A DNA stretch of 40,000 nucleotides, from the NCBI RefSeq assembly GCF_003946085.1, contig NZ_RHOB01000005.1:17716-57715 (forward strand), in the 5' to 3' direction. The stretch is from Levilactobacillus angrenensis (GTDB lineage Bacteria > Bacillota > Bacilli > Lactobacillales > Lactobacillaceae). The notes under the pieces were generated by a model. The model saw nothing but the letters and a program-made list of their open reading frames with translations, was not told the origin of the DNA and did not search any database. How positions within the stretch are numbered: the stretch's first letter is position 1; each line of letters begins with the position of its first letter. Made by a program: the position numbers and the translations under genes. Positions 1 through 40,000 of the stretch are shown piece by piece.

Positions 1-356
1 ACGACGTCAACTGGGCCGGCTTTTATTTGTATCAACCGGCAACCGACGATCTCATCTTAGGCCCCTTCCAAGGAAACGTGGCCTGTGTCCACATCGAAAA
101 TAACCGCGGGGTCTGTGGCACTGCCCTGGCAACGCAGACGGTGCAACGCGTCGCTGACGTCCATCAATTTGCCGGCCACATTGCCTGTGATTCCGCCAGC
201 AATTCCGAAGTCGTGGTGCCACTGATTTTAGCCAACGGCAACCCCCTGGGCGTCATGGATATTGATTCCCCTAGTCTGGACCGTTTCAGTGCCGCTGACC
301 AAGCCGTTTTAGAAGAATTTGCCCGCGTTTTGTTAAAACACGTTGACAACCAGTAG
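1..356 (+). CDS. GAF-domain protein, free methionine-(R)-sulfoxide reductase-like (5' end outside window)
   Basis: Frame open from base 3 (DVNWAGFYLYQP...) to TAG at 354-356. The blocks NWAGFYL, LGPFQG..AC, GVCG and HIACD..S.SE.VVPL are typical of the YebR/MsrC GAF family. Confidence 0.8.
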   Translation, partial: DVNWAGFYLYQPATDDLILGPFQGNVACVHIENNRGVCGTALATQTVQRVADVHQFAGHIACDSASNSEVVVPLILANGNPLGVMDIDSPSLDRFSAADQAVLEEFARVLLKHVDNQ

Positions 357-372
357 GCTTTCTGGTTATACT
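343..372 (+). promoter_or_regulatory. Putative sigma-A promoter of rpsD, followed by a ~180-nt untranslated leader (373-554)
   Basis: TTGACA at 343-348 and TATACT at 367-372 with an 18-nt spacer. A long leader before rpsD fits known S4 autoregulation in Firmicutes. The leader structure was not folded. Confidence 0.4.
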
Positions 373-554
373 GGTCGTTGTGTAAAATAATGCAGCGATA
401 AGTGGTAAGCTCGTCAACAGATTGTTGCCGTTACATTGGTTCAAGAAGTAACCTGCGGCTGCATAGGGTGAAACTTGCAAAGCAACCTGCACGAATACTA
501 AACTTATAAACAGCTTATTTTACTCCAAATAATATTTTATTGGAGGAACTATCT

Positions 555-1160
555 ATGTCTCGTTACACTGGCCCAAGCTGGCGTATTTCCCGTCGTTTAG
601 GGGTATCCCTTTCCGGCACTGGTAAAGAATTAAACCGTCGTCCTTACGCACCTGGTGATCATGGTCAAGGTCGTCGTCAAAAGTTATCTGAATACGGTAC
701 GCAATTGCGTGAAAAGCAAAAGCTCCGGTTCACTTACGGCATGACTGAACGTCAATTCTACAACTTGTTCAAGCGTGCCGGCAAGATCTCTGAAGGTACT
801 CATGGTACTAACTTCTTAATCTTGCTCGAACGTCGTCTGGACAACATGGTTTACCGTTTAGGTTTGGCAACGACTCGTCGTCAAGCTCGTCAATTGGTTA
901 ACCATGGTCACATCACTGTTGATGGCAAGCGCGTTGACATCCCTTCATACGAAGTCGAAGTTGGCCAAGTCATCTCTGTTCGTGAAAAGTCCAAGGACAT
1001 GGCCATCATCAAGGGCGCTGTTGAAGCCGTTGTTGGTCGTCCACAATACGTTCAATTCGACGCTGACAAGCTGGAAGGTTCTCTTACCCGCTTCCCTCAA
1101 CGTGAAGAATTAGACGCAGAACTTGACGAATCTCTTATCGTTGAATACTACAACCGTTAG
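555..1160 (+). CDS. rpsD: 30S ribosomal protein S4
   Basis: [16 protein letters not shown]... is the canonical S4 N-terminus, and an S4 RNA-binding domain follows ([27 protein letters not shown]). GGAGG lies 7 nt upstream of the ATG at 555. The TTG at 540 in the ORF track is upstream of that SD. Confidence 0.97.
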
Positions 1161-1256
1161 AGATTTCGGTCTTTCTTGGTTGCTCTGTGGTGCTTTAAAC
1201 GCTGGTATTACGGCATTCTTAAAATTCCGTTTTCTATTGATTACTACTGATTACCC

Positions 1257-1337
1257 CCATTCTGTGGGAGATTTTGTGGGAGATTTTTAGGACAGCGTCA
1301 AGGATTATAGAGGTGCGCACCTTCCATTTTGTGGGAG
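1257..1337 (+). repeat. Three copies of TGTGGGAG; candidate att/arm-site region at the host-prophage junction
   Basis: TGTGGGAGATTT is tandemly repeated at 1263-1274 and 1275-1286. CCATTCTGTGGGAG at 1257-1270 recurs as CCATTTTGTGGGAG at 1324-1337, where it forms the 3' half of the terminator. Confidence 0.3.
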
Positions 1338-1349
1338 GTGCGTTTTTTT
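1316..1349 (+). terminator. Rho-independent terminator (probably the rpsD terminator)
   Basis: CGCACCTTCC (1316-1325) pairs with GGGAGGTGCG (1333-1342): 10 bp with one G-U, a 7-nt loop, then T7 at 1343-1349. Confidence 0.75.
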
Positions 1350-1419
1350 ATGAAAACTTCCTCTACTGGATCAACATCGTAACATTAATAAACACTGACT
1401 ACTTAGGAGCGATTGTCTT

Positions 1420-2271
1420 ATGAAACGAAAAAAGGTAAATAGAATCCTCATCAAGGATAGACATCAAATCAGCGGCTTCAAAGAGGAAACAGTGGCTGAA
1501 GCACTGTTAAACGTAAAAAGGATGTGGGAAACAATTGATAGCTTATCTGTTGATGAATTGAAAAACATTTTACCTCCTCAGCTTATATTAAACTCTCGTG
1601 TTGGAACACTACGGCCCGGTACTATTTATTACAGGGCCCGTATTACGGATGCTAAAAATTACCGAAATATTGGTTATTGGGATGCTTCTCAATTTTGGGA
1701 AGCGCCTAAAGAGTATGTCAAGCATTGGGGACGCTTAAATCGTCCCCATGAATCCGTCCTATACTTATCTAGTGATGTGTCGCAAACCTTTAAAGAAATA
1801 CGTTATCAAGTGAAAAAGAGTCGGCACTATGCGGTCGTTGTTAACTCATACAAGGTTACTAAACCTATCACGGCCACACAAATTGGATATTTTGGTAAAA
1901 GTGGAAGCGTAGCAGACATATATTCAAAAATGATTAGTGATATATTCTCCCTTCCTTCAGAAAAGTTTGGAGAAAACGTATATAAACTGTCAAACTTTTT
2001 GTCGAATTTCTATAATTTTGTTCCCAATAATGCAGCTGCATTTTTCTTCACGCCAGTACTAAATCCCCAAAATGATATTTTGAATTTAGCAATAAATCCA
2101 TCCGATGCACACAAATACTTTGAGTACAACGGTTCAATTGTAATCCCTAAATACAGAGAATCGGTTGACGGTAACATAACTGTAGTTTCAGCAAACGACG
2201 ATGCCTTCAATCTCCTAGATCCGTCAAAAAATAAAAGATGGATTTTTGATAACTTCAAAATTAAATATTAA
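1420..2271 (+). CDS. RES-domain protein (NAD+-targeting toxin family), orphan; no cognate Xre/DUF2384 antitoxin ORF
   Basis: RPGTIYYRAR, then HWGRLNRPHESVLYLSSDVSQTFKEI (the RES signature GR.N....vlYls....a..E), then a distal FFFTPV...NDILNLAINP block. AGGAG lies upstream. The segment is clearly AT-rich and on the opposite strand to the phage genes. Confidence 0.7.
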   Translation: MKRKKVNRILIKDRHQISGFKEETVAEALLNVKRMWETIDSLSVDELKNILPPQLILNSRVGTLRPGTIYYRARITDAKNYRNIGYWDASQFWEAPKEYVKHWGRLNRPHESVLYLSSDVSQTFKEIRYQVKKSRHYAVVVNSYKVTKPITATQIGYFGKSGSVADIYSKMISDIFSLPSEKFGENVYKLSNFLSNFYNFVPNNAAAFFFTPVLNPQNDILNLAINPSDAHKYFEYNGSIVIPKYRESVDGNITVVSANDDAFNLLDPSKNKRWIFDNFKIKY

Positions 2272-2284
2272 AGCAGCGTAAAAG

Positions 2285-2324
2285 GAAAGCCACCCTACCC
2301 ATCAATTTGGATAGAGTGGCTTTC
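2285..2324. terminator. Hairpin between the convergent RES gene and endolysin gene (bidirectional terminator candidate)
   Basis: GAAAGCCACCCTA / TAGAGTGGCTTTC forms a 13-bp stem with one mismatch and a 14-nt loop. It lies 3 nt after the endolysin stop and 13 nt after the RES stop. Confidence 0.6.
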
Positions 2325-2327
2325 GCG

Positions 2328-3089
2328 TTACTTGAGTTTTTTCACGTAATCTGTGTTGCTAGTGATATATAGACCATTTCCCAGCTTCAGCCGTGTAATC
2401 TTACCATACCCAACTACACTAGCAATATCAAAGATTGTCCCCGGCTTAAAGGTCAGTTCCCTTTTCTTGAACGCCTTGTCATGGTACCGCGTCACATTAG
2501 TCTTAGCCTTCACTTGCTTGGCCGCCTTCAAATAGGTGGCCTTTTTTGCTGGTGTGGAAGCCGAACCACCAACGCCATTCTTCAAGTCCTTGGCAAACTG
2601 ACTCTTACTGATACCCCACTTCTTAAGATAGCCGTATGGATCCTGGTGGTCACCCCAGAGGTTATCGGACACCCACTTGTGGGTCTTGATTCCATTACCA
2701 GCTCCGTCCAAAGCAAGCGGAATCCCGTATTTCTTAGCATAATACCGAATCACCCATACGTAGCGCTTATAGCTGGCATCGAAACGCGTCTGCGTGTTAA
2801 CGTGGGCCAATTCCACTTGAAACGGGCTGCGTTCGTTAGCAGGACTGCCAGCGCCATAAGCGATGTATCCCGGCGTCCCGACGATGTAAATACCTTGGTC
2901 ATCCACAATAGCATGCGTGTACGCATTCTGCCAGTGACCGCGCATGTAGCTAGCCTCGTTCTTGGCACTTCCGACTCCCTTATTGTTATCATTACCGGTG
3001 TCATGGGCAATGATGTACTGATGGGACGCTTTACCACTAGAACCCTGGTTGGCCCCTAACTCGTAGCTATGATTTAAACTATAACCCAT
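2328..3089 (-). CDS. Endolysin: N-acetylmuramoyl-L-alanine amidase (Amidase_2/PGRP type) with a C-terminal SH3-like cell-wall-binding domain
   Basis: [11 protein letters not shown]...NEASYM...THAIVDD...QVELAH are amidase_2 blocks. The C-terminal ~70 aa are basic and beta-rich. It sits directly downstream of the holin with an ATGA overlap. Confidence 0.85.
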
Positions 3090-3382
3090 TATTTATCATC
3101 CTCCTTCACATTGAAACCTTTAAAGCCATCGAATAATCCAGACGTGAAACCGCCTACCAGAAGCCCCATAACGGCCCCTGACAGGAAGTTATGGTCGGCG
3201 GTCACAACTACCGATAACAAGCCGACCACCGTCCCCACCAGCATAGACAGCCACGGCATCCACTGGTTGGGTACCTTGGTTTGCTTCGCTGCCTGTGTCA
3301 AAACAAAAACGACTAAAGTGGTCAATGCCAGTTCAGTCGCCGTTCCTAGATTGAGTTGCTGGATATAATCCACACTACTCAC
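3089..3382 (-). CDS. Holin
   Basis: 97 aa with hydrophobic segments and a charged C-terminus (KEDDK). It is immediately upstream of the endolysin. Confidence 0.75.
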
Positions 3383-3563
3383 CTCGCTTCTTCAACTTTT
3401 CTACTTCCTTCTTTAATCGGTCATTCTCTCTCTTTAATCGCTTAATTTCATCAGTTTTAGTTGGCGGCTTACCGGCGTTAATCCGGGCCACCCACACCGG
3501 CACGTAACCGACCGCAATAGCTGAGATTGCAGAGAGAATGGCCGTGAATACCTTGTCGCTCAA
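3375..3563 (-). CDS. Small membrane-anchored coiled-coil protein (lysis-cassette associated)
   Basis: N-terminal TM segment (FTAILSAISAIAVGYVPVWVA), then a charged heptad-like tail (EIKRLKRENDRLKKEVEKLKKR). It overlaps the holin start. Confidence 0.6.
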   Translation of the reverse strand: MSDKVFTAILSAISAIAVGYVPVWVARINAGKPPTKTDEIKRLKRENDRLKKEVEKLKKRGE

Positions 3564-3565
3564 CT

Positions 3566-3961
3566 TTAATCATCCCCTGTGAATGCATAACTGATAATCC
3601 GACAAATCACCCCACCAGTCAGAACGGCCCCGGGACTGATTAACGCTCCCATCTCCATGTCATGAACCAGGAATCCCAAGAAAAATGACATCCACACAAA
3701 GACCAGGCAACCAATCATAATCGGCCGGGCATAGAACCAATGGAAGTCCCAGATTGAGTAGACCATCGCAAACGTACCGATGACCGCAATTAGAAAAATC
3801 GACACCGGATCATCAAGGAATCCCAGCATAGTGTGCGCTGGGGGCTTCAAGTCGAAGAAATTGACTTGGATGATGAAGACTACTGCGATAGCGTAAGTTT
3901 CGACTGCAGACCAGAACCAAAACTGGTTCTTCTTGTAGTGTCCGTATAGCTTTGAGTCCAT
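3566..3961 (-). CDS. Integral membrane protein (about 4 TM), function unknown
   Basis: 131 aa with four long hydrophobic stretches. It lies between XkdX and the holin. Confidence 0.6.
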   Translation of the reverse strand: MDSKLYGHYKKNQFWFWSAVETYAIAVVFIIQVNFFDLKPPAHTMLGFLDDPVSIFLIAVIGTFAMVYSIWDFHWFYARPIMIGCLVFVWMSFFLGFLVHDMEMGALISPGAVLTGGVICRIISYAFTGDD

Positions 3962-3975
3962 AAGAAAAGCACCCC

Positions 3976-4134
3976 CTATGCCTCAGCTGGCTTGTAGTCG
4001 GTGCCCGTGATTTCTTTATACTGGTCAGCGGTGATAGTCCCCAGCGGAACGTAGGCTGCCAGGAACTCATCTGTCATAAACATCTTGCCCCAGCTGTATT
4101 GCATCTTTAAAACATCAAAATTTGGATAAGTCAT
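3976..4134 (-). CDS. XkdX-family small phage protein (52 aa; below the ORF-track cutoff)
   Basis: My translation is MTYPNFDVLKMQYSWGKMFMTDEFLAAYVPLGTITADQYKEITGTDYKPAEA. The ITADQYKEITG motif is typical of XkdX. AGGAGG lies 8 nt upstream. Confidence 0.75.
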   Translation of the reverse strand: MTYPNFDVLKMQYSWGKMFMTDEFLAAYVPLGTITADQYKEITGTDYKPAEA

Positions 4135-4152
4135 GATAAATTCCTCCTATTT

Positions 4153-4599
4153 TTATTCTGTAGTAGCAGCTTGGCTTTGCGCCATTACTTTTGACATTTG
4201 AACTAACATTTGTTTCATTTGAGTCTGGTCGGCGGCCGATTCAGCTTGCGCTTGGCTTGACTGAATCAACATCTGCTGCAACTGTGTGATAGTAGCATTG
4301 GCGGCAGTCAACTGACTATCCATGGTACTGATAGTATCCGTAGCCGTTGTCAGTTGGCCGTTCACCACATCAATGACGTGTAGCAAGTGATCGACGCTTA
4401 AGTCAGCAAAATCATCGCTGGTCCGCTTGAATTGGCCGTCAATCACCAAATACTTCGTCCAATTTTCCAACAAGTAATTTAGCATCCCCGGCCGAATCCA
4501 CAGTTCTGTCAGGCCGTCTGCAGACACCGACTTGGGCTGCTCGTTTAGTGTTGAATTATCAGCATCGATGCTGACATACACTGGTACTGTTTTTGACAT
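4153..4599 (-). CDS. Hypothetical tail-associated protein with a Q/A/T-rich C-terminal coiled coil (XkdW position)
   Basis: The start was moved to MSKTVPVY (AAGGAG 8 nt upstream, inside the end of the preceding gene). The 24-aa extension in the ORF track overlaps that gene. Confidence 0.65.
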   Translation of the reverse strand: MSKTVPVYVSIDADNSTLNEQPKSVSADGLTELWIRPGMLNYLLENWTKYLVIDGQFKRTSDDFADLSVDHLLHVIDVVNGQLTTATDTISTMDSQLTAANATITQLQQMLIQSSQAQAESAADQTQMKQMLVQMSKVMAQSQAATTE

Positions 4600-4603
4600 A
4601 AAA

Positions 4604-5029
4604 TCACTCCTTAATTTTTTCGATATTGATTTTAACTGAACCGGACATACCGATATAAAAGTTCTGAGCATCGACTCTATCTGTACTGCTGTACGACACC
4701 GCGCTAATTGTCATACCATCATCGCTAATCATTAATCTAACACCACCTATAGTGGCACCATAATTTTGCATACAGTTTCCAACGAAGTTATTTGCCCCAG
4801 CAAAATTAACAAACCTAAAGCCATCAGGTGGATTAATTTTGAAAGACATCGTTGACGTGGAAACCATACCAAAAATTTTCATTTGAGTATTATCCACTTG
4901 AGACAACAGCAATCCACTACTAATTGTTCCGACAAAATTTGTATACGGTTTCCACTGATTTATCCGGTCATAAAGCACCTGGTTACCCAGGGTAATCTTG
5001 GATACATCATCGCTAATTGCTAATCCCAT
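4604..5029 (-). CDS. Tail-fibre-region paralogue 4 (141 aa)
   Basis: N-terminal DVSKITLGNQVLY and central INPPDGFRF motifs are shared with the other three paralogues. GGAGG lies 9 nt upstream. Confidence 0.75.
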   Translation of the reverse strand: MGLAISDDVSKITLGNQVLYDRINQWKPYTNFVGTISSGLLLSQVDNTQMKIFGMVSTSTMSFKINPPDGFRFVNFAGANNFVGNCMQNYGATIGGVRLMISDDGMTISAVSYSSTDRVDAQNFYIGMSGSVKINIEKIKE

Positions 5030-5077
5030 AAGTGTTCGCCTCCAATCAAAGACGAACCCTTATGAGTTAGTGAAATT

Positions 5078-5131
5078 CTATAGGGTTGCCCCCCCCCGAA
5101 CATTTACGGTGCTTGTGAATTTATCGTACAT
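5078..5131 (-). CDS. Mini-ORF A (17 codons, MYDKFTSTVNVRGGATL) containing the G9 tract
   Basis: AAGGAGGA lies 7 nt upstream of the ATG, inside the end of the upstream gene. It is homologous in layout to mini-ORFs B and C. Confidence 0.5.
   Translation of the reverse strand: MYDKFTSTVNVRGGATL
5089..5097 (-). repeat. Homopolymer: C9 on the plus strand = G9 on the coding strand
   Basis: Counted directly: ...gttg ccccccccc gaac... Confidence 0.95.
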
Positions 5132-5133
5132 GG

Positions 5134-5628
5134 TTAGTCCTCCTTGATTACATTGAATTGGATATCTGCAGAAAATAATACATTAGCAGCTCCAGGCCCG
5201 CCATATGAGTTGTTGAGCACCCATGTTTGGCTACCTTGATTTGCCGCATAGTTATTTGAGATTTGCCCATAACACTTATTTCCATCGTATTTCATCGGAA
5301 CAGCATGTCCTCCTCCCGCTCCTGAATCACCAATAGTAAAAGTTGCTGGGTTATTAGACGCGAAGCTATACCCATTTGGCAACTCTAATGCCAGTCGCCA
5401 TTTTTTAATGCCCTCACCAGATGGGATTGTAACCGCGCGGATGCCTTTAAAAGCTGCAATACCGGTTTGAGGGTCAAATTTCATAATTTCCATACCGACA
5501 AAATCCGTTCCCTTTGTCCCGTTGTCTGGAAGCTCAATCCACGTAGTATTCGGGTCTTGCCGCTCCCACAGAGTCTCACTGCCAAGGGTGATTTTCGCTA
5601 CATCGCTAGACATGCTAACCTCACTCAT
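5134..5628 (-). CDS. Tail-fibre-region paralogue 3 (164 aa from MSEVSMSSDVAKITLG)
   Basis: Motifs DVAKITLGSETLW and LELPNGYSF. The start at 5628 gives the same N-terminal length as its paralogues, with GGTGGTGA as the SD. The ATG at 5613 is an alternative start. Confidence 0.75.
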   Translation of the reverse strand: MSEVSMSSDVAKITLGSETLWERQDPNTTWIELPDNGTKGTDFVGMEIMKFDPQTGIAAFKGIRAVTIPSGEGIKKWRLALELPNGYSFASNNPATFTIGDSGAGGGHAVPMKYDGNKCYGQISNNYAANQGSQTWVLNNSYGGPGAANVLFSADIQFNVIKED

Positions 5629-5661
5629 GGCAGTCACCACCAGTCTGAGTAGAACCAGCGG

Positions 5662-5718
5662 TTAGAGGGTGGTTTCTACCCCCCCCCCCGACATTTTAAG
5701 CGTGTTAACTAGTTTCAT
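5662..5718 (-). CDS. Mini-ORF B (18 codons, MKLVNTLKMSGGGVETTL) containing the G11 tract
   Basis: AAAGGA lies 8 nt upstream. An in-frame ATG at 5727 has no spacer to the SD. Confidence 0.45.
   Translation of the reverse strand: MKLVNTLKMSGGGVETTL
5679..5689 (-). repeat. Homopolymer: C11 on the plus strand = G11 on the coding strand
   Basis: Counted directly: ...ttcta ccccccccccc gaca... Confidence 0.95.
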
Positions 5719-5732
5719 TTGTCTCATCCTTT

Positions 5733-6233
5733 CTAGTCCGGTATTACAGACGTTGTAGTCCAGCAATGATATCCTGTGTAGTTATCATCTAAATCGCTCA
5801 TAAAAATAATTATTCTTCCTGCAGGGTAAACTGAAGCTGAGTTCATTTTCCAATTGAATTTTGCACTAATTGAATCACCTGACATGGTGAAAGACAAATC
5901 ACCATAGTAGGATCCAGTCCCATACATAATTCCAGATGTGGCATTACTAGTTTTGCTTCCGAGTGGGAAAGTACTGTCAGTCTTGCTAAACCGATACCCA
6001 TCTGGCAGCGTTAAAAGAATCTTGTTCCATGTACCTTGACTATATGTCCATGTGATATCAGCAGCTCCAATAAAACTAGTAACGCCTGTCGATGCATCAT
6101 AGTGCATCAAAATTGGCGTGCCCGAAAAGTCTGCATTGACCATACATGGTAGCCACACATCTTCCGCATTCACAAACTCGTTTCCGGCCAGTGTCAATCG
6201 TGATATCTTGTCTCCGCCTACTGTGAGTGTCAT
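5733..6233 (-). CDS. Tail-fibre-region paralogue 2 (166 aa)
   Basis: Motifs DKISRLTLAGNEF and LTLPDGYRF. GAGGTGA lies 6 nt upstream. Confidence 0.75.
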   Translation of the reverse strand: MTLTVGGDKISRLTLAGNEFVNAEDVWLPCMVNADFSGTPILMHYDASTGVTSFIGAADITWTYSQGTWNKILLTLPDGYRFSKTDSTFPLGSKTSNATSGIMYGTGSYYGDLSFTMSGDSISAKFNWKMNSASVYPAGRIIIFMSDLDDNYTGYHCWTTTSVIPD

Positions 6234-6266
6234 AAGGCATCACCTCGGTGGTTCAGACGAGTATTT

Positions 6267-6308
6267 CTACCCCCCCCCCATGATAAATGGGGTTAATTTA
6301 TTAGTCAT
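6267..6308 (-). CDS. Mini-ORF C (13 codons, MTNKLTPFIMGGG) containing the G10 tract
   Basis: TAGGAGGT lies 6 nt upstream of the ATG and overlaps the stop of the upstream paralogue. A TAG follows the G run directly. Confidence 0.5.
   Translation of the reverse strand: MTNKLTPFIMGGG
6270..6279 (-). repeat. Homopolymer: C10 on the plus strand = G10 on the coding strand
   Basis: Counted directly: ...ttcta cccccccccc atga... Confidence 0.95.
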
Positions 6309-6319
6309 GGTATTACCTC

Positions 6320-6847
6320 CTATACTTTCTCAAGTCCGATGATTGCAGGACCACCAAAATTATCGTCTGTAGCAGAGACATGGTTGATGTCATTACCGTT
6401 AAAGTTAATCAACACACGTATTTTTCCATAAAGATTACTGTTATGTTGAGCTCGCACAACTGTGACATTTCCATCTGCAAAAGAAATATATCCATAGCCA
6501 CGCTGAACGGCTTGATTGGATCCTGATGTTGTATACATACTCGTATAAACTAGAATTGTCGGTCCATAAGATGGTCCAACTTGCCAATTATGATCTAGAA
6601 AAGTATACCCGTTGGGTGGATTTAGCAACTTAAAAGACGGCGTGTACAAGCTATCCGATGTTGCTTGGGTCAAATAGCCTAAGCTTCCAACTAATCCTGC
6701 TGTTCCATCGCCGTAATCCTTAAAAAACACATTGCCGCTCACCCCATCAGGTAGCTTCAGCGGAATCCATCCATCAGAATTCTGCCAGACAGTGTCGCCG
6801 CCCAACGTAATCTTGCTGACGCTATTTGGTACTTCCAATTCAGCCAT
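6320..6847 (-). CDS. Tail-fibre-region paralogue 1 (175 aa from MAELEV)
   Basis: Motifs SVSKITLGGDTVW and LLNPPNGYTF. The start overlaps the fibre stop (TAATG), with GGGGAGGTG upstream. Confidence 0.8.
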   Translation of the reverse strand: MAELEVPNSVSKITLGGDTVWQNSDGWIPLKLPDGVSGNVFFKDYGDGTAGLVGSLGYLTQATSDSLYTPSFKLLNPPNGYTFLDHNWQVGPSYGPTILVYTSMYTTSGSNQAVQRGYGYISFADGNVTVVRAQHNSNLYGKIRVLINFNGNDINHVSATDDNFGGPAIIGLEKV

Positions 6848-7773
6848 TATGCTGCACCTCCCCATGGAGCCGGTTCAGCGGCTGGGCGCGTGCCATCCTT
6901 GTGTACGATAATTGTCGTTGGATGCGCTGCCACATAGGCCGTGACTGCATCCGCATCATCATCGGCATAGACGGTAGTCACGCCTAGCACGCTGGCCCCA
7001 TCAACGCTTAAATTACCCGGGTCGAAGTCAACCTTGCTACCCTTGCCTGCTTCGCTCACCGTGACTACATGATTCTCATCGGCAGGCGTGATAACCTGCT
7101 TGTCCACAGTGATAGTGCCGTCGGTATTATCCCGCACATAAGCCCCATCAGCTGTCTCTCGGGCTACGTAAGGACTCCCATTGGCATTGGTCGGGTCTTT
7201 CAAGAACTTCCACAGAGCCGCAATCTCAGCATCCTTATCTGAATACATCAGTGTAGCTGGCAGGATTACTTTGTGGGCTTCAATCGCCTTATCCACGTAT
7301 TCCTTGGTTGCCATCCCGGCTGGGTTGATAGTCACCTCGACATTCTCGGCCTTGCCGACAATCATGTAGACGATCATGCCGAACTGCATCAAAACTTTAT
7401 CGTTAAAGTCCGGAATAAACTCCGGCTTAATGGCCTTGACCACGGCATAGAGAACTTCTGACTTACTGTCACCGGTCTCAGTAGCATACAGGCCAACCGC
7501 ACCGATTGAATAGCTCTCAGTAAGTCCTGAATTTTCAAACGTGACGTCAGTCCCCACAATGGCGCCGTTGCCATCAGGAGAACTCAGCCGGTCGTTGATG
7601 GTACCTGTTTGCACCTCATTTGGTAGTGCCGTCAACTCAGTCACATCCACATCCGACAAGTCATCAGCTGTGGAAGCTACCCGGGTAATCGTAAAGCTAG
7701 TCTTTCCGTTGGCTGCCAAACTAGATAGCCGCAACCCTTCATTCGTTAACTCAGACGCATCATACTTACTCAT
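6847..7773 (-). CDS. Tail fibre protein with a P2 gpH-like N-terminal (tail-collar fibre, DUF3751-like) domain
   Basis: LTNEGLRLSSLAANGK..FTITRVA...LPNEVQ...IGAVGLYA...EVTINPAGMATKEYVDKAIEAH parallels the P2 gpH N-terminus (…TIDTTTVMATQDYVDDKIAEH). Confidence 0.8.
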   Translation of the reverse strand: MSKYDASELTNEGLRLSSLAANGKTSFTITRVASTADDLSDVDVTELTALPNEVQTGTINDRLSSPDGNGAIVGTDVTFENSGLTESYSIGAVGLYATETGDSKSEVLYAVVKAIKPEFIPDFNDKVLMQFGMIVYMIVGKAENVEVTINPAGMATKEYVDKAIEAHKVILPATLMYSDKDAEIAALWKFLKDPTNANGSPYVARETADGAYVRDNTDGTITVDKQVITPADENHVVTVSEAGKGSKVDFDPGNLSVDGASVLGVTTVYADDDADAVTAYVAAHPTTIIVHKDGTRPAAEPAPWGGAA

Positions 7774-8399
7774 CGATTCTCATCCCCTCCCTTAATTTTT
7801 GCTCTTACATAAATCTGTGGTTTAATTGCTCCAAAGTACTGCAGTTGCTGCACCACTGCGGTTCGCCGCGTCTTTGGCATAATCGTCGCCTTAGTATAGG
7901 TCTGCGTCAGACTACCAATAAACACGGCCTGTTCCACCGATACATTAGATTCAGTAGTAATCTGATACGTCTGGTCCGCCGGCAGCATTACGTTCAGCAA
8001 ATACCGCAGTCGCTTGACTTGCTCCGGGGTGATTTCGTCGGCCTGACTCATCGTCGTCACATGGCTGCGAATGGCATCCTGGTCTACTGTGGCCGGAATA
8101 TCCATCGACGCTAGTAGCTCCCGAAAATACCAAATCGTGATTGGCCGCGGGGGCAGCAAGCGCACCATGATATCGTAGCGACGCGACTCTAGCGACTGGC
8201 TTAAATCCGTTGGCAACCCTAGTTGATTCTCGAAAATGCTGAGTCCATCGCTGTCAGCGGTGCTGACAAACTGGTTCAGTAAGATTCGAGTAGCCATATC
8301 ATCGAAGCTGTCAGCCTGTTTCTGTTCCGCTTCCATCAACCGTTGCATCTCACGGACACCATCGTAGTAATCCGGCAGGTAATCTTTTAGCTTAACCAT
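7770..8399 (-). CDS. Baseplate/tail protein, XkdU/YmfQ-like (DUF2313)
   Basis: LKDYLPDYYDGVREMQRLMEAEQ...LSIFENQLGL is the typical DUF2313 N-terminus. The start at MVKLKDY overlaps the upstream stop (ATGGTTAA). Confidence 0.8.
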   Translation of the reverse strand: MVKLKDYLPDYYDGVREMQRLMEAEQKQADSFDDMATRILLNQFVSTADSDGLSIFENQLGLPTDLSQSLESRRYDIMVRLLPPRPITIWYFRELLASMDIPATVDQDAIRSHVTTMSQADEITPEQVKRLRYLLNVMLPADQTYQITTESNVSVEQAVFIGSLTQTYTKATIMPKTRRTAVVQQLQYFGAIKPQIYVRAKIKGGDENR

Positions 8400-9540
8400 G
8401 AAGCACCACCTCACCAACCACCGGAAGCTCGGAAACTTCGCCGCTGAAAGTCATCACTACATCACTCTCGGCCCCGTTCAGAGTTGGGAGAGTGGCGTTA
8501 ATCACACCCTCGATTCGCATAATCTCCGAAAGAATCTGCGAACGGTATACCGTCAGCGAATAGCCCCGGCCGGTCACCTTGTCAACATCATCCCAAGCTT
8601 CACGCCGCTTGGCGAAGTAAGACTCAATGCCAGCTTTAATCTGGGCTTCGACGCTTGATACAGTAGCTTGCGAGTCCGTCGTTACCGTTGACTCAATATC
8701 AATTTGGACCTCTGTGGGAGCCACCACAGTGACCGCATGGCCGACTGGAGCCAGACCATAGCCTTGGCCCTCAAACTCGATTGGATCAATAGTTTTCTTG
8801 ACCTGGCCAATTAGTGAAGTGCTCGCCGCCCGAAGCTCATTGTTTACAATGACTAGCTTGACCGTGCCGCCACCTTGCCAAGTCGGATAGACTTGACCGG
8901 CCCCCACATCACTAATCTTAGACAGCATATCCAAGTAATCCGCAACGTTGCCGCCGTACGCGTTGTAAGCATCCGGTGATAGCAGCCGCTCCCGTAAGTG
9001 GTCATCGGTCTCGCTATCCTTGGCAGGTACCGTCACAGCGATAATCTCGGCCCAACTCAGGGCGTCGTTCGGCGTCACCGGCAGGATTTGACCTAGATAC
9101 CCGTTAGCCGTGGTCCCGACCTCATCAGCTGTCAGAATAGCCGTCTGGTCATCGTTGACGCTGGTGACGTGGTAGAAAATGGGTTCCTCACCCACGCTAG
9201 CGAATTGATCACCCAACTCCACATTACCAATCGCCGCCCCATTACTATCCAAAAACTTTGCTAGTACTTGCGCTGTGGTGGCAGCCTGCCGGACTGTCCC
9301 ACGTTCCGGAGCCCGATAGTCCAGGAACTCACCCGGAGCAGTCTTCGTATAGGCCGCCCGAACCACAGTTGCCATTTGTAGCGACTCTTCAGCTAGTTGG
9401 GTAGCTGCGGGGCCCAATGCATCATAGATGATAGAGCCTTGTCGCTTATCCACGTCATCACTCACATCATCCAGCATGGAGTCCATAAAGTAATCGAAGT
9501 CATGTGACTCCAATTCTTGCGCCAGTAATTCAGGATTCAC
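8392..9540 (-). CDS. Baseplate J-like protein (XkdT-like)
   Basis: DYFMDSMLDDVSDDVDKRQGSIIYDALGPAATQLAE is a Baseplate_J-type N-terminus. GTG start with GAGGTGA 6 nt upstream. Confidence 0.85.
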   Translation of the reverse strand: MNPELLAQELESHDFDYFMDSMLDDVSDDVDKRQGSIIYDALGPAATQLAEESLQMATVVRAAYTKTAPGEFLDYRAPERGTVRQAATTAQVLAKFLDSNGAAIGNVELGDQFASVGEEPIFYHVTSVNDDQTAILTADEVGTTANGYLGQILPVTPNDALSWAEIIAVTVPAKDSETDDHLRERLLSPDAYNAYGGNVADYLDMLSKISDVGAGQVYPTWQGGGTVKLVIVNNELRAASTSLIGQVKKTIDPIEFEGQGYGLAPVGHAVTVVAPTEVQIDIESTVTTDSQATVSSVEAQIKAGIESYFAKRREAWDDVDKVTGRGYSLTVYRSQILSEIMRIEGVINATLPTLNGAESDVVMTFSGEVSELPVVGEVVLHG

Positions 9541-9970
9541 TCAGTGTCACCTCGCTTTCAATGGGGATAGTGCCGAAGATGGTCTCACAGGAGCCAGTAA
9601 CCTTCAGTGTGGTCGAATCCACCCGTTCGGTCTCATCAATCGACACGTCGGTGACCCGGTCATCGGCTTCTAGCGCTTCAGTAAGCATCCGGTCAACTTC
9701 TACTTCAGCATAATCGAAGTCCTTGCCAATCAGCTCGTTCAAGTCGTTGCCATACTGGTCATCGTAAATCGGGTAGACAAAACGTTCTGTTCGGAGAATC
9801 TTATCCACAGCTTGAACCATAGCCGCCTGGCCGTCCGTCATCGCAATGATTCGACCGTTCTGCATCCGATAGGTCCGGCTGGGGAGCGTCTCTTCTTCCA
9901 CTTCGTCCTCAACCTCATCGACCACATCATCGGTCTCGACTTCTTCCAATTCATCATCCATCTTCGTCAC
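9530..9970 (-). CDS. Baseplate protein, XkdS-like (DUF2634)
   Basis: Acidic N-terminus, then RTYRMQNGRI...AMVQAVDKILRTERFVYPIYDDQYGNDL. Synteny supports the call. Confidence 0.75.
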   Translation of the reverse strand: MTKMDDELEEVETDDVVDEVEDEVEEETLPSRTYRMQNGRIIAMTDGQAAMVQAVDKILRTERFVYPIYDDQYGNDLNELIGKDFDYAEVEVDRMLTEALEADDRVTDVSIDETERVDSTTLKVTGSCETIFGTIPIESEVTLSES

Positions 9971-10274
9971 CTCCCGTCTTTTCTAGTACATAAAATTGCT
10001 GGCCCCCATCTTGGCGGATCATAGTGACCCCATCGCCCTTCTTTAGAGCGCCCAAGATAGTGACCGTTGTTTCCTTGCCATCAATCTTCATCTTCACCTT
10101 GTGGTCGGTAACCGACTCACTGAGATTCAGAAAGGCTTCAGTGAGCGTCATCTGGTTAGAAATCTGAATAGCTAGCGGCGACTCCGATACCACAGTTCCA
10201 AAAACGATATCCGAATACTCACTATCGTGGCCACCACGGTCGGCCCACCACTCAAGCATGGTTTCTCCCGCCAT
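9954..10274 (-). CDS. Baseplate protein, XkdR-like (DUF2577)
   Basis: IVFGTVVSESPLAIQISNQMTLTEAFL pattern. The ATG overlaps the upstream TGA. Confidence 0.7.
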   Translation of the reverse strand: MAGETMLEWWADRGGHDSEYSDIVFGTVVSESPLAIQISNQMTLTEAFLNLSESVTDHKVKMKIDGKETTVTILGALKKGDGVTMIRQDGGQQFYVLEKTGGDEDG

Positions 10275-11326
10275 CAAATACGCACCTTCATTTCTAATTC
10301 AGCTGTATGACTGGTCGTTCCGAAAGTATGGGTAGCCTTGGTAATCAACAGATACTTGTTACCCAGTCCAATGTCTTTCAAGCTCTTCACTTTCACCATC
10401 GCCTGGTTGCCGGGGACCATAGAGAGTGTAGCCAACGTTGTCAGTTTAAGCGTATAGGTTTGTTTATTCTTAGACTTCAGAATATCCTTGGCCTTCTGCT
10501 TCATCTGCGCGGCGTTGGCCTTGTCCTTGGCCTTCTCGACAATCTGCAACTTTCCCCAACGGTCAACCGAATTCCCGGCGGCCGTGACTGTCTTTAACTT
10601 GGTGTTAGCCACCTCAGCAGCCTTCTTCTGAGCTGCGGTCTGCTTCTTGGCCTTAGCTGTGGACGAAGACTTCTGTTTCTTCTTTTTGTCGGTCCGGACC
10701 ACCCGAACCACGTTGGCTGCCTCATCAATACTTTTCGTAAAAGAAAAGCCGGTCAGCTGCGACCGGTCACCAATCACATTTTTCAGTTTCTTGTACGGTG
10801 ACCGTCTTAGCTCTACCACACCGTAGTTATCGTGCAGAAAGTATCGGTGACCCGTAGCTAACCGTGTGGACTTAAAGGATGCCTTGAGCATATCAAAGTA
10901 GCTCTTACTGTCAGCCACCTCAGCCACCAGCTTGTGAGTCGACTTATCCACAACCTTATGCTTGACACCAGCCAATTTAGCTACCTTAGTGAAGCGCTGC
11001 GAGATGGTAGACACCGGCCAGATAAGTGAGTCCTGATTTTTAAAATACCGCAGGCTGTCGTAAGCCGTAACGTTAAAGACTTCGGACTCATCATAATCCA
11101 CCTTAAAGACCTTCCCTTTAAAGACGTGGTCGTGATCCCAGTTGAACCAAATTACATCGCCGTTTTTCGGCGTATAGCCCTCATCGACTTCAACCAGGCC
11201 GAAAGTCAGCTGTCCGGCCGAGAAATCAATGTCAGTCGTCCACTTGATATCGGTCTTCAAGATCTCCCGCAGGTCCCACTTAGTCTTCTCGCCAGGGGTC
11301 TGTGACTGGAAAAATGTTACTGTCAT
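10274..11326 (-). CDS. Baseplate hub / late-control-D-like protein (XkdQ-like) with a lysine-rich insertion
   Basis: Size and synteny between the XkdP-like and XkdR-like genes. It has an internal KKKKQKSSSTAKAKKQTAAQKKAAE low-complexity segment. Confidence 0.6.
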   Translation of the reverse strand: MTVTFFQSQTPGEKTKWDLREILKTDIKWTTDIDFSAGQLTFGLVEVDEGYTPKNGDVIWFNWDHDHVFKGKVFKVDYDESEVFNVTAYDSLRYFKNQDSLIWPVSTISQRFTKVAKLAGVKHKVVDKSTHKLVAEVADSKSYFDMLKASFKSTRLATGHRYFLHDNYGVVELRRSPYKKLKNVIGDRSQLTGFSFTKSIDEAANVVRVVRTDKKKKQKSSSTAKAKKQTAAQKKAAEVANTKLKTVTAAGNSVDRWGKLQIVEKAKDKANAAQMKQKAKDILKSKNKQTYTLKLTTLATLSMVPGNQAMVKVKSLKDIGLGNKYLLITKATHTFGTTSHTAELEMKVRI

Positions 11327-11327
11327 A

Positions 11328-12026
11328 TCACACCGCCTTTACTGCCGACTTGGACACCCATCCCCGAGCCCCACCACTAAGTGTAGTGACGTGGTACGGG
11401 TACTTGCCACCCTTGGCAATCAGCGAAATCTTACGAGTAGCATTGCGCTCGGTCAGGCCGGGACCTGAACCAGCAGAACTAGCATGCAGCCGGCCGTTCA
11501 CAATCACTTTAGAACCCCGACCAATCTTACTTGGTGGGGCCGACCGGGACTTGCCTTTCTTGGCGACCTTCTTCTTTTTCTTCTTAGAAGTTTTGACCTT
11601 CTTGGCCTTGTGAGGCTTACTCTCGGTTAGCTTGAAGGTATAGGTGTACTCATCGGCGTTACCGCCCGTCATCCCGTATTGAAAGTCAGTCATGATACCT
11701 TTGAAACTAATCTTGGTCTTAGTAACAACCAGACGTACTTGCTTCTTAGATTTATAAATCTTCAAAAGCTTATCCAAGTATGTTTGCCCTTTGGCATAAG
11801 GCTTCGAAATACTGCGATAGTGAACTTGTTTTGGTTTGACCGGAATGGTACTAGTAATCTCAATGGTCTTGAGCTTTTCGTCGCCGATAAGGTTAATCTG
11901 ACCGAGCTTAATCACCGATACGGTCTTATCATCCGTACCATAATCCAACTGAATTTCTTTGGGGTTAACCGGCAACGCAAACGTTTTGTTCTTGTTGTTA
12001 GTTAACTTAAACTGCATCCCCGCCAC
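11328..12026 (-). CDS. Tail protein, XkdP position, with a basic linker and a C-terminal SH3-like/cell-wall-binding domain
   Basis: Immediately downstream of the tape measure gene. The C-terminus is GSKVIVNGRLHASS...YPYHVTTLSGGARGWVSKSAVKAV. Confidence 0.5.
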   Translation of the reverse strand: MAGMQFKLTNNKNKTFALPVNPKEIQLDYGTDDKTVSVIKLGQINLIGDEKLKTIEITSTIPVKPKQVHYRSISKPYAKGQTYLDKLLKIYKSKKQVRLVVTKTKISFKGIMTDFQYGMTGGNADEYTYTFKLTESKPHKAKKVKTSKKKKKKVAKKGKSRSAPPSKIGRGSKVIVNGRLHASSAGSGPGLTERNATRKISLIAKGGKYPYHVTTLSGGARGWVSKSAVKAV

Positions 12027-12029
12027 TAG

Positions 12030-15000
12030 CTATCCCCTCCGTTCCTTTAGTCCAATCAGGTACGTCTCAATCTTTGAAACCATCGTTTCCGCATCGTAGT
12101 CTGCGTTACCGGAACTTTGGAGTACAAATGCCCCGGGTTGAATTGTGATACTATTACCGGTTCGCTCAGAGCTATTGGCGTCTGAATAGTTGTTAACCGT
12201 GGAATAACCACCGCCGTTACTACCGAAAGAAGTGCTCTGGGGCACATTTCCAGTGCCACTACCACTCAGACGGCCATTCACATCCACAGCCGTGCCGTTG
12301 ATACCTCGCATTGCAGAAGTGAGACTACCAACCGCTGTGGCCGCGTTATTGAAGCCACTAGCTAAGAGATTGCCAGGATTGGCATTAGGCATGTGGTTTA
12401 AGGAATCCATAGCACCGATTGCTTGTTGAGCCATTGCTCCAGTTGCACGACTAGCCAACTGGGAACTACCTGTAATTCCATTCGCAAATCCTTGCACTAA
12501 ATAACCACCAATTTCAGCGAAAACCGTTGACGGTGAGTGGATGCCTAAAGCACCTTTAGCTGCGCCAACAACCTTACTTGCAACGCTTGCCACGGCGCTA
12601 ACCGCTGACCCAATCATCGACTTAATCCCGTTAACCAGTCCTTGAATCAAGTTGACACCGGCGCTAAACAGCGCACCGGCAAAACTTTGTGCTGCATTCA
12701 CAGCTTGTTGCATACCGCCCCGCACTGCTGAGACGACGTTTGCCATACCAGAGGTTACACCACTCACAAGCCGGGCAACGCCGCTGATGAATGCCGAAAC
12801 CATCGCTGAAACCGCCGAAGTCACTGATCGTAATCCAGCGGCGACAACCATCAATCCGGCACCAGCAACGGCAAGCCCCGCCCCGAGTGCGATAGAAGCT
12901 GCACCCAGTAGTAGAGCACCAGCTGCGGCTACCATCATGAGTGGCGCTGCGATAACCAGCGCTAGTGCAAAAATCATCATACCGGCACCGGCAATCATTG
13001 CGACAGCCGCCACAACAACCATAGCGGTACCCATCAGTAGCATCCCCACAGCCGCAATCATCGTTGACGCGGCAATAAGTGGTAAGGCAACTGCCAAAAT
13101 CATCATGCCTACCGCCGCGATTGTGACGCCTACAGCAACAACCATCATGGCTACCCCGAATAAGAGCGCTCCGACCGCGGCTACCATAAAACCAACACCA
13201 GCCACGGCAAGGCCAACACCTAGCAGTAGTAATCCAGCCGCTGCAATGATGGATAACGCACCAAACACCGCCAGCGCGCCACCCAACAATACGATGTTAA
13301 GGGCCGCCATAGCACCCGATTCGGCAATCGTAGGTAGCTGTGTAGCTAACAGGGCGATCCCTGCTGAGGCAATCAACGTAGCCACACCAATGAGAATCAA
13401 AGCAGCACCAAAAATCCCAAAACCAATCGCGCCAGCAATCATGGCCGGTCCCAAAGCTGTAACTACAGCAGCTAGGACTCCAATGCCAACAACCATCCCC
13501 GCAAATACAGCTACAGCGGGCCAACCAGCACTAACCAGTGAGGTAACCGCCTCGGACATCATCCACAGACCGGCACCGGTCAGGGCAACCGCAGCACCGA
13601 CAAGCAACAATGACACGCCTAGCTTGATGAATCCCGTAGCGGCGGCTGTGGATGACTTAGCGGCACTGGCAAGTCCGCCGCCCTTGCCAAGGCCACCGAG
13701 AGAGTGACCGATGCCACTAATAATGCCACTCACGTTTTTAACTGCTTTGAAAGCCAAGACTGCCGTCGCCAGAAGTCCAATTCCCATAGCAATCGCATTT
13801 AAAACTCCAGGGTTCAACTTGCTTAGCATCGTCAGTGCCACCACAATACCTGTTAAAACTAAGCCCTTGGTGCTCATCTTGAGTGCGATAAACGCCGCAG
13901 CCAGAACTTTGATTGCTGTGGGGTCCAAACTTCCAGCTACATCAGCAACCGCCTTTAAGCCGTTAGCCAGTCCTTTAATGACACTACCGCTAATACTCCC
14001 CAAAGTCTTAAACATGGCAAAAGGATCTTTACCCCCGCCGCTAGACAGCTTACCCATTACGTCTCCAAAGGCTTTACCAATACTGCTTAAGGCTGAACCA
14101 ACCGAGCTTAAGGCTCCTGTCTTCCCTAACGAAGAAAAGAAGGCTCCAACTGCTTGTCCCGCAGTCTTGACAGCATTTACAACGCCTTGAACTACCGGAA
14201 CTAGTTTCGTCCCGATAGCGTCAAAGTTTACATTACCAAGACTATCGGTAAAACTGCTAATCGCCTTGATACCAACCTTGCTGACTTGGTCAAAGGCTGG
14301 TTGCAGACGGTTAGCGACTGTTTCTTTTAAACCATCCATCGCCTGCCCCACAGTCTTATACTGCGTGGCCATCTTTGAGAACTGTTTGTTGGTCCCTGTC
14401 TTGGCGATGGCAGCGAAGAAATCTTGGGTCTTGACTTTACCATCTTGAACGTCTTTAACCAGCTGTCCGGTACTTCGATGCATGGTCTTAGCAACCTGTG
14501 ACATCCCGGCCGGCGTTTGTTCAAGCATCAACTTAAAGTCTTGCCACTGAATTTTGGGCTTAGCTGCAGCCTGTGTGGCCTGTTGGCTAAGCGTCTTCAT
14601 GGCCTGCTGTGGATCAGAAGAAGCCGCAGCCAAACCACCGAAGCCCTTGACTAACTTATCAGTCCCCTTGGTCCCTACGGCAGCTAGTTGGCTATATGTG
14701 GACGCCATATCGGATGCTGAGTAGATAGTATCTTGGGCAAATTTTTGTAGTCCACCACGCGTCTTAGCAATTTGTGCCGGACTCTTGCCCATCATGGCCA
14801 TGTTCCCATTAAAGGTCTGCCAAGCAGTACTAGACTCGTTCAGCTCTGACATCATACTGCCAACGCCACTGGTAATTACGCCGATGCCTTTAGTGATACC
14901 AGCACCAATGATATTGGCGCCCAACATCGACTTAAACATACCACCAGTCTTCCCGGCCCCAGCCGACAATTGATTCATCGCCGCAGAACCGCGGCCGACC

Positions 15001-15077
15001 CCTGCGCTTAATTTACTTAATGCCGCGCTAAACCCATCGTTAATTTTAATCGTGGCACTAACGACTTTGTCCGCCAT
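12030..15077 (-). CDS. Tail tape measure protein (1015 aa)
   Basis: Largest ORF, downstream of the chaperone pair. Helical N-terminal part, then a very long A/G/V/L/I/M-rich multi-TM-like core. AAAGGAGG lies upstream. Confidence 0.9.
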   Translation of the reverse strand: MADKVVSATIKINDGFSAALSKLSAGVGRGSAAMNQLSAGAGKTGGMFKSMLGANIIGAGITKGIGVITSGVGSMMSELNESSTAWQTFNGNMAMMGKSPAQIAKTRGGLQKFAQDTIYSASDMASTYSQLAAVGTKGTDKLVKGFGGLAAASSDPQQAMKTLSQQATQAAAKPKIQWQDFKLMLEQTPAGMSQVAKTMHRSTGQLVKDVQDGKVKTQDFFAAIAKTGTNKQFSKMATQYKTVGQAMDGLKETVANRLQPAFDQVSKVGIKAISSFTDSLGNVNFDAIGTKLVPVVQGVVNAVKTAGQAVGAFFSSLGKTGALSSVGSALSSIGKAFGDVMGKLSSGGGKDPFAMFKTLGSISGSVIKGLANGLKAVADVAGSLDPTAIKVLAAAFIALKMSTKGLVLTGIVVALTMLSKLNPGVLNAIAMGIGLLATAVLAFKAVKNVSGIISGIGHSLGGLGKGGGLASAAKSSTAAATGFIKLGVSLLLVGAAVALTGAGLWMMSEAVTSLVSAGWPAVAVFAGMVVGIGVLAAVVTALGPAMIAGAIGFGIFGAALILIGVATLIASAGIALLATQLPTIAESGAMAALNIVLLGGALAVFGALSIIAAAGLLLLGVGLAVAGVGFMVAAVGALLFGVAMMVVAVGVTIAAVGMMILAVALPLIAASTMIAAVGMLLMGTAMVVVAAVAMIAGAGMMIFALALVIAAPLMMVAAAGALLLGAASIALGAGLAVAGAGLMVVAAGLRSVTSAVSAMVSAFISGVARLVSGVTSGMANVVSAVRGGMQQAVNAAQSFAGALFSAGVNLIQGLVNGIKSMIGSAVSAVASVASKVVGAAKGALGIHSPSTVFAEIGGYLVQGFANGITGSSQLASRATGAMAQQAIGAMDSLNHMPNANPGNLLASGFNNAATAVGSLTSAMRGINGTAVDVNGRLSGSGTGNVPQSTSFGSNGGGYSTVNNYSDANSSERTGNSITIQPGAFVLQSSGNADYDAETMVSKIETYLIGLKERRG

Positions 15078-15113
15078 AGGCTACCTCCTTTCTAACCTGC
15101 GGAAAAGCCAAAT

Positions 15114-15715
15114 CTAATGCTTAGACCTAGCCTTTCGTTCAGCTCGTTTTCTTTCTTGTTCTTCCTCCTTGATGCGAATATCAATACCCGCAATCACAAC
15201 AGCCTTTTCTTTCCGTGAAAGTCCAGCCCATTGCTGGGGTGTCCAATGATATTCGTTCATAGAGAAGAAGTAGTACTTAAAATCATTGCCGTTGCCGGCC
15301 TCAATTAGTTTTTTACTGCTTCCACATCATCGTCTACAGAGGTATCAAAACCGTTGATTGCGTTGAATTTCTTAGCCAGCGTAGCAAATTCACTCATCTT
15401 TAGCATGGCTTTCAATGTTCCCAGGCTATCGCCTAAAGTGCCATAGGCCGTTTGAAGTTCCTTGTTGTCCAAATCCGGTTGAACAATCCCAGCAACCAGC
15501 ATCAACTCACCAGCCAACGACTGGTCAATCGTTGATTCCACTTGACCGTTCTTAGGGTTACGTTGCTTCTTGGTAGCTTGCTTCCGAAGACGTTCTCCTT
15601 CCGAAATGCTAAGTTCTCGTAAAATAAATGGCGTTGGGAAACGGTCCAGCTTTACCTCAGCTGTTTCTTCCTCGTTCTTTTGAATAAAATCTTGAATGCT
15701 TACTTGATCAGCCAT
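15114..15715 (-). CDS. Tail assembly chaperone, -1 frameshift fusion product (G-T type)
   Basis: A -1 slip at A_AAA_AAC (15308-15314) joins the XkdN-like ORF to an otherwise start-less 66-codon frame (KKLIEAGNGNDFKYYFFSMNEYHWTPQQWAGLSRKEK...RSKH) that ends at the TAG at 15114-15116. Confidence 0.65.
15305..15715 (-). CDS. Tail assembly chaperone (XkdN-like)
   Basis: 136 aa, between the tube and tape measure genes. Acidic C-terminus, with a frameshift site at its end. Confidence 0.75.
   Translation of the reverse strand: MADQVSIQDFIQKNEEETAEVKLDRFPTPFILRELSISEGERLRKQATKKQRNPKNGQVESTIDQSLAGELMLVAGIVQPDLDNKELQTAYGTLGDSLGTLKAMLKMSEFATLAKKFNAINGFDTSVDDDVEAVKN
15308..15314 (-). promoter_or_regulatory. 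Slippery heptamer A_AAA_AAC for the chaperone -1 programmed frameshift
   Basis: The zero frame reads GTA AAA AAC TAA. This is a canonical X_XXY_YYZ heptamer located at the last codons of the chaperone gene. Confidence 0.6.
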
Positions 15716-15732
15716 GCTAAATTCCTCCTAAA

Positions 15733-16221
15733 TTAAATATCGAAGCCAGTAAATGGCTCTACCAGTTCAACATCTTCAAACGTAAAGTCTGATTCCCACT
15801 GCATCACATCATCATCGGCTTCAAAGTCAGCAAATGGTACATCATCCAGGTTCACCCCAGAGAAATGCAGCGTCTGCTTGCCGGCCTTCGAAGTCGAATC
15901 TTCGATGGTCAATGTGACTTCAAAGTACAAGTCCTTGCCGCCGCGAATGTAAGGCAGGGCGTACTTGGCCCAATTGGACGTAATCAGGTAGCCGCCCAAT
16001 GTCCCGGTTCCTTCCACGCTAGTAACCTTTTTGTGTTTCCAGCGGCTTCCCAGCGTTTGTACGTCTTCTTTGTTCTTTTCCAGCTTAGCGCTAAACTTGT
16101 TAGCTTCAATCATCGGTAACACTTTACCGTTGATTGTCACGAAAACCTTGGCGTCCTTCGTGCTGATGGTATCCCGGCCATTCAGGAATTGGCCTACGGT
16201 AGATACTTGTTCGTTATCCAT
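15733..16221 (-). CDS. Tail tube protein (XkdM-like)
   Basis: 162 aa directly after the sheath gene. FLNGRDTISTKDAKVFVTINGK...EANKFSAKLEKNKEDVQTLG pattern. Confidence 0.85.
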   Translation of the reverse strand: MDNEQVSTVGQFLNGRDTISTKDAKVFVTINGKVLPMIEANKFSAKLEKNKEDVQTLGSRWKHKKVTSVEGTGTLGGYLITSNWAKYALPYIRGGKDLYFEVTLTIEDSTSKAGKQTLHFSGVNLDDVPFADFEADDDVMQWESDFTFEDVELVEPFTGFDI

Positions 16222-16238
16222 TTATCACTCGCCCCTTT

Positions 16239-17600
16239 CTAATAAACCGTGATAGTCATATACAGTTTTTCCATAGCGTCAACCGGCGTAATGCCCAGAG
16301 TAACCAGAATAGAATCCTTGTCGTCCCCAGGTTCGACAGTCAAATCGCTTGGATCGAAGCTACCAATCGCTCCAGCCGTTTCCAAAGTCCGCAGATAAGC
16401 TACTCGGTTGGCCTTAAATAAATCCCGACCAGTCGAATCGTTGTTCACTTTGCCAATAAACTGGCTTTCGAATACATCCTGTGTATCGTTAGCAATCGCA
16501 TCTAGAGTTCGAATGGTCCGATTCTTGTGGAAGTCCTTTGGCTTAGCTTCGGTAAACGTCGTGAGCGTGTTAATATCCTGCTCGACCACCACTGAACCGT
16601 CTCGGCGTGCCGTAAAGACAATATAGCCATTAGCTAGATTTCGAATGGTTGCTTCATTCGTCAGCCGTGGGTTGGCATCCACAGCATCAGGGTAAGCTAC
16701 GTAAGTCAGTGAACCGGTAGCACCCGCAGCAGAAGCAACACCAGCTACATAAGCAGCTGCTGTAGTAGCGTCCAGCTTTTCACCATCCGTCAGTTCAACA
16801 CCATTGATGACTGCCGTGATAGCTTCGTGATCATAATCCAGTCCTTCAACACCGGGAACCACCGCAGTCACCTTGTAACCTTCGTTATCCCGTAAGTCTT
16901 CAATCAGTTGAGCTAGCAAGGCATGAACGTTACTATCCACTGGATAACCAGCCGTAGTGGCAACATTAAACGTCTTGGTTGCCAGTGTGTCACTGAGTAC
17001 CTCGGTTACGTCTACAGGGGTAGTAACACCGCCAGCCAACTTGTACGTTGTCTTACCTGCAAGTGCTTCCAGCTTAGTTTGTGCACTAGATTCGTCGGTC
17101 AACTTCACGGTTACAAAATCATTGCTTTTAAGACCGGCCGCCGTAGTCGTATGAATGACTTGTTCATCGACAATTGCTGTTCCATACAAGAATTGCACGG
17201 TCAATCGCGTTTCATCCGCCGCATCTTTTGTGACGGCAACTGTGAGCTCATTCCCTTTAGTCCCAGCATAGTTAGCTGTGAAGTTCCAGGGCAGTGCTTC
17301 ATCGGAAATCGTTGCTGTCTTACCGCCGTTAAGATTCAAGTAAAGAACCGTCACAGCTCCTCTTAATGCTTCCCGAATGGTCACCAGCTTACTGTCAGAT
17401 AATGGTGCTCCTAAGAGCGCTTGGAAGTCACTGCCACTATCGAGCTCTACAATCCCTTGTGGGCCCCAATCCAGCTGAACGCCATTTACCAGTAAGACTC
17501 GGCCAGAAGTCGCGTCTGCCTTAGCTTGTGGCGCTCCAATGGTGTTGATATAAGCACCCGGCCGTACCTTGTTTTGCGTTGTCCAAATTCCACCAGCCAT
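16239..17600 (-). CDS. Tail sheath protein
   Basis: MAGGIWTTQNKVRPGAYINTIG is a typical sheath (XkdK-like) N-terminus. 453 aa. Confidence 0.9.
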   Translation of the reverse strand: MAGGIWTTQNKVRPGAYINTIGAPQAKADATSGRVLLVNGVQLDWGPQGIVELDSGSDFQALLGAPLSDSKLVTIREALRGAVTVLYLNLNGGKTATISDEALPWNFTANYAGTKGNELTVAVTKDAADETRLTVQFLYGTAIVDEQVIHTTTAAGLKSNDFVTVKLTDESSAQTKLEALAGKTTYKLAGGVTTPVDVTEVLSDTLATKTFNVATTAGYPVDSNVHALLAQLIEDLRDNEGYKVTAVVPGVEGLDYDHEAITAVINGVELTDGEKLDATTAAAYVAGVASAAGATGSLTYVAYPDAVDANPRLTNEATIRNLANGYIVFTARRDGSVVVEQDINTLTTFTEAKPKDFHKNRTIRTLDAIANDTQDVFESQFIGKVNNDSTGRDLFKANRVAYLRTLETAGAIGSFDPSDLTVEPGDDKDSILVTLGITPVDAMEKLYMTITVY

Positions 17601-17601
17601 A

Positions 17602-17784
17602 CTAGATACCCCCTTTAAATTTCTTGATTAGATTCTTTGCATCGTCCAGCGAGTACTCTTTACCATCGTCCAAAACGACGTTCAAAATTGCTCGTTGGGT
17701 AGTAGAAAAGCCGGTACTGTTCACCAGTCCGGCCTTATCATAGGTAGCTTTGGCCACCCGTTGTTTAGTTTTCGCTACGGTCAC
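17602..17784 (-). CDS. Hypothetical small structural-module protein
   Basis: GTG start with GAAAGGGTGA 6 nt upstream. Tightly packed between the neck and sheath genes. Confidence 0.55.
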   Translation of the reverse strand: MTVAKTKQRVAKATYDKAGLVNSTGFSTTQRAILNVVLDDGKEYSLDDAKNLIKKFKGGI

Positions 17785-18187
17785 TATTCGTCACCCTTTC
17801 TATTTGTTTCATTTTCTGTTGTTTCGGTGTGTTATCCACCGGGGCCGCCCAGAGTACAACGTTAAAATCCAGCGTCAGCGTACCATCCACTCGATTGAAG
17901 TCGCGGTCTCGAATGTGGGCAAAATCTGGAAGTGTCAAGAACTGATTTAATAGCAGTTGCTCCATCCGCTCCATATCTGCATTCGGCTTCTTCAGATTCG
18001 GAAAGTAAACCACCTGATACCCATGAGTCCGCTTCTGCCGCCCAAAGAGTTCTGGCTCACTGCGACCACCAATAGTCGACACGTAAAAAGACGGCTCTTT
18101 AAAGCCACCAGATTGATTCTCACGATAAACGGGCAACGCCGGTGCGATAGTCGTGAGTAGTTGCCCGATACGTTCAATGATAGTCAT
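17765..18187 (-). CDS. Neck / tail-completion protein (family uncertain)
   Basis: Call is from position after the HK97 gp10-like gene. 140 aa. Confidence 0.5.
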   Translation of the reverse strand: MTIIERIGQLLTTIAPALPVYRENQSGGFKEPSFYVSTIGGRSEPELFGRQKRTHGYQVVYFPNLKKPNADMERMEQLLLNQFLTLPDFAHIRDRDFNRVDGTLTLDFNVVLWAAPVDNTPKQQKMKQIERVTNSDRSEN

Positions 18188-18592
18188 TTACAGCAACCCC
18201 TCCATCGCGCTCATAAAGCCAGGTGTCAGTAGTAGCGGCAATTCACCAGAGATAGCTTCGATTGAATCACGGAGCATGAAGCGCCCCGGCACCCAACCGC
18301 CACCACCGCGAGTACGGTGACCATTCTCAATGAACGGTGCGTACTCAACATTGTTTGATAGCTGAATTGAGATGACGGCTCCGCCAATGAATGGCCCCTG
18401 AATGGTCCACCCTCGCCGGAGATTACCGGTGTCTACAGGAGTTGAATTGCTGACACGTCGTTGTGCTTGCACCCCAACCCGTTTAAGTGATTGCTGAAGC
18501 TCCATCTTTAGTTTGGTGGGATTGGCTGCCTTGACCTGAACCTCTTTAGTCCAAGCCTGAAACTCACCATCATCAACCGTGTAGAATCCCAT
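18188..18592 (-). CDS. HK97 gp10-family head-tail joining protein
   Basis: PVDTGNLRRGW...NNVEYAPFIENGHRT motifs. Confidence 0.8.
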   Translation of the reverse strand: MGFYTVDDGEFQAWTKEVQVKAANPTKLKMELQQSLKRVGVQAQRRVSNSTPVDTGNLRRGWTIQGPFIGGAVISIQLSNNVEYAPFIENGHRTRGGGGWVPGRFMLRDSIEAISGELPLLLTPGFMSAMEGLL

Positions 18593-18973
18593 CTACTCCA
18601 CCTCCTCACTAGCTTTCTCATCTCTGACCATGGCCACTTCTTGATGGCTCACGTACCCGGCATATCCTTTGCTGGCACGCTTGTAGTGGGTAACCTGACC
18701 ATTTACGTCAGTCACATCTACAGTGGCACCAGCAGGGATTTTGAGGCCATTACGGATGAGTAGTTTAGCGTCATAAGCGTCAGTCCCGAAGAACGTTTGC
18801 TCACTGGCTTTGAGACCTTTCAGAATCACCTTAGCTGGTTCATTTTCAACAATCACTACCGGCACGGTGTCAGTAAAGGCACCGTCCTTTACTGTCTCCA
18901 CACCAGTGATAGTGACTCGATCAAACCACAGCTTGGTGAGTTGGCGCCCCATCTTATTAAATGCTGCTTTCAT
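18593..18973 (-). CDS. Head closure / head-tail adaptor protein
   Basis: Size, position and a beta-rich sequence (...EPAKVILKGLKASEQTFFGTDAYDAKLLI...). Confidence 0.6.
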   Translation of the reverse strand: MKAAFNKMGRQLTKLWFDRVTITGVETVKDGAFTDTVPVVIVENEPAKVILKGLKASEQTFFGTDAYDAKLLIRNGLKIPAGATVDVTDVNGQVTHYKRASKGYAGYVSHQEVAMVRDEKASEEVE

Positions 18974-19359
18974 CGCTTCACCACCCGAAATGAATTCAAC
19001 TGGGCTAGATAGTTATCAGTCAGCGTATTCACTGATTGAAGCTCCAGATAAGCCTCACTAGCTGACCGAAAGGTAACCGACGTGTCACCCTCACTGAGTG
19101 TCTTAACGTCCCCATCACGATCAGCTATTGGGGTGAGTAATTGATGAGTAGCTAGAAACTGCTGACACAAGCTTAACAGAACTGTGTCAAGCTCAACAGG
19201 CAGCCCTGAAACAGCCAAGTGCGTGTAGTTAGACACGTCCTGCACCACCTTATCGAACGCAAACTCTAACATCACCTGATAGCTGAGATTGCTCCCATCA
19301 TCAGGATTGAGCAGTTTCAGTTGCTCCAGCAGTTCGTCTCTCCGTGGATGTTTATCCAT
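18970..19359 (-). CDS. Head-tail connector (gp6-like) protein
   Basis: Position after the capsid gene. 129 aa, helical. AAAGGGGGA SD. Confidence 0.55.
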   Translation of the reverse strand: MDKHPRRDELLEQLKLLNPDDGSNLSYQVMLEFAFDKVVQDVSNYTHLAVSGLPVELDTVLLSLCQQFLATHQLLTPIADRDGDVKTLSEGDTSVTFRSASEAYLELQSVNTLTDNYLAQLNSFRVVKR

Positions 19360-19372
19360 GTGGATTCCCCCT

Positions 19373-19510
19373 TTAGTCAGCTGGTACCAGCGCCAATAGG
19401 TCAGCTTTCAAGGTTACCCCGTCATGACTGATACCATTGGCGTCCAGCCAGTCGGTAATCTCGGCTACCGTACTGGCACTAGTCGGCTTATCGGGGGCTA
19501 CACTTTTGGG
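19373..19510 (-). CDS. Start-less 43-codon frame encoding an HeH/Rho_N-like motif; candidate -1 frameshift extension of the major capsid protein
   Basis: The -1 frame from C_CCA_AAA (19504-19510) reads SVAPDKPTSASTVAEITDWLDANGISHDGVTLKADLLALVPAD and stops at 19373-19375. This frame has no ATG/GTG and is closed by a TAA a few codons upstream of the heptamer. Confidence 0.45.
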   Translation of the reverse strand, partial: PKSVAPDKPTSASTVAEITDWLDANGISHDGVTLKADLLALVPAD

Positions 19511-20424
19511 TCGTCTGTGGAAGCCGCCTTATCGGACGTAACGAACTCGATCCCCTTAGTCTTAGTGTGAAGTAACAGCACATCATCGTAGGATTGTTCG
19601 TAGTACAAGTAGTTACCGCTGTTAGCAGCACTAGGCGCATCGAATCCAACGAAGCTATACTTTTGTGGTGCAATTTGAACACCATTGTAAATCAGGAACA
19701 TTTCGATTTGCTTGGCGTCATCCACAGCCTTAGAGCCGACGGTAAAATCGAATGCAGTTTGCATGAGGTCAGACGGAACAACCACAATCGTCACATCATC
19801 GATGCTGTAGACCGTGCGTTGGACGTTGTTAGGGTCCTTCAAGTTAAGCTCACGGTTCATGGCTTCGGCGCGCTTCAGAATAGCATTATTCTTAGGCGTC
19901 AGGTAAAGTACCCGGTTCTGTTGCGGAATCCGTGCTTCATCGAAATTCACCATCATGTTATCGAAAGCAGTCAGGATGTTCTTTTCATCCAGCGTGTCGG
20001 TGTGCAAGCCACCATCATCAGCTGCTACCTTTTCTTGATAGAGCTTACTAAACATTTGACGGTCCATTTCTGGCATCTTTTCATCAAGGTTGAACTGCTT
20101 GGTAATGTTGGCAATACTGATAACCATGTTAGATTCATCAATATCAGATGGGTCAACCAACGTGCTCCAGTAACGTTCGTTTTTCAATTCATATGAATCC
20201 CAATCGTTGGAGTAGTTGGCGTTGGGTTGCGTGATAGTCCGCCGCGCCCGGTCTCGCCGACCTTCATCAATCGTCAGGCGTGGAACTTTGATGTGCTTGG
20301 CCCCGTCAAATTTGATAACACCGTTCGATGGAGAGTTCCATAAGTCAGCAGAGAACAAGTGTCCATCGTAGAATGCTTGCTGAATGGCTTGTTGGTAAGC
20401 CTCAGCGTAATTAATTGTTGCCAT
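19498..20424 (-). CDS. Major capsid protein
   Basis: 308 aa directly after the scaffold gene. Strong SD context and typical position. The family was not identified by eye. Confidence 0.8.
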   Translation of the reverse strand: MATINYAEAYQQAIQQAFYDGHLFSADLWNSPSNGVIKFDGAKHIKVPRLTIDEGRRDRARRTITQPNANYSNDWDSYELKNERYWSTLVDPSDIDESNMVISIANITKQFNLDEKMPEMDRQMFSKLYQEKVAADDGGLHTDTLDEKNILTAFDNMMVNFDEARIPQQNRVLYLTPKNNAILKRAEAMNRELNLKDPNNVQRTVYSIDDVTIVVVPSDLMQTAFDFTVGSKAVDDAKQIEMFLIYNGVQIAPQKYSFVGFDAPSAANSGNYLYYEQSYDDVLLLHTKTKGIEFVTSDKAASTDDPKV

Positions 20425-20442
20425 AAATTATTCCTTCTTTCT

Positions 20443-20982
20443 TTATTTAAAAGCGTCGACTAGGGTTTGAACCTGGTCAGAATCATCAGAGCCTTGACCG
20501 CCAGCCGGATCGTAGTGAGTCTGCTTGCCACCATCGAATAAGTAGCCATCAGTCTTCCGAAGCGCAGTGAGCTGGTCATCTAAACCCTCAAGCTTACCGT
20601 CATCGGTGAGTTTGACCTTATCCATATCGAGCAATCCTTCCACAGCTTTAGGGTTGCGGGCCTTGGCACCCGTCAGTGCCGTAGTCAACGCACTATTCAG
20701 CTTGGTTTGGCTCAATTGGTTGGTTAAAGTCTCCGTGTCGGTCTTGTACTTGTCCTGAAGTTCAGTCAGCTGTTTAGATAAGCCCTCGTTATCGCCGGCG
20801 TCCTTCTTGAGTGACTTGATATCCTTGTCACGGTCGGCAATCTGAGTCTTAAGGCTCTCCGTTTCAGTGGTCAATTCGGCCAACTGGGACTTCGAAGCTT
20901 CCACATCCTTGCCGTGCTCGGCCATAATGGCATCGATCTGATCGTCCTCCAATTTCAAACCCTTTAAAAATTCTCGTTTCAT
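20443..20982 (-). CDS. Scaffolding protein (DUF4355-like)
   Basis: Highly charged coiled-coil protein (LKLEDDQIDAIMAEHGKDVE...). The start was moved to MKREFLKG (AGAGGA 8 nt upstream). Confidence 0.8.
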   Translation of the reverse strand: MKREFLKGLKLEDDQIDAIMAEHGKDVEASKSQLAELTTETESLKTQIADRDKDIKSLKKDAGDNEGLSKQLTELQDKYKTDTETLTNQLSQTKLNSALTTALTGAKARNPKAVEGLLDMDKVKLTDDGKLEGLDDQLTALRKTDGYLFDGGKQTHYDPAGGQGSDDSDQVQTLVDAFK

Positions 20983-21076
20983 TTCAAACATCCTCTCTCG
21001 CTAGATTTACGTGGAGCGGCCACGAATTGAGGCAAAACAAAAAGCAGTTTTACGTCGTGCTGGGGACAATTAGGAT

Positions 21077-21110
21077 ATAAAAATAGCACTCAACGTTTTT
21101 GTTGGGTGCT
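21077..21110 (-). terminator. Rho-independent terminator inside the head-gene cluster
   Basis: On the minus strand, AGCACCCAAC / GTTGAGTGCT forms a 10-bp stem with one mismatch and an AAAAAC loop, followed by ATTTTTAT. It overlaps the stop of the 53-aa ORF. Confidence 0.55.
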
Positions 21111-21270
21111 AGTAAACCTTGCTCGTATCAGGCTTTACTTGGTACGGTTCATCTTTCTTCAAACAGTTTTTAATGACCTTGATAGCCTCATCTCCAGAAA
21201 ACAGATAGCTAGGGAAGTAGTCATGAAAATGTTCATAATATTTATTCTGCCATCCAAACAAGTTCATCAT
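21109..21270 (-). CDS. Hypothetical 53-aa protein (candidate immunity/partner of the MuF C-terminal domain; below the ORF-track cutoff)
   Basis: My translation is MMNLFGWQNKYYEHFHDYFPSYLFSGDEAIKVIKNCLKKDEPYQVKPDTSKVY. GAGGTG lies 4 nt upstream, and the ORF starts 1 nt after the MuF stop. Confidence 0.5.
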   Translation of the reverse strand: MMNLFGWQNKYYEHFHDYFPSYLFSGDEAIKVIKNCLKKDEPYQVKPDTSKVY

Positions 21271-21271
21271 T

Positions 21272-23155
21272 TTACACCTCGTTTATTTTATCGACAATTT
21301 TCAAGTAGGACGCATAAGCAGTTGGAAAAATCTTTCTAATCTCATCTAGTGATTCTGGATTATTAATAATCGCACTTGTAATTTCCGCAAGCGCTTCCGC
21401 CTCTTGAGCCCCTGGTCTCTTGTAATATTCTTTACCATGGCCCATAGTAATCCATATTTCCTCATCTGGATTATCAACAACAGAAGCAGCATCAATCATA
21501 TCGGAAACATCCCCGAAAGCCCGAGCCTTCTCTGGGTGCCCGGAATCATCATACAAAGAACTGCTTTCTCGTAATTCCTTATACACAATTTTCCGAACAC
21601 TAGACTTATTCAGTTCTCCACTCTTCGTATCAAAAAGTATTTTTTCACCATTGTACTTCCCCTGAGAAGTACTAGGATCCCACACCAGTTTTCTAGTTGA
21701 GGTCAACCCGACAGACTTAATTTCACTTATTTTTTGAGTTATTTTTTGCTCAATCAATGAGCGGAAGTCATCGTTGAGAGCCTTCTTAAAATTAAATTCT
21801 TCTTTTAAGCTTATTTTACCAGAAAAGCTATCAATTGCATGTCCGAACTCATGAAAAATAACGTCATTATCATTTCTAAACCATTCACTACTCGTCGGAT
21901 GAATATGATTAGTATTAAATGTCACCTTACCGGTAGATGGCATGAAATAAGACGAGCCCTCTTTTACCATCTTTTCAATAATAAAGTCTGGCGCGTACTT
22001 TTTCCACATCGTTTGAATGGGAACCAAACTTTGCCCCAGCTTACTATTAATTGCACCGATGCTATTTGAATCAAGATTATTTTTTAGAGACTGTGAAACA
22101 AAAGCCCCCAGAAGCTTATTACCAGCATACTGATCCTTCCATTCATTAAACTTAACGTCCTTGACCATCTTACCTTTACCGGTTGTAGGATCCCGAGACC
22201 AGCGCTCGGTAATCTCTGGCAAGTCATCCATATATGGAACTGTAGTACAGCGGCAGTACGGGTGGATAAGCGGATAGTTGATACCATCCTTGCGTTCCGA
22301 CAGTTTGAACTTCTGGCCATCAAGTCTCCCGCAAGTGTCACAAGTATGGGACTCCAGAGTAGCCATGTATTCGTACTGCTCAATCTCATTTTCTTCGTAT
22401 CCCTTAGCGGCGGCCTCTTCGGCGATGTGCCCCATCTCAGAAGTAACCAGCCTGTGTAAATTGGATTTTTTGAAGTCCTGAAACTTAGCATGAAACAATT
22501 GACTAGCCTTCTGCGGGCTATAACCCATCAGTGTACTTGTGAGTACCGACTCTCTCAACATCTTCGGTAGGTCTTGCTGGTAGTTCTTCCAAATACGTTT
22601 GGAAAAGTCCTTGCCATCTTTACCCCAGGGATTTGAAACGACCATTCGTAGCTGGGCCTCGTTGAAGTGCGCGAAGTTGGCTGTGAAGTTCCCCTTAGAC
22701 GCCTGAACAGTGTAGTTGGTCCGCATGTAAGTATCTTCAAACTGCTTAGCCAATCCATCTCGCATATTACCAGTCTCTCGACTAGCATATGGCTGCGAAA
22801 CCTGTCTTAGCTGCTCCTCTAAGTCTTGTAGTCGAGCAACTCGACTGCGGTAGTACTCTTCATCTAAGCGCTCGGTACGTCGCCCCTTCTTAGCATTACG
22901 TTCAAATCGTTCAAGCGTCATCCCCCAGTTCTCAGAGTTGACCCCCGCGAGATCTTCGACGGCCTCTTCCTTAGTCATCGCACGGTTGTTGGCGTACTTG
23001 ACGTACCATTTCTCCATTTCAGCATGTAACTCACGGTATAAGCCATTAAGCTCGGGTTGCAGAGCCTTCTCGTAGGCTTCAGCGCTCTTAATTTCCTTGG
23101 CTTTGACCTGAAGGTGACGTCGTTCCCAATATCTCTCGGTACTAGCTTTCGTCAT
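21272..23155 (-). CDS. Head morphogenesis protein (SPP1 gp7 / Mu F family) fused to a ~290-aa C-terminal HExxH (zincin-like) domain
   Basis: The MuF signature is YEYMATLESHTCDTCGRLDGQKF...IHPYCRCTTVPY. HEFGH is encoded at 21839-21853. The C-terminal part is visibly more AT-rich. The start was moved to MTKAST. Confidence 0.85.
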   Translation of the reverse strand: MTKASTERYWERRHLQVKAKEIKSAEAYEKALQPELNGLYRELHAEMEKWYVKYANNRAMTKEEAVEDLAGVNSENWGMTLERFERNAKKGRRTERLDEEYYRSRVARLQDLEEQLRQVSQPYASRETGNMRDGLAKQFEDTYMRTNYTVQASKGNFTANFAHFNEAQLRMVVSNPWGKDGKDFSKRIWKNYQQDLPKMLRESVLTSTLMGYSPQKASQLFHAKFQDFKKSNLHRLVTSEMGHIAEEAAAKGYEENEIEQYEYMATLESHTCDTCGRLDGQKFKLSERKDGINYPLIHPYCRCTTVPYMDDLPEITERWSRDPTTGKGKMVKDVKFNEWKDQYAGNKLLGAFVSQSLKNNLDSNSIGAINSKLGQSLVPIQTMWKKYAPDFIIEKMVKEGSSYFMPSTGKVTFNTNHIHPTSSEWFRNDNDVIFHEFGHAIDSFSGKISLKEEFNFKKALNDDFRSLIEQKITQKISEIKSVGLTSTRKLVWDPSTSQGKYNGEKILFDTKSGELNKSSVRKIVYKELRESSSLYDDSGHPEKARAFGDVSDMIDAASVVDNPDEEIWITMGHGKEYYKRPGAQEAEALAEITSAIINNPESLDEIRKIFPTAYASYLKIVDKINEV

Positions 23156-24563
23156 CGTCCTCACCACCTAAGTCATCAAGGGCATCAGGATTAGCATAGC
23201 CGTCACGCTTAACGATGTCATCTTGCCGGTCTTGCAGCTCCTGCTGTGGGTCATCCACAATTGGGTTGCCCTTGGCGATTGCTTCATCACTAGTGTACTG
23301 AGCAAGCTGGGCCACAATCTGCGCTTGTTCCAAGTCGTTTTGAATAGCCGTTCGGGTCCAAGTCTGATTAATCTTTCGACTATCAGCGTCAGATACTTTA
23401 AGCCATGTCAGAATGGCTCGGACAAGTTCGGTGAGAGCGTCCCGGAAGTAAGATTCAGTGATAGACGCCTTCAGTTCTAAGTGACCATACAGCGCACGAA
23501 TAGCCGTTCCTGAGGCATTCCCAATCTCCTTAAAGTCAGTCGGATTAATACCCTGAGCTTCGACAAACAGGTCTGACTTGGTGACTTCCAGCAGTGTATT
23601 GCGAGCTTCCACAGGAATGTCGATGGTCAGCTTGTCAACGCCTGACTTATCACCGGGGCCAACGCTGTCCATCTTGATAGCGTGGTCTTCTTTGAGCGCC
23701 TTCATGAAGCTCGACAAGTCTTCCCCACCATAGTTGGTGAGAATCAGAACGACTTGCTGGATATCGTCAACGTCGTTCACAAATCCGTTGTAGACGTTAT
23801 CGTAGACATCAATCAAACCTTTGTATTTCAGTAATTCTGGGCGGCGGTACTTGTTCTTCGGAAACGCAATGAAGGGAATCCGGCGCAACTGATGTTCCAG
23901 CACCGCACCAGTGCCCGTCTCATCCCCGCTAGTCACATCGTAGAGAGTAAAGCGGTCAGAATAGAGGGATAGGTCGCCGTAGTCCGGCATCGTCGACTTG
24001 AAGACGGTCACGTCCTTGTCTGTCCAGTATTCGTGCACTTTGAAGTACTTACCGGTATCAGGGTCAAGTTGCTTGTAGCTTCGTCTCAGAGCCAATAGCT
24101 TGCGGTCCAAATCGCTAGAATAGATAGGTACCACTTGGTCTGGGGGCACGATGCCATACCGGAACTGGCCGCTGTCATCAATCCAGTAGTGTAGCCAGGC
24201 GACCCCAGCATTTGAGGCATCCACCACCATTTGATTGAGTCTGAGGTTGAAGTTATCCCCCAGTGCGTCCTTAATCTTATCGTTAAGCGTGTCATCTTCC
24301 ACATCAATAGTTGGCGGCACCGTGGCCACGTAGCCAGCTTCCTGGTCAACCAGCAATTGATGGAAGTTACTCGACACGCGGTTGTCGGCTCGACGCAATG
24401 GCTCGTTCTTGCCAGATTCGTTCAGCTTAGACTCGCCATTGTTGCGATTGGTAATGTCATTTTTGTTGAAGTAGTACTTCAACGACTTGTCGAACTGGTT
24501 GGCAAAATGAATCCGCCGCCCATCCGTGTTTTTAAGCAATTGTTTCATCGTCTTTACTTCCAT
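23142..24563 (-). CDS. Portal protein (SPP1 gp6-like)
   Basis: 473 aa after the large terminase gene. Acidic C-terminus. Confidence 0.85.
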   Translation of the reverse strand: MEVKTMKQLLKNTDGRRIHFANQFDKSLKYYFNKNDITNRNNGESKLNESGKNEPLRRADNRVSSNFHQLLVDQEAGYVATVPPTIDVEDDTLNDKIKDALGDNFNLRLNQMVVDASNAGVAWLHYWIDDSGQFRYGIVPPDQVVPIYSSDLDRKLLALRRSYKQLDPDTGKYFKVHEYWTDKDVTVFKSTMPDYGDLSLYSDRFTLYDVTSGDETGTGAVLEHQLRRIPFIAFPKNKYRRPELLKYKGLIDVYDNVYNGFVNDVDDIQQVVLILTNYGGEDLSSFMKALKEDHAIKMDSVGPGDKSGVDKLTIDIPVEARNTLLEVTKSDLFVEAQGINPTDFKEIGNASGTAIRALYGHLELKASITESYFRDALTELVRAILTWLKVSDADSRKINQTWTRTAIQNDLEQAQIVAQLAQYTSDEAIAKGNPIVDDPQQELQDRQDDIVKRDGYANPDALDDLGGEDDDES

Positions 24564-25807
24564 GGTCTGAAACCTCCCTTCCTCATAAGCGATTCAAGCT
24601 CGTATCTGGTCTTGTCAATTGAGTGGTCATTGCCATCCGGGTACCCCGCCTTAAAGTTGCCGTTAGGGTCCCGCGCTAACTCGTAGCTAGTAAACTCACG
24701 GGCTGTATTCGGACACCGCACTGGGTCGATCACAATCTCACGCAAGTCCTGTAGCCACTTGAATCCGTGCTCCCGGCTACCAGGACCTTTCCTAGCACCA
24801 ACCACGTTCAGTCCATAGTCTCGGAACTCAGCAATAGTCCGTGGTTCAGCGGAGTCAGCAGTAATCAATCCGTTCTCAGGGTTAAGCCGCTTAATGGCTT
24901 CCACAGCCTCACGATTGGTCATGCCAACCTGATAAATCTCGTTAAACAAAAAGACCCGGCGTCTTGCCGCGTCCCAGTATGCATCCCCATAGGCTAGCGG
25001 ATCGTGGGCGAACCCGAAGTCCATGCCATGGTAGATTTTATCGAAGTGAGAAATCTCTTCGTCTGTGATTTCTCTGATAGTAAGATTGTTGAAGACCTCG
25101 GCACCCGTCCCAGTGACCTCACCCAGATATTCGTGAGCGTATGCCTTGGGATTATCCTTCTTAAGCTGCTCTGCATCGGCTAGGAATTCTTTACCCAACC
25201 AGGCTTTAGGAACGCTGAGGTAGTCCGAGGTGTGCACCAGCGTGTCTTCGCGGCGTCCTTGCTCCTCGCGAGCTTGGTTAACCCAATTGTTGACACTGGC
25301 CGGTGGGTTGTAAGAATAGAAAGTCAGGATATCCGAGCCGCCCCGGTTGAGTGACTGGTTGATATTCCGAATTTCCTTCCAGCCTTTGAAATCTGCCACT
25401 TCTTCAAAGTGCTTATACTTAGTGTAGCCATGCCGGAACTTTTGTGACTTAATCTTCTCGGGCTTGTCGGCACCTTTGAATCGGATTTGCTGGCCAGTTG
25501 GAATGTAGGTTAGCTGCATGGGGCTCACCGAATCCGCCCACAGATGAGAGACGCCGAGAGTGTCAATCGCCCATAGGTATTGGTCGTAAACGGACTCACG
25601 GAGATTGGAAGCGTACCGTCTCATCACAACGGCGTTAGCGTCCGTGTCCTTCATAACTCCCAACACAATTTCAAGCGAAATAAAAGAGGACTTGGTACTA
25701 CCCCGTCCTCCAGAAAGCCAATAATTCGAATGTAATCGATGCTTGATGTCTTGGTGCAACTGATAGAAGCTCGGTGCCATTGAGTGAGCGAGACTTATTT
25801 TAGCCAT
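24554..25807 (-). CDS. Terminase large subunit (PBSX-type)
   Basis: Walker A-like WLSGGRGSTKSSF and a nuclease-domain C-terminus. The start at MAKISL is preferred (GGGAG 8 nt upstream); 25813 is an alternative. Confidence 0.9.
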   Translation of the reverse strand: MAKISLAHSMAPSFYQLHQDIKHRLHSNYWLSGGRGSTKSSFISLEIVLGVMKDTDANAVVMRRYASNLRESVYDQYLWAIDTLGVSHLWADSVSPMQLTYIPTGQQIRFKGADKPEKIKSQKFRHGYTKYKHFEEVADFKGWKEIRNINQSLNRGGSDILTFYSYNPPASVNNWVNQAREEQGRREDTLVHTSDYLSVPKAWLGKEFLADAEQLKKDNPKAYAHEYLGEVTGTGAEVFNNLTIREITDEEISHFDKIYHGMDFGFAHDPLAYGDAYWDAARRRVFLFNEIYQVGMTNREAVEAIKRLNPENGLITADSAEPRTIAEFRDYGLNVVGARKGPGSREHGFKWLQDLREIVIDPVRCPNTAREFTSYELARDPNGNFKAGYPDGNDHSIDKTRYELESLMRKGGFRPWK

Positions 25808-26162
25808 CTTCATCACTCCCAGCGGGGATGTCATCGGTGATTTGCACGGGACCGACTGTTGCAGTTACATCTTGTTTAACCGTTGGCATAAATCCAGCGC
25901 GATCCAGTAAATCCTTTGCGGCGTTATACCGGACCAGCTCACTTTTAGCTGACAGTAGATGAACCATTGTGCTCATCGCTCTAGGCGTCGATCGGGCAAT
26001 CACTCCATCAGTGAAAGCTCGCATTGCTTCCACAAACTCTTCATCACGTTTCCAACGAGAAAGCGTAGTCGGATGAATTTTTAGTTCTGTGCTAATTTGT
26101 GTTTGGGAGAGATTACCCTCAAACATTAGTTCAATAGCGCGTTTCTGCTTCTTTGTTATCAT
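25800..26162 (-). CDS. Terminase small subunit (HTH)
   Basis: LSQTQISTELKIHPTTLSRWKRDEEF is an HTH. 120 aa, overlapping the TerL start. Confidence 0.8.
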   Translation of the reverse strand: MITKKQKRAIELMFEGNLSQTQISTELKIHPTTLSRWKRDEEFVEAMRAFTDGVIARSTPRAMSTMVHLLSAKSELVRYNAAKDLLDRAGFMPTVKQDVTATVGPVQITDDIPAGSDEDG

Positions 26163-26208
26163 GTAATCCCTCCTTAATCATTAGCGTGATTTTGCAATTA
26201 AGACACTA

Positions 26209-26769
26209 CTATTTAATCATCGTCCATTTAATATTTTCACCGTCATGATACCAAGTTTTTAGAAAAACATCTTTAATGTATTTCTTTCCTATGCTTCCTG
26301 AACGATCTTTAACTTTAATCATAAAAATCAAATTTTCCGGTTTAACTGAATATTCAGTGCAAAGGTCTTTTAAGATTCCAGCACTGGGGGAAATACTATA
26401 TTGTCCAGTCTCGCCTGGAATTAGAACAGCATGATTATTTTCATTTTCATACAGATATGGTGCACTAGCACCAATGATGGTTGAACCTGTATCCCAACCC
26501 AGCCATGAAACACCAGCAAAAAGATAAATGGTATCAATGCTGACAGCCTTTTCTGATGATTTATTTCTGACATCTATCAGAATACGCACTTGTCCATCTG
26601 CTTCCATATGGGCATGGTTAGCTATCTTAGTTGATATTCGTATCTTTTTACTCTTATGTGATGCGTGTATCGAATATAATAACCCACTTGCCGTTATTAA
26701 GCCTGTGACCCAACTAGACCATGATCCTACCTCTAGTCCTAAAAAACTAAGAGCCAATGAATTAAGCAT
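26209..26769 (-). CDS. Hypothetical membrane-anchored protein (186 aa), AT-rich moron-like insertion
   Basis: GAAGGAGAAAG SD before MLNSLALSF. N-terminal hydrophobic segments, then a beta-rich soluble part. I recognised no family. Confidence 0.6.
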   Translation of the reverse strand: MLNSLALSFLGLEVGSWSSWVTGLITASGLLYSIHASHKSKKIRISTKIANHAHMEADGQVRILIDVRNKSSEKAVSIDTIYLFAGVSWLGWDTGSTIIGASAPYLYENENNHAVLIPGETGQYSISPSAGILKDLCTEYSVKPENLIFMIKVKDRSGSIGKKYIKDVFLKTWYHDGENIKWTMIK

Positions 26770-26875
26770 AATTACTTTCTCCTTCAAATTTAGTACATTG
26801 AATTACAGCATAACAAAACCCCAGCATTACTGCTAGGGTCAGTCTGAAGGAGATGTAATAATGGAAAATGCCAGT

Positions 26876-26957
26876 GGTAGGATTTGCACCTCACAACGGC
26901 AAGGCTGAATTGAAGGAGGCTTGGTACCTCAATTCAGCTGTGTCTACCTATTGCACC
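26876..26957. other. Structured non-coding element: long hairpin flanked by direct TTGCACC repeats and a GGTAG/CTACC outer pairing
   Basis: GCTGAATTGA (26904-26913) pairs with TCAATTCAGC (26929-26938), plus 2 more bp after a bulge. TTGCACC occurs at 26884-26890 and 26951-26957. GGTAG at 26876-26880 is complementary to CTACC at 26944-26948. Confidence 0.5.
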
Positions 26958-27006
26958 ACCGCAATACGCATTCTTTAAATTTATATCACAATATCATAGT
27001 AACTCT

Positions 27007-27534
27007 TTAGTTCGGCGTTTTGTGGACATCCATTCGGCGCGTTTTGGACATATCGTTTAGAGCGTCGATGCCGAACATCATGATCGACAACTCATCAATT
27101 GCTTTGCGTTCATCTCTCCGAATAGTCTTTTCGTCAACCTGGTAGAAGTCAGCCAGCTGTAATCGCGTCAACTTGCCATCAATCAAGTACAGCTTCTTGA
27201 TCACATCATACCGACGCTGCTCTTCAAACGTCCCAGCCTTACAAATTTCTTCATACCGACTGAGAATGTTATTGACGAACTCCATCATCTCTTTCGACCG
27301 CACGCGGTACCCCAGTAAGGAGTACAGACTCCGTTCATACTGAGACAGTGGCACGTCGTCATGAACCTCCGGCATATCCACGTTGAGGTGGCTCTCCAAT
27401 AACTGGTAGTGAGACAGCAATGATTTGGTGTTTCGTAGCTCCAATTCTGACTCGCTTTTAGAGAATTTCTTACCGCGTGTAATCAGCCCATCAACAATTT
27501 TACGGATGCTCGAGTCAGACAGTTCAATTGCCAT
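27007..27534 (-). CDS. ArpU-like / sigma-70 region-4-like late transcriptional regulator
   Basis: The C-terminal LTRLQLADFYQVDEKTIRRDERKAIDELS is an HTH. It sits immediately upstream of the packaging genes. Confidence 0.6.
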   Translation of the reverse strand: MAIELSDSSIRKIVDGLITRGKKFSKSESELELRNTKSLLSHYQLLESHLNVDMPEVHDDVPLSQYERSLYSLLGYRVRSKEMMEFVNNILSRYEEICKAGTFEEQRRYDVIKKLYLIDGKLTRLQLADFYQVDEKTIRRDERKAIDELSIMMFGIDALNDMSKTRRMDVHKTPN

Positions 27535-27721
27535 TCAGCAGCACCTCCCGGATAACTGCATTGCGTTCGGAACTAGACAGCCGATGATAGGCTACGTGCA
27601 CATTGTGAGGTAACTTGTAAACGTGATTGCTAATCCACACCAGGGAGCGGATAATATCCCGGCACTGGTCCTCAAATACGGTTAGCAGGTAATTTCGAAA
27701 CGTCTTTTGATCATCAGTCAT
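27524..27721 (-). CDS. Hypothetical protein (65 aa)
   Basis: The start was moved to MTDDQKTF (AAGGGGA 9 nt upstream). It overlaps both neighbours. Confidence 0.5.
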   Translation of the reverse strand: MTDDQKTFRNYLLTVFEDQCRDIIRSLVWISNHVYKLPHNVHVAYHRLSSSERNAVIREVLLNGN

Positions 27722-27926
27722 CACTATCAGTCCCCTTCCCATCTTCTAATTGCAACGACTTCAAGATATCTTGCATATCACCATCGAGTTCCCAAGTTCG
27801 GCCACTTACAAAATATACCGTCACTCCTCCCGTTAAAGGATTGAACTCATATGACTCAATATTATTTTGGTTTGCAACAGCCATTTCATTGCCAGCACCG
27901 TAGGTTCCCCAAGGGATTTTACTCAT
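27714..27926 (-). CDS. Hypothetical protein (70 aa)
   Basis: ATGAGTAA overlap with the MazG stop. Operon packing. Confidence 0.55.
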   Translation of the reverse strand: MSKIPWGTYGAGNEMAVANQNNIESYEFNPLTGGVTVYFVSGRTWELDGDMQDILKSLQLEDGKGTDSDD

Positions 27927-28275
27927 TCAAGTCCACCTCCTTCACAAAAACGCCATTGACCAACTTCCCCTTACGGCCGCTAATTTGCTCGTAGGCAAGT
28001 TCTAAACAGTCTCGGATAGATAATCCACGTTGTTGGCAGTAGATAGTCAGAACCACCAGAATATCGCCAACGCTATCAATTTCTTGCACTACCTGTTTCT
28101 TGTTGTAGGCAGCGGACAGCTCGCCAACCTCTTCAATCAGCTTTAACAATTGCTTAGCTGAATCTTGCGTGTCTAACTTTCGAGCGGCTGACCACTCTTC
28201 AATTTTTGGAATAAGACTATCCATTTGCTGATACCTCTCAATCATTAATAGCTTATCTGTCAGTGACTTTGCCAT
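27919..28275 (-). CDS. MazG-like nucleotide pyrophosphohydrolase
   Basis: LLKLIEEVGELSAAY...EIDSVGDILVVLTIYC has the EExxE/D-type MazG helices. Confidence 0.75.
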   Translation of the reverse strand: MAKSLTDKLLMIERYQQMDSLIPKIEEWSAARKLDTQDSAKQLLKLIEEVGELSAAYNKKQVVQEIDSVGDILVVLTIYCQQRGLSIRDCLELAYEQISGRKGKLVNGVFVKEVDLNE

Positions 28276-28287
28276 ACATCGCCCCTC

Positions 28288-28512
28288 CTAAATGTGGTTC
28301 CGTTTGATAAACGGTGTGCTCGCATACTCCATAATTACTTGTACCACTCGACTAGGAACGTTTCGTACTTCAAAATAATTAAGTGCCTGAGTATCGACGC
28401 TCCCATATGCAGTTGGGCTGCTATCATACTTCTCGAAAATCAGACTGGTGCCCGACGGCACTACCTCATAACCAAGTTTCTTCATAGCAGCGGTAAATTC
28501 AGCTGTCGTCAT
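28288..28512 (-). CDS. Hypothetical protein (74 aa)
   Basis: ORF in an operon context. Confidence 0.5.
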   Translation of the reverse strand: MTTAEFTAAMKKLGYEVVPSGTSLIFEKYDSSPTAYGSVDTQALNYFEVRNVPSRVVQVIMEYASTPFIKRNHI

Positions 28513-28712
28513 GGCTCTTCACCTACCAGTCTTCGTCCACACATGGGGCAATAGTTGATAACTCGCGTACTATCCCCATCCCCGTCATAATATTCTACGA
28601 GAATCACCGGATAACCGGTATCACTAGTATCAACAAAAACTTGAAAATCGCTGTTAGCTGGATCATTTAAGTCTGCCTTTCCGTGGCAGTATGGACAAGT
28701 TTTATCAGCCAT
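28509..28712 (-). CDS. Zinc-ribbon protein (67 aa)
   Basis: CPYC...CPMC cysteine pairs. Confidence 0.55.
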   Translation of the reverse strand: MADKTCPYCHGKADLNDPANSDFQVFVDTSDTGYPVILVEYYDGDGDSTRVINYCPMCGRRLVGEEP

Positions 28713-28714
28713 GG

Positions 28715-28918
28715 TTATTCCCCCATAAGCATTCTCAGGTACCCAGTCAATGCTGCCAAACCATTCTTGGTAAACTTTACAGAAACAATTTGGTCGTTCT
28801 TCCGTGCAAACTGTTTCGTTACTGTAATGGTATAAGTTCCATCGCGATTGTCAGAAATACCTAACGTGCCTTCAATTACTTTAGGTTCCGTCAGTGCTAC
28901 TTGTTCATATTGTGTCAT
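28715..28918 (-). CDS. Hypothetical protein (67 aa)
   Basis: AAGGAGGAAG SD upstream. Confidence 0.55.
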   Translation of the reverse strand: MTQYEQVALTEPKVIEGTLGISDNRDGTYTITVTKQFARKNDQIVSVKFTKNGLAALTGYLRMLMGE

Positions 28919-28930
28919 TTGTCTTCCTCC

Positions 28931-29113
28931 TTAAATGACTCCCCGCTTGCCCTTTTTCACTTTAACGATGCTATCGTTAGAAACCACGGTTCCAAAGCCG
29001 TTGTTAAACGTCACCATAACGGCTCCCTTGCCAACTTGAAAAACTTCCCCGTTTACGGTTGCGCCATTACGATCATGCCAGTAAACTACATCTCCAATTT
29101 CGATGTTTTTCAT
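28931..29113 (-). CDS. Hypothetical protein (60 aa, SH3/KOW-like beta fold guess)
   Basis: ATGA overlap with the upstream gene. Confidence 0.5.
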   Translation of the reverse strand: MKNIEIGDVVYWHDRNGATVNGEVFQVGKGAVMVTFNNGFGTVVSNDSIVKVKKGKRGVI

Positions 29114-29343
29114 TTGAGTTCCTCCAATAAATTCTTAGTCGACTTCAGCTCATAAACCGCTCTAGTTTCTTCCGTTGCAACTCCCGCTCGAACCGCCTTT
29201 GCTAGCCGCGAGTTACTGACAAATTCATAATACGACAGCCTAGAAAGTGCTCCCTCCACAGTCGCGGCTTCAACCGTTACCGTCCGAGTGTACGGGTATA
29301 ATTCAGGACGACGAAATTCGTTGACAATTAAATATTTGTGCAT
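29110..29343 (-). CDS. Hypothetical protein (77 aa)
   Basis: The start was moved to MHKYLIV (AGGAGG upstream). The 56-aa extension in the ORF track overlaps the previous gene. Confidence 0.55.
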   Translation of the reverse strand: MHKYLIVNEFRRPELYPYTRTVTVEAATVEGALSRLSYYEFVSNSRLAKAVRAGVATEETRAVYELKSTKNLLEELK

Positions 29344-29353
29344 GGTATACCTC

Positions 29354-29545
29354 CTATTGGTTGTCGGACATTGCGTCCATAAACTGGCAGTACCAAATAT
29401 AGCAAGATCGCCTATATTCCTTGACGTGGTCACTAATCCAGTTAGTTGCCCCTGTCTTTGACAAGTTGGTTGGCTCATCAATATAAAGTTCTGCGGCAAT
29501 TTTTCGAACAAACTTTTTCTGTTTTTCAGTCGCCTTGTCGTCCAC
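29354..29545 (-). CDS. Hypothetical protein (63 aa)
   Basis: GTG start with GAGGAGGA 5 nt upstream. Confidence 0.5.
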   Translation of the reverse strand: MDDKATEKQKKFVRKIAAELYIDEPTNLSKTGATNWISDHVKEYRRSCYIWYCQFMDAMSDNQ

Positions 29546-29765
29546 TTTTATCCTCCTCATGCTGAATCAACCGGTCCAGATAAGTCCGAGCTTTATACAG
29601 ATCTTCCAGACCATTCTTGCCTTGATATCTGACAACGTACTTAATCACGTTGCCAACCATAAAACCGACAAACTGCACATTGGTGAGTACACCGGTCTCA
29701 AAATGGTCAAACAAGTCTTGGCCCCCATGCTGGTAATACAGTGGTCGAATATCCTTATCAGTCAT
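29526..29765 (-). CDS. DUF3310-family phage protein
   Basis: YYQHGGQDLFDHFE...GNVIKYVVRYQGKNGLEDLYKARTYLDRLI is the typical DUF3310 pattern. Confidence 0.7.
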   Translation of the reverse strand: MTDKDIRPLYYQHGGQDLFDHFETGVLTNVQFVGFMVGNVIKYVVRYQGKNGLEDLYKARTYLDRLIQHEEDKSGRQGD

Positions 29766-29770
29766 ACGTT

Positions 29771-30109
29771 TCACTTCCTTCGTCGCCGCTTATACTTAAA
29801 ACCATATTTTTTAAGCAGCATGTACAAATTGTTAATCGGCATGGGGTACTCACCATCGCTGGTTAGTTCCGAAATTGAGTTGACTCGTTCCAGAATTTCA
29901 TCTGCCGTTAGTTCCATGGTCCCCATCTCACGTAAAGCGGCCAAAAGAATTACTTTGCGCTGTCGGGAATTGGTTTTTCGCTGATGATGACCACCTCTAT
30001 AAAACGGCTTCGCAACTATTTGAAGCTCCTCAACCACTTCGTCAGGCGCTGTGGCGACACTGCCATAAAGGTTTTCAACTTTGCGAACCGCCTTTACAAG
30101 CTCATTCAC
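29771..30109 (-). CDS. Hypothetical protein (112 aa) with a basic C-terminus
   Basis: GTG start with GGAGGTGG 6 nt upstream, overlapping the upstream TGA. Confidence 0.5.
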   Translation of the reverse strand: MNELVKAVRKVENLYGSVATAPDEVVEELQIVAKPFYRGGHHQRKTNSRQRKVILLAALREMGTMELTADEILERVNSISELTSDGEYPMPINNLYMLLKKYGFKYKRRRRK

Positions 30110-30467
30110 GATTAACCACCTCCAAAGCATCATCCACGCTCCTAGCTACTCCATACAAAACCGGAAAAGATTTAATGAATTGTGCAAATAATTTCTGGTC
30201 TGGTCGCAAACGCCCCTTAGCGTTCTTAATTTCCAGACAGAAAAATCTACCATCCGAATGCCGGAACCCGCAGAGGTCGGGGAACCCTCGCGGAAATAAC
30301 ATAATTGTTTGTCCAGACTCTGTTCGGACACGGCCGGCGTTGCTACGGAATACGGTGAAACCTTTCTTCGATAGGGCCAGCATGATGTCTGTCTGAATTT
30401 TGTGCTCACTTTCGATCCTGATTACCTCCAATCTGTGACGGGTGTGACGACCCACTTTCTTACCCAT
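30102..30467 (-). CDS. VRR-NUC domain nuclease (start uncertain)
   Basis: ESEHKIQTDIMLALSKKGFTVFRSNAG...GFPDLCGF...CLEIKNAKGRLRPDQKLF matches the VRR-NUC E...PD...ExK..Q pattern. The ORF-track N-terminus runs through the origin repeats with no SD. Confidence 0.7.
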   Translation of the reverse strand: MGKKVGRHTRHRLEVIRIESEHKIQTDIMLALSKKGFTVFRSNAGRVRTESGQTIMLFPRGFPDLCGFRHSDGRFFCLEIKNAKGRLRPDQKLFAQFIKSFPVLYGVARSVDDALEVVNRE

Positions 30468-30670
30468 CACACGCTCAGTTCTTACTCTCCCAACGCATGT
30501 GACGGGTGTGACTAGTGTGACGGCACTTTCAGACCCTTTTCTCTTATATACATTTATTTTTTTCATATCATGTTTTATAAGAAAAACTAGTCACACTAGT
30601 CACATCGCTTGAGGCTCTAAGCGTGACGGGTTATCTGGGTACCCGTCACAACCCATCACACCCGTCACAC
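30434..30670. repeat. Putative phage origin of replication: iterons flanking an AT-rich core
   Basis: TGTGACGGGTGTGAC occurs at 30434-30448 and 30498-30512. GTGACGG/GTGAC-type copies lie up to 30523. The AT-rich stretch is ~30541-30586. Inverted copies are CTAGTCACACTAGTCACA at 30587-30604, the palindrome GTGACGGGT-N9-ACCCGTCAC at 30623-30649, ACCCATCACA at 30651-30660 and ACCCGTCAC at 30660-30668. Confidence 0.65.
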
Positions 30671-32980
30671 CTACTTCTTGTAGTTTGTCACCAAGTCAAA
30701 TGGGGCCGTAAATTCTTGTACTTTAACACCGACGTAGTACGTACCTTGCCGGTCATGCTTCTTTTCAAATTTATTCCCCATTTCCTTACCAAATTTCGTT
30801 GAATTCATCAGATACTGAGAATTGTTGGTTGCCCAATCTTTATAACGTCGGTATAGCTCGGCCGCCCGAGCCATCTCATGCTTACCAATCGTGCAGCATT
30901 CTTCTAAGAACTCGGCCGTCACGTCCATTTCATTCCGGTAGGCCTGACTAGCTTCGACTACACTTGCCGGCGGCTTCAGTCCCTCTCTCTGCCACTTCAG
31001 GGCTCCCTCTACAGCCCAATTCAGTATGCCGACCTCTTCGCGTTGCAACTTGTACTTCAGATCCTTATCTACCCGGTTGTCTGGAATCTTGACCGCAAAC
31101 GGGACTAGCATGAGTCGCCGCCAGATACCGTCATCGGTGCCCCGGATAATTGGTTTGTGGTTGGTAGCCAGCCATAGCTTAAACTCAAATTCCTTACCGT
31201 AAAGGTATCGGGCTGTCACTGTGTCACCACCGGTAAGTTGCTTCACCAGTCCTTCATCTAGTCGGAGACCGTCGTTGGGTTCACTGGAAGTTACCAGTCG
31301 GGCGCCCTCTAACCGAGCAATATCCGAGTTGGCAGCGGAACTGTTATTCTTCACCATGATTGAGTCGGCCTGCATCGACCGAGCGTAGTTTCCTAGGGTG
31401 TCGGCAATCGTATCAATGAAGATTGACTTACCGTTTCTCCCGTTACCATAGAGGATAAACATGACTTGCTCTTTCGTGGAGCCAGTGAGTGAGTACCCCA
31501 CTGCCTTCTGCACGTAGTCAATCAGTTCTTTATCATCATTGAAAATTTGTTTCAAAAACTGGGTCCATTCCGGTGCATCAATCGTGTCGGTGTACTCCAC
31601 CGCGGCCTGCCGGGAGAAAAGCTTCTTGATATCATGCTCACGAAGGATACCGCTGGTTAAATCCACAAACCCATTGGCTACGTTAAGCAACGTCTTATCA
31701 CTATCAAACTCGCCATGGAGAACTGGAACCCGGTGTTTCAGCTCATCCATCATGGCTTTCTTACCTGCGTTGGAACGGGCTTTCTTGATGTGGTCATGAA
31801 ACTTTTTCTCGGCTTTATCAGTTGAAAGGTCGCTATTCGGCGGTACCACAAGCTTCTCATTTTTCATATCATCAACAACTCGGTCCACTAAGCTGTGAAT
31901 CTGACCAGTTTCATCCACAGACCAGAAACTGCCATTGTAGACCATCCAAGTTTTATCGGTGAATGAATACTTTACCAGCTCGCCATACCGATCCATAAAC
32001 CGGTCGGCATTCCCGGTATCGTCCCAGCTTCGGGGCGGTGAATCTTTCTTCTTTTCTGTCTGGTTAGCAAACTCAAAGTTGTACTTCAATGGCTCCTTGC
32101 GGCGGCGATTGAAAACGTCTCGCGTCTCATTAATCGCTTTGTTTAGTGTTGCTACCCCATAAGTGGTCTTACCGTGTTTCTCGTCCCACTTAGGTCGCAT
32201 CAAATTGGATTGCCGGTAAATCGAATCCATCTTTGTGAAGTCCCGACCAGTCCAGAATGCCAAGTCGTTAGCGAACGCGAGGTCAGCTTCCGACTGAGAG
32301 GCATAGAATTGCTCCCAACCACCTTCCATAAATAATTTGAATCGCTGTCCAGTACGGGAAGATTCAGCTCGCGCAATCACTTCCGTTTCCGACAAGTCAT
32401 TCAACTGTGGAAGTTGCTGATTAGGTAAGGTGACAACATTGCTAGGCTTCAAATATCGGTCATATAGTAACTTCAAAAGTTTCGGCTCCGGCTCGCTAAC
32501 TTCGTTGTGAGGACCAATCTGGTTACCCGTCATCGCGAAGAAACGCCCGTTCGTATACATCTCAACGTTACCTGACCGACGGCGATCACCCGGGATTTTA
32601 CCCTTAACGATGATGTGGATGCCAGTCCCAGAAACGCTAGTCTCAGCATAAGACTTGGTGATTGTCAGGAAATGCTGTACTTCGTTATCGTCCACATCCC
32701 CACTCTTCCAACGTTCCAAGTCTTGTTCCAAGTGGTCCACGTCAATACCGATATACGGCGGCTGGAAATAGAATCCCAAGCCGTCCATGCCGTAGTCGCC
32801 CATCGCTTGTAGCGCTGTATCAAAGTCTGACCATGTGGACGGGTCGTTGGACTTACCGTCGCCGCCAGTATACGGGTCCTTGGGGTACTTGGCATACTTG
32901 TTGCGGTCCGGTTGCCACTTGAGTTTATAAAGTCCCCACCGCTTTAGGGACTTGAGTTCCTTGGGAATTCGTTCATACAT
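30671..32980 (-). CDS. Bifunctional prim-pol / P4-type primase-helicase
   Basis: N-terminal prim-pol-like block (GLGFYFQPPYIGIDVDH) and a C-terminal Walker A (YGNGRNGKS) with D5/P4-like context. The start was moved to MYERIP (GGAGG 7 nt upstream). Confidence 0.85.
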   Translation of the reverse strand: MYERIPKELKSLKRWGLYKLKWQPDRNKYAKYPKDPYTGGDGKSNDPSTWSDFDTALQAMGDYGMDGLGFYFQPPYIGIDVDHLEQDLERWKSGDVDDNEVQHFLTITKSYAETSVSGTGIHIIVKGKIPGDRRRSGNVEMYTNGRFFAMTGNQIGPHNEVSEPEPKLLKLLYDRYLKPSNVVTLPNQQLPQLNDLSETEVIARAESSRTGQRFKLFMEGGWEQFYASQSEADLAFANDLAFWTGRDFTKMDSIYRQSNLMRPKWDEKHGKTTYGVATLNKAINETRDVFNRRRKEPLKYNFEFANQTEKKKDSPPRSWDDTGNADRFMDRYGELVKYSFTDKTWMVYNGSFWSVDETGQIHSLVDRVVDDMKNEKLVVPPNSDLSTDKAEKKFHDHIKKARSNAGKKAMMDELKHRVPVLHGEFDSDKTLLNVANGFVDLTSGILREHDIKKLFSRQAAVEYTDTIDAPEWTQFLKQIFNDDKELIDYVQKAVGYSLTGSTKEQVMFILYGNGRNGKSIFIDTIADTLGNYARSMQADSIMVKNNSSAANSDIARLEGARLVTSSEPNDGLRLDEGLVKQLTGGDTVTARYLYGKEFEFKLWLATNHKPIIRGTDDGIWRRLMLVPFAVKIPDNRVDKDLKYKLQREEVGILNWAVEGALKWQREGLKPPASVVEASQAYRNEMDVTAEFLEECCTIGKHEMARAAELYRRYKDWATNNSQYLMNSTKFGKEMGNKFEKKHDRQGTYYVGVKVQEFTAPFDLVTNYKK

Positions 32981-32997
32981 CAGCAAGCCTCCTCGTA

Positions 32998-33591
32998 TTA
33001 GAACGGTAAGTCTGAATCATCGACAACCGGTGCGTTCCCAGTACTAGCAAATGGATCACTATTATTGCCAGTCGAACTAGTAGTTGGCTGCGGAGTTGGT
33101 GCGTTCTTCTTGTCCTTAAAAGTATGCTGCACTTGTGGAAACTTCGTTACTTCGAAATTCCACGGTGCCACCCGGTTAACCGTGCTGGTCTCGCCATTGT
33201 AGGTGTTTTCTTCTTGTTTCACGAAAACCCGAACTGGTACACCGACAATCAACTTGATGAAATCATCCACAGTGTGTAGCGGTGTGCCTTCTGGGACCTT
33301 CGCCGCTTGCAGGATGTACTGGAAGCCATCCAAGTCATACTGGTTGGTCGCTTTGCGTTTCCAGTTATCCATGAAGATGTGGCGGTTGTGGAACTTTGCG
33401 TTGGTTTCTGCTAAGTCCGTCACCTTATCCAAATCGTTCCGGACTAACAAATCAATCTGCAATGTTTCGGCCCCATTCTTAGTGGCGTCTTCCTTAGCGT
33501 TATTGATGATCATTTCGTAGTTACCGGCGGGCACCGCATCGTAGTTACCGCCTGTGTTGTTTGAGTAGTCTGTGTTCATAAAGTCTGCCAT
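32998..33591 (-). CDS. DUF669-type phage single-stranded-DNA-binding-like protein
   Basis: The C-terminal acidic tip DDSDLPF resembles the SSB tail (D-D-D-I-P-F type). The call is also supported by its position between the helicase and primase genes. Confidence 0.7.
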   Translation of the reverse strand: MADFMNTDYSNNTGGNYDAVPAGNYEMIINNAKEDATKNGAETLQIDLLVRNDLDKVTDLAETNAKFHNRHIFMDNWKRKATNQYDLDGFQYILQAAKVPEGTPLHTVDDFIKLIVGVPVRVFVKQEENTYNGETSTVNRVAPWNFEVTKFPQVQHTFKDKKNAPTPQPTTSSTGNNSDPFASTGNAPVVDDSDLPF

Positions 33592-33602
33592 TATTTTTCC
33601 TC

Positions 33603-34958
33603 CTAATTTTTAATCAACCCTAGTTGTTTCGCTTGAAACCACGCCCATCCTGGCTTATACCCCCGGGCTTTCGCAATTCCATACAGGTCTTCCATGCTCT
33701 GGGCCTCACTAGGCTTCATCCGACCGTAGCGGACCGTGTTGTACTCGGTTTTCATATCCAATCGGCCGTGAATCTGCTCCAGCTTGACTTCTTGGTCAAC
33801 CTCAATTTCAGACTCACTGCGTTGAATAGCTTTACCACATACCGGACAGACTGTGGATGAAGCTGGGATTACCGCGAAACAGAACTCGCAGGTTCTAATT
33901 GGCAGTGCATCGCTGGCTTTCTTCTTACGTTTCTTCCGGTCGTCCAAGGTCCAGGTATGCTCATCATCCGGCAACCCAAAACGCGTATAGTTCGCAACAT
34001 GATCAATGATGGTCGCCACTTTATTCGGTCGGTAGCGCATCGAACGCATCGACTGCTGGATATAGAGCACCAATGATTCAGTCGGTCGGAGCATGATGAC
34101 TACCGAACAATCTGGGACGTTGAAGCCTTCACTAATTAGGTCAACATTGCAAAGCACTTTCAATTCGCCTGACTTAAAGTCAGTCATGATTTTATTGCGC
34201 TTGGCTGCGGGCGTTTTTGCATCAGCGTGTTCGGCGTTGATACCAGCCGCCCTGAACGCTCCCGCCACTTCCTTGGAGAATTCCACTGAATGGGCGTAAA
34301 CGATTGCCTGCTGGCCCGCCGTCTTCTCCTGGTAGGTCTTAACGACATCCCCAAAGATGGTTCGCCCAACCGCATCATCCATTGACTTTGTGGTGTAGTC
34401 ACCGGTACTCGACTTTTTCAATTTCTCATCGTTGACCAACTTGACTGAAAAATATTTATACGGTGCCAAGTAGTGATTTTCAATTAACCAATCAATTGAG
34501 GGCCCCAGCACCAACTCATCGTACACATCATGCAACCCTTTGCCGTTTAATCGCCATGGAGTGGCCGTGAATCCCAACCGCGGCACTCCCGCGTAATAGT
34601 TATAGATGCTCTGATAAGTCTTGGCCAAACTGTGGTGAGTCTCATCAGTGATAATCAACGTCGGAATCGGTAAGATATCCAATCTGTGGGCAATCTTCCC
34701 CACTGTTTGAACCGTACATTTAGTCAAGTCAACATCATTCTCCCGGAAAGATTGTTTGATTTGACTGACCAACTCCTTACGGTGGACCATAAACATCACC
34801 TGACCGCCCTTAGCTACTGCGAGACGCGCGACCTCGGCAATCATGATCGATTTACCAGACCCGGCCGGAGATTGTAAGAGCACCGCTTTATTGCCCTTGG
34901 CTAGTGCCTGCCTTGCTTGGCTGACCAGCTTGGCTTGGTACGGATGGAGTTGGTACAT
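33603..34958 (-). CDS. DEAD/DEAH-box (SF2) helicase with a C-terminal zinc ribbon
   Basis: LHPYQ, Walker A SPAGSGKS, DETH box and a CEFC...CPVC ribbon. The start was moved to MYQLHPYQ (GGTGGTGA SD), leaving a 71-nt overlap with the upstream gene. Confidence 0.85.
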   Translation of the reverse strand: MYQLHPYQAKLVSQARQALAKGNKAVLLQSPAGSGKSIMIAEVARLAVAKGGQVMFMVHRKELVSQIKQSFRENDVDLTKCTVQTVGKIAHRLDILPIPTLIITDETHHSLAKTYQSIYNYYAGVPRLGFTATPWRLNGKGLHDVYDELVLGPSIDWLIENHYLAPYKYFSVKLVNDEKLKKSSTGDYTTKSMDDAVGRTIFGDVVKTYQEKTAGQQAIVYAHSVEFSKEVAGAFRAAGINAEHADAKTPAAKRNKIMTDFKSGELKVLCNVDLISEGFNVPDCSVVIMLRPTESLVLYIQQSMRSMRYRPNKVATIIDHVANYTRFGLPDDEHTWTLDDRKKRKKKASDALPIRTCEFCFAVIPASSTVCPVCGKAIQRSESEIEVDQEVKLEQIHGRLDMKTEYNTVRYGRMKPSEAQSMEDLYGIAKARGYKPGWAWFQAKQLGLIKN

Positions 34959-35661
34959 CCACATCACCACCAATCTCTGTAAAAAGCGTCTCCGGTACCG
35001 CAAACTTACGATTATCCAGCTGATTCTTAGCAAACACCGCGTTCGACGGATGGAGGATGAACCCCCGGGCACCTGTCTTATCCGAGATAACCATTCGACC
35101 GACCACATTCATCAGTCCCATGATGTTGGTTGTGATTTTCTCACGCATTTGTGGCACAAACTGGTTGTAAGTCTGACCGGACGGCGTATCAATCTGCCGG
35201 GTAGTCTCCCATGCTGTGTAAATCTTATTGACACCAGGCCATGAGTTGACGAAACGGATCATATCAGGCAAGTAGAAGCCAAACTGGTTATAGTCCCCCA
35301 TTTGAGGAATCCCCATATCAGCCCCGGACTTAGTCTTAGCCTCGTTAGCTTTCTCACCAAGCCAAGCTTGCTCAAACTCACTCAAATTGTCGAAGGCGAT
35401 GTTATCGTAGTTGCCAATCTGGGTCTTATAGATCTCTCCTAGTAGCGTGCGGGCCCCTTCTAGCGGGTGTTTCGTGTCTAGCTTGACCACATCGATATTG
35501 GGAACCCCAGCCAGAACGTTAGTCGTTCGGTCAACATCGATGACCAGAGTCCGACCAGGAAGATACCGCAGTGTGGTCGTCTTACCCACACCAGGCTGAG
35601 CGTAAATCAGCATCGAAAAGTCTTGCCCCCGCTTGATGTCAGTTGCGTGTTGAATTTCCAC
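34888..35661 (-). CDS. AAA/RecA-like ATPase (Sak4-like recombination protein)
   Basis: Walker A YAQPGVGKTTT and Walker B LVIDVD. It has the typical DUF1351 - ATPase - helicase - DUF669 synteny. Confidence 0.75.
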   Translation of the reverse strand: MEIQHATDIKRGQDFSMLIYAQPGVGKTTTLRYLPGRTLVIDVDRTTNVLAGVPNIDVVKLDTKHPLEGARTLLGEIYKTQIGNYDNIAFDNLSEFEQAWLGEKANEAKTKSGADMGIPQMGDYNQFGFYLPDMIRFVNSWPGVNKIYTAWETTRQIDTPSGQTYNQFVPQMREKITTNIMGLMNVVGRMVISDKTGARGFILHPSNAVFAKNQLDNRKFAVPETLFTEIGGDVDVPTPSVPSQAGQPSKAGTSQGQ

Positions 35662-35663
35662 GG

Positions 35664-36521
35664 CTATCCCTCCCGTTCATACTTGATGCCTTCAGAGTCC
35701 ATGTAGCTTTTCAACAACTTCATTTGTGGAATAGTAGCCGTAATCTTCAATACAACGGCACGTGAGACCACTTCGCCGGTATTGGTATCAACTACCGTAT
35801 CACCCTTAGTCTGCTGGTGTGTGCGTTCCTCGGCGGCCTTAGCTTCTAGTTGGCGTTGCTTCTCAGCCTGCCGTTCCACCTGGTTGTCAATGGCCTTCAT
35901 CAGGTAGTCCACATCTTGTCCATGCTTGACCTGGTCAGCCCAACCGGCGGGATCCACGCCCTGAACTGTGGCATACTTGGTAATCGTCTCGGTATCGGCG
36001 GCCAGCTGGTCAGCCGCTTTCTTGGTAGCCGTCATGGCACCAGCGATACCATCGACAATCTGTTTCTTAGTGGCCGATTTATTTAGCCAAGACGGTTCAA
36101 TTTCAATTGCGTCAGGTTCCACGCCGTAGCTGGGGGCCATCTCAGCAATCAGGCCTTCAACCCTTTCTTGCTTGGCAGCGCGTTCTTGAGCGATGACTTC
36201 CTTGATTTTTACGTCAAGCGGAGAAATAACTCCGTCAATCTGGTCCTTGAAGGCCCCCATTTGCTTGTCGAAAATCTTGACTGGTTCGGCATACTGCCGC
36301 TTGACGGCTAGGCGCTTCTCATCAATTGCCTTGGACACTTTGTTCAGACTTGCCCGCATGGATTTTGTATCTTTGATGTTATCCGCAGTCACCACGAAAT
36401 CTTGACCATACTTGGCGACAATTGCGGACACGGCTTGTTGGACCTGATCAAGGTTCTTGATGGTAATTGGCGATGGATGAACATCCACGGCCGGTTCAAC
36501 GATCATTAACTCATTAGCCAT
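35664..36521 (-). CDS. DUF1351-family phage protein
   Basis: The N-terminus (PSPITIKNLDQVQQAVSAIVAKY...) and the coiled-coil middle are typical of DUF1351. Synteny supports the call. Confidence 0.65.
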   Translation of the reverse strand: MANELMIVEPAVDVHPSPITIKNLDQVQQAVSAIVAKYGQDFVVTADNIKDTKSMRASLNKVSKAIDEKRLAVKRQYAEPVKIFDKQMGAFKDQIDGVISPLDVKIKEVIAQERAAKQERVEGLIAEMAPSYGVEPDAIEIEPSWLNKSATKKQIVDGIAGAMTATKKAADQLAADTETITKYATVQGVDPAGWADQVKHGQDVDYLMKAIDNQVERQAEKQRQLEAKAAEERTHQQTKGDTVVDTNTGEVVSRAVVLKITATIPQMKLLKSYMDSEGIKYEREG

Positions 36522-36642
36522 TCAGTTCCACCCCTTCCAACTTCAGGTAATACTCATACTGCTGGAACCGGTAGTAGGCCAAATTCTCGTAGCCTACTGG
36601 GGTTTGCAAAAACTTCTGGTGCCAGTATTCGCTCTTCTTCAT
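36514..36642 (-). CDS. Hypothetical 42-aa protein (below the ORF-track cutoff)
   Basis: My translation is MKKSEYWHQKFLQTPVGYENLAYYRFQQYEYYLKLEGVELNG. Its stop overlaps the DUF1351 start. Confidence 0.35.
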   Translation of the reverse strand: MKKSEYWHQKFLQTPVGYENLAYYRFQQYEYYLKLEGVELNG

Positions 36643-36863
36643 TGAAAAATGCCTCGCTTTCCGGTACGATAACCGTAGATAAATGTTTTTCTGGGGCTCG
36701 TTAGCGGTGCAACGCTAACGGGTCTCTTCTTTGGCTGTGGATTAAACGTTTGAAATGCTGTTTTCCATAAATTAAGCGTAGTGTTATTAGTTAATTTCAC
36801 TTACATGTCCCTCCAATGTCACCTAGATGGCACCCACGTGTCATTCCTTTTCTTTCTGGCAAT

Positions 36864-36872
36864 TGATATACT
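36864..36872 (+). promoter_or_regulatory. Extended -10 promoter element TGATATACT for the plus-strand acidic-protein gene
   Basis: TGnTATAcT lies ~24 nt upstream of the ATG at 36896, with AAAGGAGGTG in between. Confidence 0.45.
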
Positions 36873-36895
36873 CTTCCTAGAAAGGAGGTGATTAA

Positions 36896-37231
36896 ATGAG
36901 TAACAATGATTTTGACCTCAGCATCAATGGACTTGATGAGGTTCAAGGATTTCTAGATAAAGCTGAAAAAGGCGTTAAAGAGCTTGATGGCAAAAATGAA
37001 GTTGAACTCGGTGCCGTACTCACCGACAATTTCATTTCGACCCACACGAAGTTCAACGACTTCGACTCTTGGTGGAAATCCTCAGGTTTTGATGTTTCCG
37101 ATCCTCATGAAGTTCCTGATGCTGATTTAGCCTCATTTATCAAAGAAACTAGTGACTTCAATAGCTATGATGCTATGGTTGAAGATGCCCTCGGTGGTTA
37201 CCTTGCTAACAAACTAGGATTTGATAACTAG
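36896..37231 (+). CDS. Hypothetical strongly acidic protein (111 aa), opposite strand to the phage early genes
   Basis: AAAGGAGGTG SD. By hand count, 24 D/E versus 8 K and no R. No family recognised. Confidence 0.65.
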   Translation: MSNNDFDLSINGLDEVQGFLDKAEKGVKELDGKNEVELGAVLTDNFISTHTKFNDFDSWWKSSGFDVSDPHEVPDADLASFIKETSDFNSYDAMVEDALGGYLANKLGFDN

Positions 37232-37351
37232 CTTAAACTCCTTGATTTTGTTAATGGTTTCATCTAGCTGCTTTGTTTGCTCTTCGGCAAGCACGAGCAG
37301 CTTTTTTAATTCATCTAAATCTTTTATTGAAAATTTAATCTTGGGTTCCAT
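37214..37351 (-). CDS. Hypothetical 45-aa coiled-coil protein (below the ORF-track cutoff)
   Basis: My translation is MEPKIKFSIKDLDELKKLLVLAEEQTKQLDETINKIKEFKLVIKS. AAAGGTGG lies 8 nt upstream. Its 3' end overlaps the convergent acidic-protein gene by 18 nt. Confidence 0.4.
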   Translation of the reverse strand: MEPKIKFSIKDLDELKKLLVLAEEQTKQLDETINKIKEFKLVIKS

Positions 37352-37479
37352 TATTTTCGCCACCTTTCATAACCAATTCTCAATAAGCCGCCAAGCCCGA
37401 AAATTACTACAAAGATCGTTACTGCTGTCACTCTGTAACCTCCAATTACCCTATCCATCATTAGGCGCTGTCCACGACT

Positions 37480-37749
37480 TTAAAATTCAGTGATAGATAG
37501 AATTGCTCGTTTCAATTCACTTGGTTCATAAAATACCTTGTTAGATTCTTTGTAGCGACGTTCAATCAACTTTACTTGCGGCTTGTTCTTGATGTTCTTA
37601 TCGAAGAAAGCACGCGAGACGCAAAGTTCCTTAAAGGCCGTATCACGATCTAACATGATATATTCTCGAATAATTGTTTGTAGCCGTGGTCCTAGATACT
37701 TCTCAACTTCCGTGGCTACAGCATTATCAACAACTGCCTCCAACTCCAT
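37480..37749 (-). CDS. DUF771-like early protein
   Basis: 89 aa. AGAGGTGA lies 6 nt upstream. The layout resembles DUF771 proteins found next to cro in lactic-acid-bacteria phages. Confidence 0.5.
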   Translation of the reverse strand: MELEAVVDNAVATEVEKYLGPRLQTIIREYIMLDRDTAFKELCVSRAFFDKNIKNKPQVKLIERRYKESNKVFYEPSELKRAILSITEF

Positions 37750-37761
37750 ACCAGCTCACCT

Positions 37762-37842
37762 CTATTCGAACATGTCGTTGATTCCGTAATGGCCGACCAA
37801 CCAGCCAACGAGGAGAAACATTAGTAACTTAGCTGTGATCAT
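37762..37842 (-). CDS. Possible 26-aa hydrophobic micropeptide
   Basis: My translation is MITAKLLMFLLVGWLVGHYGINDMFE. TGATG overlap with the upstream stop. Confidence 0.25.
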   Translation of the reverse strand: MITAKLLMFLLVGWLVGHYGINDMFE

Positions 37843-38036
37843 CAGTCTTCCTCGCTTTCTTCAATCTCAACGTTCTTCAAACCGTAAGTGATGAATCGCT
37901 GAACGATTTTATTAACTGTCAGTCCCGTTTCGGCTTTCAGTGCTAAAAGCTGAGCGTGTAGGTCTGTGTCAATGTAGACCGGCCGAGTACTCTTGGCTTC
38001 TTTCTCTTTGTAGATTACTAAACGTGGTTTTGCCAT
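37842..38036 (-). CDS. Ribbon-helix-helix (CopG/Arc-like) DNA-binding protein
   Basis: STRPVYIDTDLHAQLLALKAETGLTVNKIVQRFI is an RHH pattern. Confidence 0.6.
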   Translation of the reverse strand: MAKPRLVIYKEKEAKSTRPVYIDTDLHAQLLALKAETGLTVNKIVQRFITYGLKNVEIEESEED

Positions 38037-38048
38037 GATTCTTTCCTC

Positions 38049-38258
38049 CTAATCTTGAATGTCCAAAACTCGATAGACTTTCTGTCGAATTTCAACCGAC
38101 TTGGGCGACATATCCGCATGAATCGCGCGGTTAAGTTGCACGGGTTTTTCGTTGATCAGACTAGCCAACTCCACCTGCGTCATGTCTTTTTCAAGTAGAC
38201 GCATCTTGATGCGGTTGGTGATGGCTTTAGCACCATCGACTAAACTTTGTTCGGTCAC
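38049..38258 (-). CDS. XRE/Cro-like HTH early regulator
   Basis: MTQVELASLINEKPVQLNRAI is an HTH. 69 aa. Confidence 0.7.
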   Translation of the reverse strand: MTEQSLVDGAKAITNRIKMRLLEKDMTQVELASLINEKPVQLNRAIHADMSPKSVEIRQKVYRVLDIQD

Positions 38259-38275
38259 TGTTATTCACTTCCTTT

Positions 38276-38284
38276 TGATATAAT
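38276..38284 (+). promoter_or_regulatory. Extended -10 promoter element TGATATAAT for the plus-strand DUF2513-like gene
   Basis: A perfect TGnTATAAT lies 26 nt upstream of the ATG at 38310, with AAGGTGGTGG in between. Confidence 0.5.
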
Positions 38285-38309
38285 TTAAAATTAAGGTGGT
38301 GGATAAATA

Positions 38310-38666
38310 ATGAAGATTAACTACAATGCGTTACGCTCAACTATGGTTACATTTCAATCAGAACCAATGAATCCCAATGTAGAAGATGTGATAGATAAAA
38401 CTATCGCTGAGGGATTCACTCGAGAAGATGTCACGTACGCTGTAAAGCAAGCCATTGATTCTGGACTACTTCAAGGAAATATAATGTCGACACTCTCCGG
38501 CTCTCTTTTCTTTACTGTTAGTGACATAACCCCTCAGGGACACCAGTTTATTGATGCCATAACTGAAGATACGCACTGGAATCGTGTTAAGAGTTTTTTA
38601 AAGGAAGAAGGACTCCCATTAACAGTCGGTACGATCAGTAAGGCCATTGCTAAAATCTTCTTTTAG
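38310..38666 (+). CDS. DUF2513-like (YjcQ-like winged-helix) protein
   Basis: ITPQGHQFIDAITEDTHWNRVK matches the DUF2513 pattern (T.eGH.FLd.ir....W...K). Confidence 0.6.
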   Translation: MKINYNALRSTMVTFQSEPMNPNVEDVIDKTIAEGFTREDVTYAVKQAIDSGLLQGNIMSTLSGSLFFTVSDITPQGHQFIDAITEDTHWNRVKSFLKEEGLPLTVGTISKAIAKIFF

Positions 38667-38813
38667 AAACTCATCAGCTAAATAGGTGATCTGGACCTCC
38701 ACTTTTTGATGGAGGTTTCTTTTTACTTGAACATCAACAACATTCTTCTGCGCAACACCATTGACGAAAATACCGTCCTTGTTCTCACGTATGGATAGCC
38801 GTTTCTTTGCCAT
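38619..38813 (-). CDS. Hypothetical first early-leftward gene (64 aa)
   Basis: AAAGGGGTGA lies 7 nt upstream of the ATG. It is divergent from the repressor gene. Its 3' half overlaps the convergent plus-strand gene and its terminator. Confidence 0.5.
   Translation of the reverse strand: MAKKRLSIRENKDGIFVNGVAQKNVVDVQVKRNLHQKVEVQITYLADEFLKEDFSNGLTDRTDC
38695..38724 (+). terminator. Rho-independent terminator of the DUF2513-like gene
   Basis: ACCTCCA (38695-38701) pairs with TGGAGGT (38710-38716) across an 8-nt loop, followed by TTCTTTTT. Confidence 0.7.
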
Positions 38814-38865
38814 ATTATTTTCACCCCTTTCGGTAATTTCTTTATCAAGTAGTTGCTTTATTTTC

Positions 38866-39039
38866 GACTATGGTCTAAAATAAGCGTATAAGACATAAGC
38901 AAATAAGCCCTTCCTATCAGTGTCTACTCGCCAAAGCCTTCACTGACAGGACTTGGTTTCTTATTGCTTAATTACTTGATGAATACATTATTGCACTAAA
39001 GTCTAAAAATGTAAAGCATGTTATTTCACTTTAGTCTAA
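38866..39039. promoter_or_regulatory. Genetic-switch intergenic region with three operator-like 13-mers
   Basis: CACTAAAGTCTAA at 38994-39006 and CACTTTAGTCTAA at 39027-39039 are 33 bp apart. GACTATGGTCTAA at 38866-38878 matches 11 of 13. There are also four ATAAG units at 7-8 bp spacing (~38876-38910). Confidence 0.5.
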
Positions 39040-39071
39040 TTTGTATTGTCAATATTAGGAGAAATGCTGAT

Positions 39072-39386
39072 ATGACACTACTTGAGCGAATAAAAAAATT
39101 AGCCAAAAGTCGTGGATATTCTTTATCTGCTTTAAATGATAAAGCAGGCCTTGGAAAGAACACAATTTATTCTTGGAAGCACAAAGATCCTAGTACAGAA
39201 AATCTACAGAAAGTTGCCAGTGTCTTAAGCGTTACGGTGGATTACCTACTTGGAGAAGAGGGTGAGGCTGAATCACCCAAGAAGTCAGTTGACTTAAACG
39301 ATGATGATGCTCTTTTAACTTTTGATGGGAAACCAATTCCTGAAGAAGATCGAGAACTTATCAAACGATTACTGCGAGGTAAATAA
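39072..39386 (+). CDS. XRE-family phage repressor (CI-like)
   Basis: MTLLERIKKLAKSRGYSLSALNDKAGLGKNTIYSWKH is an HTH. It is followed by an ImmA gene. The start was moved from 39018 to the SD-preceded ATG. Confidence 0.8.
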   Translation: MTLLERIKKLAKSRGYSLSALNDKAGLGKNTIYSWKHKDPSTENLQKVASVLSVTVDYLLGEEGEAESPKKSVDLNDDDALLTFDGKPIPEEDRELIKRLLRGK

Positions 39387-39388
39387 GT

Positions 39389-39802
39389 ATGGATGATATC
39401 ATGACAGAACTAATCAATTACGCAATGTGGGAAAAGCACATCTCCGTGAAACTGTCCTCTGAGTTGTCCCCGTACACACCTTCCGTGGCTGACTCTGAGA
39501 CAAGAAGTATTCTAATCAACACCAACTGGTATCTTCAACAGCAGTTGCCCTTGCACCTAGCACATGAAATAGCCCACATCATAAATGGTGATCATGCCAC
39601 CCATCCGTTGTACTTTAGTCCAATGCAATCTGATTACAAAATGGAATTGAACGCCAACCGAACTGCCATCAAACTTCTCATTCCATACTACTTACAGGAA
39701 CGGAGTTCAGAACAAGTCAATGTAACCGAATTCATGACTTGTTTTGTCATTCCCTCTCATTTGGAAAACATTGTGAGGGAGGAGCTACGCGAAGCCTTGT
39801 AA
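39389..39802 (+). CDS. ImmA/IrrE-family metallopeptidase
   Basis: HLAHEIAHIINGDH contains HExxH. It shows the usual pairing with an XRE repressor. Confidence 0.8.
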   Translation: MDDIMTELINYAMWEKHISVKLSSELSPYTPSVADSETRSILINTNWYLQQQLPLHLAHEIAHIINGDHATHPLYFSPMQSDYKMELNANRTAIKLLIPYYLQERSSEQVNVTEFMTCFVIPSHLENIVREELREAL

Positions 39803-39866
39803 TGAATTGACCAACAATGCCGACGTCATTAAAAGCTGCAAAACTACATACTGGAGGGTCTCCAAC

Positions 39867-40000
39867 ATGCAATTTGTATATCCACTCGCGCTTATCTCTG
39901 CCATGGTCTTCGGGGTATTATATTATTTAAGAGCTAGTGCTCGTCGCAAACAAAAGGCCTCAAAAATCTCTGGAAAGGTTCTGTTATATTCTCTTGGAGT
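39867..40000 (+). CDS. Hypothetical membrane protein (3' end outside window)
   Basis: GGAGGG lies 8 nt upstream. MQFVYPLALISAMVFGVLYYL is a TM segment. The frame is open to the window end. Confidence 0.5.
   Translation, partial: MQFVYPLALISAMVFGVLYYLRASARRKQKASKISGKVLLYSLG

Follow-up and report, generated by a model that had tools for sequence, protein, structure and literature searches.

A stand-alone RES-superfamily gene in the exchangeable cargo slot of a Levilactobacillus prophage

NAD+ depletion is a central front in the conflict of bacteria with phages. The defence and exclusion morons of prophages are found next to attachment sites or lysis genes, and defence hotspots of P2-like phages are the subject of a paper (PMC13586616). 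Proteins of the RES superfamily are described as ADP-ribosyltransferases (ARTs) in which Y and N occupy the positions of S and E in the R-S-E clade (PMC9503650). Among them are the toxins of the RES-Xre (COG5654-COG5642) type II systems, such as MbcT (Rv1989c), Res/PrsT, NatT, VPA0770 and ParT, which are compact RES-only proteins of ~150-190 residues paired with an adjacent, co-transcribed Xre/DUF2384 antitoxin gene. In MbcT, R27, R47 and Y58 are essential for toxicity and S126 is dispensable, the S126A variant being still toxic (PMC6436930). Stand-alone RES proteins that defend by NAD+ phosphorolysis or depletion, named aRES, have been described only recently and are defined as proteins of 300-600 residues in which both PF18870 (HEPN/RES-NTD1), at the N-terminus, and RES are detected by hhsearch; their genes lie in defence islands and belong to no operon, and on phage infection they deplete NAD+ to ADPR-1''P and so confer resistance (Osterman et al., bioRxiv 2026, 10.64898/2026.01.28.702374).

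Here we describe a RES-like gene of different architecture in a 40,000-nucleotide stretch of Levilactobacillus angrenensis DNA (the window), where it lies between the host gene rpsD and the endolysin gene of a prophage (Table 1). It starts with ATG, with AGGAG 10 nt upstream, runs antisense to the lysin and all structural genes, and has a GC content of 36.3% against 47.1% for the prophage; its AT-richness and opposite orientation had both been recorded in the first-pass annotation of this DNA. The same annotation had called the gene an orphan without antitoxin, and we likewise found no ORF flanking it, either between rpsD and the gene (1161-1419, 259 nt upstream) or in 2272-2327 (56 nt downstream), and no DUF2384/Xre partner among the eight lysogeny-module proteins scanned. 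When 17 genes that neighbour relatives in six contexts (L005, L010, L091-L094) were compared all against all by BLASTP, no family was shared, and the idea of a conserved partner gene was dropped. A dN/dS of 0.146 in a single pair of relatives (L005 vs L010) indicates purifying selection, as estimated from the sequences of that one pair; for the window gene against L001, dN is 0.19 and dS is saturated.

Table 1. Features of the RES-like gene, its product and the flanking DNA (nucleotide positions are those of the window)
Feature	Position	Strand	Protein	Basis or remark
Host rpsD (ribosomal protein S4), chromosomal side of junction	555..1160	+		99% protein identity to Levilactobacillus rpsD
Host rpsD 3' region, structured spacer and terminator, outside cargo	1161..1351	+		Homology to L016, L021, L011
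Approximate host/prophage (att) junction	1344..1356	.		Three lysogens and the empty site diverge here
Phage-side leader, 68 nt	1352..1419	+		AGGAG ribosome-binding site 1405-1409
Stand-alone RES-superfamily gene, AT-rich prophage cargo	1420..2271	+	283 aa	
N-terminal extension, helical	1420..1611	+	aa 1-64	hhalign aligns aa 65-245 only; secondary structure
RES / ADP-ribosyltransferase-fold core	1612..2154	+	aa 65-245	hhalign mapping, column counts, Foldseek
Key codon of core	1633-1635	+	R72	
Key codon of core	1732-1734	+	R105	
Key codon of core	1762-1764	+	Y115	
Key codon of core	1795-1797	+	E126	
Key codon of core	2053-2055	+	Pro212	At RES Ser position
Key codon of core	2083-2085	+	N222	
C-terminal extension	2155..2268	+	aa 246-283	Conservation limited to close clade (W274, F279)
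Stable hairpin between convergent RES-like and lysin genes, right edge of cargo slot	2278..2331	.		
Prophage endolysin (Amidase_2 + DUF5776), last gene of lytic module	2328..3089	-		

Though divergent, the protein is a genuine RES-branch member with an ADP-ribosyltransferase fold. It belongs to a family of ~285-residue proteins (377 clusters at 50% identity), and an hhalign comparison of a 137-sequence profile of this family with 30 PF08808-annotated, aRES-like proteins gave a probability of 98.0% (E 1.8e-13, 170 columns, query aa 65-245). Pfam RES (PF08808) is matched by seven of nine close relatives (E <= 1) and by 42 of the 137 family members (E <= 0.01, best 8.4e-10). An AF2 model built from the 137 sequences (pLDDT 92.1, pTM 0.88) superseded an earlier one from 9 sequences, which was too weak to stand alone (pLDDT 66.8), and its top PDB match in Foldseek was the VPA0770 RES toxin (8gug_A, prob 0.99, TM 0.48 on target), followed by ParT (6d0h/6d0i, prob 0.97-0.98, TM 0.50) and then by diphtheria- and pertussis-type ARTs; the Foldseek E-values are modest (2e-3 to 2e-2, with TM ~0.5 normalised on target). 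The agreement of profile, Pfam matches and model bears out the RES assignment of the first reading, and the PF08808 match proposed there as a check appears as whole-domain homology at the level of the family profile and not for the protein alone, which reaches 16.1 bits (E 0.012, profile positions 10-55 only) against a gathering score of 23.2 bits. No RES chain turned up among PDB sequences, whether the query was the protein alone or a profile of 9 or of 137 sequences; a match to the designer beta-propeller Scone (E 1e-4) summed a triple repeat with domains of i-E 17-34 each and was discarded as spurious. The protein had no matches in PADLOC, PHROGs or NCBIfam, nor did any of the 137 family members in PHROGs; the silence of PADLOC v2 says little because it also misses an aRES-like control protein.

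All the motifs that had been quoted as the RES signature of this protein are present, namely RPGTIYYRAR (aa 65-74), GRLNRPHESVLYLSSDVSQTFKEI (aa 104-127), FFFTPV (aa 208-213) and NLAINP (aa 222-227), and an active-site alignment retains the catalytic Arg (R72, R105) and Glu (E126); the R-E-S signature as such is not intact, its Ser being replaced by Pro212. R72, R105 and Y115 are invariant across the family (137/137), N107 and E126 are found in 136 of the 137 sequences and N222 in 125. Aligned to the 30-protein RES set, R72, R105, Y115 and E126 fall on the invariant R155, R182, Y192 and E203, and Pro212 falls on the invariant S297. This Ser is kept by 105 of the 137 family members and is Pro or Ala throughout the close clade of the window protein. 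By motif position, with R105 in the G-R-x-N loop, the MbcT counterparts are R27 (R72), R47 (R105), Y58 (Y115), E69 (E126) and S126 (Pro212). The change of Ser to Pro212 need not inactivate the enzyme, because MbcT S126A stays toxic.

The protein resembles the RES-Xre toxins in its ART-like RES fold, for which they are the best structural matches, and in the conserved YR.R, GR.N...Y and A..E motifs with the residues essential in MbcT. Unlike them, it has no adjacent Xre/DUF2384 antitoxin, is ~100 residues longer (the structural targets have 156-160 residues), bears N- and C-terminal extensions, and has Pro in place of Ser. With aRES it shares its existence as a single gene without an operonic partner, defence or mobile-element contexts among the relatives of its family, and the RES core, in which the two Arg, Tyr, Glu and Asn columns match in the 98% probability alignment. 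Judged by its sequence, however, it lacks the defining aRES architecture: there is no PF18870 (no match at E <= 10) and no Zn-ribbon, a short unrelated helical N-terminus standing in their place; positions 1-148 of the 30-protein aRES-like set have no counterpart in the family (hhalign); its 283 residues lie below the aRES range; the Ser of R-E-S is lost; and the carriers are Lactobacillaceae prophages. Minimal RES toxins have no equivalent of residues 1-64, which are also unrelated to PF18870, the N-terminal domain of aRES, and may form a regulatory or sensor module. With aRES as precedent, the earlier suggestion that a single-gene RES defence would be an uncharacterised possibility is outdated (10.64898/2026.01.28.702374).

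The DNA upstream of the gene belongs to the host. The rpsD DNA is collinear with at least 20 Levilactobacillus genomes, and homology with L016, L021 and the prophage-free L011 extends to window positions 1351-1356 (BLAST end-points and alignment), which places the attachment junction at ~1351, a position that stays approximate because the window does not include the other att copy. On the host side, the rpsD 3' region (fold z = -3.8) carries three copies of TGTGGGAG (1262-1269, 1275-1282, 1331-1338) and a strong intrinsic terminator (1315-1343, then T7). The repeats and terminator had been noticed before and the terminator attributed, as the simplest reading, to rpsD, an attribution with which its conservation in Levilactobacillus genomes including prophage-free L011 agrees. 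A second suggestion, that the same elements act as an RNA antitoxin in a type III-like layout, has to be abandoned because they are host sequence and occur without the RES-like gene. Rfam yielded nothing for 1-2600 beyond a chance miRNA match. The 68-nt leader showed no sigma-70-like promoter, and scanning the leader of the L. brevis homologue for promoters likewise gave nothing convincing; a search near the L. brevis junction found no tRNA. A short stretch similar to TCTGTGAGAGATTTT that precedes the L. brevis homologue was weighed as an integrase arm site, an idea that was dropped because the window copies lie in host DNA.

The gene is exchangeable cargo between the attachment junction and the lysin of a temperate, myovirus-like Levilactobacillus prophage, in line with the moron slot proposed for it at first reading: host homology ends at ~1351, and in sister prophages integrated at this rpsD site the slot holds unrelated genes, also rich in AT. 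A homologue of 71% identity in L. brevis follows the same lysin at a different chromosomal site, and the same lysin neighbour is found in the L. brevis loci L001-L004. At the right edge of the slot, a hairpin (~2285-2324) that is stable on both strands is mainly the terminator of the lysin; it travels with the lysin gene, as L016 and L021, whose cargo differs, both keep it beside the 3' end of that gene. The gene had been described as bracketed by terminators; the strong rpsD terminator lies upstream of it, and the hairpin has no T-run on the + strand. Its AT-richness, opposite orientation and hypervariable slot at the prophage end are those of defence or exclusion morons; it differs from these in its cargo, a RES-type enzyme family absent from PADLOC v2 and PHROGs.

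Relatives of the gene occupy defence-type neighbourhoods. A ThsB-type TIR gene lies near an 81% homologue, a Paenibacillus relative is located in a TIR island, a homologue on a Listeria plasmid adjoins ToxN/AbiQ, and another relative is part of an island with SocA/Panacea, RelB and IS110; further relatives are alone in other prophage slots, and the gene is stand-alone in every context examined. More distant homologues (44-48%) are found in siphovirus prophages and IMG/VR contigs, co-directional within lytic operons between an ArpU-like regulator and HNH/terminase, a position that fits a role in the lytic cycle at least as well as lysogen defence. A tblastn search of 50,697 GenBank phage genomes found no homologue, and the 9.7 kb of adjoining prophage DNA gave no megablast match.

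The most likely role of the gene would be to protect the lysogen against other phages, and we regard the specific proposal of a stand-alone RES-like protein causing NAD+-depleting abortive infection as evenly balanced. Synthesis would take place in the lysogen and, since no antitoxin exists, the protein would be kept inactive in cis, perhaps by the extensions at its N- or C-terminus. Upon infection by another phage it would attack NAD+ at the nicotinamide-ribose bond, either by phosphorolysis to nicotinamide and ADPR-1''-phosphate (as in MbcT and aRES) or by hydrolysis, and the resulting NAD+ depletion would arrest the cell and abort the infection, so that the lysogen population, and hence the prophage, would be protected. 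The sequence comparisons show the RES homology, the conserved active site, the solitary arrangement, the cargo status, the purifying selection and the defence-type surroundings of relatives; from these we infer that the protein is an active enzyme, which substrate it uses and which product it makes, what triggers it, that the lysogen expresses it and that it protects. Counting against this explanation are the leader without recognisable promoter and the strong rpsD terminator just upstream, as well as the sub-threshold Pfam score, the loss of the Ser, the silence of the libraries and the modest Foldseek E-values.

A rather unlikely alternative is that the enzyme serves the phage in its own cycle, by ADP-ribosylating a host or competitor protein or by destroying an NAD-derived molecule for host take-over, counter-defence or competitor exclusion. 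ParT ADP-ribosylates Prs, and Alt, ModA and ModB of T4 modify host proteins. Such a role would be in keeping with the presence of ParT, itself a RES toxin with ADP-ribosylating activity, among the best matches by structure and with the co-directional 44-48% homologues within siphovirus lytic operons, and an enzyme without indiscriminate toxicity could naturally do without an antitoxin. In the window and in L. brevis, however, the gene is antisense to all lytic genes and sits at the att end, sister prophages replace it with unrelated cargo, close and distant relatives are also found outside phages beside TIR and AbiQ genes, and neither the GenBank phage genomes searched nor PHROGs contain a homologue.

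The solved RES structures (8gug, 6d0h, 8qnl) are all of type II toxins bound by Xre/DUF2384-type antitoxins, and phage-borne RES-HTH toxin-antitoxin pairs have been noted by Iyer et al. (PMC9503650), which would allow the gene to be an orphan toxin whose antitoxin, a protein or an RNA, acts in trans and is distant or has gone unrecognised; its role would then be prophage maintenance (addiction) or persistence and not phage defence. We consider this very unlikely, as no ORF is present in the 259 nt upstream or 56 nt downstream, the DNA upstream comes from the host and also occurs where the gene is missing, no DUF2384 was found in a scan of eight proteins of the lysogeny module, the genes compared in the six contexts include no related neighbour, and the protein is ~100 residues longer than minimal RES toxins. 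The Pro or Ala at the RES Ser across the close clade, together with a sequence under the Pfam threshold, could instead point to a catalytically dead or repurposed RES fold, e.g. a binding or decoy protein for which NAD+ chemistry is irrelevant. This is highly improbable given that both Arg, the Tyr, Glu and Asn are invariant or nearly so in 137 diverse sequences, that MbcT S126A remains toxic (PMC6436930) and that one pair of relatives is under purifying selection.

Two further ideas concern the family and the expression of the gene. The ~285-residue family might constitute an unrecognised class of self-regulated RES enzymes that temperate phages put to two uses, with att-proximal copies acting in lysogen-expressed abortive infection, siphovirus late or packaging copies acting as an offensive or counter-defence NAD+/ADP-ribosylation weapon in the lytic cycle, and short extensions replacing both the antitoxin and the aRES sensor domain; this we hold to be quite unlikely. 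It might further be that the promoter-less gene, once integrated, comes to lie behind the terminator and structured 3' region of rpsD and then depends for its expression on read-through from this ribosomal-protein gene.

The family was missed by every library searched here: the window protein scores under the Pfam cut-off, and neither PADLOC v2 nor PHROGs nor NCBIfam has a model for it. The architecture of the family differs from that of aRES, and its carriers are phages of food-fermentation lactobacilli, plasmids and defence islands. If the protein is active, the set of NAD+-targeting immunity genes would grow, a RES core would prove to be restrainable without an antitoxin or the aRES N-terminal domain, and a compact phage-resistance determinant would be on offer for Levilactobacillus strains. 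Should it act in the lytic cycle instead, it would be a rare phage-encoded RES enzyme.

Searched alone, the 283-aa protein encoded by the RES-like gene gave no match in PADLOC, PHROGs, NCBIfam or the PDB sequences, and its hit to the Pfam RES model was below threshold (E 0.012, 16.1 bits vs. a cut-off of 23.2) and covered the N-terminal third of the model. A word-indexed search recovered only nine relatives; an exhaustive profile search of 1.84 billion representatives recovered 377 at E ≤ 1e-3, 112 of these at E ≤ 1e-10, mostly 250–330 aa long. Pfam RES is matched at E ≤ 0.01 by 42 of the 137 sequences in our family alignment (best 8.4e-10), and a full-length, 39%-identical relative from Secundilactobacillus pentosiphilus bears the UniRef name "RES domain-containing". 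Many of the 30 PF08808-annotated reference proteins also have PF18870 (the architecture of the antiphage stand-alone RES proteins, aRES); compared with them profile to profile, the family matched at 98.0% probability (E 1.8e-13) across 170 columns, which placed the RES core at aa 65–245. An AlphaFold2 model built from the deep alignment (pLDDT 92.1, pTM 0.88) found the RES toxins VPA0770 (8gug, probability 0.99) and ParT (6d0h/6d0i, probability 0.97–0.98, TM ~0.5 on target) as its best PDB matches, followed by ADP-ribosyltransferases of the diphtheria, pertussis and cholera types; an earlier low-confidence model had the RES toxin NatT (8qnl) on top. At the sequence level the family is far from every solved RES toxin. 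The profile–profile match, the Pfam hits and the structural matches together establish the family as homologous to RES proteins within the ART fold; the first-pass annotation had proposed RES membership from motifs that are all found in the protein.

The active site is strongly conserved. R72, R105 and Y115 are present in all 137 aligned sequences, N107 and E126 in 136, R74 and Y188 in 133 and N222 in 125, and these residues pair with the invariant R155/R157, G181-R182-x-N184, Y192, E203, Y275 and N304 of the reference set. In MbcT, where the RES triad is R47-E69-S126, toxicity requires R27, R47 and Y58, E69A retains limited toxicity and S126 is dispensable (PMC6436930); Iyer et al. regard RES as an ART in which Y and N stand where the R-S-E clade has S and E (PMC9503650). 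The window protein retains all of these residues except the Ser, whose column holds Pro212 here, Pro or Ala across the whole close clade and Ser in 105 of the 137 members. Substitution rates (dN/dS 0.146 between the L005 and L010 copies; dN 0.19 with saturated dS between the window and a L. brevis copy, L001) point to purifying selection on the family. Active-site conservation and purifying selection therefore suggest that the protein is probably an active enzyme.

The protein is homologous to the RES toxins and aRES and would be expected to work like them. It is, however, ~100 aa longer than the type II RES toxins and has no adjacent Xre/DUF2384 antitoxin, and, unlike aRES, it lacks the PF18870 N-terminal domain and at 283 aa falls short of the length window in the aRES definition. 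Because of these differences, and because the Ser that helps name the RES signature is absent, it belongs to neither RES-Xre toxin–antitoxin systems nor aRES as defined. We regard it as part of a RES family that has an architecture of its own and has yet to be characterised, present in prophages, plasmids and islands, mainly of Firmicutes among the placeable cases.

Features of the window and of related loci
Feature	Coordinates	Strand	Context
GAF-domain gene	27-356		Levilactobacillus chromosome
rpsD	555-1160		Levilactobacillus chromosome; product 99% identical to L. fuyuanensis RpsD
RES-like ORF, 283 aa	1420-2271	+	sole ORF between rpsD and lysin; AGGAG ribosome-binding site
Lysin, Amidase_2+DUF5776	2328-3089	-	leftmost of the minus-strand prophage genes
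Holin, baseplate, tape-measure, sheath, capsid, terminase, replication genes	beyond lysin	-	prophage
Cro-like gene	38049-38258	-	lysogeny switch region
CI-like repressor	39018-39386	+	lysogeny module
ImmA/IrrE protease	39389-39802	+	lysogeny module
ThsB-type TIR gene, 152 aa, near the closest homologue P0002 (81% identical)	L096:2666-3124	-	short contig, no lysin
Slot cargo, 160-aa membrane protein	L021:3797-4297		Lactobacillus sp. HBUAS51381
Slot cargo, 301-aa multi-pass membrane protein, 187-aa and 152-aa proteins	L016:3797-6182		L. hammesii

The prophage is myovirus-like and runs from 2328 to the window end, transcribed from the minus strand with its lysogeny module on the plus strand; the integrase and second att site lie outside the window. 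A DUF2513 gene between the Cro-like and CI-like genes (38310-38666, plus strand, E 1.7e-16) is possibly another lysogen-expressed accessory gene. Four tandem weak paralogues (4604-6865, minus strand; 141–181 aa, 25–30% identity, E 1e-4 to 4e-9) separate the baseplate genes from the holin/lysin module and may encode tail-fibre or receptor-binding accessory proteins that have diversified.

BLAST and alignment against the rpsD loci of 21 Levilactobacillus species showed host collinearity up to 1351-1356 in L. hammesii, Lactobacillus sp. HBUAS51381 and L. fuyuanensis, the last continuing past the junction into ordinary chromosomal genes with no prophage. The 190-nt spacer, its three TGTGGGAG copies and the terminator (1315-1343 plus T7; -28 kcal/mol, z = -6.9) are, by this collinearity with the prophage-free locus and other rpsD loci, assigned to the host rpsD 3' region. 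The simplest earlier reading, that the terminator belongs to rpsD, thus holds, and an RNA antitoxin formed by repeats and terminator is rejected. The host region itself, 1161-1351, is kept across Levilactobacillus species and forms a long-range fold enclosing the TGTGGGAG repeats ahead of the terminator (plus strand; -60.7 kcal/mol, z = -3.8; eight compensatory pairs in five sequences); it matched no Rfam family and may represent either a structured 3' UTR or a small RNA derived from the 3' end of rpsD.

Related prophages occupy the same rpsD site in L. hammesii and Lactobacillus sp. HBUAS51381, with conserved lysin 3' ends and hairpin (window 2286-2400), and the DNA between junction and hairpin differs among all three. 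The cargo of the two sister prophages is AT-rich (32–36% GC), carries no annotated function and had no significant match in Pfam or PADLOC, only weak hits to "2TM effector" models. GC content is 36.3% in the RES-like gene vs. 47.1% in the prophage, and L. brevis (CP168078 and three further assemblies) has a copy of 71% identity after the same lysin, beside a different host flank, a UvrA-like gene. Slot replacement, low GC and the different flank therefore indicate that ~1352-2285 is exchangeable prophage cargo, the moron proposed earlier.

The cassette is also found outside the prophage slot, since P0002 has no adjacent lysin; a 152-aa ThsB-type TIR gene and a gene for a universal stress protein lie ~1 kb away from it. 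Homologues of 44–48% identity occur in siphovirus prophages and on four IMG/VR contigs, where they share the direction of the lytic genes and have an ArpU-like regulator on the upstream side and HNH/terminase on the downstream side. One of these follows a ParE/DUF6290 toxin–antitoxin pair and an AAA+ ATPase (346 aa)/Peptidase_S8 (752 aa) pair in the early region of its prophage (L010:5076-9440), a cluster that looks like defence cargo. The S. pentosiphilus copy sits in an island with SocA/Panacea, RelB, IS110 and a resolvase, a Paenibacillus copy in one with a TIR protein and integrase fragments, and a metagenomic copy directly 3' of a prophage integrase. A 24%-identical full-length homologue resides on mobilizable Listeria plasmids of ~83–86 kb; on L. 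innocua pLI203 (NZ_CP071158; L095:5995-7668) this "hypothetical protein" is encoded directly 5' of the gene for a ToxN/AbiQ type III toxin. The 383-aa homologue P0009, from a 4.2-kb ENA contig, is chimeric: its C-terminal ~100 aa share 63% identity with the final third of the RES-like protein, and its N-terminal ~280 aa are unrelated, our guess being that they resemble a structural or tail protein. P0009 may have arisen by gene fusion, be left over from recombination or reflect an assembly artefact. No family member matches a PHROG, and no homologue was detectable in any GenBank phage. When neighbouring genes from six of these contexts were compared all against all, no partner gene proved to be shared, in keeping with the orphan status claimed at first pass.

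Under the best-supported reading, to which we give about an even chance, the prophage cargo would be a self-contained RES enzyme whose attack on NAD+ would lead to abortive infection or superinfection exclusion. Homology, a conserved active site, cargo status, selection, the lack of a partner gene and the defence-type surroundings of relatives are shown; the enzyme's activity and product, its trigger and expression, and the phenotype are what we infer. The aRES proteins are stand-alone and found in defence islands, and infection leads to NAD+ depletion, ADPR-1''P, growth arrest and protection from diverse phages (10.64898/2026.01.28.702374). The first 64 and last 38 aa of the window protein, which minimal RES toxins lack and which are less well conserved in the family, are speculative candidates for cis-regulation or sensing.

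We rate defence no higher because no sigma-70-like promoter was found in the 68-nt leader, which sits behind the strong terminator, and because the siphovirus homologues lie inside the lytic operon. Among the rivals, an ART or NADase of benefit to the phage itself, which that lytic placement favours and the defence-type neighbourhoods speak against, seems unlikely. An orphan toxin neutralised by an antitoxin in trans we consider distinctly improbable. A dead fold, to be weighed with the lost Ser on one side and the otherwise retained active site and low dN/dS on the other, appears least probable.

The observation made at first pass is confirmed, with ORF, motifs, TGTGGGAG copies and terminator all present; from its interpretation, which is partly supported, the assignment to the RES family, the lack of a partner, the moron slot and the ownership of the terminator by rpsD stand and the RNA antitoxin falls, and the "uncharacterised single-gene RES defence" it suggested has a precedent in aRES. 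A prophage-borne gene for NAD+-targeting defence would be no surprise to a specialist; even so, the RES-like family has no annotation, is sizeable and can be tested directly.

What the first reader, a model, noticed from the sequence alone, without database searches (positions are those of the whole stretch)
4604..6865. Tandem array of four divergent paralogous ~140-175 aa genes after a short P2 gpH-like fibre gene
All four proteins share two motifs.
- An N-terminal [SA]-[KR]-[IL]-T-L-[GA] strand: SKITLGG, SRLTLAG, AKITLGS, SKITLGN.
- A central P-[PD/N]-G-[YF]-x-F motif: NPPNGYTF, LPDGYRF, LPNGYSF, NPPDGFRF.
Otherwise they are only weakly similar, so the duplications are old and have been maintained.
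The fibre itself is short (308 aa). It has a collar-type N-terminal domain and only ~140 aa beyond it.
The array sits where P2- and Mu-type phages carry fibre chaperones or alternative fibre tips, and where PBSX has XkdW. It is noticeably more AT-rich than the flanking baseplate genes.
These could be alternative receptor-binding tips or adaptors, or fibre chaperones. I could not match them to a family I know.
Basis: partly seen in the sequence, partly recalled or inferred. Interest (0 to 1): 0.65.

Follow-up and report, generated by a model that had tools for sequence, protein, structure and literature searches.

The report
Phase-variable phage fibre-tip gene array
A dormant virus in a Levilactobacillus-type genome carries the knob of its tail fibre as four separate, divergent genes, and three of them sit behind unstable runs of G bases that appear built to switch each knob on or off at random, so one virus could make particles with different host-binding equipment.

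Summary
Four minus-strand genes (A-D) follow a 308-aa fibre gene in a PBSX-like myovirus prophage. They are true but distant paralogues and are more AT-rich than the baseplate genes.

They match no Pfam, PHROG or NCBIfam family. An exhaustive profile search shows that their fold is the extreme C-terminal head of longer tail fibres in related phages. Those phages lack the array.

Between close relatives the heads are hypervariable (23-38% identity where the baseplate is over 90% identical). The fibre C-terminus and the heads' N-termini stay conserved, vary together, and move together between unrelated baseplates.

New finding: each of the three inter-gene spacers holds a G9-G11 tract, the only G/C runs of 6 or more in 40 kb. 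Each tract lies inside a leader mini-ORF.
- In 31 of 31 spacers from about 11 phages, exactly one tract-length class (mod 3) makes the leader stop on the next head's start codon. The other two classes stop early.
- Near-identical contigs differ only at these tracts.

Best reading: free-standing receptor-binding fibre tips, three of them gated by slipped-strand switches acting through translational coupling. In the window all three gated genes (B, C, D) are in the OFF frame.

The parts
6847..7773 (-). Tail fibre gene (308 aa), headless type
   Evidence: ORF. Residues 1-177 match tail-fibre PHROGs. It sits directly after the Baseplate_J and Mu Gp48-like genes.
6850..7137 (-). Conserved C-terminal module of the fibre (last ~95 aa; TPADxxHVV...LSVDG neck plus a ~45-aa cap). 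Proposed docking platform.
   Evidence: It is 59-86% identical in phages whose baseplate J is only 21-25% identical. In these data it occurs only in fibres that are followed by a head array. Its first half aligns with the pre-head segment of fused fibres.
6320..6847 (-). Head gene A (slot 1, 175 aa). No leader; its start overlaps the fibre stop (TAATG).
   Evidence: AF2 gives pLDDT 88.7, all beta. Best fold matches are viral attachment-protein heads.
6267..6308 (-). Leader mini-ORF 1 (MTNKLTPFIMGGG*) containing a G10 tract (C-run 6270-6279 on the + strand). Its SD overlaps the stop codon of A.
   Evidence: G10 is OFF (TAG 36 nt before the ATG of B). G9 or G12 would end on ATGA at the start of B.
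5733..6233 (-). Head gene B (slot 2, 166 aa)
   Evidence: AF2 gives pLDDT 77.
5662..5718 (-). Leader mini-ORF 2 (MKLVNTLKMSGGGVETTL*) containing a G11 tract (C-run 5679-5689 on the + strand)
   Evidence: G11 is OFF (TAA 36 nt before the ATG of C). G9 or G12 would stop 5 nt past the ATG of C.
5134..5628 (-). Head gene C (slot 3, 164 aa from the ATG at 5628)
5078..5131 (-). Leader mini-ORF 3 (MYDKFTSTVNVRGGATL*) containing a G9 tract (C-run 5089-5097 on the + strand)
   Evidence: G9 is OFF (TAG 51 nt before the ATG of D). G8 or G11 would stop 7 nt past the ATG of D.
5029..5062 (-). Hairpin that buries the Shine-Dalgarno sequence and the A of the AUG of gene D
   Evidence: A 14-bp helix is 90.8% paired in 7 phages, against 45-59% when the partners are slid. 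Three pairs show compensatory changes. The covariation score is reached by 1 of 500 shuffles. The spacer folds with z = -3.2.
4604..5029 (-). Head gene D (slot 4, 141 aa)
4153..4599 (-). Coiled-coil protein E (148 aa) at the XkdW position. It travels with the module.
   Evidence: It is 65-74% identical in L001, L004 and L009. It also follows fused-head fibres directly. No family match.
3976..4134 (-). XkdX-family gene; end of the host-recognition module, start of the lysis genes
   Evidence: PF09693 at 1.4e-9; TIGR01669 at 2.5e-10

Best explanation
A-D are free-standing versions of the distal head (receptor-binding knob) of the tail fibre.

**How the proteins fit together.** In related phages this head is fused to the fibre's C-terminus. 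Here the fibre ends in a conserved neck-plus-cap module, and the heads are separate gene products. Each head keeps the neck strand ([IL]-T-[LV]-G-G) at its N-terminus. I infer that they dock through it on the fibre's conserved C-terminal module. The block made of the fibre C-terminus, the heads, E and XkdX behaves as a mobile host-recognition module.

**How expression is arranged.** A is translationally coupled to the fibre, so it is always made. B, C and D are each preceded by a leader mini-ORF that contains a hypermutable poly-G tract.
- In one tract-length class (mod 3), ribosomes read the leader through the spacer, which includes an SD-masking hairpin before D. They terminate on or within 7 nt of the head's start codon and so couple its translation (ON).
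- In the other two classes they stop 22-57 nt upstream (OFF or low).

Slippage during replication would then give up to 8 combinations of tips in the progeny of one prophage, without polar effects on the lysis genes downstream.

**Shown:** the homology to fibre heads, the co-occurrence and co-variation, the frame architecture of the tracts, and the tract polymorphism.
**Inferred:** presence in the virion, docking on the fibre, receptor binding, and actual ON/OFF switching.
For: **Head identity**
- The exhaustive HMM search finds 123 representatives. Most are stand-alone proteins of 135-180 aa. In P0074, P0093, P0098 (= phage JNU_P2 ORF25), P0073, P0127, P0128 and P0131 the domain is the extreme C-terminus of a 386-718-aa protein with a tail-fibre N-terminus.
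- For P0038 and P0084 the homology extends back into the N-terminal strand.
- Fused-head fibres are followed directly by E and XkdX, with no array.
- AF2 of A gives pLDDT 88.7. The top Foldseek PDB hits are almost all viral attachment heads: reovirus sigma1 (probability 0.92-0.98) and adenovirus fibre heads.

**Hypervariability and linkage**
- Window against L009: baseplate J 93% and fibre 95% identical, but head bodies only 23-38% and head N-termini 57-80%.
- Window against L001: baseplate J 25%, but fibre C-terminus 86% and head N-termini 68-91%.
- Window against L012: baseplate J 75%, but fibre C-terminus 33% and head N-termini 35-53%.
- Every fibre with this C-terminal module is followed by 3-4 heads.
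- A second head type (ending ...YDELV) also occurs both stand-alone and fused.

**Switch**
- The three tracts are the only G/C runs of 6 or more in 40 kb; the iid expectation for runs of 9 or more is 0.19.
- Every array locus has G7-G14 tracts in each spacer. Loci without an array have none.
- In 31 of 31 spacers exactly one length class puts the leader stop at -2 to +7 of the head ATG (usually ATGA). The other two classes stop at -22 to -57.
- The early stops are kept through stop-to-stop substitutions among TAG, TAA and TGA.
- L005 and L006 are 100% identical over 8143 nt but carry G9 and G11. L015 carries G10.
- L033 and L034 differ by one indel in 4982 nt. It lies in a G7/G8 tract inside the slot-1 ORF and truncates the protein from 146 to 107 aa.
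- L033 (G7, G7: OFF, OFF) against L037 (G8, G8: ON, ON).
- The SD-masking hairpin before D shows covariation.
Against: - There is no proteomic or functional evidence that any stand-alone head is in a virion or binds a receptor.
- The fold matches are not significant (best E 5e-3, TM 0.30-0.52).
- Docking on the fibre rests on co-occurrence and on five pairwise comparisons. No multimer model was possible.
- B and C have their own reasonable SD sequences. Their predicted SD-masking helices are short (4-6 bp), lack compensatory changes and fold no better than shuffles. OFF may therefore only mean lower expression.
- Homopolymer lengths in assemblies are prone to error, and several contigs end at a tract.
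- One phage sampled in 8 related runs showed no tract variation.
- The fraction ON (10 of 31) equals the 1/3 expected by chance, so it does not discriminate.
Confidence: 0.6

Rival explanations
1. The heads are what the best explanation says, but the poly-G tracts are not heritable ON/OFF switches. RNA polymerase or ribosomes slip on the G run (G_GGG_GGG). A fixed minority of ribosomes then enters the coupling frame, which sets a low, constant ratio of B, C and D to the fibre and A.
For: - Long homopolymers support transcriptional and translational slippage (general knowledge).
- A small conserved hairpin forms between the 3' end of the tract and a downstream CCC.
- One phage shows identical tract lengths (G8, G14, G11) in 8 samples.
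- The three-frame architecture fits this model equally well.
Against: - Tract length differs between otherwise identical or near-identical DNA (G9, G10, G11; G7, G8) and puts homologous spacers in different frames.
- A fixed-ratio device would be expected to hold one length class. Instead ON and OFF classes occur at roughly the chance proportion of one third to two thirds.
Confidence: 0.2
2. A-D are fibre assembly chaperones or transient 'caps' that derive from a head domain. They are not receptor-binding parts of the mature virion.
For: - Their position between the fibre and XkdX is where P2, Mu and lambda-type phages carry Tfa-type chaperones.
- They are small, and no function has been shown.
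- Chaperone caps that stay on fibre tips are described for other phages (PMC10579305, listed).
Against: - No match to any chaperone, Tfa, gp38 or XkdW profile.
- The domain is the terminal domain of the mature-length fibre in relatives, and those relatives carry no such extra genes.
- The fibre C-terminus is conserved while the small proteins are hypervariable. A chaperone should follow the tip it folds.
- Four different chaperones for one short fibre are hard to justify.
Confidence: 0.1
3. The array is a decaying or non-functional remnant of duplicated fibre ends in a defective prophage. The poly-G tracts are mutational debris or assembly artefacts.
For: In the window all three leaders are in an OFF frame. 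The family is rare: 19 clusters at 90% identity among 5.8 billion proteins, all labelled 'hypothetical'.
Against: - All four ORFs are intact.
- The same slots, leaders, tracts, early stops and overlapping stop-start arrangement are kept in about 11 diverged phages, including through frame-preserving indels and stop-to-stop substitutions.
- The tracts occur only in spacers, plus one head ORF, and nowhere else in 8-16 kb loci.
- The flanking baseplate and lysis genes are intact.
Confidence: 0.05

Closest known systems
Fused-head tail fibres of Levilactobacillus brevis phages (e.g. JNU_P2 ORF25, QHJ74841.1 = P0098; metagenomic P0074, P0127)
   Same: They share the head domain (HMM E 2.6e-15 for JNU_P2 ORF25), the neck strand before it, the fibre N-terminal family, and the position after baseplate J and gp48 and before E and XkdX.
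   Different: There the head is the C-terminus of a single 386-718-aa polypeptide, with no array and no poly-G tracts. All are annotated as hypothetical, and none has been characterised.
Lactococcal phage TP901-1/Tuc2009 baseplate: BppU adaptor plus stand-alone ~160-aa receptor-binding protein BppL (and BppA) (from my own knowledge)
   Same: A ~300-aa adaptor or fibre whose C-terminal domain would hold separately encoded RBPs of about 160 aa. Each of those RBPs has an N-terminal attachment segment and a beta-sandwich head.
   Different: No sequence or profile relationship: BppL_N (PF18338) and all other Pfam models are negative for A-D and for the fibre. TP901-1 is a siphovirus with a single RBP gene, rather than 3-4 paralogues, and it has no switch.
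Campylobacter Fletchervirus phages with hypermutable polyG tracts in receptor-binding protein genes (Sorensen et al. 2021, Cell Rep 35:109214; cited in PMC10877375)
   Same: A phage-encoded poly-G tract creates subpopulations with different host-recognition proteins.
   Different: As I recall, those tracts lie inside the ORFs and act by frameshift truncation. Here the window's tracts lie in separate leader mini-ORFs and would act through translational coupling. There are three independent switches in one operon, in a Gram-positive prophage. An in-ORF tract of the Campylobacter kind occurs only in a relative (L033/L034 slot 1).
Invertible tail-fibre segments of Mu (G segment) and P1 (C segment), and DGR-diversified fibres of Bordetella phage BPP-1 (from my own knowledge)
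   Same: Stochastic, heritable alternation of the phage's receptor-binding end within one genome.
   Different: Those systems use a site-specific invertase or a reverse transcriptase. No convincing inverted repeats flank the array, and I saw no recombinase or reverse-transcriptase gene next to it in the ORF list.
Helicobacter pylori tlpB mRNA leader G-repeat, whose length sets post-transcriptional control by the sRNA RepG (from my own knowledge)
   Same: A variable homopolymeric G run in an mRNA leader tunes translation of the downstream gene rather than its reading frame.
   Different: That mechanism is sRNA pairing with the G-repeat. Here it is the reading frame of a translated leader ORF, and where that ORF terminates.
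PBSX-type tail end (XkdT-XkdU-XkdV-XkdW-XkdX)
   Same: The order baseplate J, gp48-like, fibre, small proteins, XkdX, holin and lysin is shared.
   Different: Nothing matches XkdW. Four head genes with switches are inserted between the fibre and the XkdW-position protein E.

Membership tests
Distal head domain of Levilactobacillus-phage tail fibres (unnamed family; no Pfam or PHROG model) | Significant profile similarity across the head core (W...G...P-x-G-[YF]-x-F beta-sandwich) | tested here: met
   A profile built from A-D and their relatives hits the C-termini of fibre proteins: P0074 at 8e-9, P0073 at 6e-9, P0098 (= JNU_P2 ORF25) at 6e-7 library-wide and 2.6e-15 locally.
Distal head domain of Levilactobacillus-phage tail fibres (unnamed family; no Pfam or PHROG model) | Head preceded by a neck strand L-T-[VL]-x-G-G | tested here: met
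   The stand-alone N-termini (SKITLGG and similar) align with 'LTVSGGKTVAT' in the fused fibres P0038 and P0084. The profile match starts at profile position 7-9.
Distal head domain of Levilactobacillus-phage tail fibres (unnamed family; no Pfam or PHROG model) | Domain is covalently the C-terminus of the fibre polypeptide | tested here: not met
   A-D are separate ORFs with their own start codons. The fibre ends in a different 45-aa cap. This makes them a split variant of the family.
Distal head domain of Levilactobacillus-phage tail fibres (unnamed family; no Pfam or PHROG model) | Present in virions and binds the host receptor | not testable with these tools
   The only indirect support is that phage 521B ORF80 and ORF81 were detected in virions by mass spectrometry (PMC6563214). 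They share only the neck and carry another head type.
TP901-1-type BppU/BppL baseplate | BppL N-terminal domain (PF18338) in the RBP; BppU-family adaptor | tested here: not met
   No Pfam hit for A-D or for the fibre at E <= 1. The architecture is only analogous.
Tail-fibre assembly chaperones (Tfa/Caudo_TAP, gp38, XkdW) | Profile match to a chaperone family | tested here: not met
   Pfam, PHROGs and NCBIfam are all negative.
Tail-fibre assembly chaperones (Tfa/Caudo_TAP, gp38, XkdW) | Chaperone co-varies with the variable fibre tip that it folds | tested here: not met
   The fibre C-terminus is 83-86% identical where the bodies of the small proteins are 23-42% identical.
Simple-sequence-repeat contingency (phase-variable) locus | Homopolymer of 7 or more placed so that its length changes expression | tested here: met
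   G7-G14 tracts lie inside leader ORFs. In 31 of 31 spacers one length class ends on the head start codon and two classes stop early.
Simple-sequence-repeat contingency (phase-variable) locus | Tracts over-represented relative to composition | tested here: met
   They are the only three G/C runs of 6 or more in 40 kb, against an expectation of 0.19 for runs of 9 or more. No such tracts occur in loci without an array.
Simple-sequence-repeat contingency (phase-variable) locus | Tract length polymorphic among otherwise identical genomes | tested here: met
   L005, L006 and L015 carry G9, G11 and G10 at 99.95-100% identity. L033 and L034 carry G7 and G8 as their only indel. Assembly error cannot be excluded. 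One phage was invariant in 8 samples.
Simple-sequence-repeat contingency (phase-variable) locus | Measured reversible switching with a phenotype | not testable with these tools
   This needs deep sequencing of clonal lineages and expression assays.
Campylobacter-phage type polyG RBP genes | Tract lies inside the RBP reading frame | tested here: not met
   In the window all three tracts lie in separate leader ORFs. The feature is met only for slot 1 of L033/L034.
Reovirus sigma1 / adenovirus fibre-knob fold | Significant structural superposition | tested here: inconclusive
   The top hits are consistently viral attachment heads, but the best is E 5e-3 with TM 0.30-0.36 (0.52 normalised to the target for the raptor adenovirus head). 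The model of B gave nothing below E 0.29.
PBSX-like contractile-tail module | Baseplate J, gp48/XkdU-like and XkdX genes in order | tested here: met
   PF04865 at 7e-41, PF10076 at 5e-20, PF09693 at 1.4e-9. XkdW is not found.

The most novel reading that the evidence does not exclude
One prophage encodes a combinatorial host-range generator with two parts.
- A shared fibre adaptor on which up to four different free-standing receptor-binding heads dock.
- Three independent slipped-strand switches of a kind I could not find described: a poly-G tract inside a translated leader ORF, whose reading frame decides whether ribosomes run into, unmask and re-initiate at the next head gene.

Each burst would then contain up to eight particle types. 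The whole module, from the fibre C-terminus through the heads, leaders and E, moves as a cassette between unrelated myovirus baseplates.
Probability: 0.45. Interest if true: 0.85.

Novelty: new variant of a known kind. Interest (0 to 1): 0.72.

Why it matters
**For phage biology.** Host range is usually treated as fixed by one or two receptor-binding proteins. A temperate phage of a food- and beer-relevant lactic acid bacterium that carries several detachable tips and gates them stochastically would be a bet-hedging device against receptor variation. It would be comparable in effect to Mu's G inversion or to DGRs, but it would use neither a recombinase nor a reverse transcriptase.

**For gene regulation.** The proposed switch is a homopolymer in a leader ORF that controls translational coupling. 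It would extend the known ways in which simple repeats regulate genes, and it would explain how expression can be varied in mid-operon without polar effects on essential lysis genes.

**In practice.**
- It defines an un-annotated family of about 100 representative clusters as fibre heads.
- It gives a sequence rule for calling ON and OFF states.
- It offers modular heads and a conserved docking end for engineering Lactobacillaceae phage host range.

Tried and rejected
**Family and structure searches that found nothing useful**
- Pfam, PHROGs and NCBIfam on A-D gave no real hits. The only matches were weak chance ones: DUF4920, InlK_D2 and phrog_29899.
- The PDB sequence search with the family profile and with the fibre found nothing.
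- Megablast of the 8-kb module, and tblastn of A and of B, against GenBank phages gave no match.
A deeper alignment improved the model but not the significance.
- Rfam found no family in 3900-7900.

**Leads that turned out to be noise**
- Long multi-repeat proteins that hit the profile turned out to be a mix of SdrD_B, DUF11 and MucBP_2 adhesins. They share only the 'LP-x-G-Y-x-F' strand motif, so I dismissed them as motif-level matches.

**Alternative mechanisms considered**
- Invertible-segment model: only short, imperfect inverted repeats, none of which flank a head gene sensibly.
- Poly-G as a promoter spacer (Bordetella fim type): promoter-like sites are no more frequent than in shuffles, and no consistent -35/-10 pair brackets the tracts (reading).
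- Fibre-A fusion by frameshifting: not needed, because A has its own ATG in a TAATG overlap.

**Searches limited by the data**
- The search for related loci with the whole-family alignment failed for lack of a conserved 7-mer. The fibre C-terminal alignment worked instead.
- DNA-pattern scans for the spacer found only four more contigs.

Full report
**What is there.**
The low-coordinate end of the window is the tail and lysis end of a prophage on the minus strand, next to rpsD (540-1160). In the direction of transcription the genes are:
- Baseplate_J (8392-9540, PF04865 at 7e-41)
- Mu Gp48-like (7770-8417, 5e-20)
- a 308-aa fibre (6847-7773)
- four small ORFs, A (6320-6847), B (5733-6233), C (5134-5628) and D (4604-5029)
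- a coiled-coil protein E (4153-4599)
- XkdX (3976-4134, PF09693 at 1.4e-9)
- membrane proteins, a holin and an Amidase_2 lysin

The array is more AT-rich (GC 0.38-0.47) than the fibre and baseplate genes (0.49-0.56). A near-identical prophage sits at the same rpsD site in Levilactobacillus brevis CP032931 (L009), so the window most likely comes from that genus.

The four proteins are 23-30% identical. Pairwise BLASTP E-values run from 4e-9 to 1e-4, and B-D is joined only through the others. A starts at MAELEV, and its ATG overlaps the fibre stop as TAATG. Only residues 1-177 of the fibre match tail-fibre PHROGs. Nothing supports the label 'P2 gpH-like'.

**What the proteins are.**
No Pfam, PHROG or NCBIfam model matches A-D, and neither does any PDB sequence. 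The word-indexed search found only 19 clusters among 5.8 billion proteins. The few that carry a name are 'hypothetical protein [Levilactobacillus brevis]'.

The exhaustive profile search found 123 representatives (54 at E <= 1e-10). About 97 of them are stand-alone proteins of 135-180 aa with the same N-terminal strand.

The decisive result is that in P0074, P0093, P0098, P0073, P0127, P0128 and P0131 the domain is the extreme C-terminus of a 386-718-aa protein. Most of these have an N-terminus that belongs to the same tail-fibre PHROGs as the window's fibre. For P0074, phrog_12519 scores 1e-41, and the protein is 40% identical to the window fibre over 179 aa. P0098 is ORF25 of L. brevis phage JNU_P2, annotated as hypothetical.

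In these fused fibres the head follows a neck, '...LTVNGGKSVATSDDLKS..W.P'. For P0038 and P0084 this neck aligns with the stand-alone N-termini, 'SKITLGGDTVW...W.P'. Fused-head fibres are followed directly by the E-like protein and XkdX, with no array. A-D are therefore split-off copies of the distal head of the fibre.

**Structure.**
AF2 of B with 20 sequences gave pLDDT 77 and an all-beta fold. Foldseek found nothing significant for it. AF2 of A with 91 sequences gave pLDDT 88.7 and pTM 0.81. Its best PDB matches are almost all viral attachment-protein heads:
- reovirus sigma1 (E 5e-3 to 8e-3, probability 0.90-0.98)
- siadenovirus, atadenovirus and raptor adenovirus fibre heads
- a Klebsiella tailspike

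None of these reaches E 1e-3, and the TM-scores are 0.3-0.5. I take this as soft support only.

**Conserved array, variable heads, linked fibre end.**
Three to four slots after the fibre recur in L001, L004, L005, L007, L009, L012, L013, L016, L025 and L033/L037. The N-terminal ~35 residues are specific to each slot and conserved. The head bodies are swapped or highly diverged:

| Window compared with | Baseplate J | Fibre C-terminus (last 93 aa) | Head N-termini | Head bodies |
|---|---|---|---|---|
| L009 | 93% | 83% | 57-80% | 23-38% |
| L001 | 25% | 86% | 68-91% | 26-78% |
| L012 | 75% | 33% | 35-53% | 34-44% |

Three further points come from these comparisons.
- Against L009 the first 170 residues of the fibre are 95% identical. 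Against L001 protein E is 65% identical.
- The fibre C-terminal module tracks the head N-termini, not the baseplate. The block from the fibre C-terminus through the heads to E moves between unrelated baseplates.
- In these data, every fibre that carries this module is followed by an array.

The first half of the module aligns weakly with the pre-head segment of fused fibres (P0038, E 3e-4 in a small database).

A second head type, ending '...YDELV', fills slot 4 in L001 and L012. It matches the C-terminus of phage ATCCB ORF70 end to end (E 4e-4), so the slots accept different head cassettes.

This pattern is what receptor-binding modules show. It is the opposite of what a tip-specific chaperone should show.

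**The unexpected part: poly-G leaders.**
Each of the three spacers contains a homopolymeric G run on the coding strand: G10 between A and B, G11 between B and C, and G9 between C and D. These are the only G/C runs of 6 or more in the whole 40-kb window, where 0.19 runs of 9 or more are expected by chance. Every array-bearing locus has G7-G14 tracts at the homologous places and none elsewhere in 8-16 kb. Loci with fused-head fibres have none.

Each tract lies in a mini-ORF with its own Shine-Dalgarno sequence. The conserved leader peptides are M..KLT[PL]F[IT]MGGG, MKLVNTLKMSGGG and M[YH].KFT.SVNVRGG.

In 31 of 31 spacers from about 11 phages, exactly one tract-length class (mod 3) lets the leader run on and stop at -2 to +7 of the next head's ATG, usually as ATGA. 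The other two classes stop 22-57 nt upstream. The early stops are maintained by stop-to-stop substitutions among TAG, TAA and TGA, and the indels in the spacers preserve the arrangement.

The states differ between phages:

| Phage | Leader states, in spacer order |
|---|---|
| Window | OFF, OFF, OFF |
| L001 | OFF, OFF, OFF |
| L005 | ON, ON, ON |
| L009 | ON, ON, OFF |
| L012 | ON, OFF, OFF |
| L033 | OFF, OFF |
| L037 | ON, ON |

In all, 10 of 31 leaders are ON.

Near-identical contigs differ at the tracts.
- L005 and L006 are 100% identical over 8143 nt but carry G9 and G11. L015 carries G10.
- L033 and L034 differ by a single indel in 4982 nt. It is a G7/G8 tract inside the slot-1 ORF and truncates the protein from 146 to 107 aa.
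- Several contigs end at a tract (L006, L016, L021).
- Against this, one phage sampled in 8 related runs was invariant, and homopolymer lengths in assemblies can be wrong.

**RNA structure.**
In the spacer between C and D, a 14-bp helix buries the SD and the A of the AUG of D. It is 90.8% paired in 7 phages, against 45-59% for slid controls. Three pairs show compensatory changes, and the covariation score is reached by 1 of 500 shuffles. The window's spacer folds with z = -3.2. In the ON frame the leader is translated straight through this helix.

For the other two spacers the predicted SD-masking helices are only 4-6 bp. They show no compensatory changes and fold no better than shuffles. The OFF state of B and C may therefore be leaky. 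No Rfam family matches.

**Mechanism proposed.**
The fibre and A are made together through the TAATG overlap. The leader of B starts on the stop codon of A (TAGGAGG), and the same pattern continues down the operon.

Replication slippage changes the length of a tract. In one length class out of three, ribosomes translating the leader reach the head's start site, unmask it and re-initiate. A translational switch of this kind would leave transcription of E, XkdX and the lysis genes untouched.

The heads would dock through their conserved N-terminal hairpin on the fibre's conserved C-terminal module. That hairpin has lower confidence in both models, as expected for a segment that needs a partner. 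Which head binds where, and whether the heads form homotrimers or heterotrimers, is unknown.

**What is known.**
- Phage-encoded poly-G switching of receptor-binding proteins is described for Campylobacter Fletchervirus phages (Sorensen et al. 2021, cited in PMC10877375). As I recall, those tracts lie inside the ORFs.
- The published surveys of L. brevis phages and prophages list hypothetical structural proteins but describe no such array or tracts. I searched them by term and did not read them in full (PMC6563214 and PMC6805780).
- Their mass spectrometry did detect phage 521B ORF80 and ORF81 in virions. These proteins share the neck but carry another head type.
- Literature searches for a homopolymer in a leader ORF that controls translational coupling found no precedent. 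The library is incomplete, so this is not proof of novelty.

**Verdict.**
The added finding of leader-ORF poly-G switches makes this a new variant of known kinds: split receptor-binding proteins combined with simple-repeat phase variation. Everything beyond sequence architecture remains inferred, namely presence in the virion, docking, receptor binding and switching.

Noticed in passing
L033 2762-2768 / L034 1239-1246 (slot-1 head gene): In a related prophage a poly-G tract lies inside the slot-1 head ORF. G7 gives an intact 146-aa protein. G8, in a contig that is 99.98% identical, truncates it to 107 aa. This is a classical in-frame contingency tract alongside the leader-type tracts.
   Followed up: partly
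L001 8601-9023; L012 8912-9346; L020 1763-4465 (phage ATCCB ORF70): Slot 4 of some arrays carries a different head type that lacks P-x-G-Y-x-F and ends in ...YDELV. The same head is the C-terminus of the ATCCB 'BppU-like baseplate protein', of phage Lb ORF61 and of 521B ORF80/81. Heads are therefore exchangeable cassettes.
   Followed up: partly
window 4153-4599 (-): Coiled-coil protein E follows the array and also follows fused-head fibres. A protein at the same position after the fibre-like gene of phage ATCCB (ORF69) is annotated 'attachment protein'. E matches no family and sits where PBSX has XkdW.
   Followed up: partly
L019 (phage 521B ORF80 and ORF81, MK504443.1 44045-46438): Two tandem genes annotated 'putative capsid protein' carry the fibre shaft repeats, the neck (GGVDVATAADLKS) and a C-terminal head. 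They were found in virions by mass spectrometry (PMC6563214). They look like fibre or RBP proteins that have been mis-annotated.
   Followed up: partly
window 1420-2271 (+): A 283-aa ORF of low GC (0.36-0.39) lies between rpsD and the prophage lysin, on the opposite strand to the phage genes. It has no Pfam or PADLOC match. It may be prophage-end cargo.
   Followed up: partly
window 1-1160 and L009 12707-13981: The prophage abuts rpsD and a GAF-domain gene, both in the window and in L. brevis CP032931. This suggests a shared integration site. No att sites were looked for.
   Followed up: no
window 5024-5133, 5623-5732, 6228-6322 (-): The 3' end of each G tract can pair with a conserved C-rich segment just downstream (GGGGUAGAAAUACCC, GGGGUAGAAACCACCC, GGGGCAACCC). 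Each pairing forms a small hairpin that is kept in all loci. Its role is unknown; a pause or a slippage stimulator are possibilities.
   Followed up: partly
proteins P0047, P0061, P0064, P0065, P0069, P0082, P0099: Very long cell-surface repeat proteins (those scanned carry SdrD_B, DUF11 or MucBP_2 domains) score against the head profile through many weak repeats of an 'LP-x-G-Y-x-F' strand. This is probably a convergent beta-sandwich motif rather than homology.
   Followed up: partly

What the first reader, a model, noticed from the sequence alone, without database searches (positions are those of the whole stretch)
5078..6308. Uninterrupted G9, G11 and G10 tracts inside three homologous SD-preceded mini-ORFs between the tail-fibre paralogues
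Each of the three gaps between the four paralogous genes has the same layout on the coding (minus) strand.
- Stop of the upstream paralogue.
- A good SD (AAGGAGGA, AAAGGA or TAGGAGGT) and an ATG.
- About 9-10 sense codons with a shared K-[LF]-x-[ST] core: MYDKFTSTVNV, MKLVNTLKMS, MTNKLTPFIM.
- A pure G run. The plus-strand C runs are 5089-5097 = 9, 5679-5689 = 11, and 6270-6279 = 10.
- TAGAA, directly after the run in two gaps and after the 8 nt CAACCCTA in the third.
- A C-rich block (CAACCC, ACCACCC or CCACCG).
- The SD and ATG of the next paralogue.
I noticed no other homopolymer of 9 nt or more anywhere else in the 40 kb.
G/C runs of this length are classical sites of slipped-strand mispairing (phase variation) and of RNA-polymerase slippage. 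Hypermutable polyG tracts in receptor-binding genes are known for Campylobacter phages. I am not aware of a leader-ORF version of this, or of any such system in phages of lactic acid bacteria.
Hypothesis: tract length, or slippage in the mRNA, sets how far ribosomes travel on the leader. That would set which alternative distal tail proteins are made, giving a stochastic host-range or receptor switch.
Basis: partly seen in the sequence, partly recalled or inferred. Interest (0 to 1): 0.85.

Follow-up and report, generated by a model that had tools for sequence, protein, structure and literature searches.

The report
PolyG leader switches between fibre-tip genes
In a Levilactobacillus prophage, each of three extra tail-fibre-tip genes follows a tiny leader gene holding a mutable run of 9-11 Gs, and the run's length sets whether ribosomes on the leader reach the tip gene's start, so the phage could vary its host-recognition proteins at random.

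Summary
The only G/C runs longer than 5 nt in the 40 kb are C9, C11 and C10 at 5089-5097, 5679-5689 and 6270-6279. Each lies in a 13-18-codon, SD-preceded mini-ORF between four paralogous minus-strand genes downstream of the tail-fibre gene of a Levilactobacillus angrenensis myovirus-type prophage.

In 34 related loci (75 junctions, 32 sequence types) the same layout recurs. After the G run, two reading phases stop 20-57 nt before the next gene. One phase stays open and stops at that gene's start codon, mostly as ATGA. Tract lengths run from 7 to 14 and differ between loci with identical flanks, for example G8/G10/G14, G7/G11 and G9/G10/G12. About 29% of junctions are in the coupled phase.

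Hairpins bury the start region of the downstream gene strongly at junction 3, weakly at junction 2 and not at junction 1. Elsewhere the paralogue domain forms the C-terminal end of full-length tail fibres.

Best reading: a slipped-strand contingency switch that acts through translational coupling of a leader ORF, giving combinatorial expression of alternative fibre tips. As sequenced, all three window switches are uncoupled. The mechanism is inferred, not shown. It is a new variant of phage polyG phase variation.

The parts
6847..7773 (-). Tail-fibre gene (308 aa). It has an N-terminal baseplate-proximal domain. Its stop overlaps the start of paralogue 1 (TAATG).
   Evidence: Residues 1-177 match PHROG tail-fibre families 12519, 7037, 23632 and 19961. 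It follows the baseplate J and Mu gp48-like genes. It is 32-38% identical to fibre-position proteins of Lactobacillus myophages.
6320..6847 (-). Paralogue 1 (175 aa from the ATG at 6847). It has no polyG leader and is coupled directly to the fibre gene.
   Evidence: P0012.
6267..6308 (-). Leader mini-ORF 1 as sequenced: MTNKLTPFIMGGG* (ATG 6308-6306, stop TAG 6269-6267). The SD GGAGG lies at 6320-6316 and overlaps the stop of paralogue 1.
   Evidence: State: G10, immediate stop, uncoupled.
6270..6279 (-). G10 tract of junction 1 (C10 on the + strand).
   Evidence: Homologous tracts in relatives measure G7, 8, 9, 10, 12 and 14.
6230..6266 (-). Junction 1 spacer. It holds a pyrimidine block that pairs with the 3' end of the G run (GGGUA-GAAA-UACUC), the mid-frame stop TGA, the SD AGGTGA (6245-6240), and the long-frame stop TGA at 6232-6230 overlapping the paralogue 2 ATG (6233-6231).
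   Evidence: With G9 or G12 the leader would read ...GGGRNTRLNHRGDAL* and end in ATGA.
6280..6296 (-). Conserved 17-nt block TTAACCCCATTTATCAT immediately 5' of the G run (type A junctions).
   Evidence: It is nearly invariant in 11 type A junction sequences yet is read in two different frames. Its CCCC can pair with the G run.
5733..6233 (-). Paralogue 2 (166 aa).
   Evidence: P0001, 100% identical, Levilactobacillus angrenensis. The AF2 model is all-beta.
5662..5718 (-). Leader mini-ORF 2 as sequenced: MKLVNTLKMSGGGVETTL* (ATG 5718-5716, stop TAA 5664-5662).
   Evidence: State: G11, 'mid' frame, stopping 36 nt before the next ATG, uncoupled.
5679..5689 (-). G11 tract of junction 2.
   Evidence: Homologous tracts measure G7, 8, 9, 11 and 13.
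5621..5661 (-). Junction 2 spacer. A hairpin pairs AACCGCTGG (about 5663-5655) with the SD region GGTGGTGA (5641-5634). The long-frame stop TGA lies at 5623-5621, 5 nt into paralogue 3 (ATG 5628-5626).
   Evidence: The RNAalifold consensus has 10 pairs, all kept or changed on one side only. Unpaired probability of the start region is 0.36, against a control median of 0.48.
5134..5628 (-). Paralogue 3 (164 aa from the ATG at 5628).
   Evidence: P0011.
5078..5131 (-). Leader mini-ORF 3 as sequenced: MYDKFTSTVNVRGGATL* (ATG 5131-5129, stop TAG 5080-5078). The SD AAGGAGGA lies at 5145-5138.
   Evidence: State: G9, stopping 51 nt before the next ATG, uncoupled.
5089..5097 (-). G9 tract of junction 3.
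   Evidence: Direct homologues are G9 in four other lineages, G10 in L032, and at least G10 in L026, whose contig ends inside the tract. Sister type C junctions measure G7-G14.
5019..5071 (-). Junction 3 extended hairpin. The 10-bp core pairs 5057-5048 with 5043-5034. It buries the SD GGAGG (5043-5039) and the ATG (5029-5027) of paralogue 4. The long-frame stop TAG lies at 5022-5020.
   Evidence: RNAfold gives -25 kcal/mol. RNAalifold gives 24 pairs, one compensatory, with no pair of the core broken. Unpaired probability is 0.14, below all 24 control starts.
5065..5074 (-). Invariant 10-mer TTCACTAACT of all type C junctions. It contains the stop (TAA) of one uncoupled frame.
4604..5029 (-). 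Paralogue 4 (141 aa).
   Evidence: P0014.

Best explanation
The three G tracts are hypermutable contingency tracts that change length by slipped-strand mispairing during DNA replication. They sit in dedicated leader mini-ORFs, not in the structural genes.

Each leader has its own strong SD and ATG, placed just after the stop of the preceding paralogue, so it is probably translated efficiently. The tract length modulo 3 decides which of three frames the ribosome leaves the G run in:
- Short frame: the ribosome stops at once, or within a few codons (TAG/TAA directly after the run in J1 and J2).
- Mid frame: the ribosome stops 4-7 codons later, at a conserved CTAAC/CTGAAC motif.
- Long frame: the ribosome reads through the whole spacer. 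This melts the hairpin that occludes the next gene's SD and AUG (strong at J3, moderate at J2). It terminates on or a few nucleotides past that gene's start codon (ATGA at J1, +5 at J2, +7 at J3), which allows termination-reinitiation coupling.

Only the long frame would give efficient translation of the next paralogue.

The paralogues are free-standing versions of a tail-fibre C-terminal (distal) domain. Independent switching at three junctions could therefore give up to eight combinations of fibre-tip proteins among progeny virions, a bet-hedging device for adsorption or host range. Paralogue 1 is always made, because it is coupled directly to the fibre gene. In this genome as sequenced, all three switches are in uncoupled phases.

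What is shown:
- The tracts exist.
- The three-frame architecture is conserved.
- Tract lengths are polymorphic between near-identical genomes.
- The hairpins are conserved.
- The paralogue domain is fused to fibres elsewhere.

What is inferred:
- The leaders are translated.
- Coupling controls expression of the paralogues.
- The paralogues bind receptors.
For: - The tracts are unique in the 40 kb.
- The same junction module recurs in 34 loci from Levilactobacillus brevis, L. angrenensis, L. yiduensis, Lactobacillus sp. and metagenomes: 75 junctions of 32 flank types.
- In all of them, exactly one frame ends between -2 and +10 of the downstream ATG (ATGA in most), and the other two stop 20-57 nt upstream.
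- Indels between lineages keep this arrangement. Spacers of 36, 42, 48 and 51 nt occur. A 1-nt indel in L023 J2 comes with a new ATGA stop.
- Tract length differs between loci with identical flanks:
  - L028/L019/L020: G8/G10/G14, G9/G9/G8 and G7/G7/G11.
  - L005 against L009: G7/G7 against G8/G8.
  - L034/L035/L038/L039: G9/G10/G12/G12.
  - Several contigs break inside a tract.
- 22 of 75 junctions (29%) are in the long phase, close to the one third expected for an unselected three-phase switch in a dormant prophage.
- Substitutions in the long frame show no codon-position bias. Selection therefore keeps the frame open, not the peptide, as expected for a cis-acting leader.
- SD/AUG sequestration:
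  - RNAalifold hairpins keep their pairs through wobble intermediates. One extension pair of the J3 (type C1) hairpin shows a true compensatory change, A-U in three sequences and G-C in one. In J2, one SD-stem pair occurs as G-U, G-C and A-U, all one-sided changes.
  - Unpaired probability of the start region is 0.14 at J3 and 0.36 at J2, against a control median of 0.48.
  - Mann-Whitney p = 0.0017 and p = 0.0001 in the two versions of the test, across junction types that are not independent.
- There is no promoter or terminator excess and no Rfam family in the junctions.
- Paralogue identity:
  - The profile finds 130 cluster representatives. About 15 are 386-718-aa proteins with the domain at the extreme C-terminus.
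  - 7 of the 10 scanned carry the same tail-fibre N-terminal PHROG families as the window's fibre.
  - For L. brevis P0098 this was confirmed pairwise.
Against: - There are no expression, proteome or population-sequencing data, so every functional step is inferred.
- At junction 1 (type A) the downstream SD/AUG is no less accessible than control gene starts (0.40-0.42). In the window the CACC/GGTG stem would have a 2-nt loop and cannot form. Paralogue 2 might therefore be translated regardless of phase.
- All downstream genes have SDs of their own, so 'off' may only mean 'lower'.
- Junction 3 is G9 in five of seven lineages, less variable than expected for a free-running switch.
- With all three switches off, about 1.7 kb of mRNA upstream of the lysis genes would be poorly translated, which might be costly.
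- The structure model of paralogue 2 is only moderate (pLDDT 75). It has no significant structural neighbour in the PDB, and only weak RBP/fibre-like hits in BFVD.
- Most relatives are short-read single-run assemblies, in which long homopolymers are error-prone. However, differences of 3-4 nt, and agreement between NCBI, IMG and Logan copies, argue against artefact.
Confidence: 0.62

Rival explanations
1. Programmed recoding rather than heritable phase variation. The G run would be a site of RNA-polymerase slippage or ribosomal +1/-1 frameshifting: tRNA-Gly re-pairing on GGG GGG, with an adjacent stop codon and a hairpin just downstream. In every infection a fixed fraction of ribosomes would then enter the long frame, and each tip protein would be made at a set low ratio. 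The DNA length variation would be a by-product.
For: The run is followed directly by a stop codon in J1 and J2, and by a conserved small hairpin that includes the stop (GGGUA-GAAA-UACYC). The partner block of that hairpin varies only between C and U. This resembles known frameshift stimulators, by my own knowledge of prfB and dnaX. A G run is itself SD-like. Junction 3 is G9 in five of seven lineages.
Against: A programmed site should keep a fixed zero frame. Here all three phases occur at homologous junctions, even between genomes with identical flanks. Tract lengths span 7-14. The two mechanisms are not exclusive.
Confidence: 0.2
2. The G run and its flanks are an RNA or DNA structural or binding element, and the mini-ORFs are incidental. 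Possible roles are mRNA stability or processing, a protein-binding site, or conserved linkers that promote recombinational shuffling of tip cassettes between phages.
For: - There is nucleotide-level conservation that a peptide cannot explain. TTAACCCYRTTTAYSAT is read in two frames, and TTCACTAACT is invariant in all type C junctions.
- The G run can pair with C/U-rich blocks on either side.
- The number of cassettes varies from 2 to 5 among relatives, and some relatives have none.
- Junctions are more conserved than the genes they separate.
Against: This does not explain several conserved features:
- The SD+ATG 10-13 codons upstream of the tract in all 32 junction types.
- Early stops in two frames.
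- One frame kept open across 36-59 nt through indels.
- Termination at ATGA.

In addition, no Rfam match was found. No inverted repeats, invertase or DGR-type repeat pairs surround the cassettes.
Confidence: 0.12
3. Sequencing or assembly artefact, or neutral mutational debris. The homopolymers would be mis-called or functionless remnants of the tandem duplication that produced the paralogues.
For: Long homopolymers are error-prone. Most relatives are short-read assemblies. Several contigs end in the tract.
Against: Tracts lie at homologous positions in every lineage examined, including a complete L. brevis chromosome (CP032931, L024), IMG/VR contigs and many independent runs. No other G/C run longer than 5 nt occurs in the 40 kb. 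A neutral G run would be interrupted quickly, yet all 75 are pure and at least 7 nt long, while the flanking genes have diverged to 35-65% protein identity.
Confidence: 0.03

Closest known systems
Hypermutable polyG tracts in receptor-binding protein genes of Campylobacter phages (Sorensen et al. 2021, Cell Rep 35:109214). I know its content from memory. The paper is not held in the library; it is cited in PMC12823448 and turns up in the searches.
   Same: A phage-encoded pure G tract of similar length. Tract length varies between closely related genomes. The tracts are associated with host-recognition genes. The proposed result is phenotypic heterogeneity of progeny.
   Different: There the tracts lie inside the RBP coding sequences and switch between full-length and truncated protein. 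Here they lie in separate 13-18-codon leader ORFs, and are proposed to act through translational coupling on intact downstream genes. Here three switches sit in series in front of paralogous cassettes. The host is a Gram-positive lactic acid bacterium and the phage is temperate.
Contingency loci in coliphages T2 and T4 (Gomez, Barrick and Waters 2025 preprint, PMC12633550)
   Same: Polymerase-slippage tracts in phage genomes, proposed as bet-hedging devices.
   Different: Those are short runs (6 nt or more) inside coding genes such as agt and rIIA. In that survey they are under-represented in tail-fibre genes. No leader ORF or coupling logic is described.
Bacterial SSR phase variation (Neisseria, Haemophilus, Campylobacter, Helicobacter). 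This includes the variable G repeat in the Helicobacter pylori tlpB mRNA leader targeted by the sRNA RepG (PMC8295292).
   Same: A homopolymeric G/C tract of 7-14 nt whose length sets expression. In tlpB the tract is likewise in a leader rather than in the regulated ORF.
   Different: Classical cases act by frameshifting the gene itself or by changing promoter spacing. In tlpB the length tunes sRNA pairing. Here the tract sets the reading phase of a translated upstream mini-ORF. I found no described case of this in six literature searches.
Translational coupling by overlapping stop/start (ATGA, TAATG) and by unfolding of an SD-sequestering hairpin. Textbook examples are trpB-trpA and MS2 coat-replicase, from my own knowledge.
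   Same: In the long phase the leader terminates on or next to the start codon of the next gene. Its path crosses a hairpin that buries the SD and AUG (J3, J2).
   Different: In known cases the coupling is constitutive. Here it would be conditional on a mutable tract.
Tail-fibre switching by DNA inversion (Mu G segment with Gin, P1 C segment) and by diversity-generating retroelements (BPP-1 Mtd), cited in PMC12823448
   Same: The goal is the same: alternative distal tail-fibre modules encoded next to the fibre gene, chosen stochastically.
   Different: There is no invertase, no inverted repeats, no reverse transcriptase and no template/variable repeat pair. The alternatives are separate proteins rather than alternative C-termini.

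Membership tests
SSR contingency locus (slipped-strand phase variation) | An uninterrupted simple-sequence tract long enough to slip (homopolymer of about 7-8 nt or more) | tested here: met
   G9, G11 and G10. These are the only G/C runs longer than 5 nt in the 40 kb.
SSR contingency locus (slipped-strand phase variation) | Tract length polymorphism between otherwise near-identical genomes | tested here: met
   With identical flanks: G8/G10/G14, G7/G11, G9/G8, G7/G8 and G9/G10/G12. This was not shown for the window strain itself, because no second copy was on record.
SSR contingency locus (slipped-strand phase variation) | A change in length changes expression of a gene | tested here: inconclusive
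   In silico, the length sets the leader's stop position relative to the next start. The effect on protein output could not be tested.
SSR contingency locus (slipped-strand phase variation) | High-frequency, reversible switching within a clonal population | not testable with these tools
   This needs read-level or experimental data. Contigs that break inside tracts are only a hint.
Campylobacter-phage type polyG RBP genes | The tract lies inside the coding sequence of the receptor-binding protein, giving a full-length or a truncated product | tested here: not met
   All three window tracts lie in separate mini-ORFs outside the paralogue ORFs. One related lineage does carry an extra intragenic G7/G8 tract in its first paralogue (L005 against L006).
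Campylobacter-phage type polyG RBP genes | The regulated gene encodes a receptor-binding or tail-fibre protein | tested here: inconclusive
   The paralogue domain is the C-terminal domain of full-length fibres elsewhere. Fold searches gave no significant match. No binding data exist.
Translational coupling | The upstream ORF terminates at, or within a few nucleotides of, the downstream start codon | tested here: met
   This holds in one of the three phases at every junction. The stop lies at +1 (ATGA), -2, +5, +7 or +10. None of the three window junctions is in that phase as sequenced.
Translational coupling | The downstream initiation region is occluded unless the upstream ORF is translated | tested here: inconclusive
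   J3 is strongly occluded (unpaired probability 0.14, -25 kcal/mol). J2 is mildly occluded (0.36). J1 is not (0.40-0.42, within the control range of 0.33-0.74).
Programmed recoding site (transcriptional slippage or ribosomal frameshift) | A slippery tract kept at a fixed length and phase across relatives | tested here: not met
   All three phases, and lengths of 7-14, occur at homologous junctions.
Programmed recoding site (transcriptional slippage or ribosomal frameshift) | Stimulatory elements next to the slippery site | tested here: inconclusive
   A conserved small hairpin and an adjacent stop codon are present. Whether they stimulate slippage is unknown.
Invertase or DGR tail-fibre switches | Inverted repeats plus a recombinase, or a template/variable repeat pair plus a reverse transcriptase | tested here: not met
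   There are no flanking inverted repeats and no long repeat pairs in 4000-8500. No such gene lies between the fibre and the lysis genes.

The most novel reading that the evidence does not exclude
A virus-encoded combinatorial contingency switch of a new design. Three independent hypermutable polyG tracts each set the reading phase of a cis-acting leader ORF. Each one thereby gates translational coupling to a separate, intact tail-fibre-tip gene. A single prophage could then release up to eight virion types with different receptor-binding tips. As far as my searches show, this would be the first SSR-gated upstream-ORF coupling switch described in any phage, and the first polyG phase variation in phages of lactic acid bacteria.
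Probability: 0.5. Interest if true: 0.88.

Novelty: new variant of a known kind. Interest (0 to 1): 0.78.

Why it matters
How temperate phages of Gram-positive bacteria hedge against receptor variation is poorly understood.

- If this holds, it adds a third genetic route to tail-fibre diversification, beside DNA inversion and diversity-generating retroelements.
- It extends phage polyG phase variation beyond Campylobacter phages.
- It shows a regulatory design that leaves the structural gene intact and places the mutable tract in a disposable leader. That avoids truncated proteins and allows several switches in series.
- The module is compact, about 90-110 nt, and self-contained. It could be tested directly with reporters and might be reused as a stochastic translational switch.
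- Levilactobacillus brevis is a beer-spoilage and fermentation organism. Host-range heterogeneity of its phages therefore matters for phage-based control and for starter-culture robustness.
- The case also warns annotators. The 25-36-aa 'genes' called in some assemblies, and the start-site shifts of the downstream genes, are products of tract phase.

Tried and rejected
- DNA similarity to deposited phages: none by megablast or blastn. The paralogue has no tblastn hit in 50,697 phage records.
- Exact-protein look-up of the window's paralogue 2 found no second copy of this strain. Tract variation in this very prophage could therefore not be checked.
- A profile of the four window paralogues was too divergent for locus searching.
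- The genome and IMG/VR scans with the fibre protein each gave only two loci. The paralogue 1 scan gave none.
- The single metagenome DNA-pattern scan returned only two eukaryote-like sequences that begin TTAACCC.... I guess these are piggyBac-type ends. They are chance matches and were discarded.
- I considered that the paralogues are homologous to the C-terminus of the window's own fibre, or to the longer 403-aa fibre of L. hammesii. hhalign finds nothing. L032 has a 403-aa fibre and paralogues together, so the paralogues do not simply replace a lost C-terminus.
- I considered that the long-frame leader peptide is itself functional. This was rejected: substitutions show no third-position bias, and the upstream block is read in two frames.
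- My first guess for J2 was that ACCACC pairs with the SD. RNAalifold prefers the next block (AACCGCTGG) as the SD partner, and pairs ACCCUCU with the G run. Both registers are possible.
- Rfam, promoter and terminator scans of the junctions were negative.
- An invertase- or DGR-type repeat search was negative.
Full report
**1. Observation**

The window carries three pure C runs on the + strand: 5089-5097 (9 nt), 5679-5689 (11 nt) and 6270-6279 (10 nt). No other G or C run in the 40 kb exceeds 5 nt, and the longest A/T run is 7.

Read on the minus strand, each run lies in a short ORF that starts a few nucleotides after the stop of the preceding gene and has a good SD.
- Leader 1: 6308-6267, MTNKLTPFIMGGG*.
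- Leader 2: 5718-5662, MKLVNTLKMSGGGVETTL*.
- Leader 3: 5131-5078, MYDKFTSTVNVRGGATL*.

One correction is needed: the TAG after the run is in frame only in junction 1.

**2. Context**

The window is a complete myovirus-type prophage of Levilactobacillus angrenensis (paralogue 2 is 100% identical to P0001). It lies next to rpsD. All phage genes discussed are on the minus strand.

The gene order is:
- sheath, tape-measure protein and baseplate genes, including Baseplate_J and a Mu gp48-like gene;
- a 308-aa protein whose first 177 residues match tail-fibre PHROG families;
- four small paralogues of 175, 166, 164 and 141 aa, 21-30% identical to each other;
- the lysis genes.

Paralogue 1 overlaps the fibre stop (TAATG) and has no leader. 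Paralogues 2, 3 and 4 each follow a polyG leader.

Nothing similar exists in 50,697 deposited phage genomes at the DNA level. The paralogue protein has no hit there either. Only the fibre N-terminus resembles Lactobacillus myophages such as Lj771 and KC5a, at 32-38% identity.

**3. Relatives**

I collected 34 related loci holding 75 complete junctions of 32 distinct flank types. The sources were:
- protein-guided and pattern-guided scans;
- exact-protein look-ups of homologues.

The loci come from L. brevis (including the complete chromosome CP032931), L. yiduensis, Lactobacillus sp. HBUAS51381, IMG/VR contigs and Logan assemblies. Two relatives, L. hammesii and one IMG/VR contig, have a longer fibre, no paralogues and no G tracts.

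The junctions fall into three homologous types, A, B and C. These correspond to the window's J1, J2 and J3.

**4. The three-frame architecture**

For every junction I translated the leader at tract lengths n-1, n and n+1. Without exception, one phase stays open across the whole 36-59-nt spacer. That phase stops at -2 to +10 relative to the A of the next gene's ATG, and in most types the stop is the TGA of ATGA. The other two phases stop 20-57 nt upstream.
- One of the two is closed by a stop directly or shortly after the run.
- The other is closed by the stop inside a conserved CTAAC/CTGAAC motif.

Indels between lineages preserve this arrangement.
- Type A spacers of 36, 42, 48 and 51 nt all keep the frame.
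- In L023 a 1-nt insertion in J2 is accompanied by a shift of the stop from +5 to ATGA.

In shuffles of the window's own spacers, the full pattern arises in 3%, 11% and 12% of trials.

Substitutions in the long frame show no codon-position bias: 4/9/4, 8/5/12 and 8/8/8 variable columns at codon positions 1/2/3. The conserved block before the type A run is read in two different frames in different lineages. Selection therefore keeps the frame open and its end point fixed. It does not keep a peptide. This is what one expects of a cis-acting translated leader.

**5. Hypervariability**

Tract lengths range from 7 to 14. Counts by length are 18, 10, 17, 7, 12, 3, 1 and 7. They differ between loci whose flanks are identical and which encode identical neighbouring proteins:

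| Loci compared | Tract lengths |
|---|---|
| L028 / L019 / L020 | G8/G10/G14, G9/G9/G8, G7/G7/G11 |
| L005 against L009 | G7/G7 against G8/G8 |
| L034 / L035 / L038 / L039 | G9/G10/G12/G12 |

Four contigs end or begin inside a tract. Differences of 3-4 nt between consensus assemblies, and identical calls for the same prophage in NCBI and IMG copies, argue against sequencing error.

Of the 75 junctions, 22 (29%) are in the coupled phase. This is close to the one third expected if phase drifts freely while the prophage is silent.

Junction 3 is the least variable. It is G9 in five lineages, G10 in L032, and at least G10 in L026, whose contig ends inside the tract.

In the window as sequenced, all three junctions are uncoupled: G10 gives the immediate stop, G11 the mid frame, and G9 an early stop.

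**6. RNA structure**

RNAfold and RNAalifold predict two recurring elements.
- The first is a small hairpin. The 3' end of the G run, with the adjacent stop codon, pairs with a pyrimidine block just downstream. That block varies only between C and U.
- The second is a hairpin that contains the SD of the next gene.

The strength of the second element differs by junction.
- At J3 it is a 24-pair extended stem of -25 kcal/mol. It buries both GGAGG and the AUG. It has one compensatory pair, and no pair of the 10-bp core is broken in four lineages.
- At J2 a 10-pair stem holds GGTGGT. Its pairs are maintained through A-U, G-U and G-C changes.
- At J1 in the window the CACC/GGTG stem would have a 2-nt loop and cannot form.

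I also computed the ensemble unpaired probability of positions -15 to +2.

| Start site | Unpaired probability |
|---|---|
| J3 | 0.14 |
| J2 | 0.36 |
| J1 | 0.40-0.42 |
| 24 other phage gene starts in the window | median 0.48, range 0.33-0.74 |

Occlusion is therefore convincing at J3, modest at J2 and absent at J1. No promoter or terminator excess and no Rfam family were found in the junctions.

**7. What the paralogues are**

With the word-indexed search the family looks tiny, at 21-23 proteins. A full HMM scan of 1.84 billion representatives finds 130 members. About 15 of these are proteins of 386-718 aa with the domain at the extreme C-terminus.

Seven of the ten I scanned have N-termini matching the same tail-fibre PHROG families as the window's fibre. 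For L. brevis P0098 (543 aa), the N-terminus aligns to the window fibre at 26% identity over 260 aa. Residues 405-467 match the paralogue profile with 96% hhalign probability, and the HMM match runs to residue 541, two residues from the C-terminus.

The paralogues are thus free-standing versions of a distal tail-fibre domain, with an extra conserved N-terminal segment of about 25 residues (...SKITLGG...W.P) that may dock on the fibre.

The AF2 model is all-beta (pLDDT 75). It has no significant PDB neighbour and only weak fibre/RBP-like BFVD hits. A receptor-binding role is therefore plausible but not shown.

**8. Mechanism proposed**

Slipped-strand mispairing changes the tract length. The length modulo 3 sets the leader's exit frame. 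Only one frame takes ribosomes through the spacer and its hairpin to terminate on the next start codon, which would permit reinitiation.

Three independent switches, placed after a constitutively coupled first paralogue, would give mixed progeny with different sets of fibre tips.

Transcriptional or ribosomal slippage on the same run may add a basal level. I cannot exclude that this is the main mode (rival 1). However, the free variation of phase between near-identical genomes is not what a programmed recoding site looks like.

**9. Comparison with known systems**

The nearest precedent is the hypermutable polyG tracts inside RBP genes of Campylobacter phages (Sorensen et al. 2021). That paper is not held in the library, so I cite it through PMC12823448. 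Next are the intragenic contingency loci of T2 and T4 (PMC12633550).

The present case meets the sequence-level criteria of a contingency locus. It fails the criterion 'tract inside the regulated gene'. It differs in using a translated leader and start/stop coupling.

Six literature searches found no description of an SSR-gated leader-ORF coupling switch, and none of polyG variation in phages of lactic acid bacteria. Absence from this library is not proof of absence.

I therefore rate it a new variant of a known kind.

**10. Verdict**

- Confidence in the full mechanism is about 0.6.
- Confidence that these are real hypermutable tracts in a conserved three-frame leader architecture is about 0.9.

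Noticed in passing
L005 3762-3768 against L006 1239-1246 (relatives; no counterpart in the window): One lineage has an additional G7/G8 polymorphic tract inside the coding sequence of its first paralogue. The G8 copy (L006) truncates the called gene from 146 to 107 aa. This is a classical intragenic contingency tract sitting alongside the leader-type ones.
   Followed up: partly
window 6296-6280 (minus strand), and all type A junctions: The 17-nt block TTAACCCYRTTTAYSAT directly before the G run is nearly invariant across lineages whose flanking genes are only 35-65% identical. It is translated in two different frames. The conservation is therefore at the nucleotide level, and its cause is unexplained. 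Its CCCY can pair with the G run.
   Followed up: partly
window 5074-5065 (minus strand), and all nine type C junction sequences: The 10-mer TTCACTAACT is invariant. It holds the TAA that closes one uncoupled frame, but ten invariant bases are more than a stop codon needs.
   Followed up: no
L017 start, L026 end, L036 end, L037 end: Single-run assemblies break exactly inside a G tract. This is what one would expect if tract length is heterogeneous within the sample. Poor coverage of homopolymers is the alternative explanation.
   Followed up: no
window 540-1160 (+); also L003 12044-12664 and L004 11004-11624: The prophage lies next to the ribosomal protein S4 gene (rpsD). Related prophages in L. 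hammesii and Lactobacillus sp. HBUAS51381 have the same neighbour, which suggests a shared integration site.
   Followed up: no
L001 9835-11010; L024 6332-7507: A transposase gene (Pfam Transposase_mut, 391 aa) is inserted between the XkdX-like gene and the holin gene of the L. brevis CP032931 prophage. This may have inactivated lysis of that prophage.
   Followed up: no
L011 1603-1692, L020 673-768, L009 2670-2762: Gene callers annotated the leader in its long phase as a 29-31-aa protein overlapping the next gene by 4 nt. Elsewhere (L032) the downstream gene was given a later start. Annotation of these loci depends on tract phase.
   Followed up: partly
L030 and L031 (metagenome contigs): The type A search pattern also hit AT-rich, eukaryote-looking sequences that begin TTAACCCTATTTACCATGGGGGG. 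From memory, these look like piggyBac-type transposon ends. They are chance matches, unrelated to the phage element.
   Followed up: partly
L003 6001-7212 and L032 2129-3340: Some relatives have a 403-aa fibre instead of one of about 300 aa. L003 has no paralogue array, while L032 has both. Fibre length and the presence of the array are therefore independent.
   Followed up: partly

Follow-up and report, generated by a model that had tools for sequence, protein, structure and literature searches.

Poly-G runs in leader ORFs as a candidate switch of paralogous tail genes in a myovirus-like Levilactobacillus prophage

Tail module and its three leader elements

The window, by which we mean the whole analysed stretch of 40,000 nucleotides of Levilactobacillus angrenensis DNA, contains the tail module of a myovirus-like prophage, and all of the genes discussed here lie on its minus strand. 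The tape measure gene is followed by the genes for baseplate J, a Mu gp48-like protein and a tail fibre of 308 aa, then by four paralogous small genes (P1 to P4), a coiled-coil gene, XkdX and the lysis genes. The tail-fibre gene appears to encode only the proximal part of the fibre, and its stop codon overlaps the start codon of P1 as TAATG. One leader ORF, with its own strong Shine-Dalgarno (SD) sequence, lies in front of each of P2, P3 and P4. Each of these elements has the same layout, in which a short leader ORF with a G run about ten codons in lies between two members of the P family. The coordinates are collected in Table 1. For leader B, ATG 5718 is the more likely start, in preference to ATG 5727.

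Table 1. Features of the tail module, in the order of transcription (window coordinates)
Feature	Position	Strand	Remarks
Tail-fibre gene, 308 aa	6847..7773	-	Residues 1-177 match PHROG tail-fibre families; downstream of the baseplate J and Mu gp48-like genes
P1, first of four paralogous small all-beta proteins	6320..6847	-	Leaderless; predicted to be coupled directly to the fibre gene
Leader ORF C	6267..6308	-	Strong SD AGGAGG 7 nt before ATG 6308; encodes MTNKLTPFIMGGG then stop (6269-6267)
Poly-G tract C, 10 G	6270..6279	-	Stop TAG directly after the run (+3 nt); putative coupling frame at 9 or 12 G
Weak CCACC/GGTG hairpin ahead of P2	6241-6251	-	Predicted SD accessibility 0.58
P2, 166 aa	5733..6233	-	Start ATG 6233, SD GAGGT; ATGA with the long-leader-frame stop
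Leader ORF B	5662..5727	-	Encodes MKLVNTLKMSGGGVETTL then stop (5664-5662)
Poly-G tract B, 11 G	5679..5689	-	Stop 17 nt past the run; putative coupling frame at 9 or 12 G
Hairpin predicted to sequester the P3 ribosome-binding site, CCGCUGGU ... ACUGGUGG	5637..5661	-	MFE folds
P3, 164 aa from ATG 5628	5134..5628	-	Long-leader-frame stop 8 nt inside P3
Leader ORF A, start ATG 5131	5078..5131	-	Strong SD; encodes MYDKFTSTVNVRGGATL then stop TAG 5080-5078
Poly-G tract A, 9 G	5089..5097	-	Stop 11 nt past the run; putative coupling frame at 8 or 11 G
Hairpin predicted to sequester the P4 ribosome-binding site	5034..5057	-	GGAGG in the 3' arm
P4, 141 aa, last paralogue	4604..5029	-	Followed by the coiled-coil gene, XkdX and the lysis genes

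The leader sequences themselves are as an earlier, sequence-only reading of this DNA had given them. Leader B, with its 11 G, reads TCG GGG GGG GGG GTA GAA ACC ACC CTC TAA and ends in GGGVETTL. Leader C, with 10 G, reads ATG GGG GGG GGG TAG, and with 11 G it would end in GGGVEILV followed by a stop codon, while leader A, with 9 G, ends in GGATL. That reading had also taken B and C for the same element, and they are indeed copies of one kind, with a shared layout in which the G run is followed by TAGAAA.

Long G runs are rare in this genome. In its 2.8 Mb, only three G/C runs of at least 9 nt occur, and these are tracts A, B and C; five runs reach at least 8 nt, the remaining two being G8 runs at unrelated intergenic sites. 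The spacing of successive tracts is exactly 591 nt start-to-start in both intervals (window 5089, 5680 and 6264-6279). Since the tracts are the sole G/C runs of at least 9 nt in the genome, occupy equivalent positions and share a conserved TAGAA motif, the presence of three runs in leaders A, B and C is beyond chance. In contingency loci, repeats of about 7 or more units are regarded as slippage-prone, and the G9, G11 and G10 runs found here all lie in that range. The 591-nt spacing holds despite the little sequence that P2 and P3 share.

The P proteins have no Pfam or PHROG name. P2 found only 10 homologues in a search of 5.8 billion proteins, the P-family profile matched 197 clusters in 1.84 billion representatives, and exact-protein look-ups of the P2 and P4 proteins of the window returned nothing on record. 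The motif LTLPxGYxF and the N-terminal half are common to the members, whose C-terminal halves differ. Other prophages have the P domain, minus its first ~25 residues, as the C-terminal part of longer proteins (263-718 aa), with no G run at these loci, and one longer protein with a C-terminal P-like domain carries collagen repeats. The AlphaFold model of P2 is all-beta (pLDDT 80.6). Compared with the PDB and BFVD, it gave no significant match, and the weak top matches were mostly tail-fibre or receptor-binding proteins. Because of the lack of a significant structural match, the receptor-binding role that we propose for the P proteins rests on their context and on the domain fusion in relatives, which together suggest that they are detachable distal fibre domains, serving as alternative tips.

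Three loci of the same genus (L085, L086 and L087, in genomes G023, G017 and G031) carry a P-like domain at the C-terminus of fibre proteins of 430-530 aa, in a single copy and without a leader or a G run. Judged by their sequences, these fused fibre proteins look like the unswitched form of the module. In addition, positions of about 55-120 of the P profile match 10-17 times within giant proteins of 1,300-6,400 aa (P0028, P0030, P0035, P0073 and P0096). The two of these that were scanned against Pfam, P0073 and P0096, contain divergent InlB B-repeat domains, and this repeat is perhaps a relative of the PxGYxF core of P.

Related prophages and variation of run length

When 39 genomes of the genus were searched at the DNA level, matches came from five other species, mainly to the leader regions, with 77-85% identity. 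Within the module, the DNA of the leader regions is conserved best between species, and no DNA-level alignment is obtained for the P genes. From the genus genomes and from IMG/VR, Logan and NCBI contigs, we assembled a set of 24 distinct elements, which represent at least nine Levilactobacillus prophage lineages. Throughout these lineages, homologous leaders precede paralogous small genes downstream of the tail-fibre gene, with runs of 7-14 G. The leader ORFs are 13-35 codons long and carry AGGAGG or AAGGA 6-10 nt before the ATG. The gene order is also conserved, in that the fibre gene is followed by a leaderless P1, one to three leader-plus-P cassettes, XkdX and the lysis genes. The number of cassettes varies from 2 to 4 among the lineages, and the cassette classes are shuffled between them. 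Searches of 50,697 phage records yielded no DNA or protein match to the locus, and a pattern scan of metagenomes gave two matches, both unrelated.

The elements fall into three sequence types. Types B and C share the G run followed by TAGAA, while in type A elements the G run is followed by a C-rich stretch and TTTCACTAACT. TAGAA also follows the tract in the homologous elements of other species. The resemblance of the GGGVE tails of B and C, for which coincidence had been allowed, is therefore not coincidental, as it is the translation of this conserved DNA motif.

In another genus of the family (G089, L083:2017-2022), a related leader lies between two P-like genes and carries T7, then G6, then CTAGAAACCC; its sequence suggests that it may be a shorter or decayed switch outside Levilactobacillus. 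In a genome of the same genus (G020, L088:1968-1977), a G10 leader, now in the long frame, lies ahead of a 104-aa ORF that does not belong to the P family, which suggests that the switch module can be combined with other genes.

Run length differs between copies of the same prophage. One L. brevis prophage is represented by four independent assemblies with 1 substitution in about 2.5 kb, and its three runs measure 8/10/11/14, 8/9/9/11 and 7/7/7/11 in these assemblies. Five further lineages differ between assemblies by 7 vs 8 (two runs), 10 vs 12, 11 vs 12, 7/8/9 and 9 vs 12. In all six lineages, the assemblies compared encode an identical copy of one cassette protein, and in one lineage the comparison was made by sequence alignment. 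Run length is thus polymorphic between assemblies of the same prophage, and the tracts are hypermutable. The slippage that the sequence-only reading had suspected is borne out to this extent, as near-identical prophages do differ in run length.

The individual counts have to be read with some caution. Contigs often break at the runs, and several end inside one (L066, L037, L106 and L107 are among those affected), while in the scaffold of the L. brevis type strain ATCC 14869 (AZCP01000001; L014/L075) a gap directly follows G9. These breaks are consistent with length heterogeneity or with poor coverage at the tracts. Given that contigs often end inside runs, any single run count is perhaps off by one, and some of the differences between assemblies could be homopolymer errors; differences of 3-6 G are beyond base-calling noise.

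Reading frames and hairpins behind the runs

The frames that leave the run have three outcomes. The first early frame stops 3-21 nt past the run, in types B and C at a TAG or TAA directly after it, and the second early frame stops 14-25 nt past the run. The third frame is open until the start codon of the P gene, where it mostly closes in ATGA, and otherwise in TAATG, TGATG or within 10 nt. In all 24 distinct elements, the stop of this long frame ends between 2 nt upstream and 10 nt downstream of the first base of the start codon. The three-outcome geometry is likewise present in 24/24 elements, despite spacers of 36-59 nt with indels, and in ~8% of composition-matched shuffles; as the elements are homologous, this count measures retention under divergence and not 24 independent trials. 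No run length joins a leader to its P gene. Fusion of leader and P protein was therefore rejected as a candidate, given that all three frames end before or just inside the P gene.

In this genome, leaders A, B and C are all in non-coupling, early-stop frames. Among the 36 run states observed over all elements, 15 are in the long frame, 12 lead to the first stop and 9 to the second. A switch left to drift in a silent prophage would be expected to show such a roughly even occupancy. Within lineages, the lengths 8/11/14 and 9/12 preserve the long frame, which, in small numbers, hints at selection on the frame.

These observations do not agree with the idea, put forward from the sequence alone, that A and B retain a conserved peptide frame from which C has fallen by a single G. 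The GGGVE frame is one of the two early-stop frames, and the relatives are found in all three frames in the proportions given above. The frame that is conserved in its geometry is the third, which ends on the next start codon, and A, B and C are all outside it. The likeness between the GGATL end of A and the TTL end of B derives from a shared C-rich hairpin arm and stop codon, and not from a peptide. A conserved leader peptide was rejected on the same grounds, in that lineages differ in the frame in which they read the same conserved leader DNA, and the tails of the short frames differ as well.

The spacers between run and P gene contain hairpins. One is formed between the final Gs of the run and a C-run further downstream, which in type C gives GGGGUA-GAAA-UACCCC. 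The SD hairpin of type A has a consensus helix of 9 bp with compensatory changes at five pairs; 89.9% of its cells are paired, as compared to about 60% with the register slid, and its covariation score was reached by 0/500 shuffles. In the type C hairpin, the pairs vary on one side only. The mean unpaired probability of the SD is 0.14 over the element set, as compared to 0.26 when the upstream spacer is shuffled, and is below this control in 21/24 elements. In the window, the corresponding values are 0.05 vs 0.23 for the SD of P3 and 0.08 vs 0.38 for that of P4. The SD in front of P2 is different. Its hairpin is weak at element C and in the nearest relative, where the SD is predicted to be unpaired at 0.58-0.60. 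The SD is thus predicted to be base-paired in free mRNA in types A and B, with element C weak at 0.58. Because the hairpin of element C is weak and the ribosome-binding site looks accessible, P2 may be translated whatever the frame of leader C, and the gating of P2 is the weakest part of the switch model.

The elements matched nothing in Rfam. On the minus strand, no terminator-like site was found at the elements, and the hairpins have no U tail. An intrinsic terminator was accordingly rejected as a candidate, as the T run is absent and no element was called as a terminator. A hairpin with the same G run, GAAA loop and TACCCC arm, followed by a T run, occurs in unrelated IMG/VR phages (L020-L047, pattern G7-TAGAAATAC). 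In this IMG/VR group, the motif G7-TAGAAATACCCC with its T run has 7 to 9 G between contigs, and the hairpin looks, from its sequence, like an intrinsic terminator.

A candidate tail-gene switch, its alternatives and known systems

Taken together, the data are best accommodated by a model in which leaders A, B and C are three paralogous poly-G switches, each of which gates the next P gene; we put the probability of this reading at roughly 60%. Slipped-strand mispairing would alter the length of the run, which would then fix the reading frame of the leader. In two of the three frames, translation would end 3-25 nt past the run. The third frame would take ribosomes through the hairpin that hides the ribosome-binding site of the next gene and would end at its start codon, and translation of the P gene would thereby be coupled on. 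That a change of run length switches P gene expression is what we infer from the frame geometry. As leaders A, B and C are in early-stop frames and P1 is leaderless and apparently coupled to the fibre gene, only P1 would be expected at full level at present. A single slip in each leader would suffice to reach the coupling frame, with P2 turned on when C went to 9 G, P3 when B went to 12 G and P4 when A went to 8 G. Run length would thus probably set at random which fibre tips are made, and the one-G difference between B and C is probably one snapshot of the switch rather than a broken peptide. If each of the three independent runs turned one tip on or off through translational coupling within a prophage population, up to eight virion types could result from one genome. 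Such a combinatorial, heritable and reversible host-range lottery has, in our estimate, an even chance of being real.

The sequence-only reading had also considered that the difference between B and C is a homopolymer error of sequencing or assembly, such that C truly has 11 G (or another number) and the two leaders are biologically alike in the strain. Runs of 10-11 G are error-prone, and contigs of other assemblies do end in the runs or precede a scaffold gap. However, gaps as wide as 7 vs 11 and 8 vs 14 between otherwise identical prophages exceed what base-calling error could produce, and the 7-14 G found across species represent real length change. With 11 G, leader C would still be in an early-stop frame, so that the reading of the element does not depend on its exact count. 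Sequencing error, improbable even as the source of the one-G difference, may touch a single count and cannot explain the family. The conserved leaders might instead be linkers, at which P cassettes are swapped between phages by recombination, with G runs that are unstable and of no regulatory role. Conservation is far higher in the leader DNA than in the P genes on either side, two to four cassettes occur with their classes shuffled between lineages, the same DNA is in different frames depending on the lineage, and one lineage has a leader before a non-P gene, all of which would fit such linkers. What they leave unexplained is the strong SD and ATG of every leader, the two early stops with a third frame ending on the start codon in 24/24 elements across indels, and the covarying SD hairpin. 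As the full account, recombination linkers therefore have little chance of being right, although the leaders could serve as linkers and as switches at once.

Both transcription and translation are known to slip at long homopolymers, and the run might act through programmed slippage, in which the polymerase or the ribosome slips on it in every cell and a fixed small fraction of coupling-frame products sets the ratio of the P proteins. The hairpin formed by the last Gs and the downstream C-run directly after the tract would suit such a device, and the frame geometry is equally compatible with it. On the other hand, a fixed-ratio device would be expected to keep one length, whereas the run length varies in the DNA of near-identical prophages and all three frames are occupied. 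It is on the strength of this DNA-level polymorphism that we argue for the existence of heritable switching. The two are not mutually exclusive, and slippage could add leakiness to the switch or could even be its main mode, but programmed slippage in place of a heritable switch seems unlikely to us. The run might also be a variable promoter spacer that tunes transcription, with a -35-like TTAAC(C/A) 11-13 nt before it and a -10-like TAGAAA right after it. Types B and C have retained both hexamer-like motifs, and a scan placed one weak promoter-like site over leader C. With n Gs in the run, the spacer would however measure 11+n nt in type C and 13+n nt in type B; over the observed n of 7-14 this gives 18-25 nt, and only n=7 in type C would fit sigma-70. 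Furthermore, the promoter-like sites in the region numbered 7, as compared to 8.0 in shuffles, which is no excess, the motifs are absent from type A, and the SD and ATG of the leaders and the geometry of their stops are left unexplained. We regard a promoter spacer as very improbable. No resolvase/invertase or RVT_1 was found on the prophage contig, no long inverted repeats flank the cassettes, and the inverted repeats found were all 22 nt or shorter; an invertible segment or a diversity-generating retroelement (DGR) was rejected on account of the missing invertase and reverse transcriptase genes and of the missing long inverted repeats.

The switch that we favour would draw on elements of several known systems. 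In classical translational coupling, overlapping stop and start codons (ATGA, TAATG) are combined with a hairpin that sequesters the SD. The present elements resemble this arrangement, as the stop of the long leader frame lies at the P start or no more than 10 nt from it and the ribosome-binding site of P is usually predicted to be paired. Unlike the fixed classical arrangement, the outcome here would hang on a mutable upstream run, as a stochastic switch. In Streptococcus gallolyticus, the pil1 locus has GCAGA repeats in a leader-peptide gene and an attenuation-like mechanism, and the account of it given by Danne et al. (2014, PMC3894217) describes how a stem-loop downstream is melted when translation of the leader extends further, whereby the genes that follow are turned on. 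In both cases, a simple repeat in a leader ORF would set how far ribosomes travel, with leader translation in the prophage predicted from the SD and ATG. In contrast to pil1 as described in that account, with its pentanucleotide repeat, transcription terminator and pili, the prophage elements have a homopolymer, a hairpin predicted to hold a ribosome-binding site, and phage tail genes; they have no terminator-like site, and their long frame ends on a start codon.

In phage Mu, the host range is switched by the invertible G segment of the tail fibre (van de Putte et al. 1980, as listed in PMC12823448). As in the Mu G segment and in DGRs, putative alternative distal fibre genes adjoin the fibre gene of a temperate myovirus, likely with a variable host range as the consequence. 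Unlike in Mu inversion or in the mutagenic retrohoming of DGRs, what varies here is a homopolymer. Homopolymers are not mentioned in a survey of L. brevis phages and prophages (PMC6805780). We infer that, in the temperate phage of a Gram-positive host, a homopolymer within a leader ORF is brought together with stop-start coupling and an SD hairpin. If this is correct, it would constitute a cheap third route to variation of phage host range, besides DNA inversion and retroelement mutagenesis. It would matter beyond the phages themselves, as the hosts are bacteria of beer spoilage and food fermentation, and the host range of their prophages bears on phage control and on the robustness of starter cultures. 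For annotation, the leaders and their run lengths would be informative, and blind correction of homopolymer 'errors' at such sites should be avoided.

In Campylobacter phages, the G runs are reportedly located within the genes for receptor binding, which they truncate. The work of Sorensen et al. (2021, Cell Rep 35:109214, as listed in PMC12823448) on Campylobacter Fletchervirus phages deals with hypermutable polyG tracts in receptor-binding protein genes. As in these phages, several G runs are found in the putative host-recognition module of the Levilactobacillus prophages, and changes in their length would mix the tail proteins within a phage population. Unlike in Fletchervirus, the Levilactobacillus runs are in separate leader ORFs, so that no length fuses or breaks a P gene, and the host is a Gram-positive lactic acid bacterium with a temperate phage. 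The gate proposed here would thus differ from the in-gene polyG of the Campylobacter phages in that the genes would stay intact and be kept silent through the coupling gate, in place of being broken. One lineage among the relatives is an exception of the Fletchervirus kind, with its run inside a P1-like gene. In this related prophage, known from Logan contigs, the run is G7 in one contig (L068:2262-2268) and G8 in another (L069:1239-1246), and the P1-like product has 146 aa with 7 G and is truncated to 107 aa with 8 G. By its sequence, this difference would be in-gene phase variation of the Campylobacter-phage kind within the same module.
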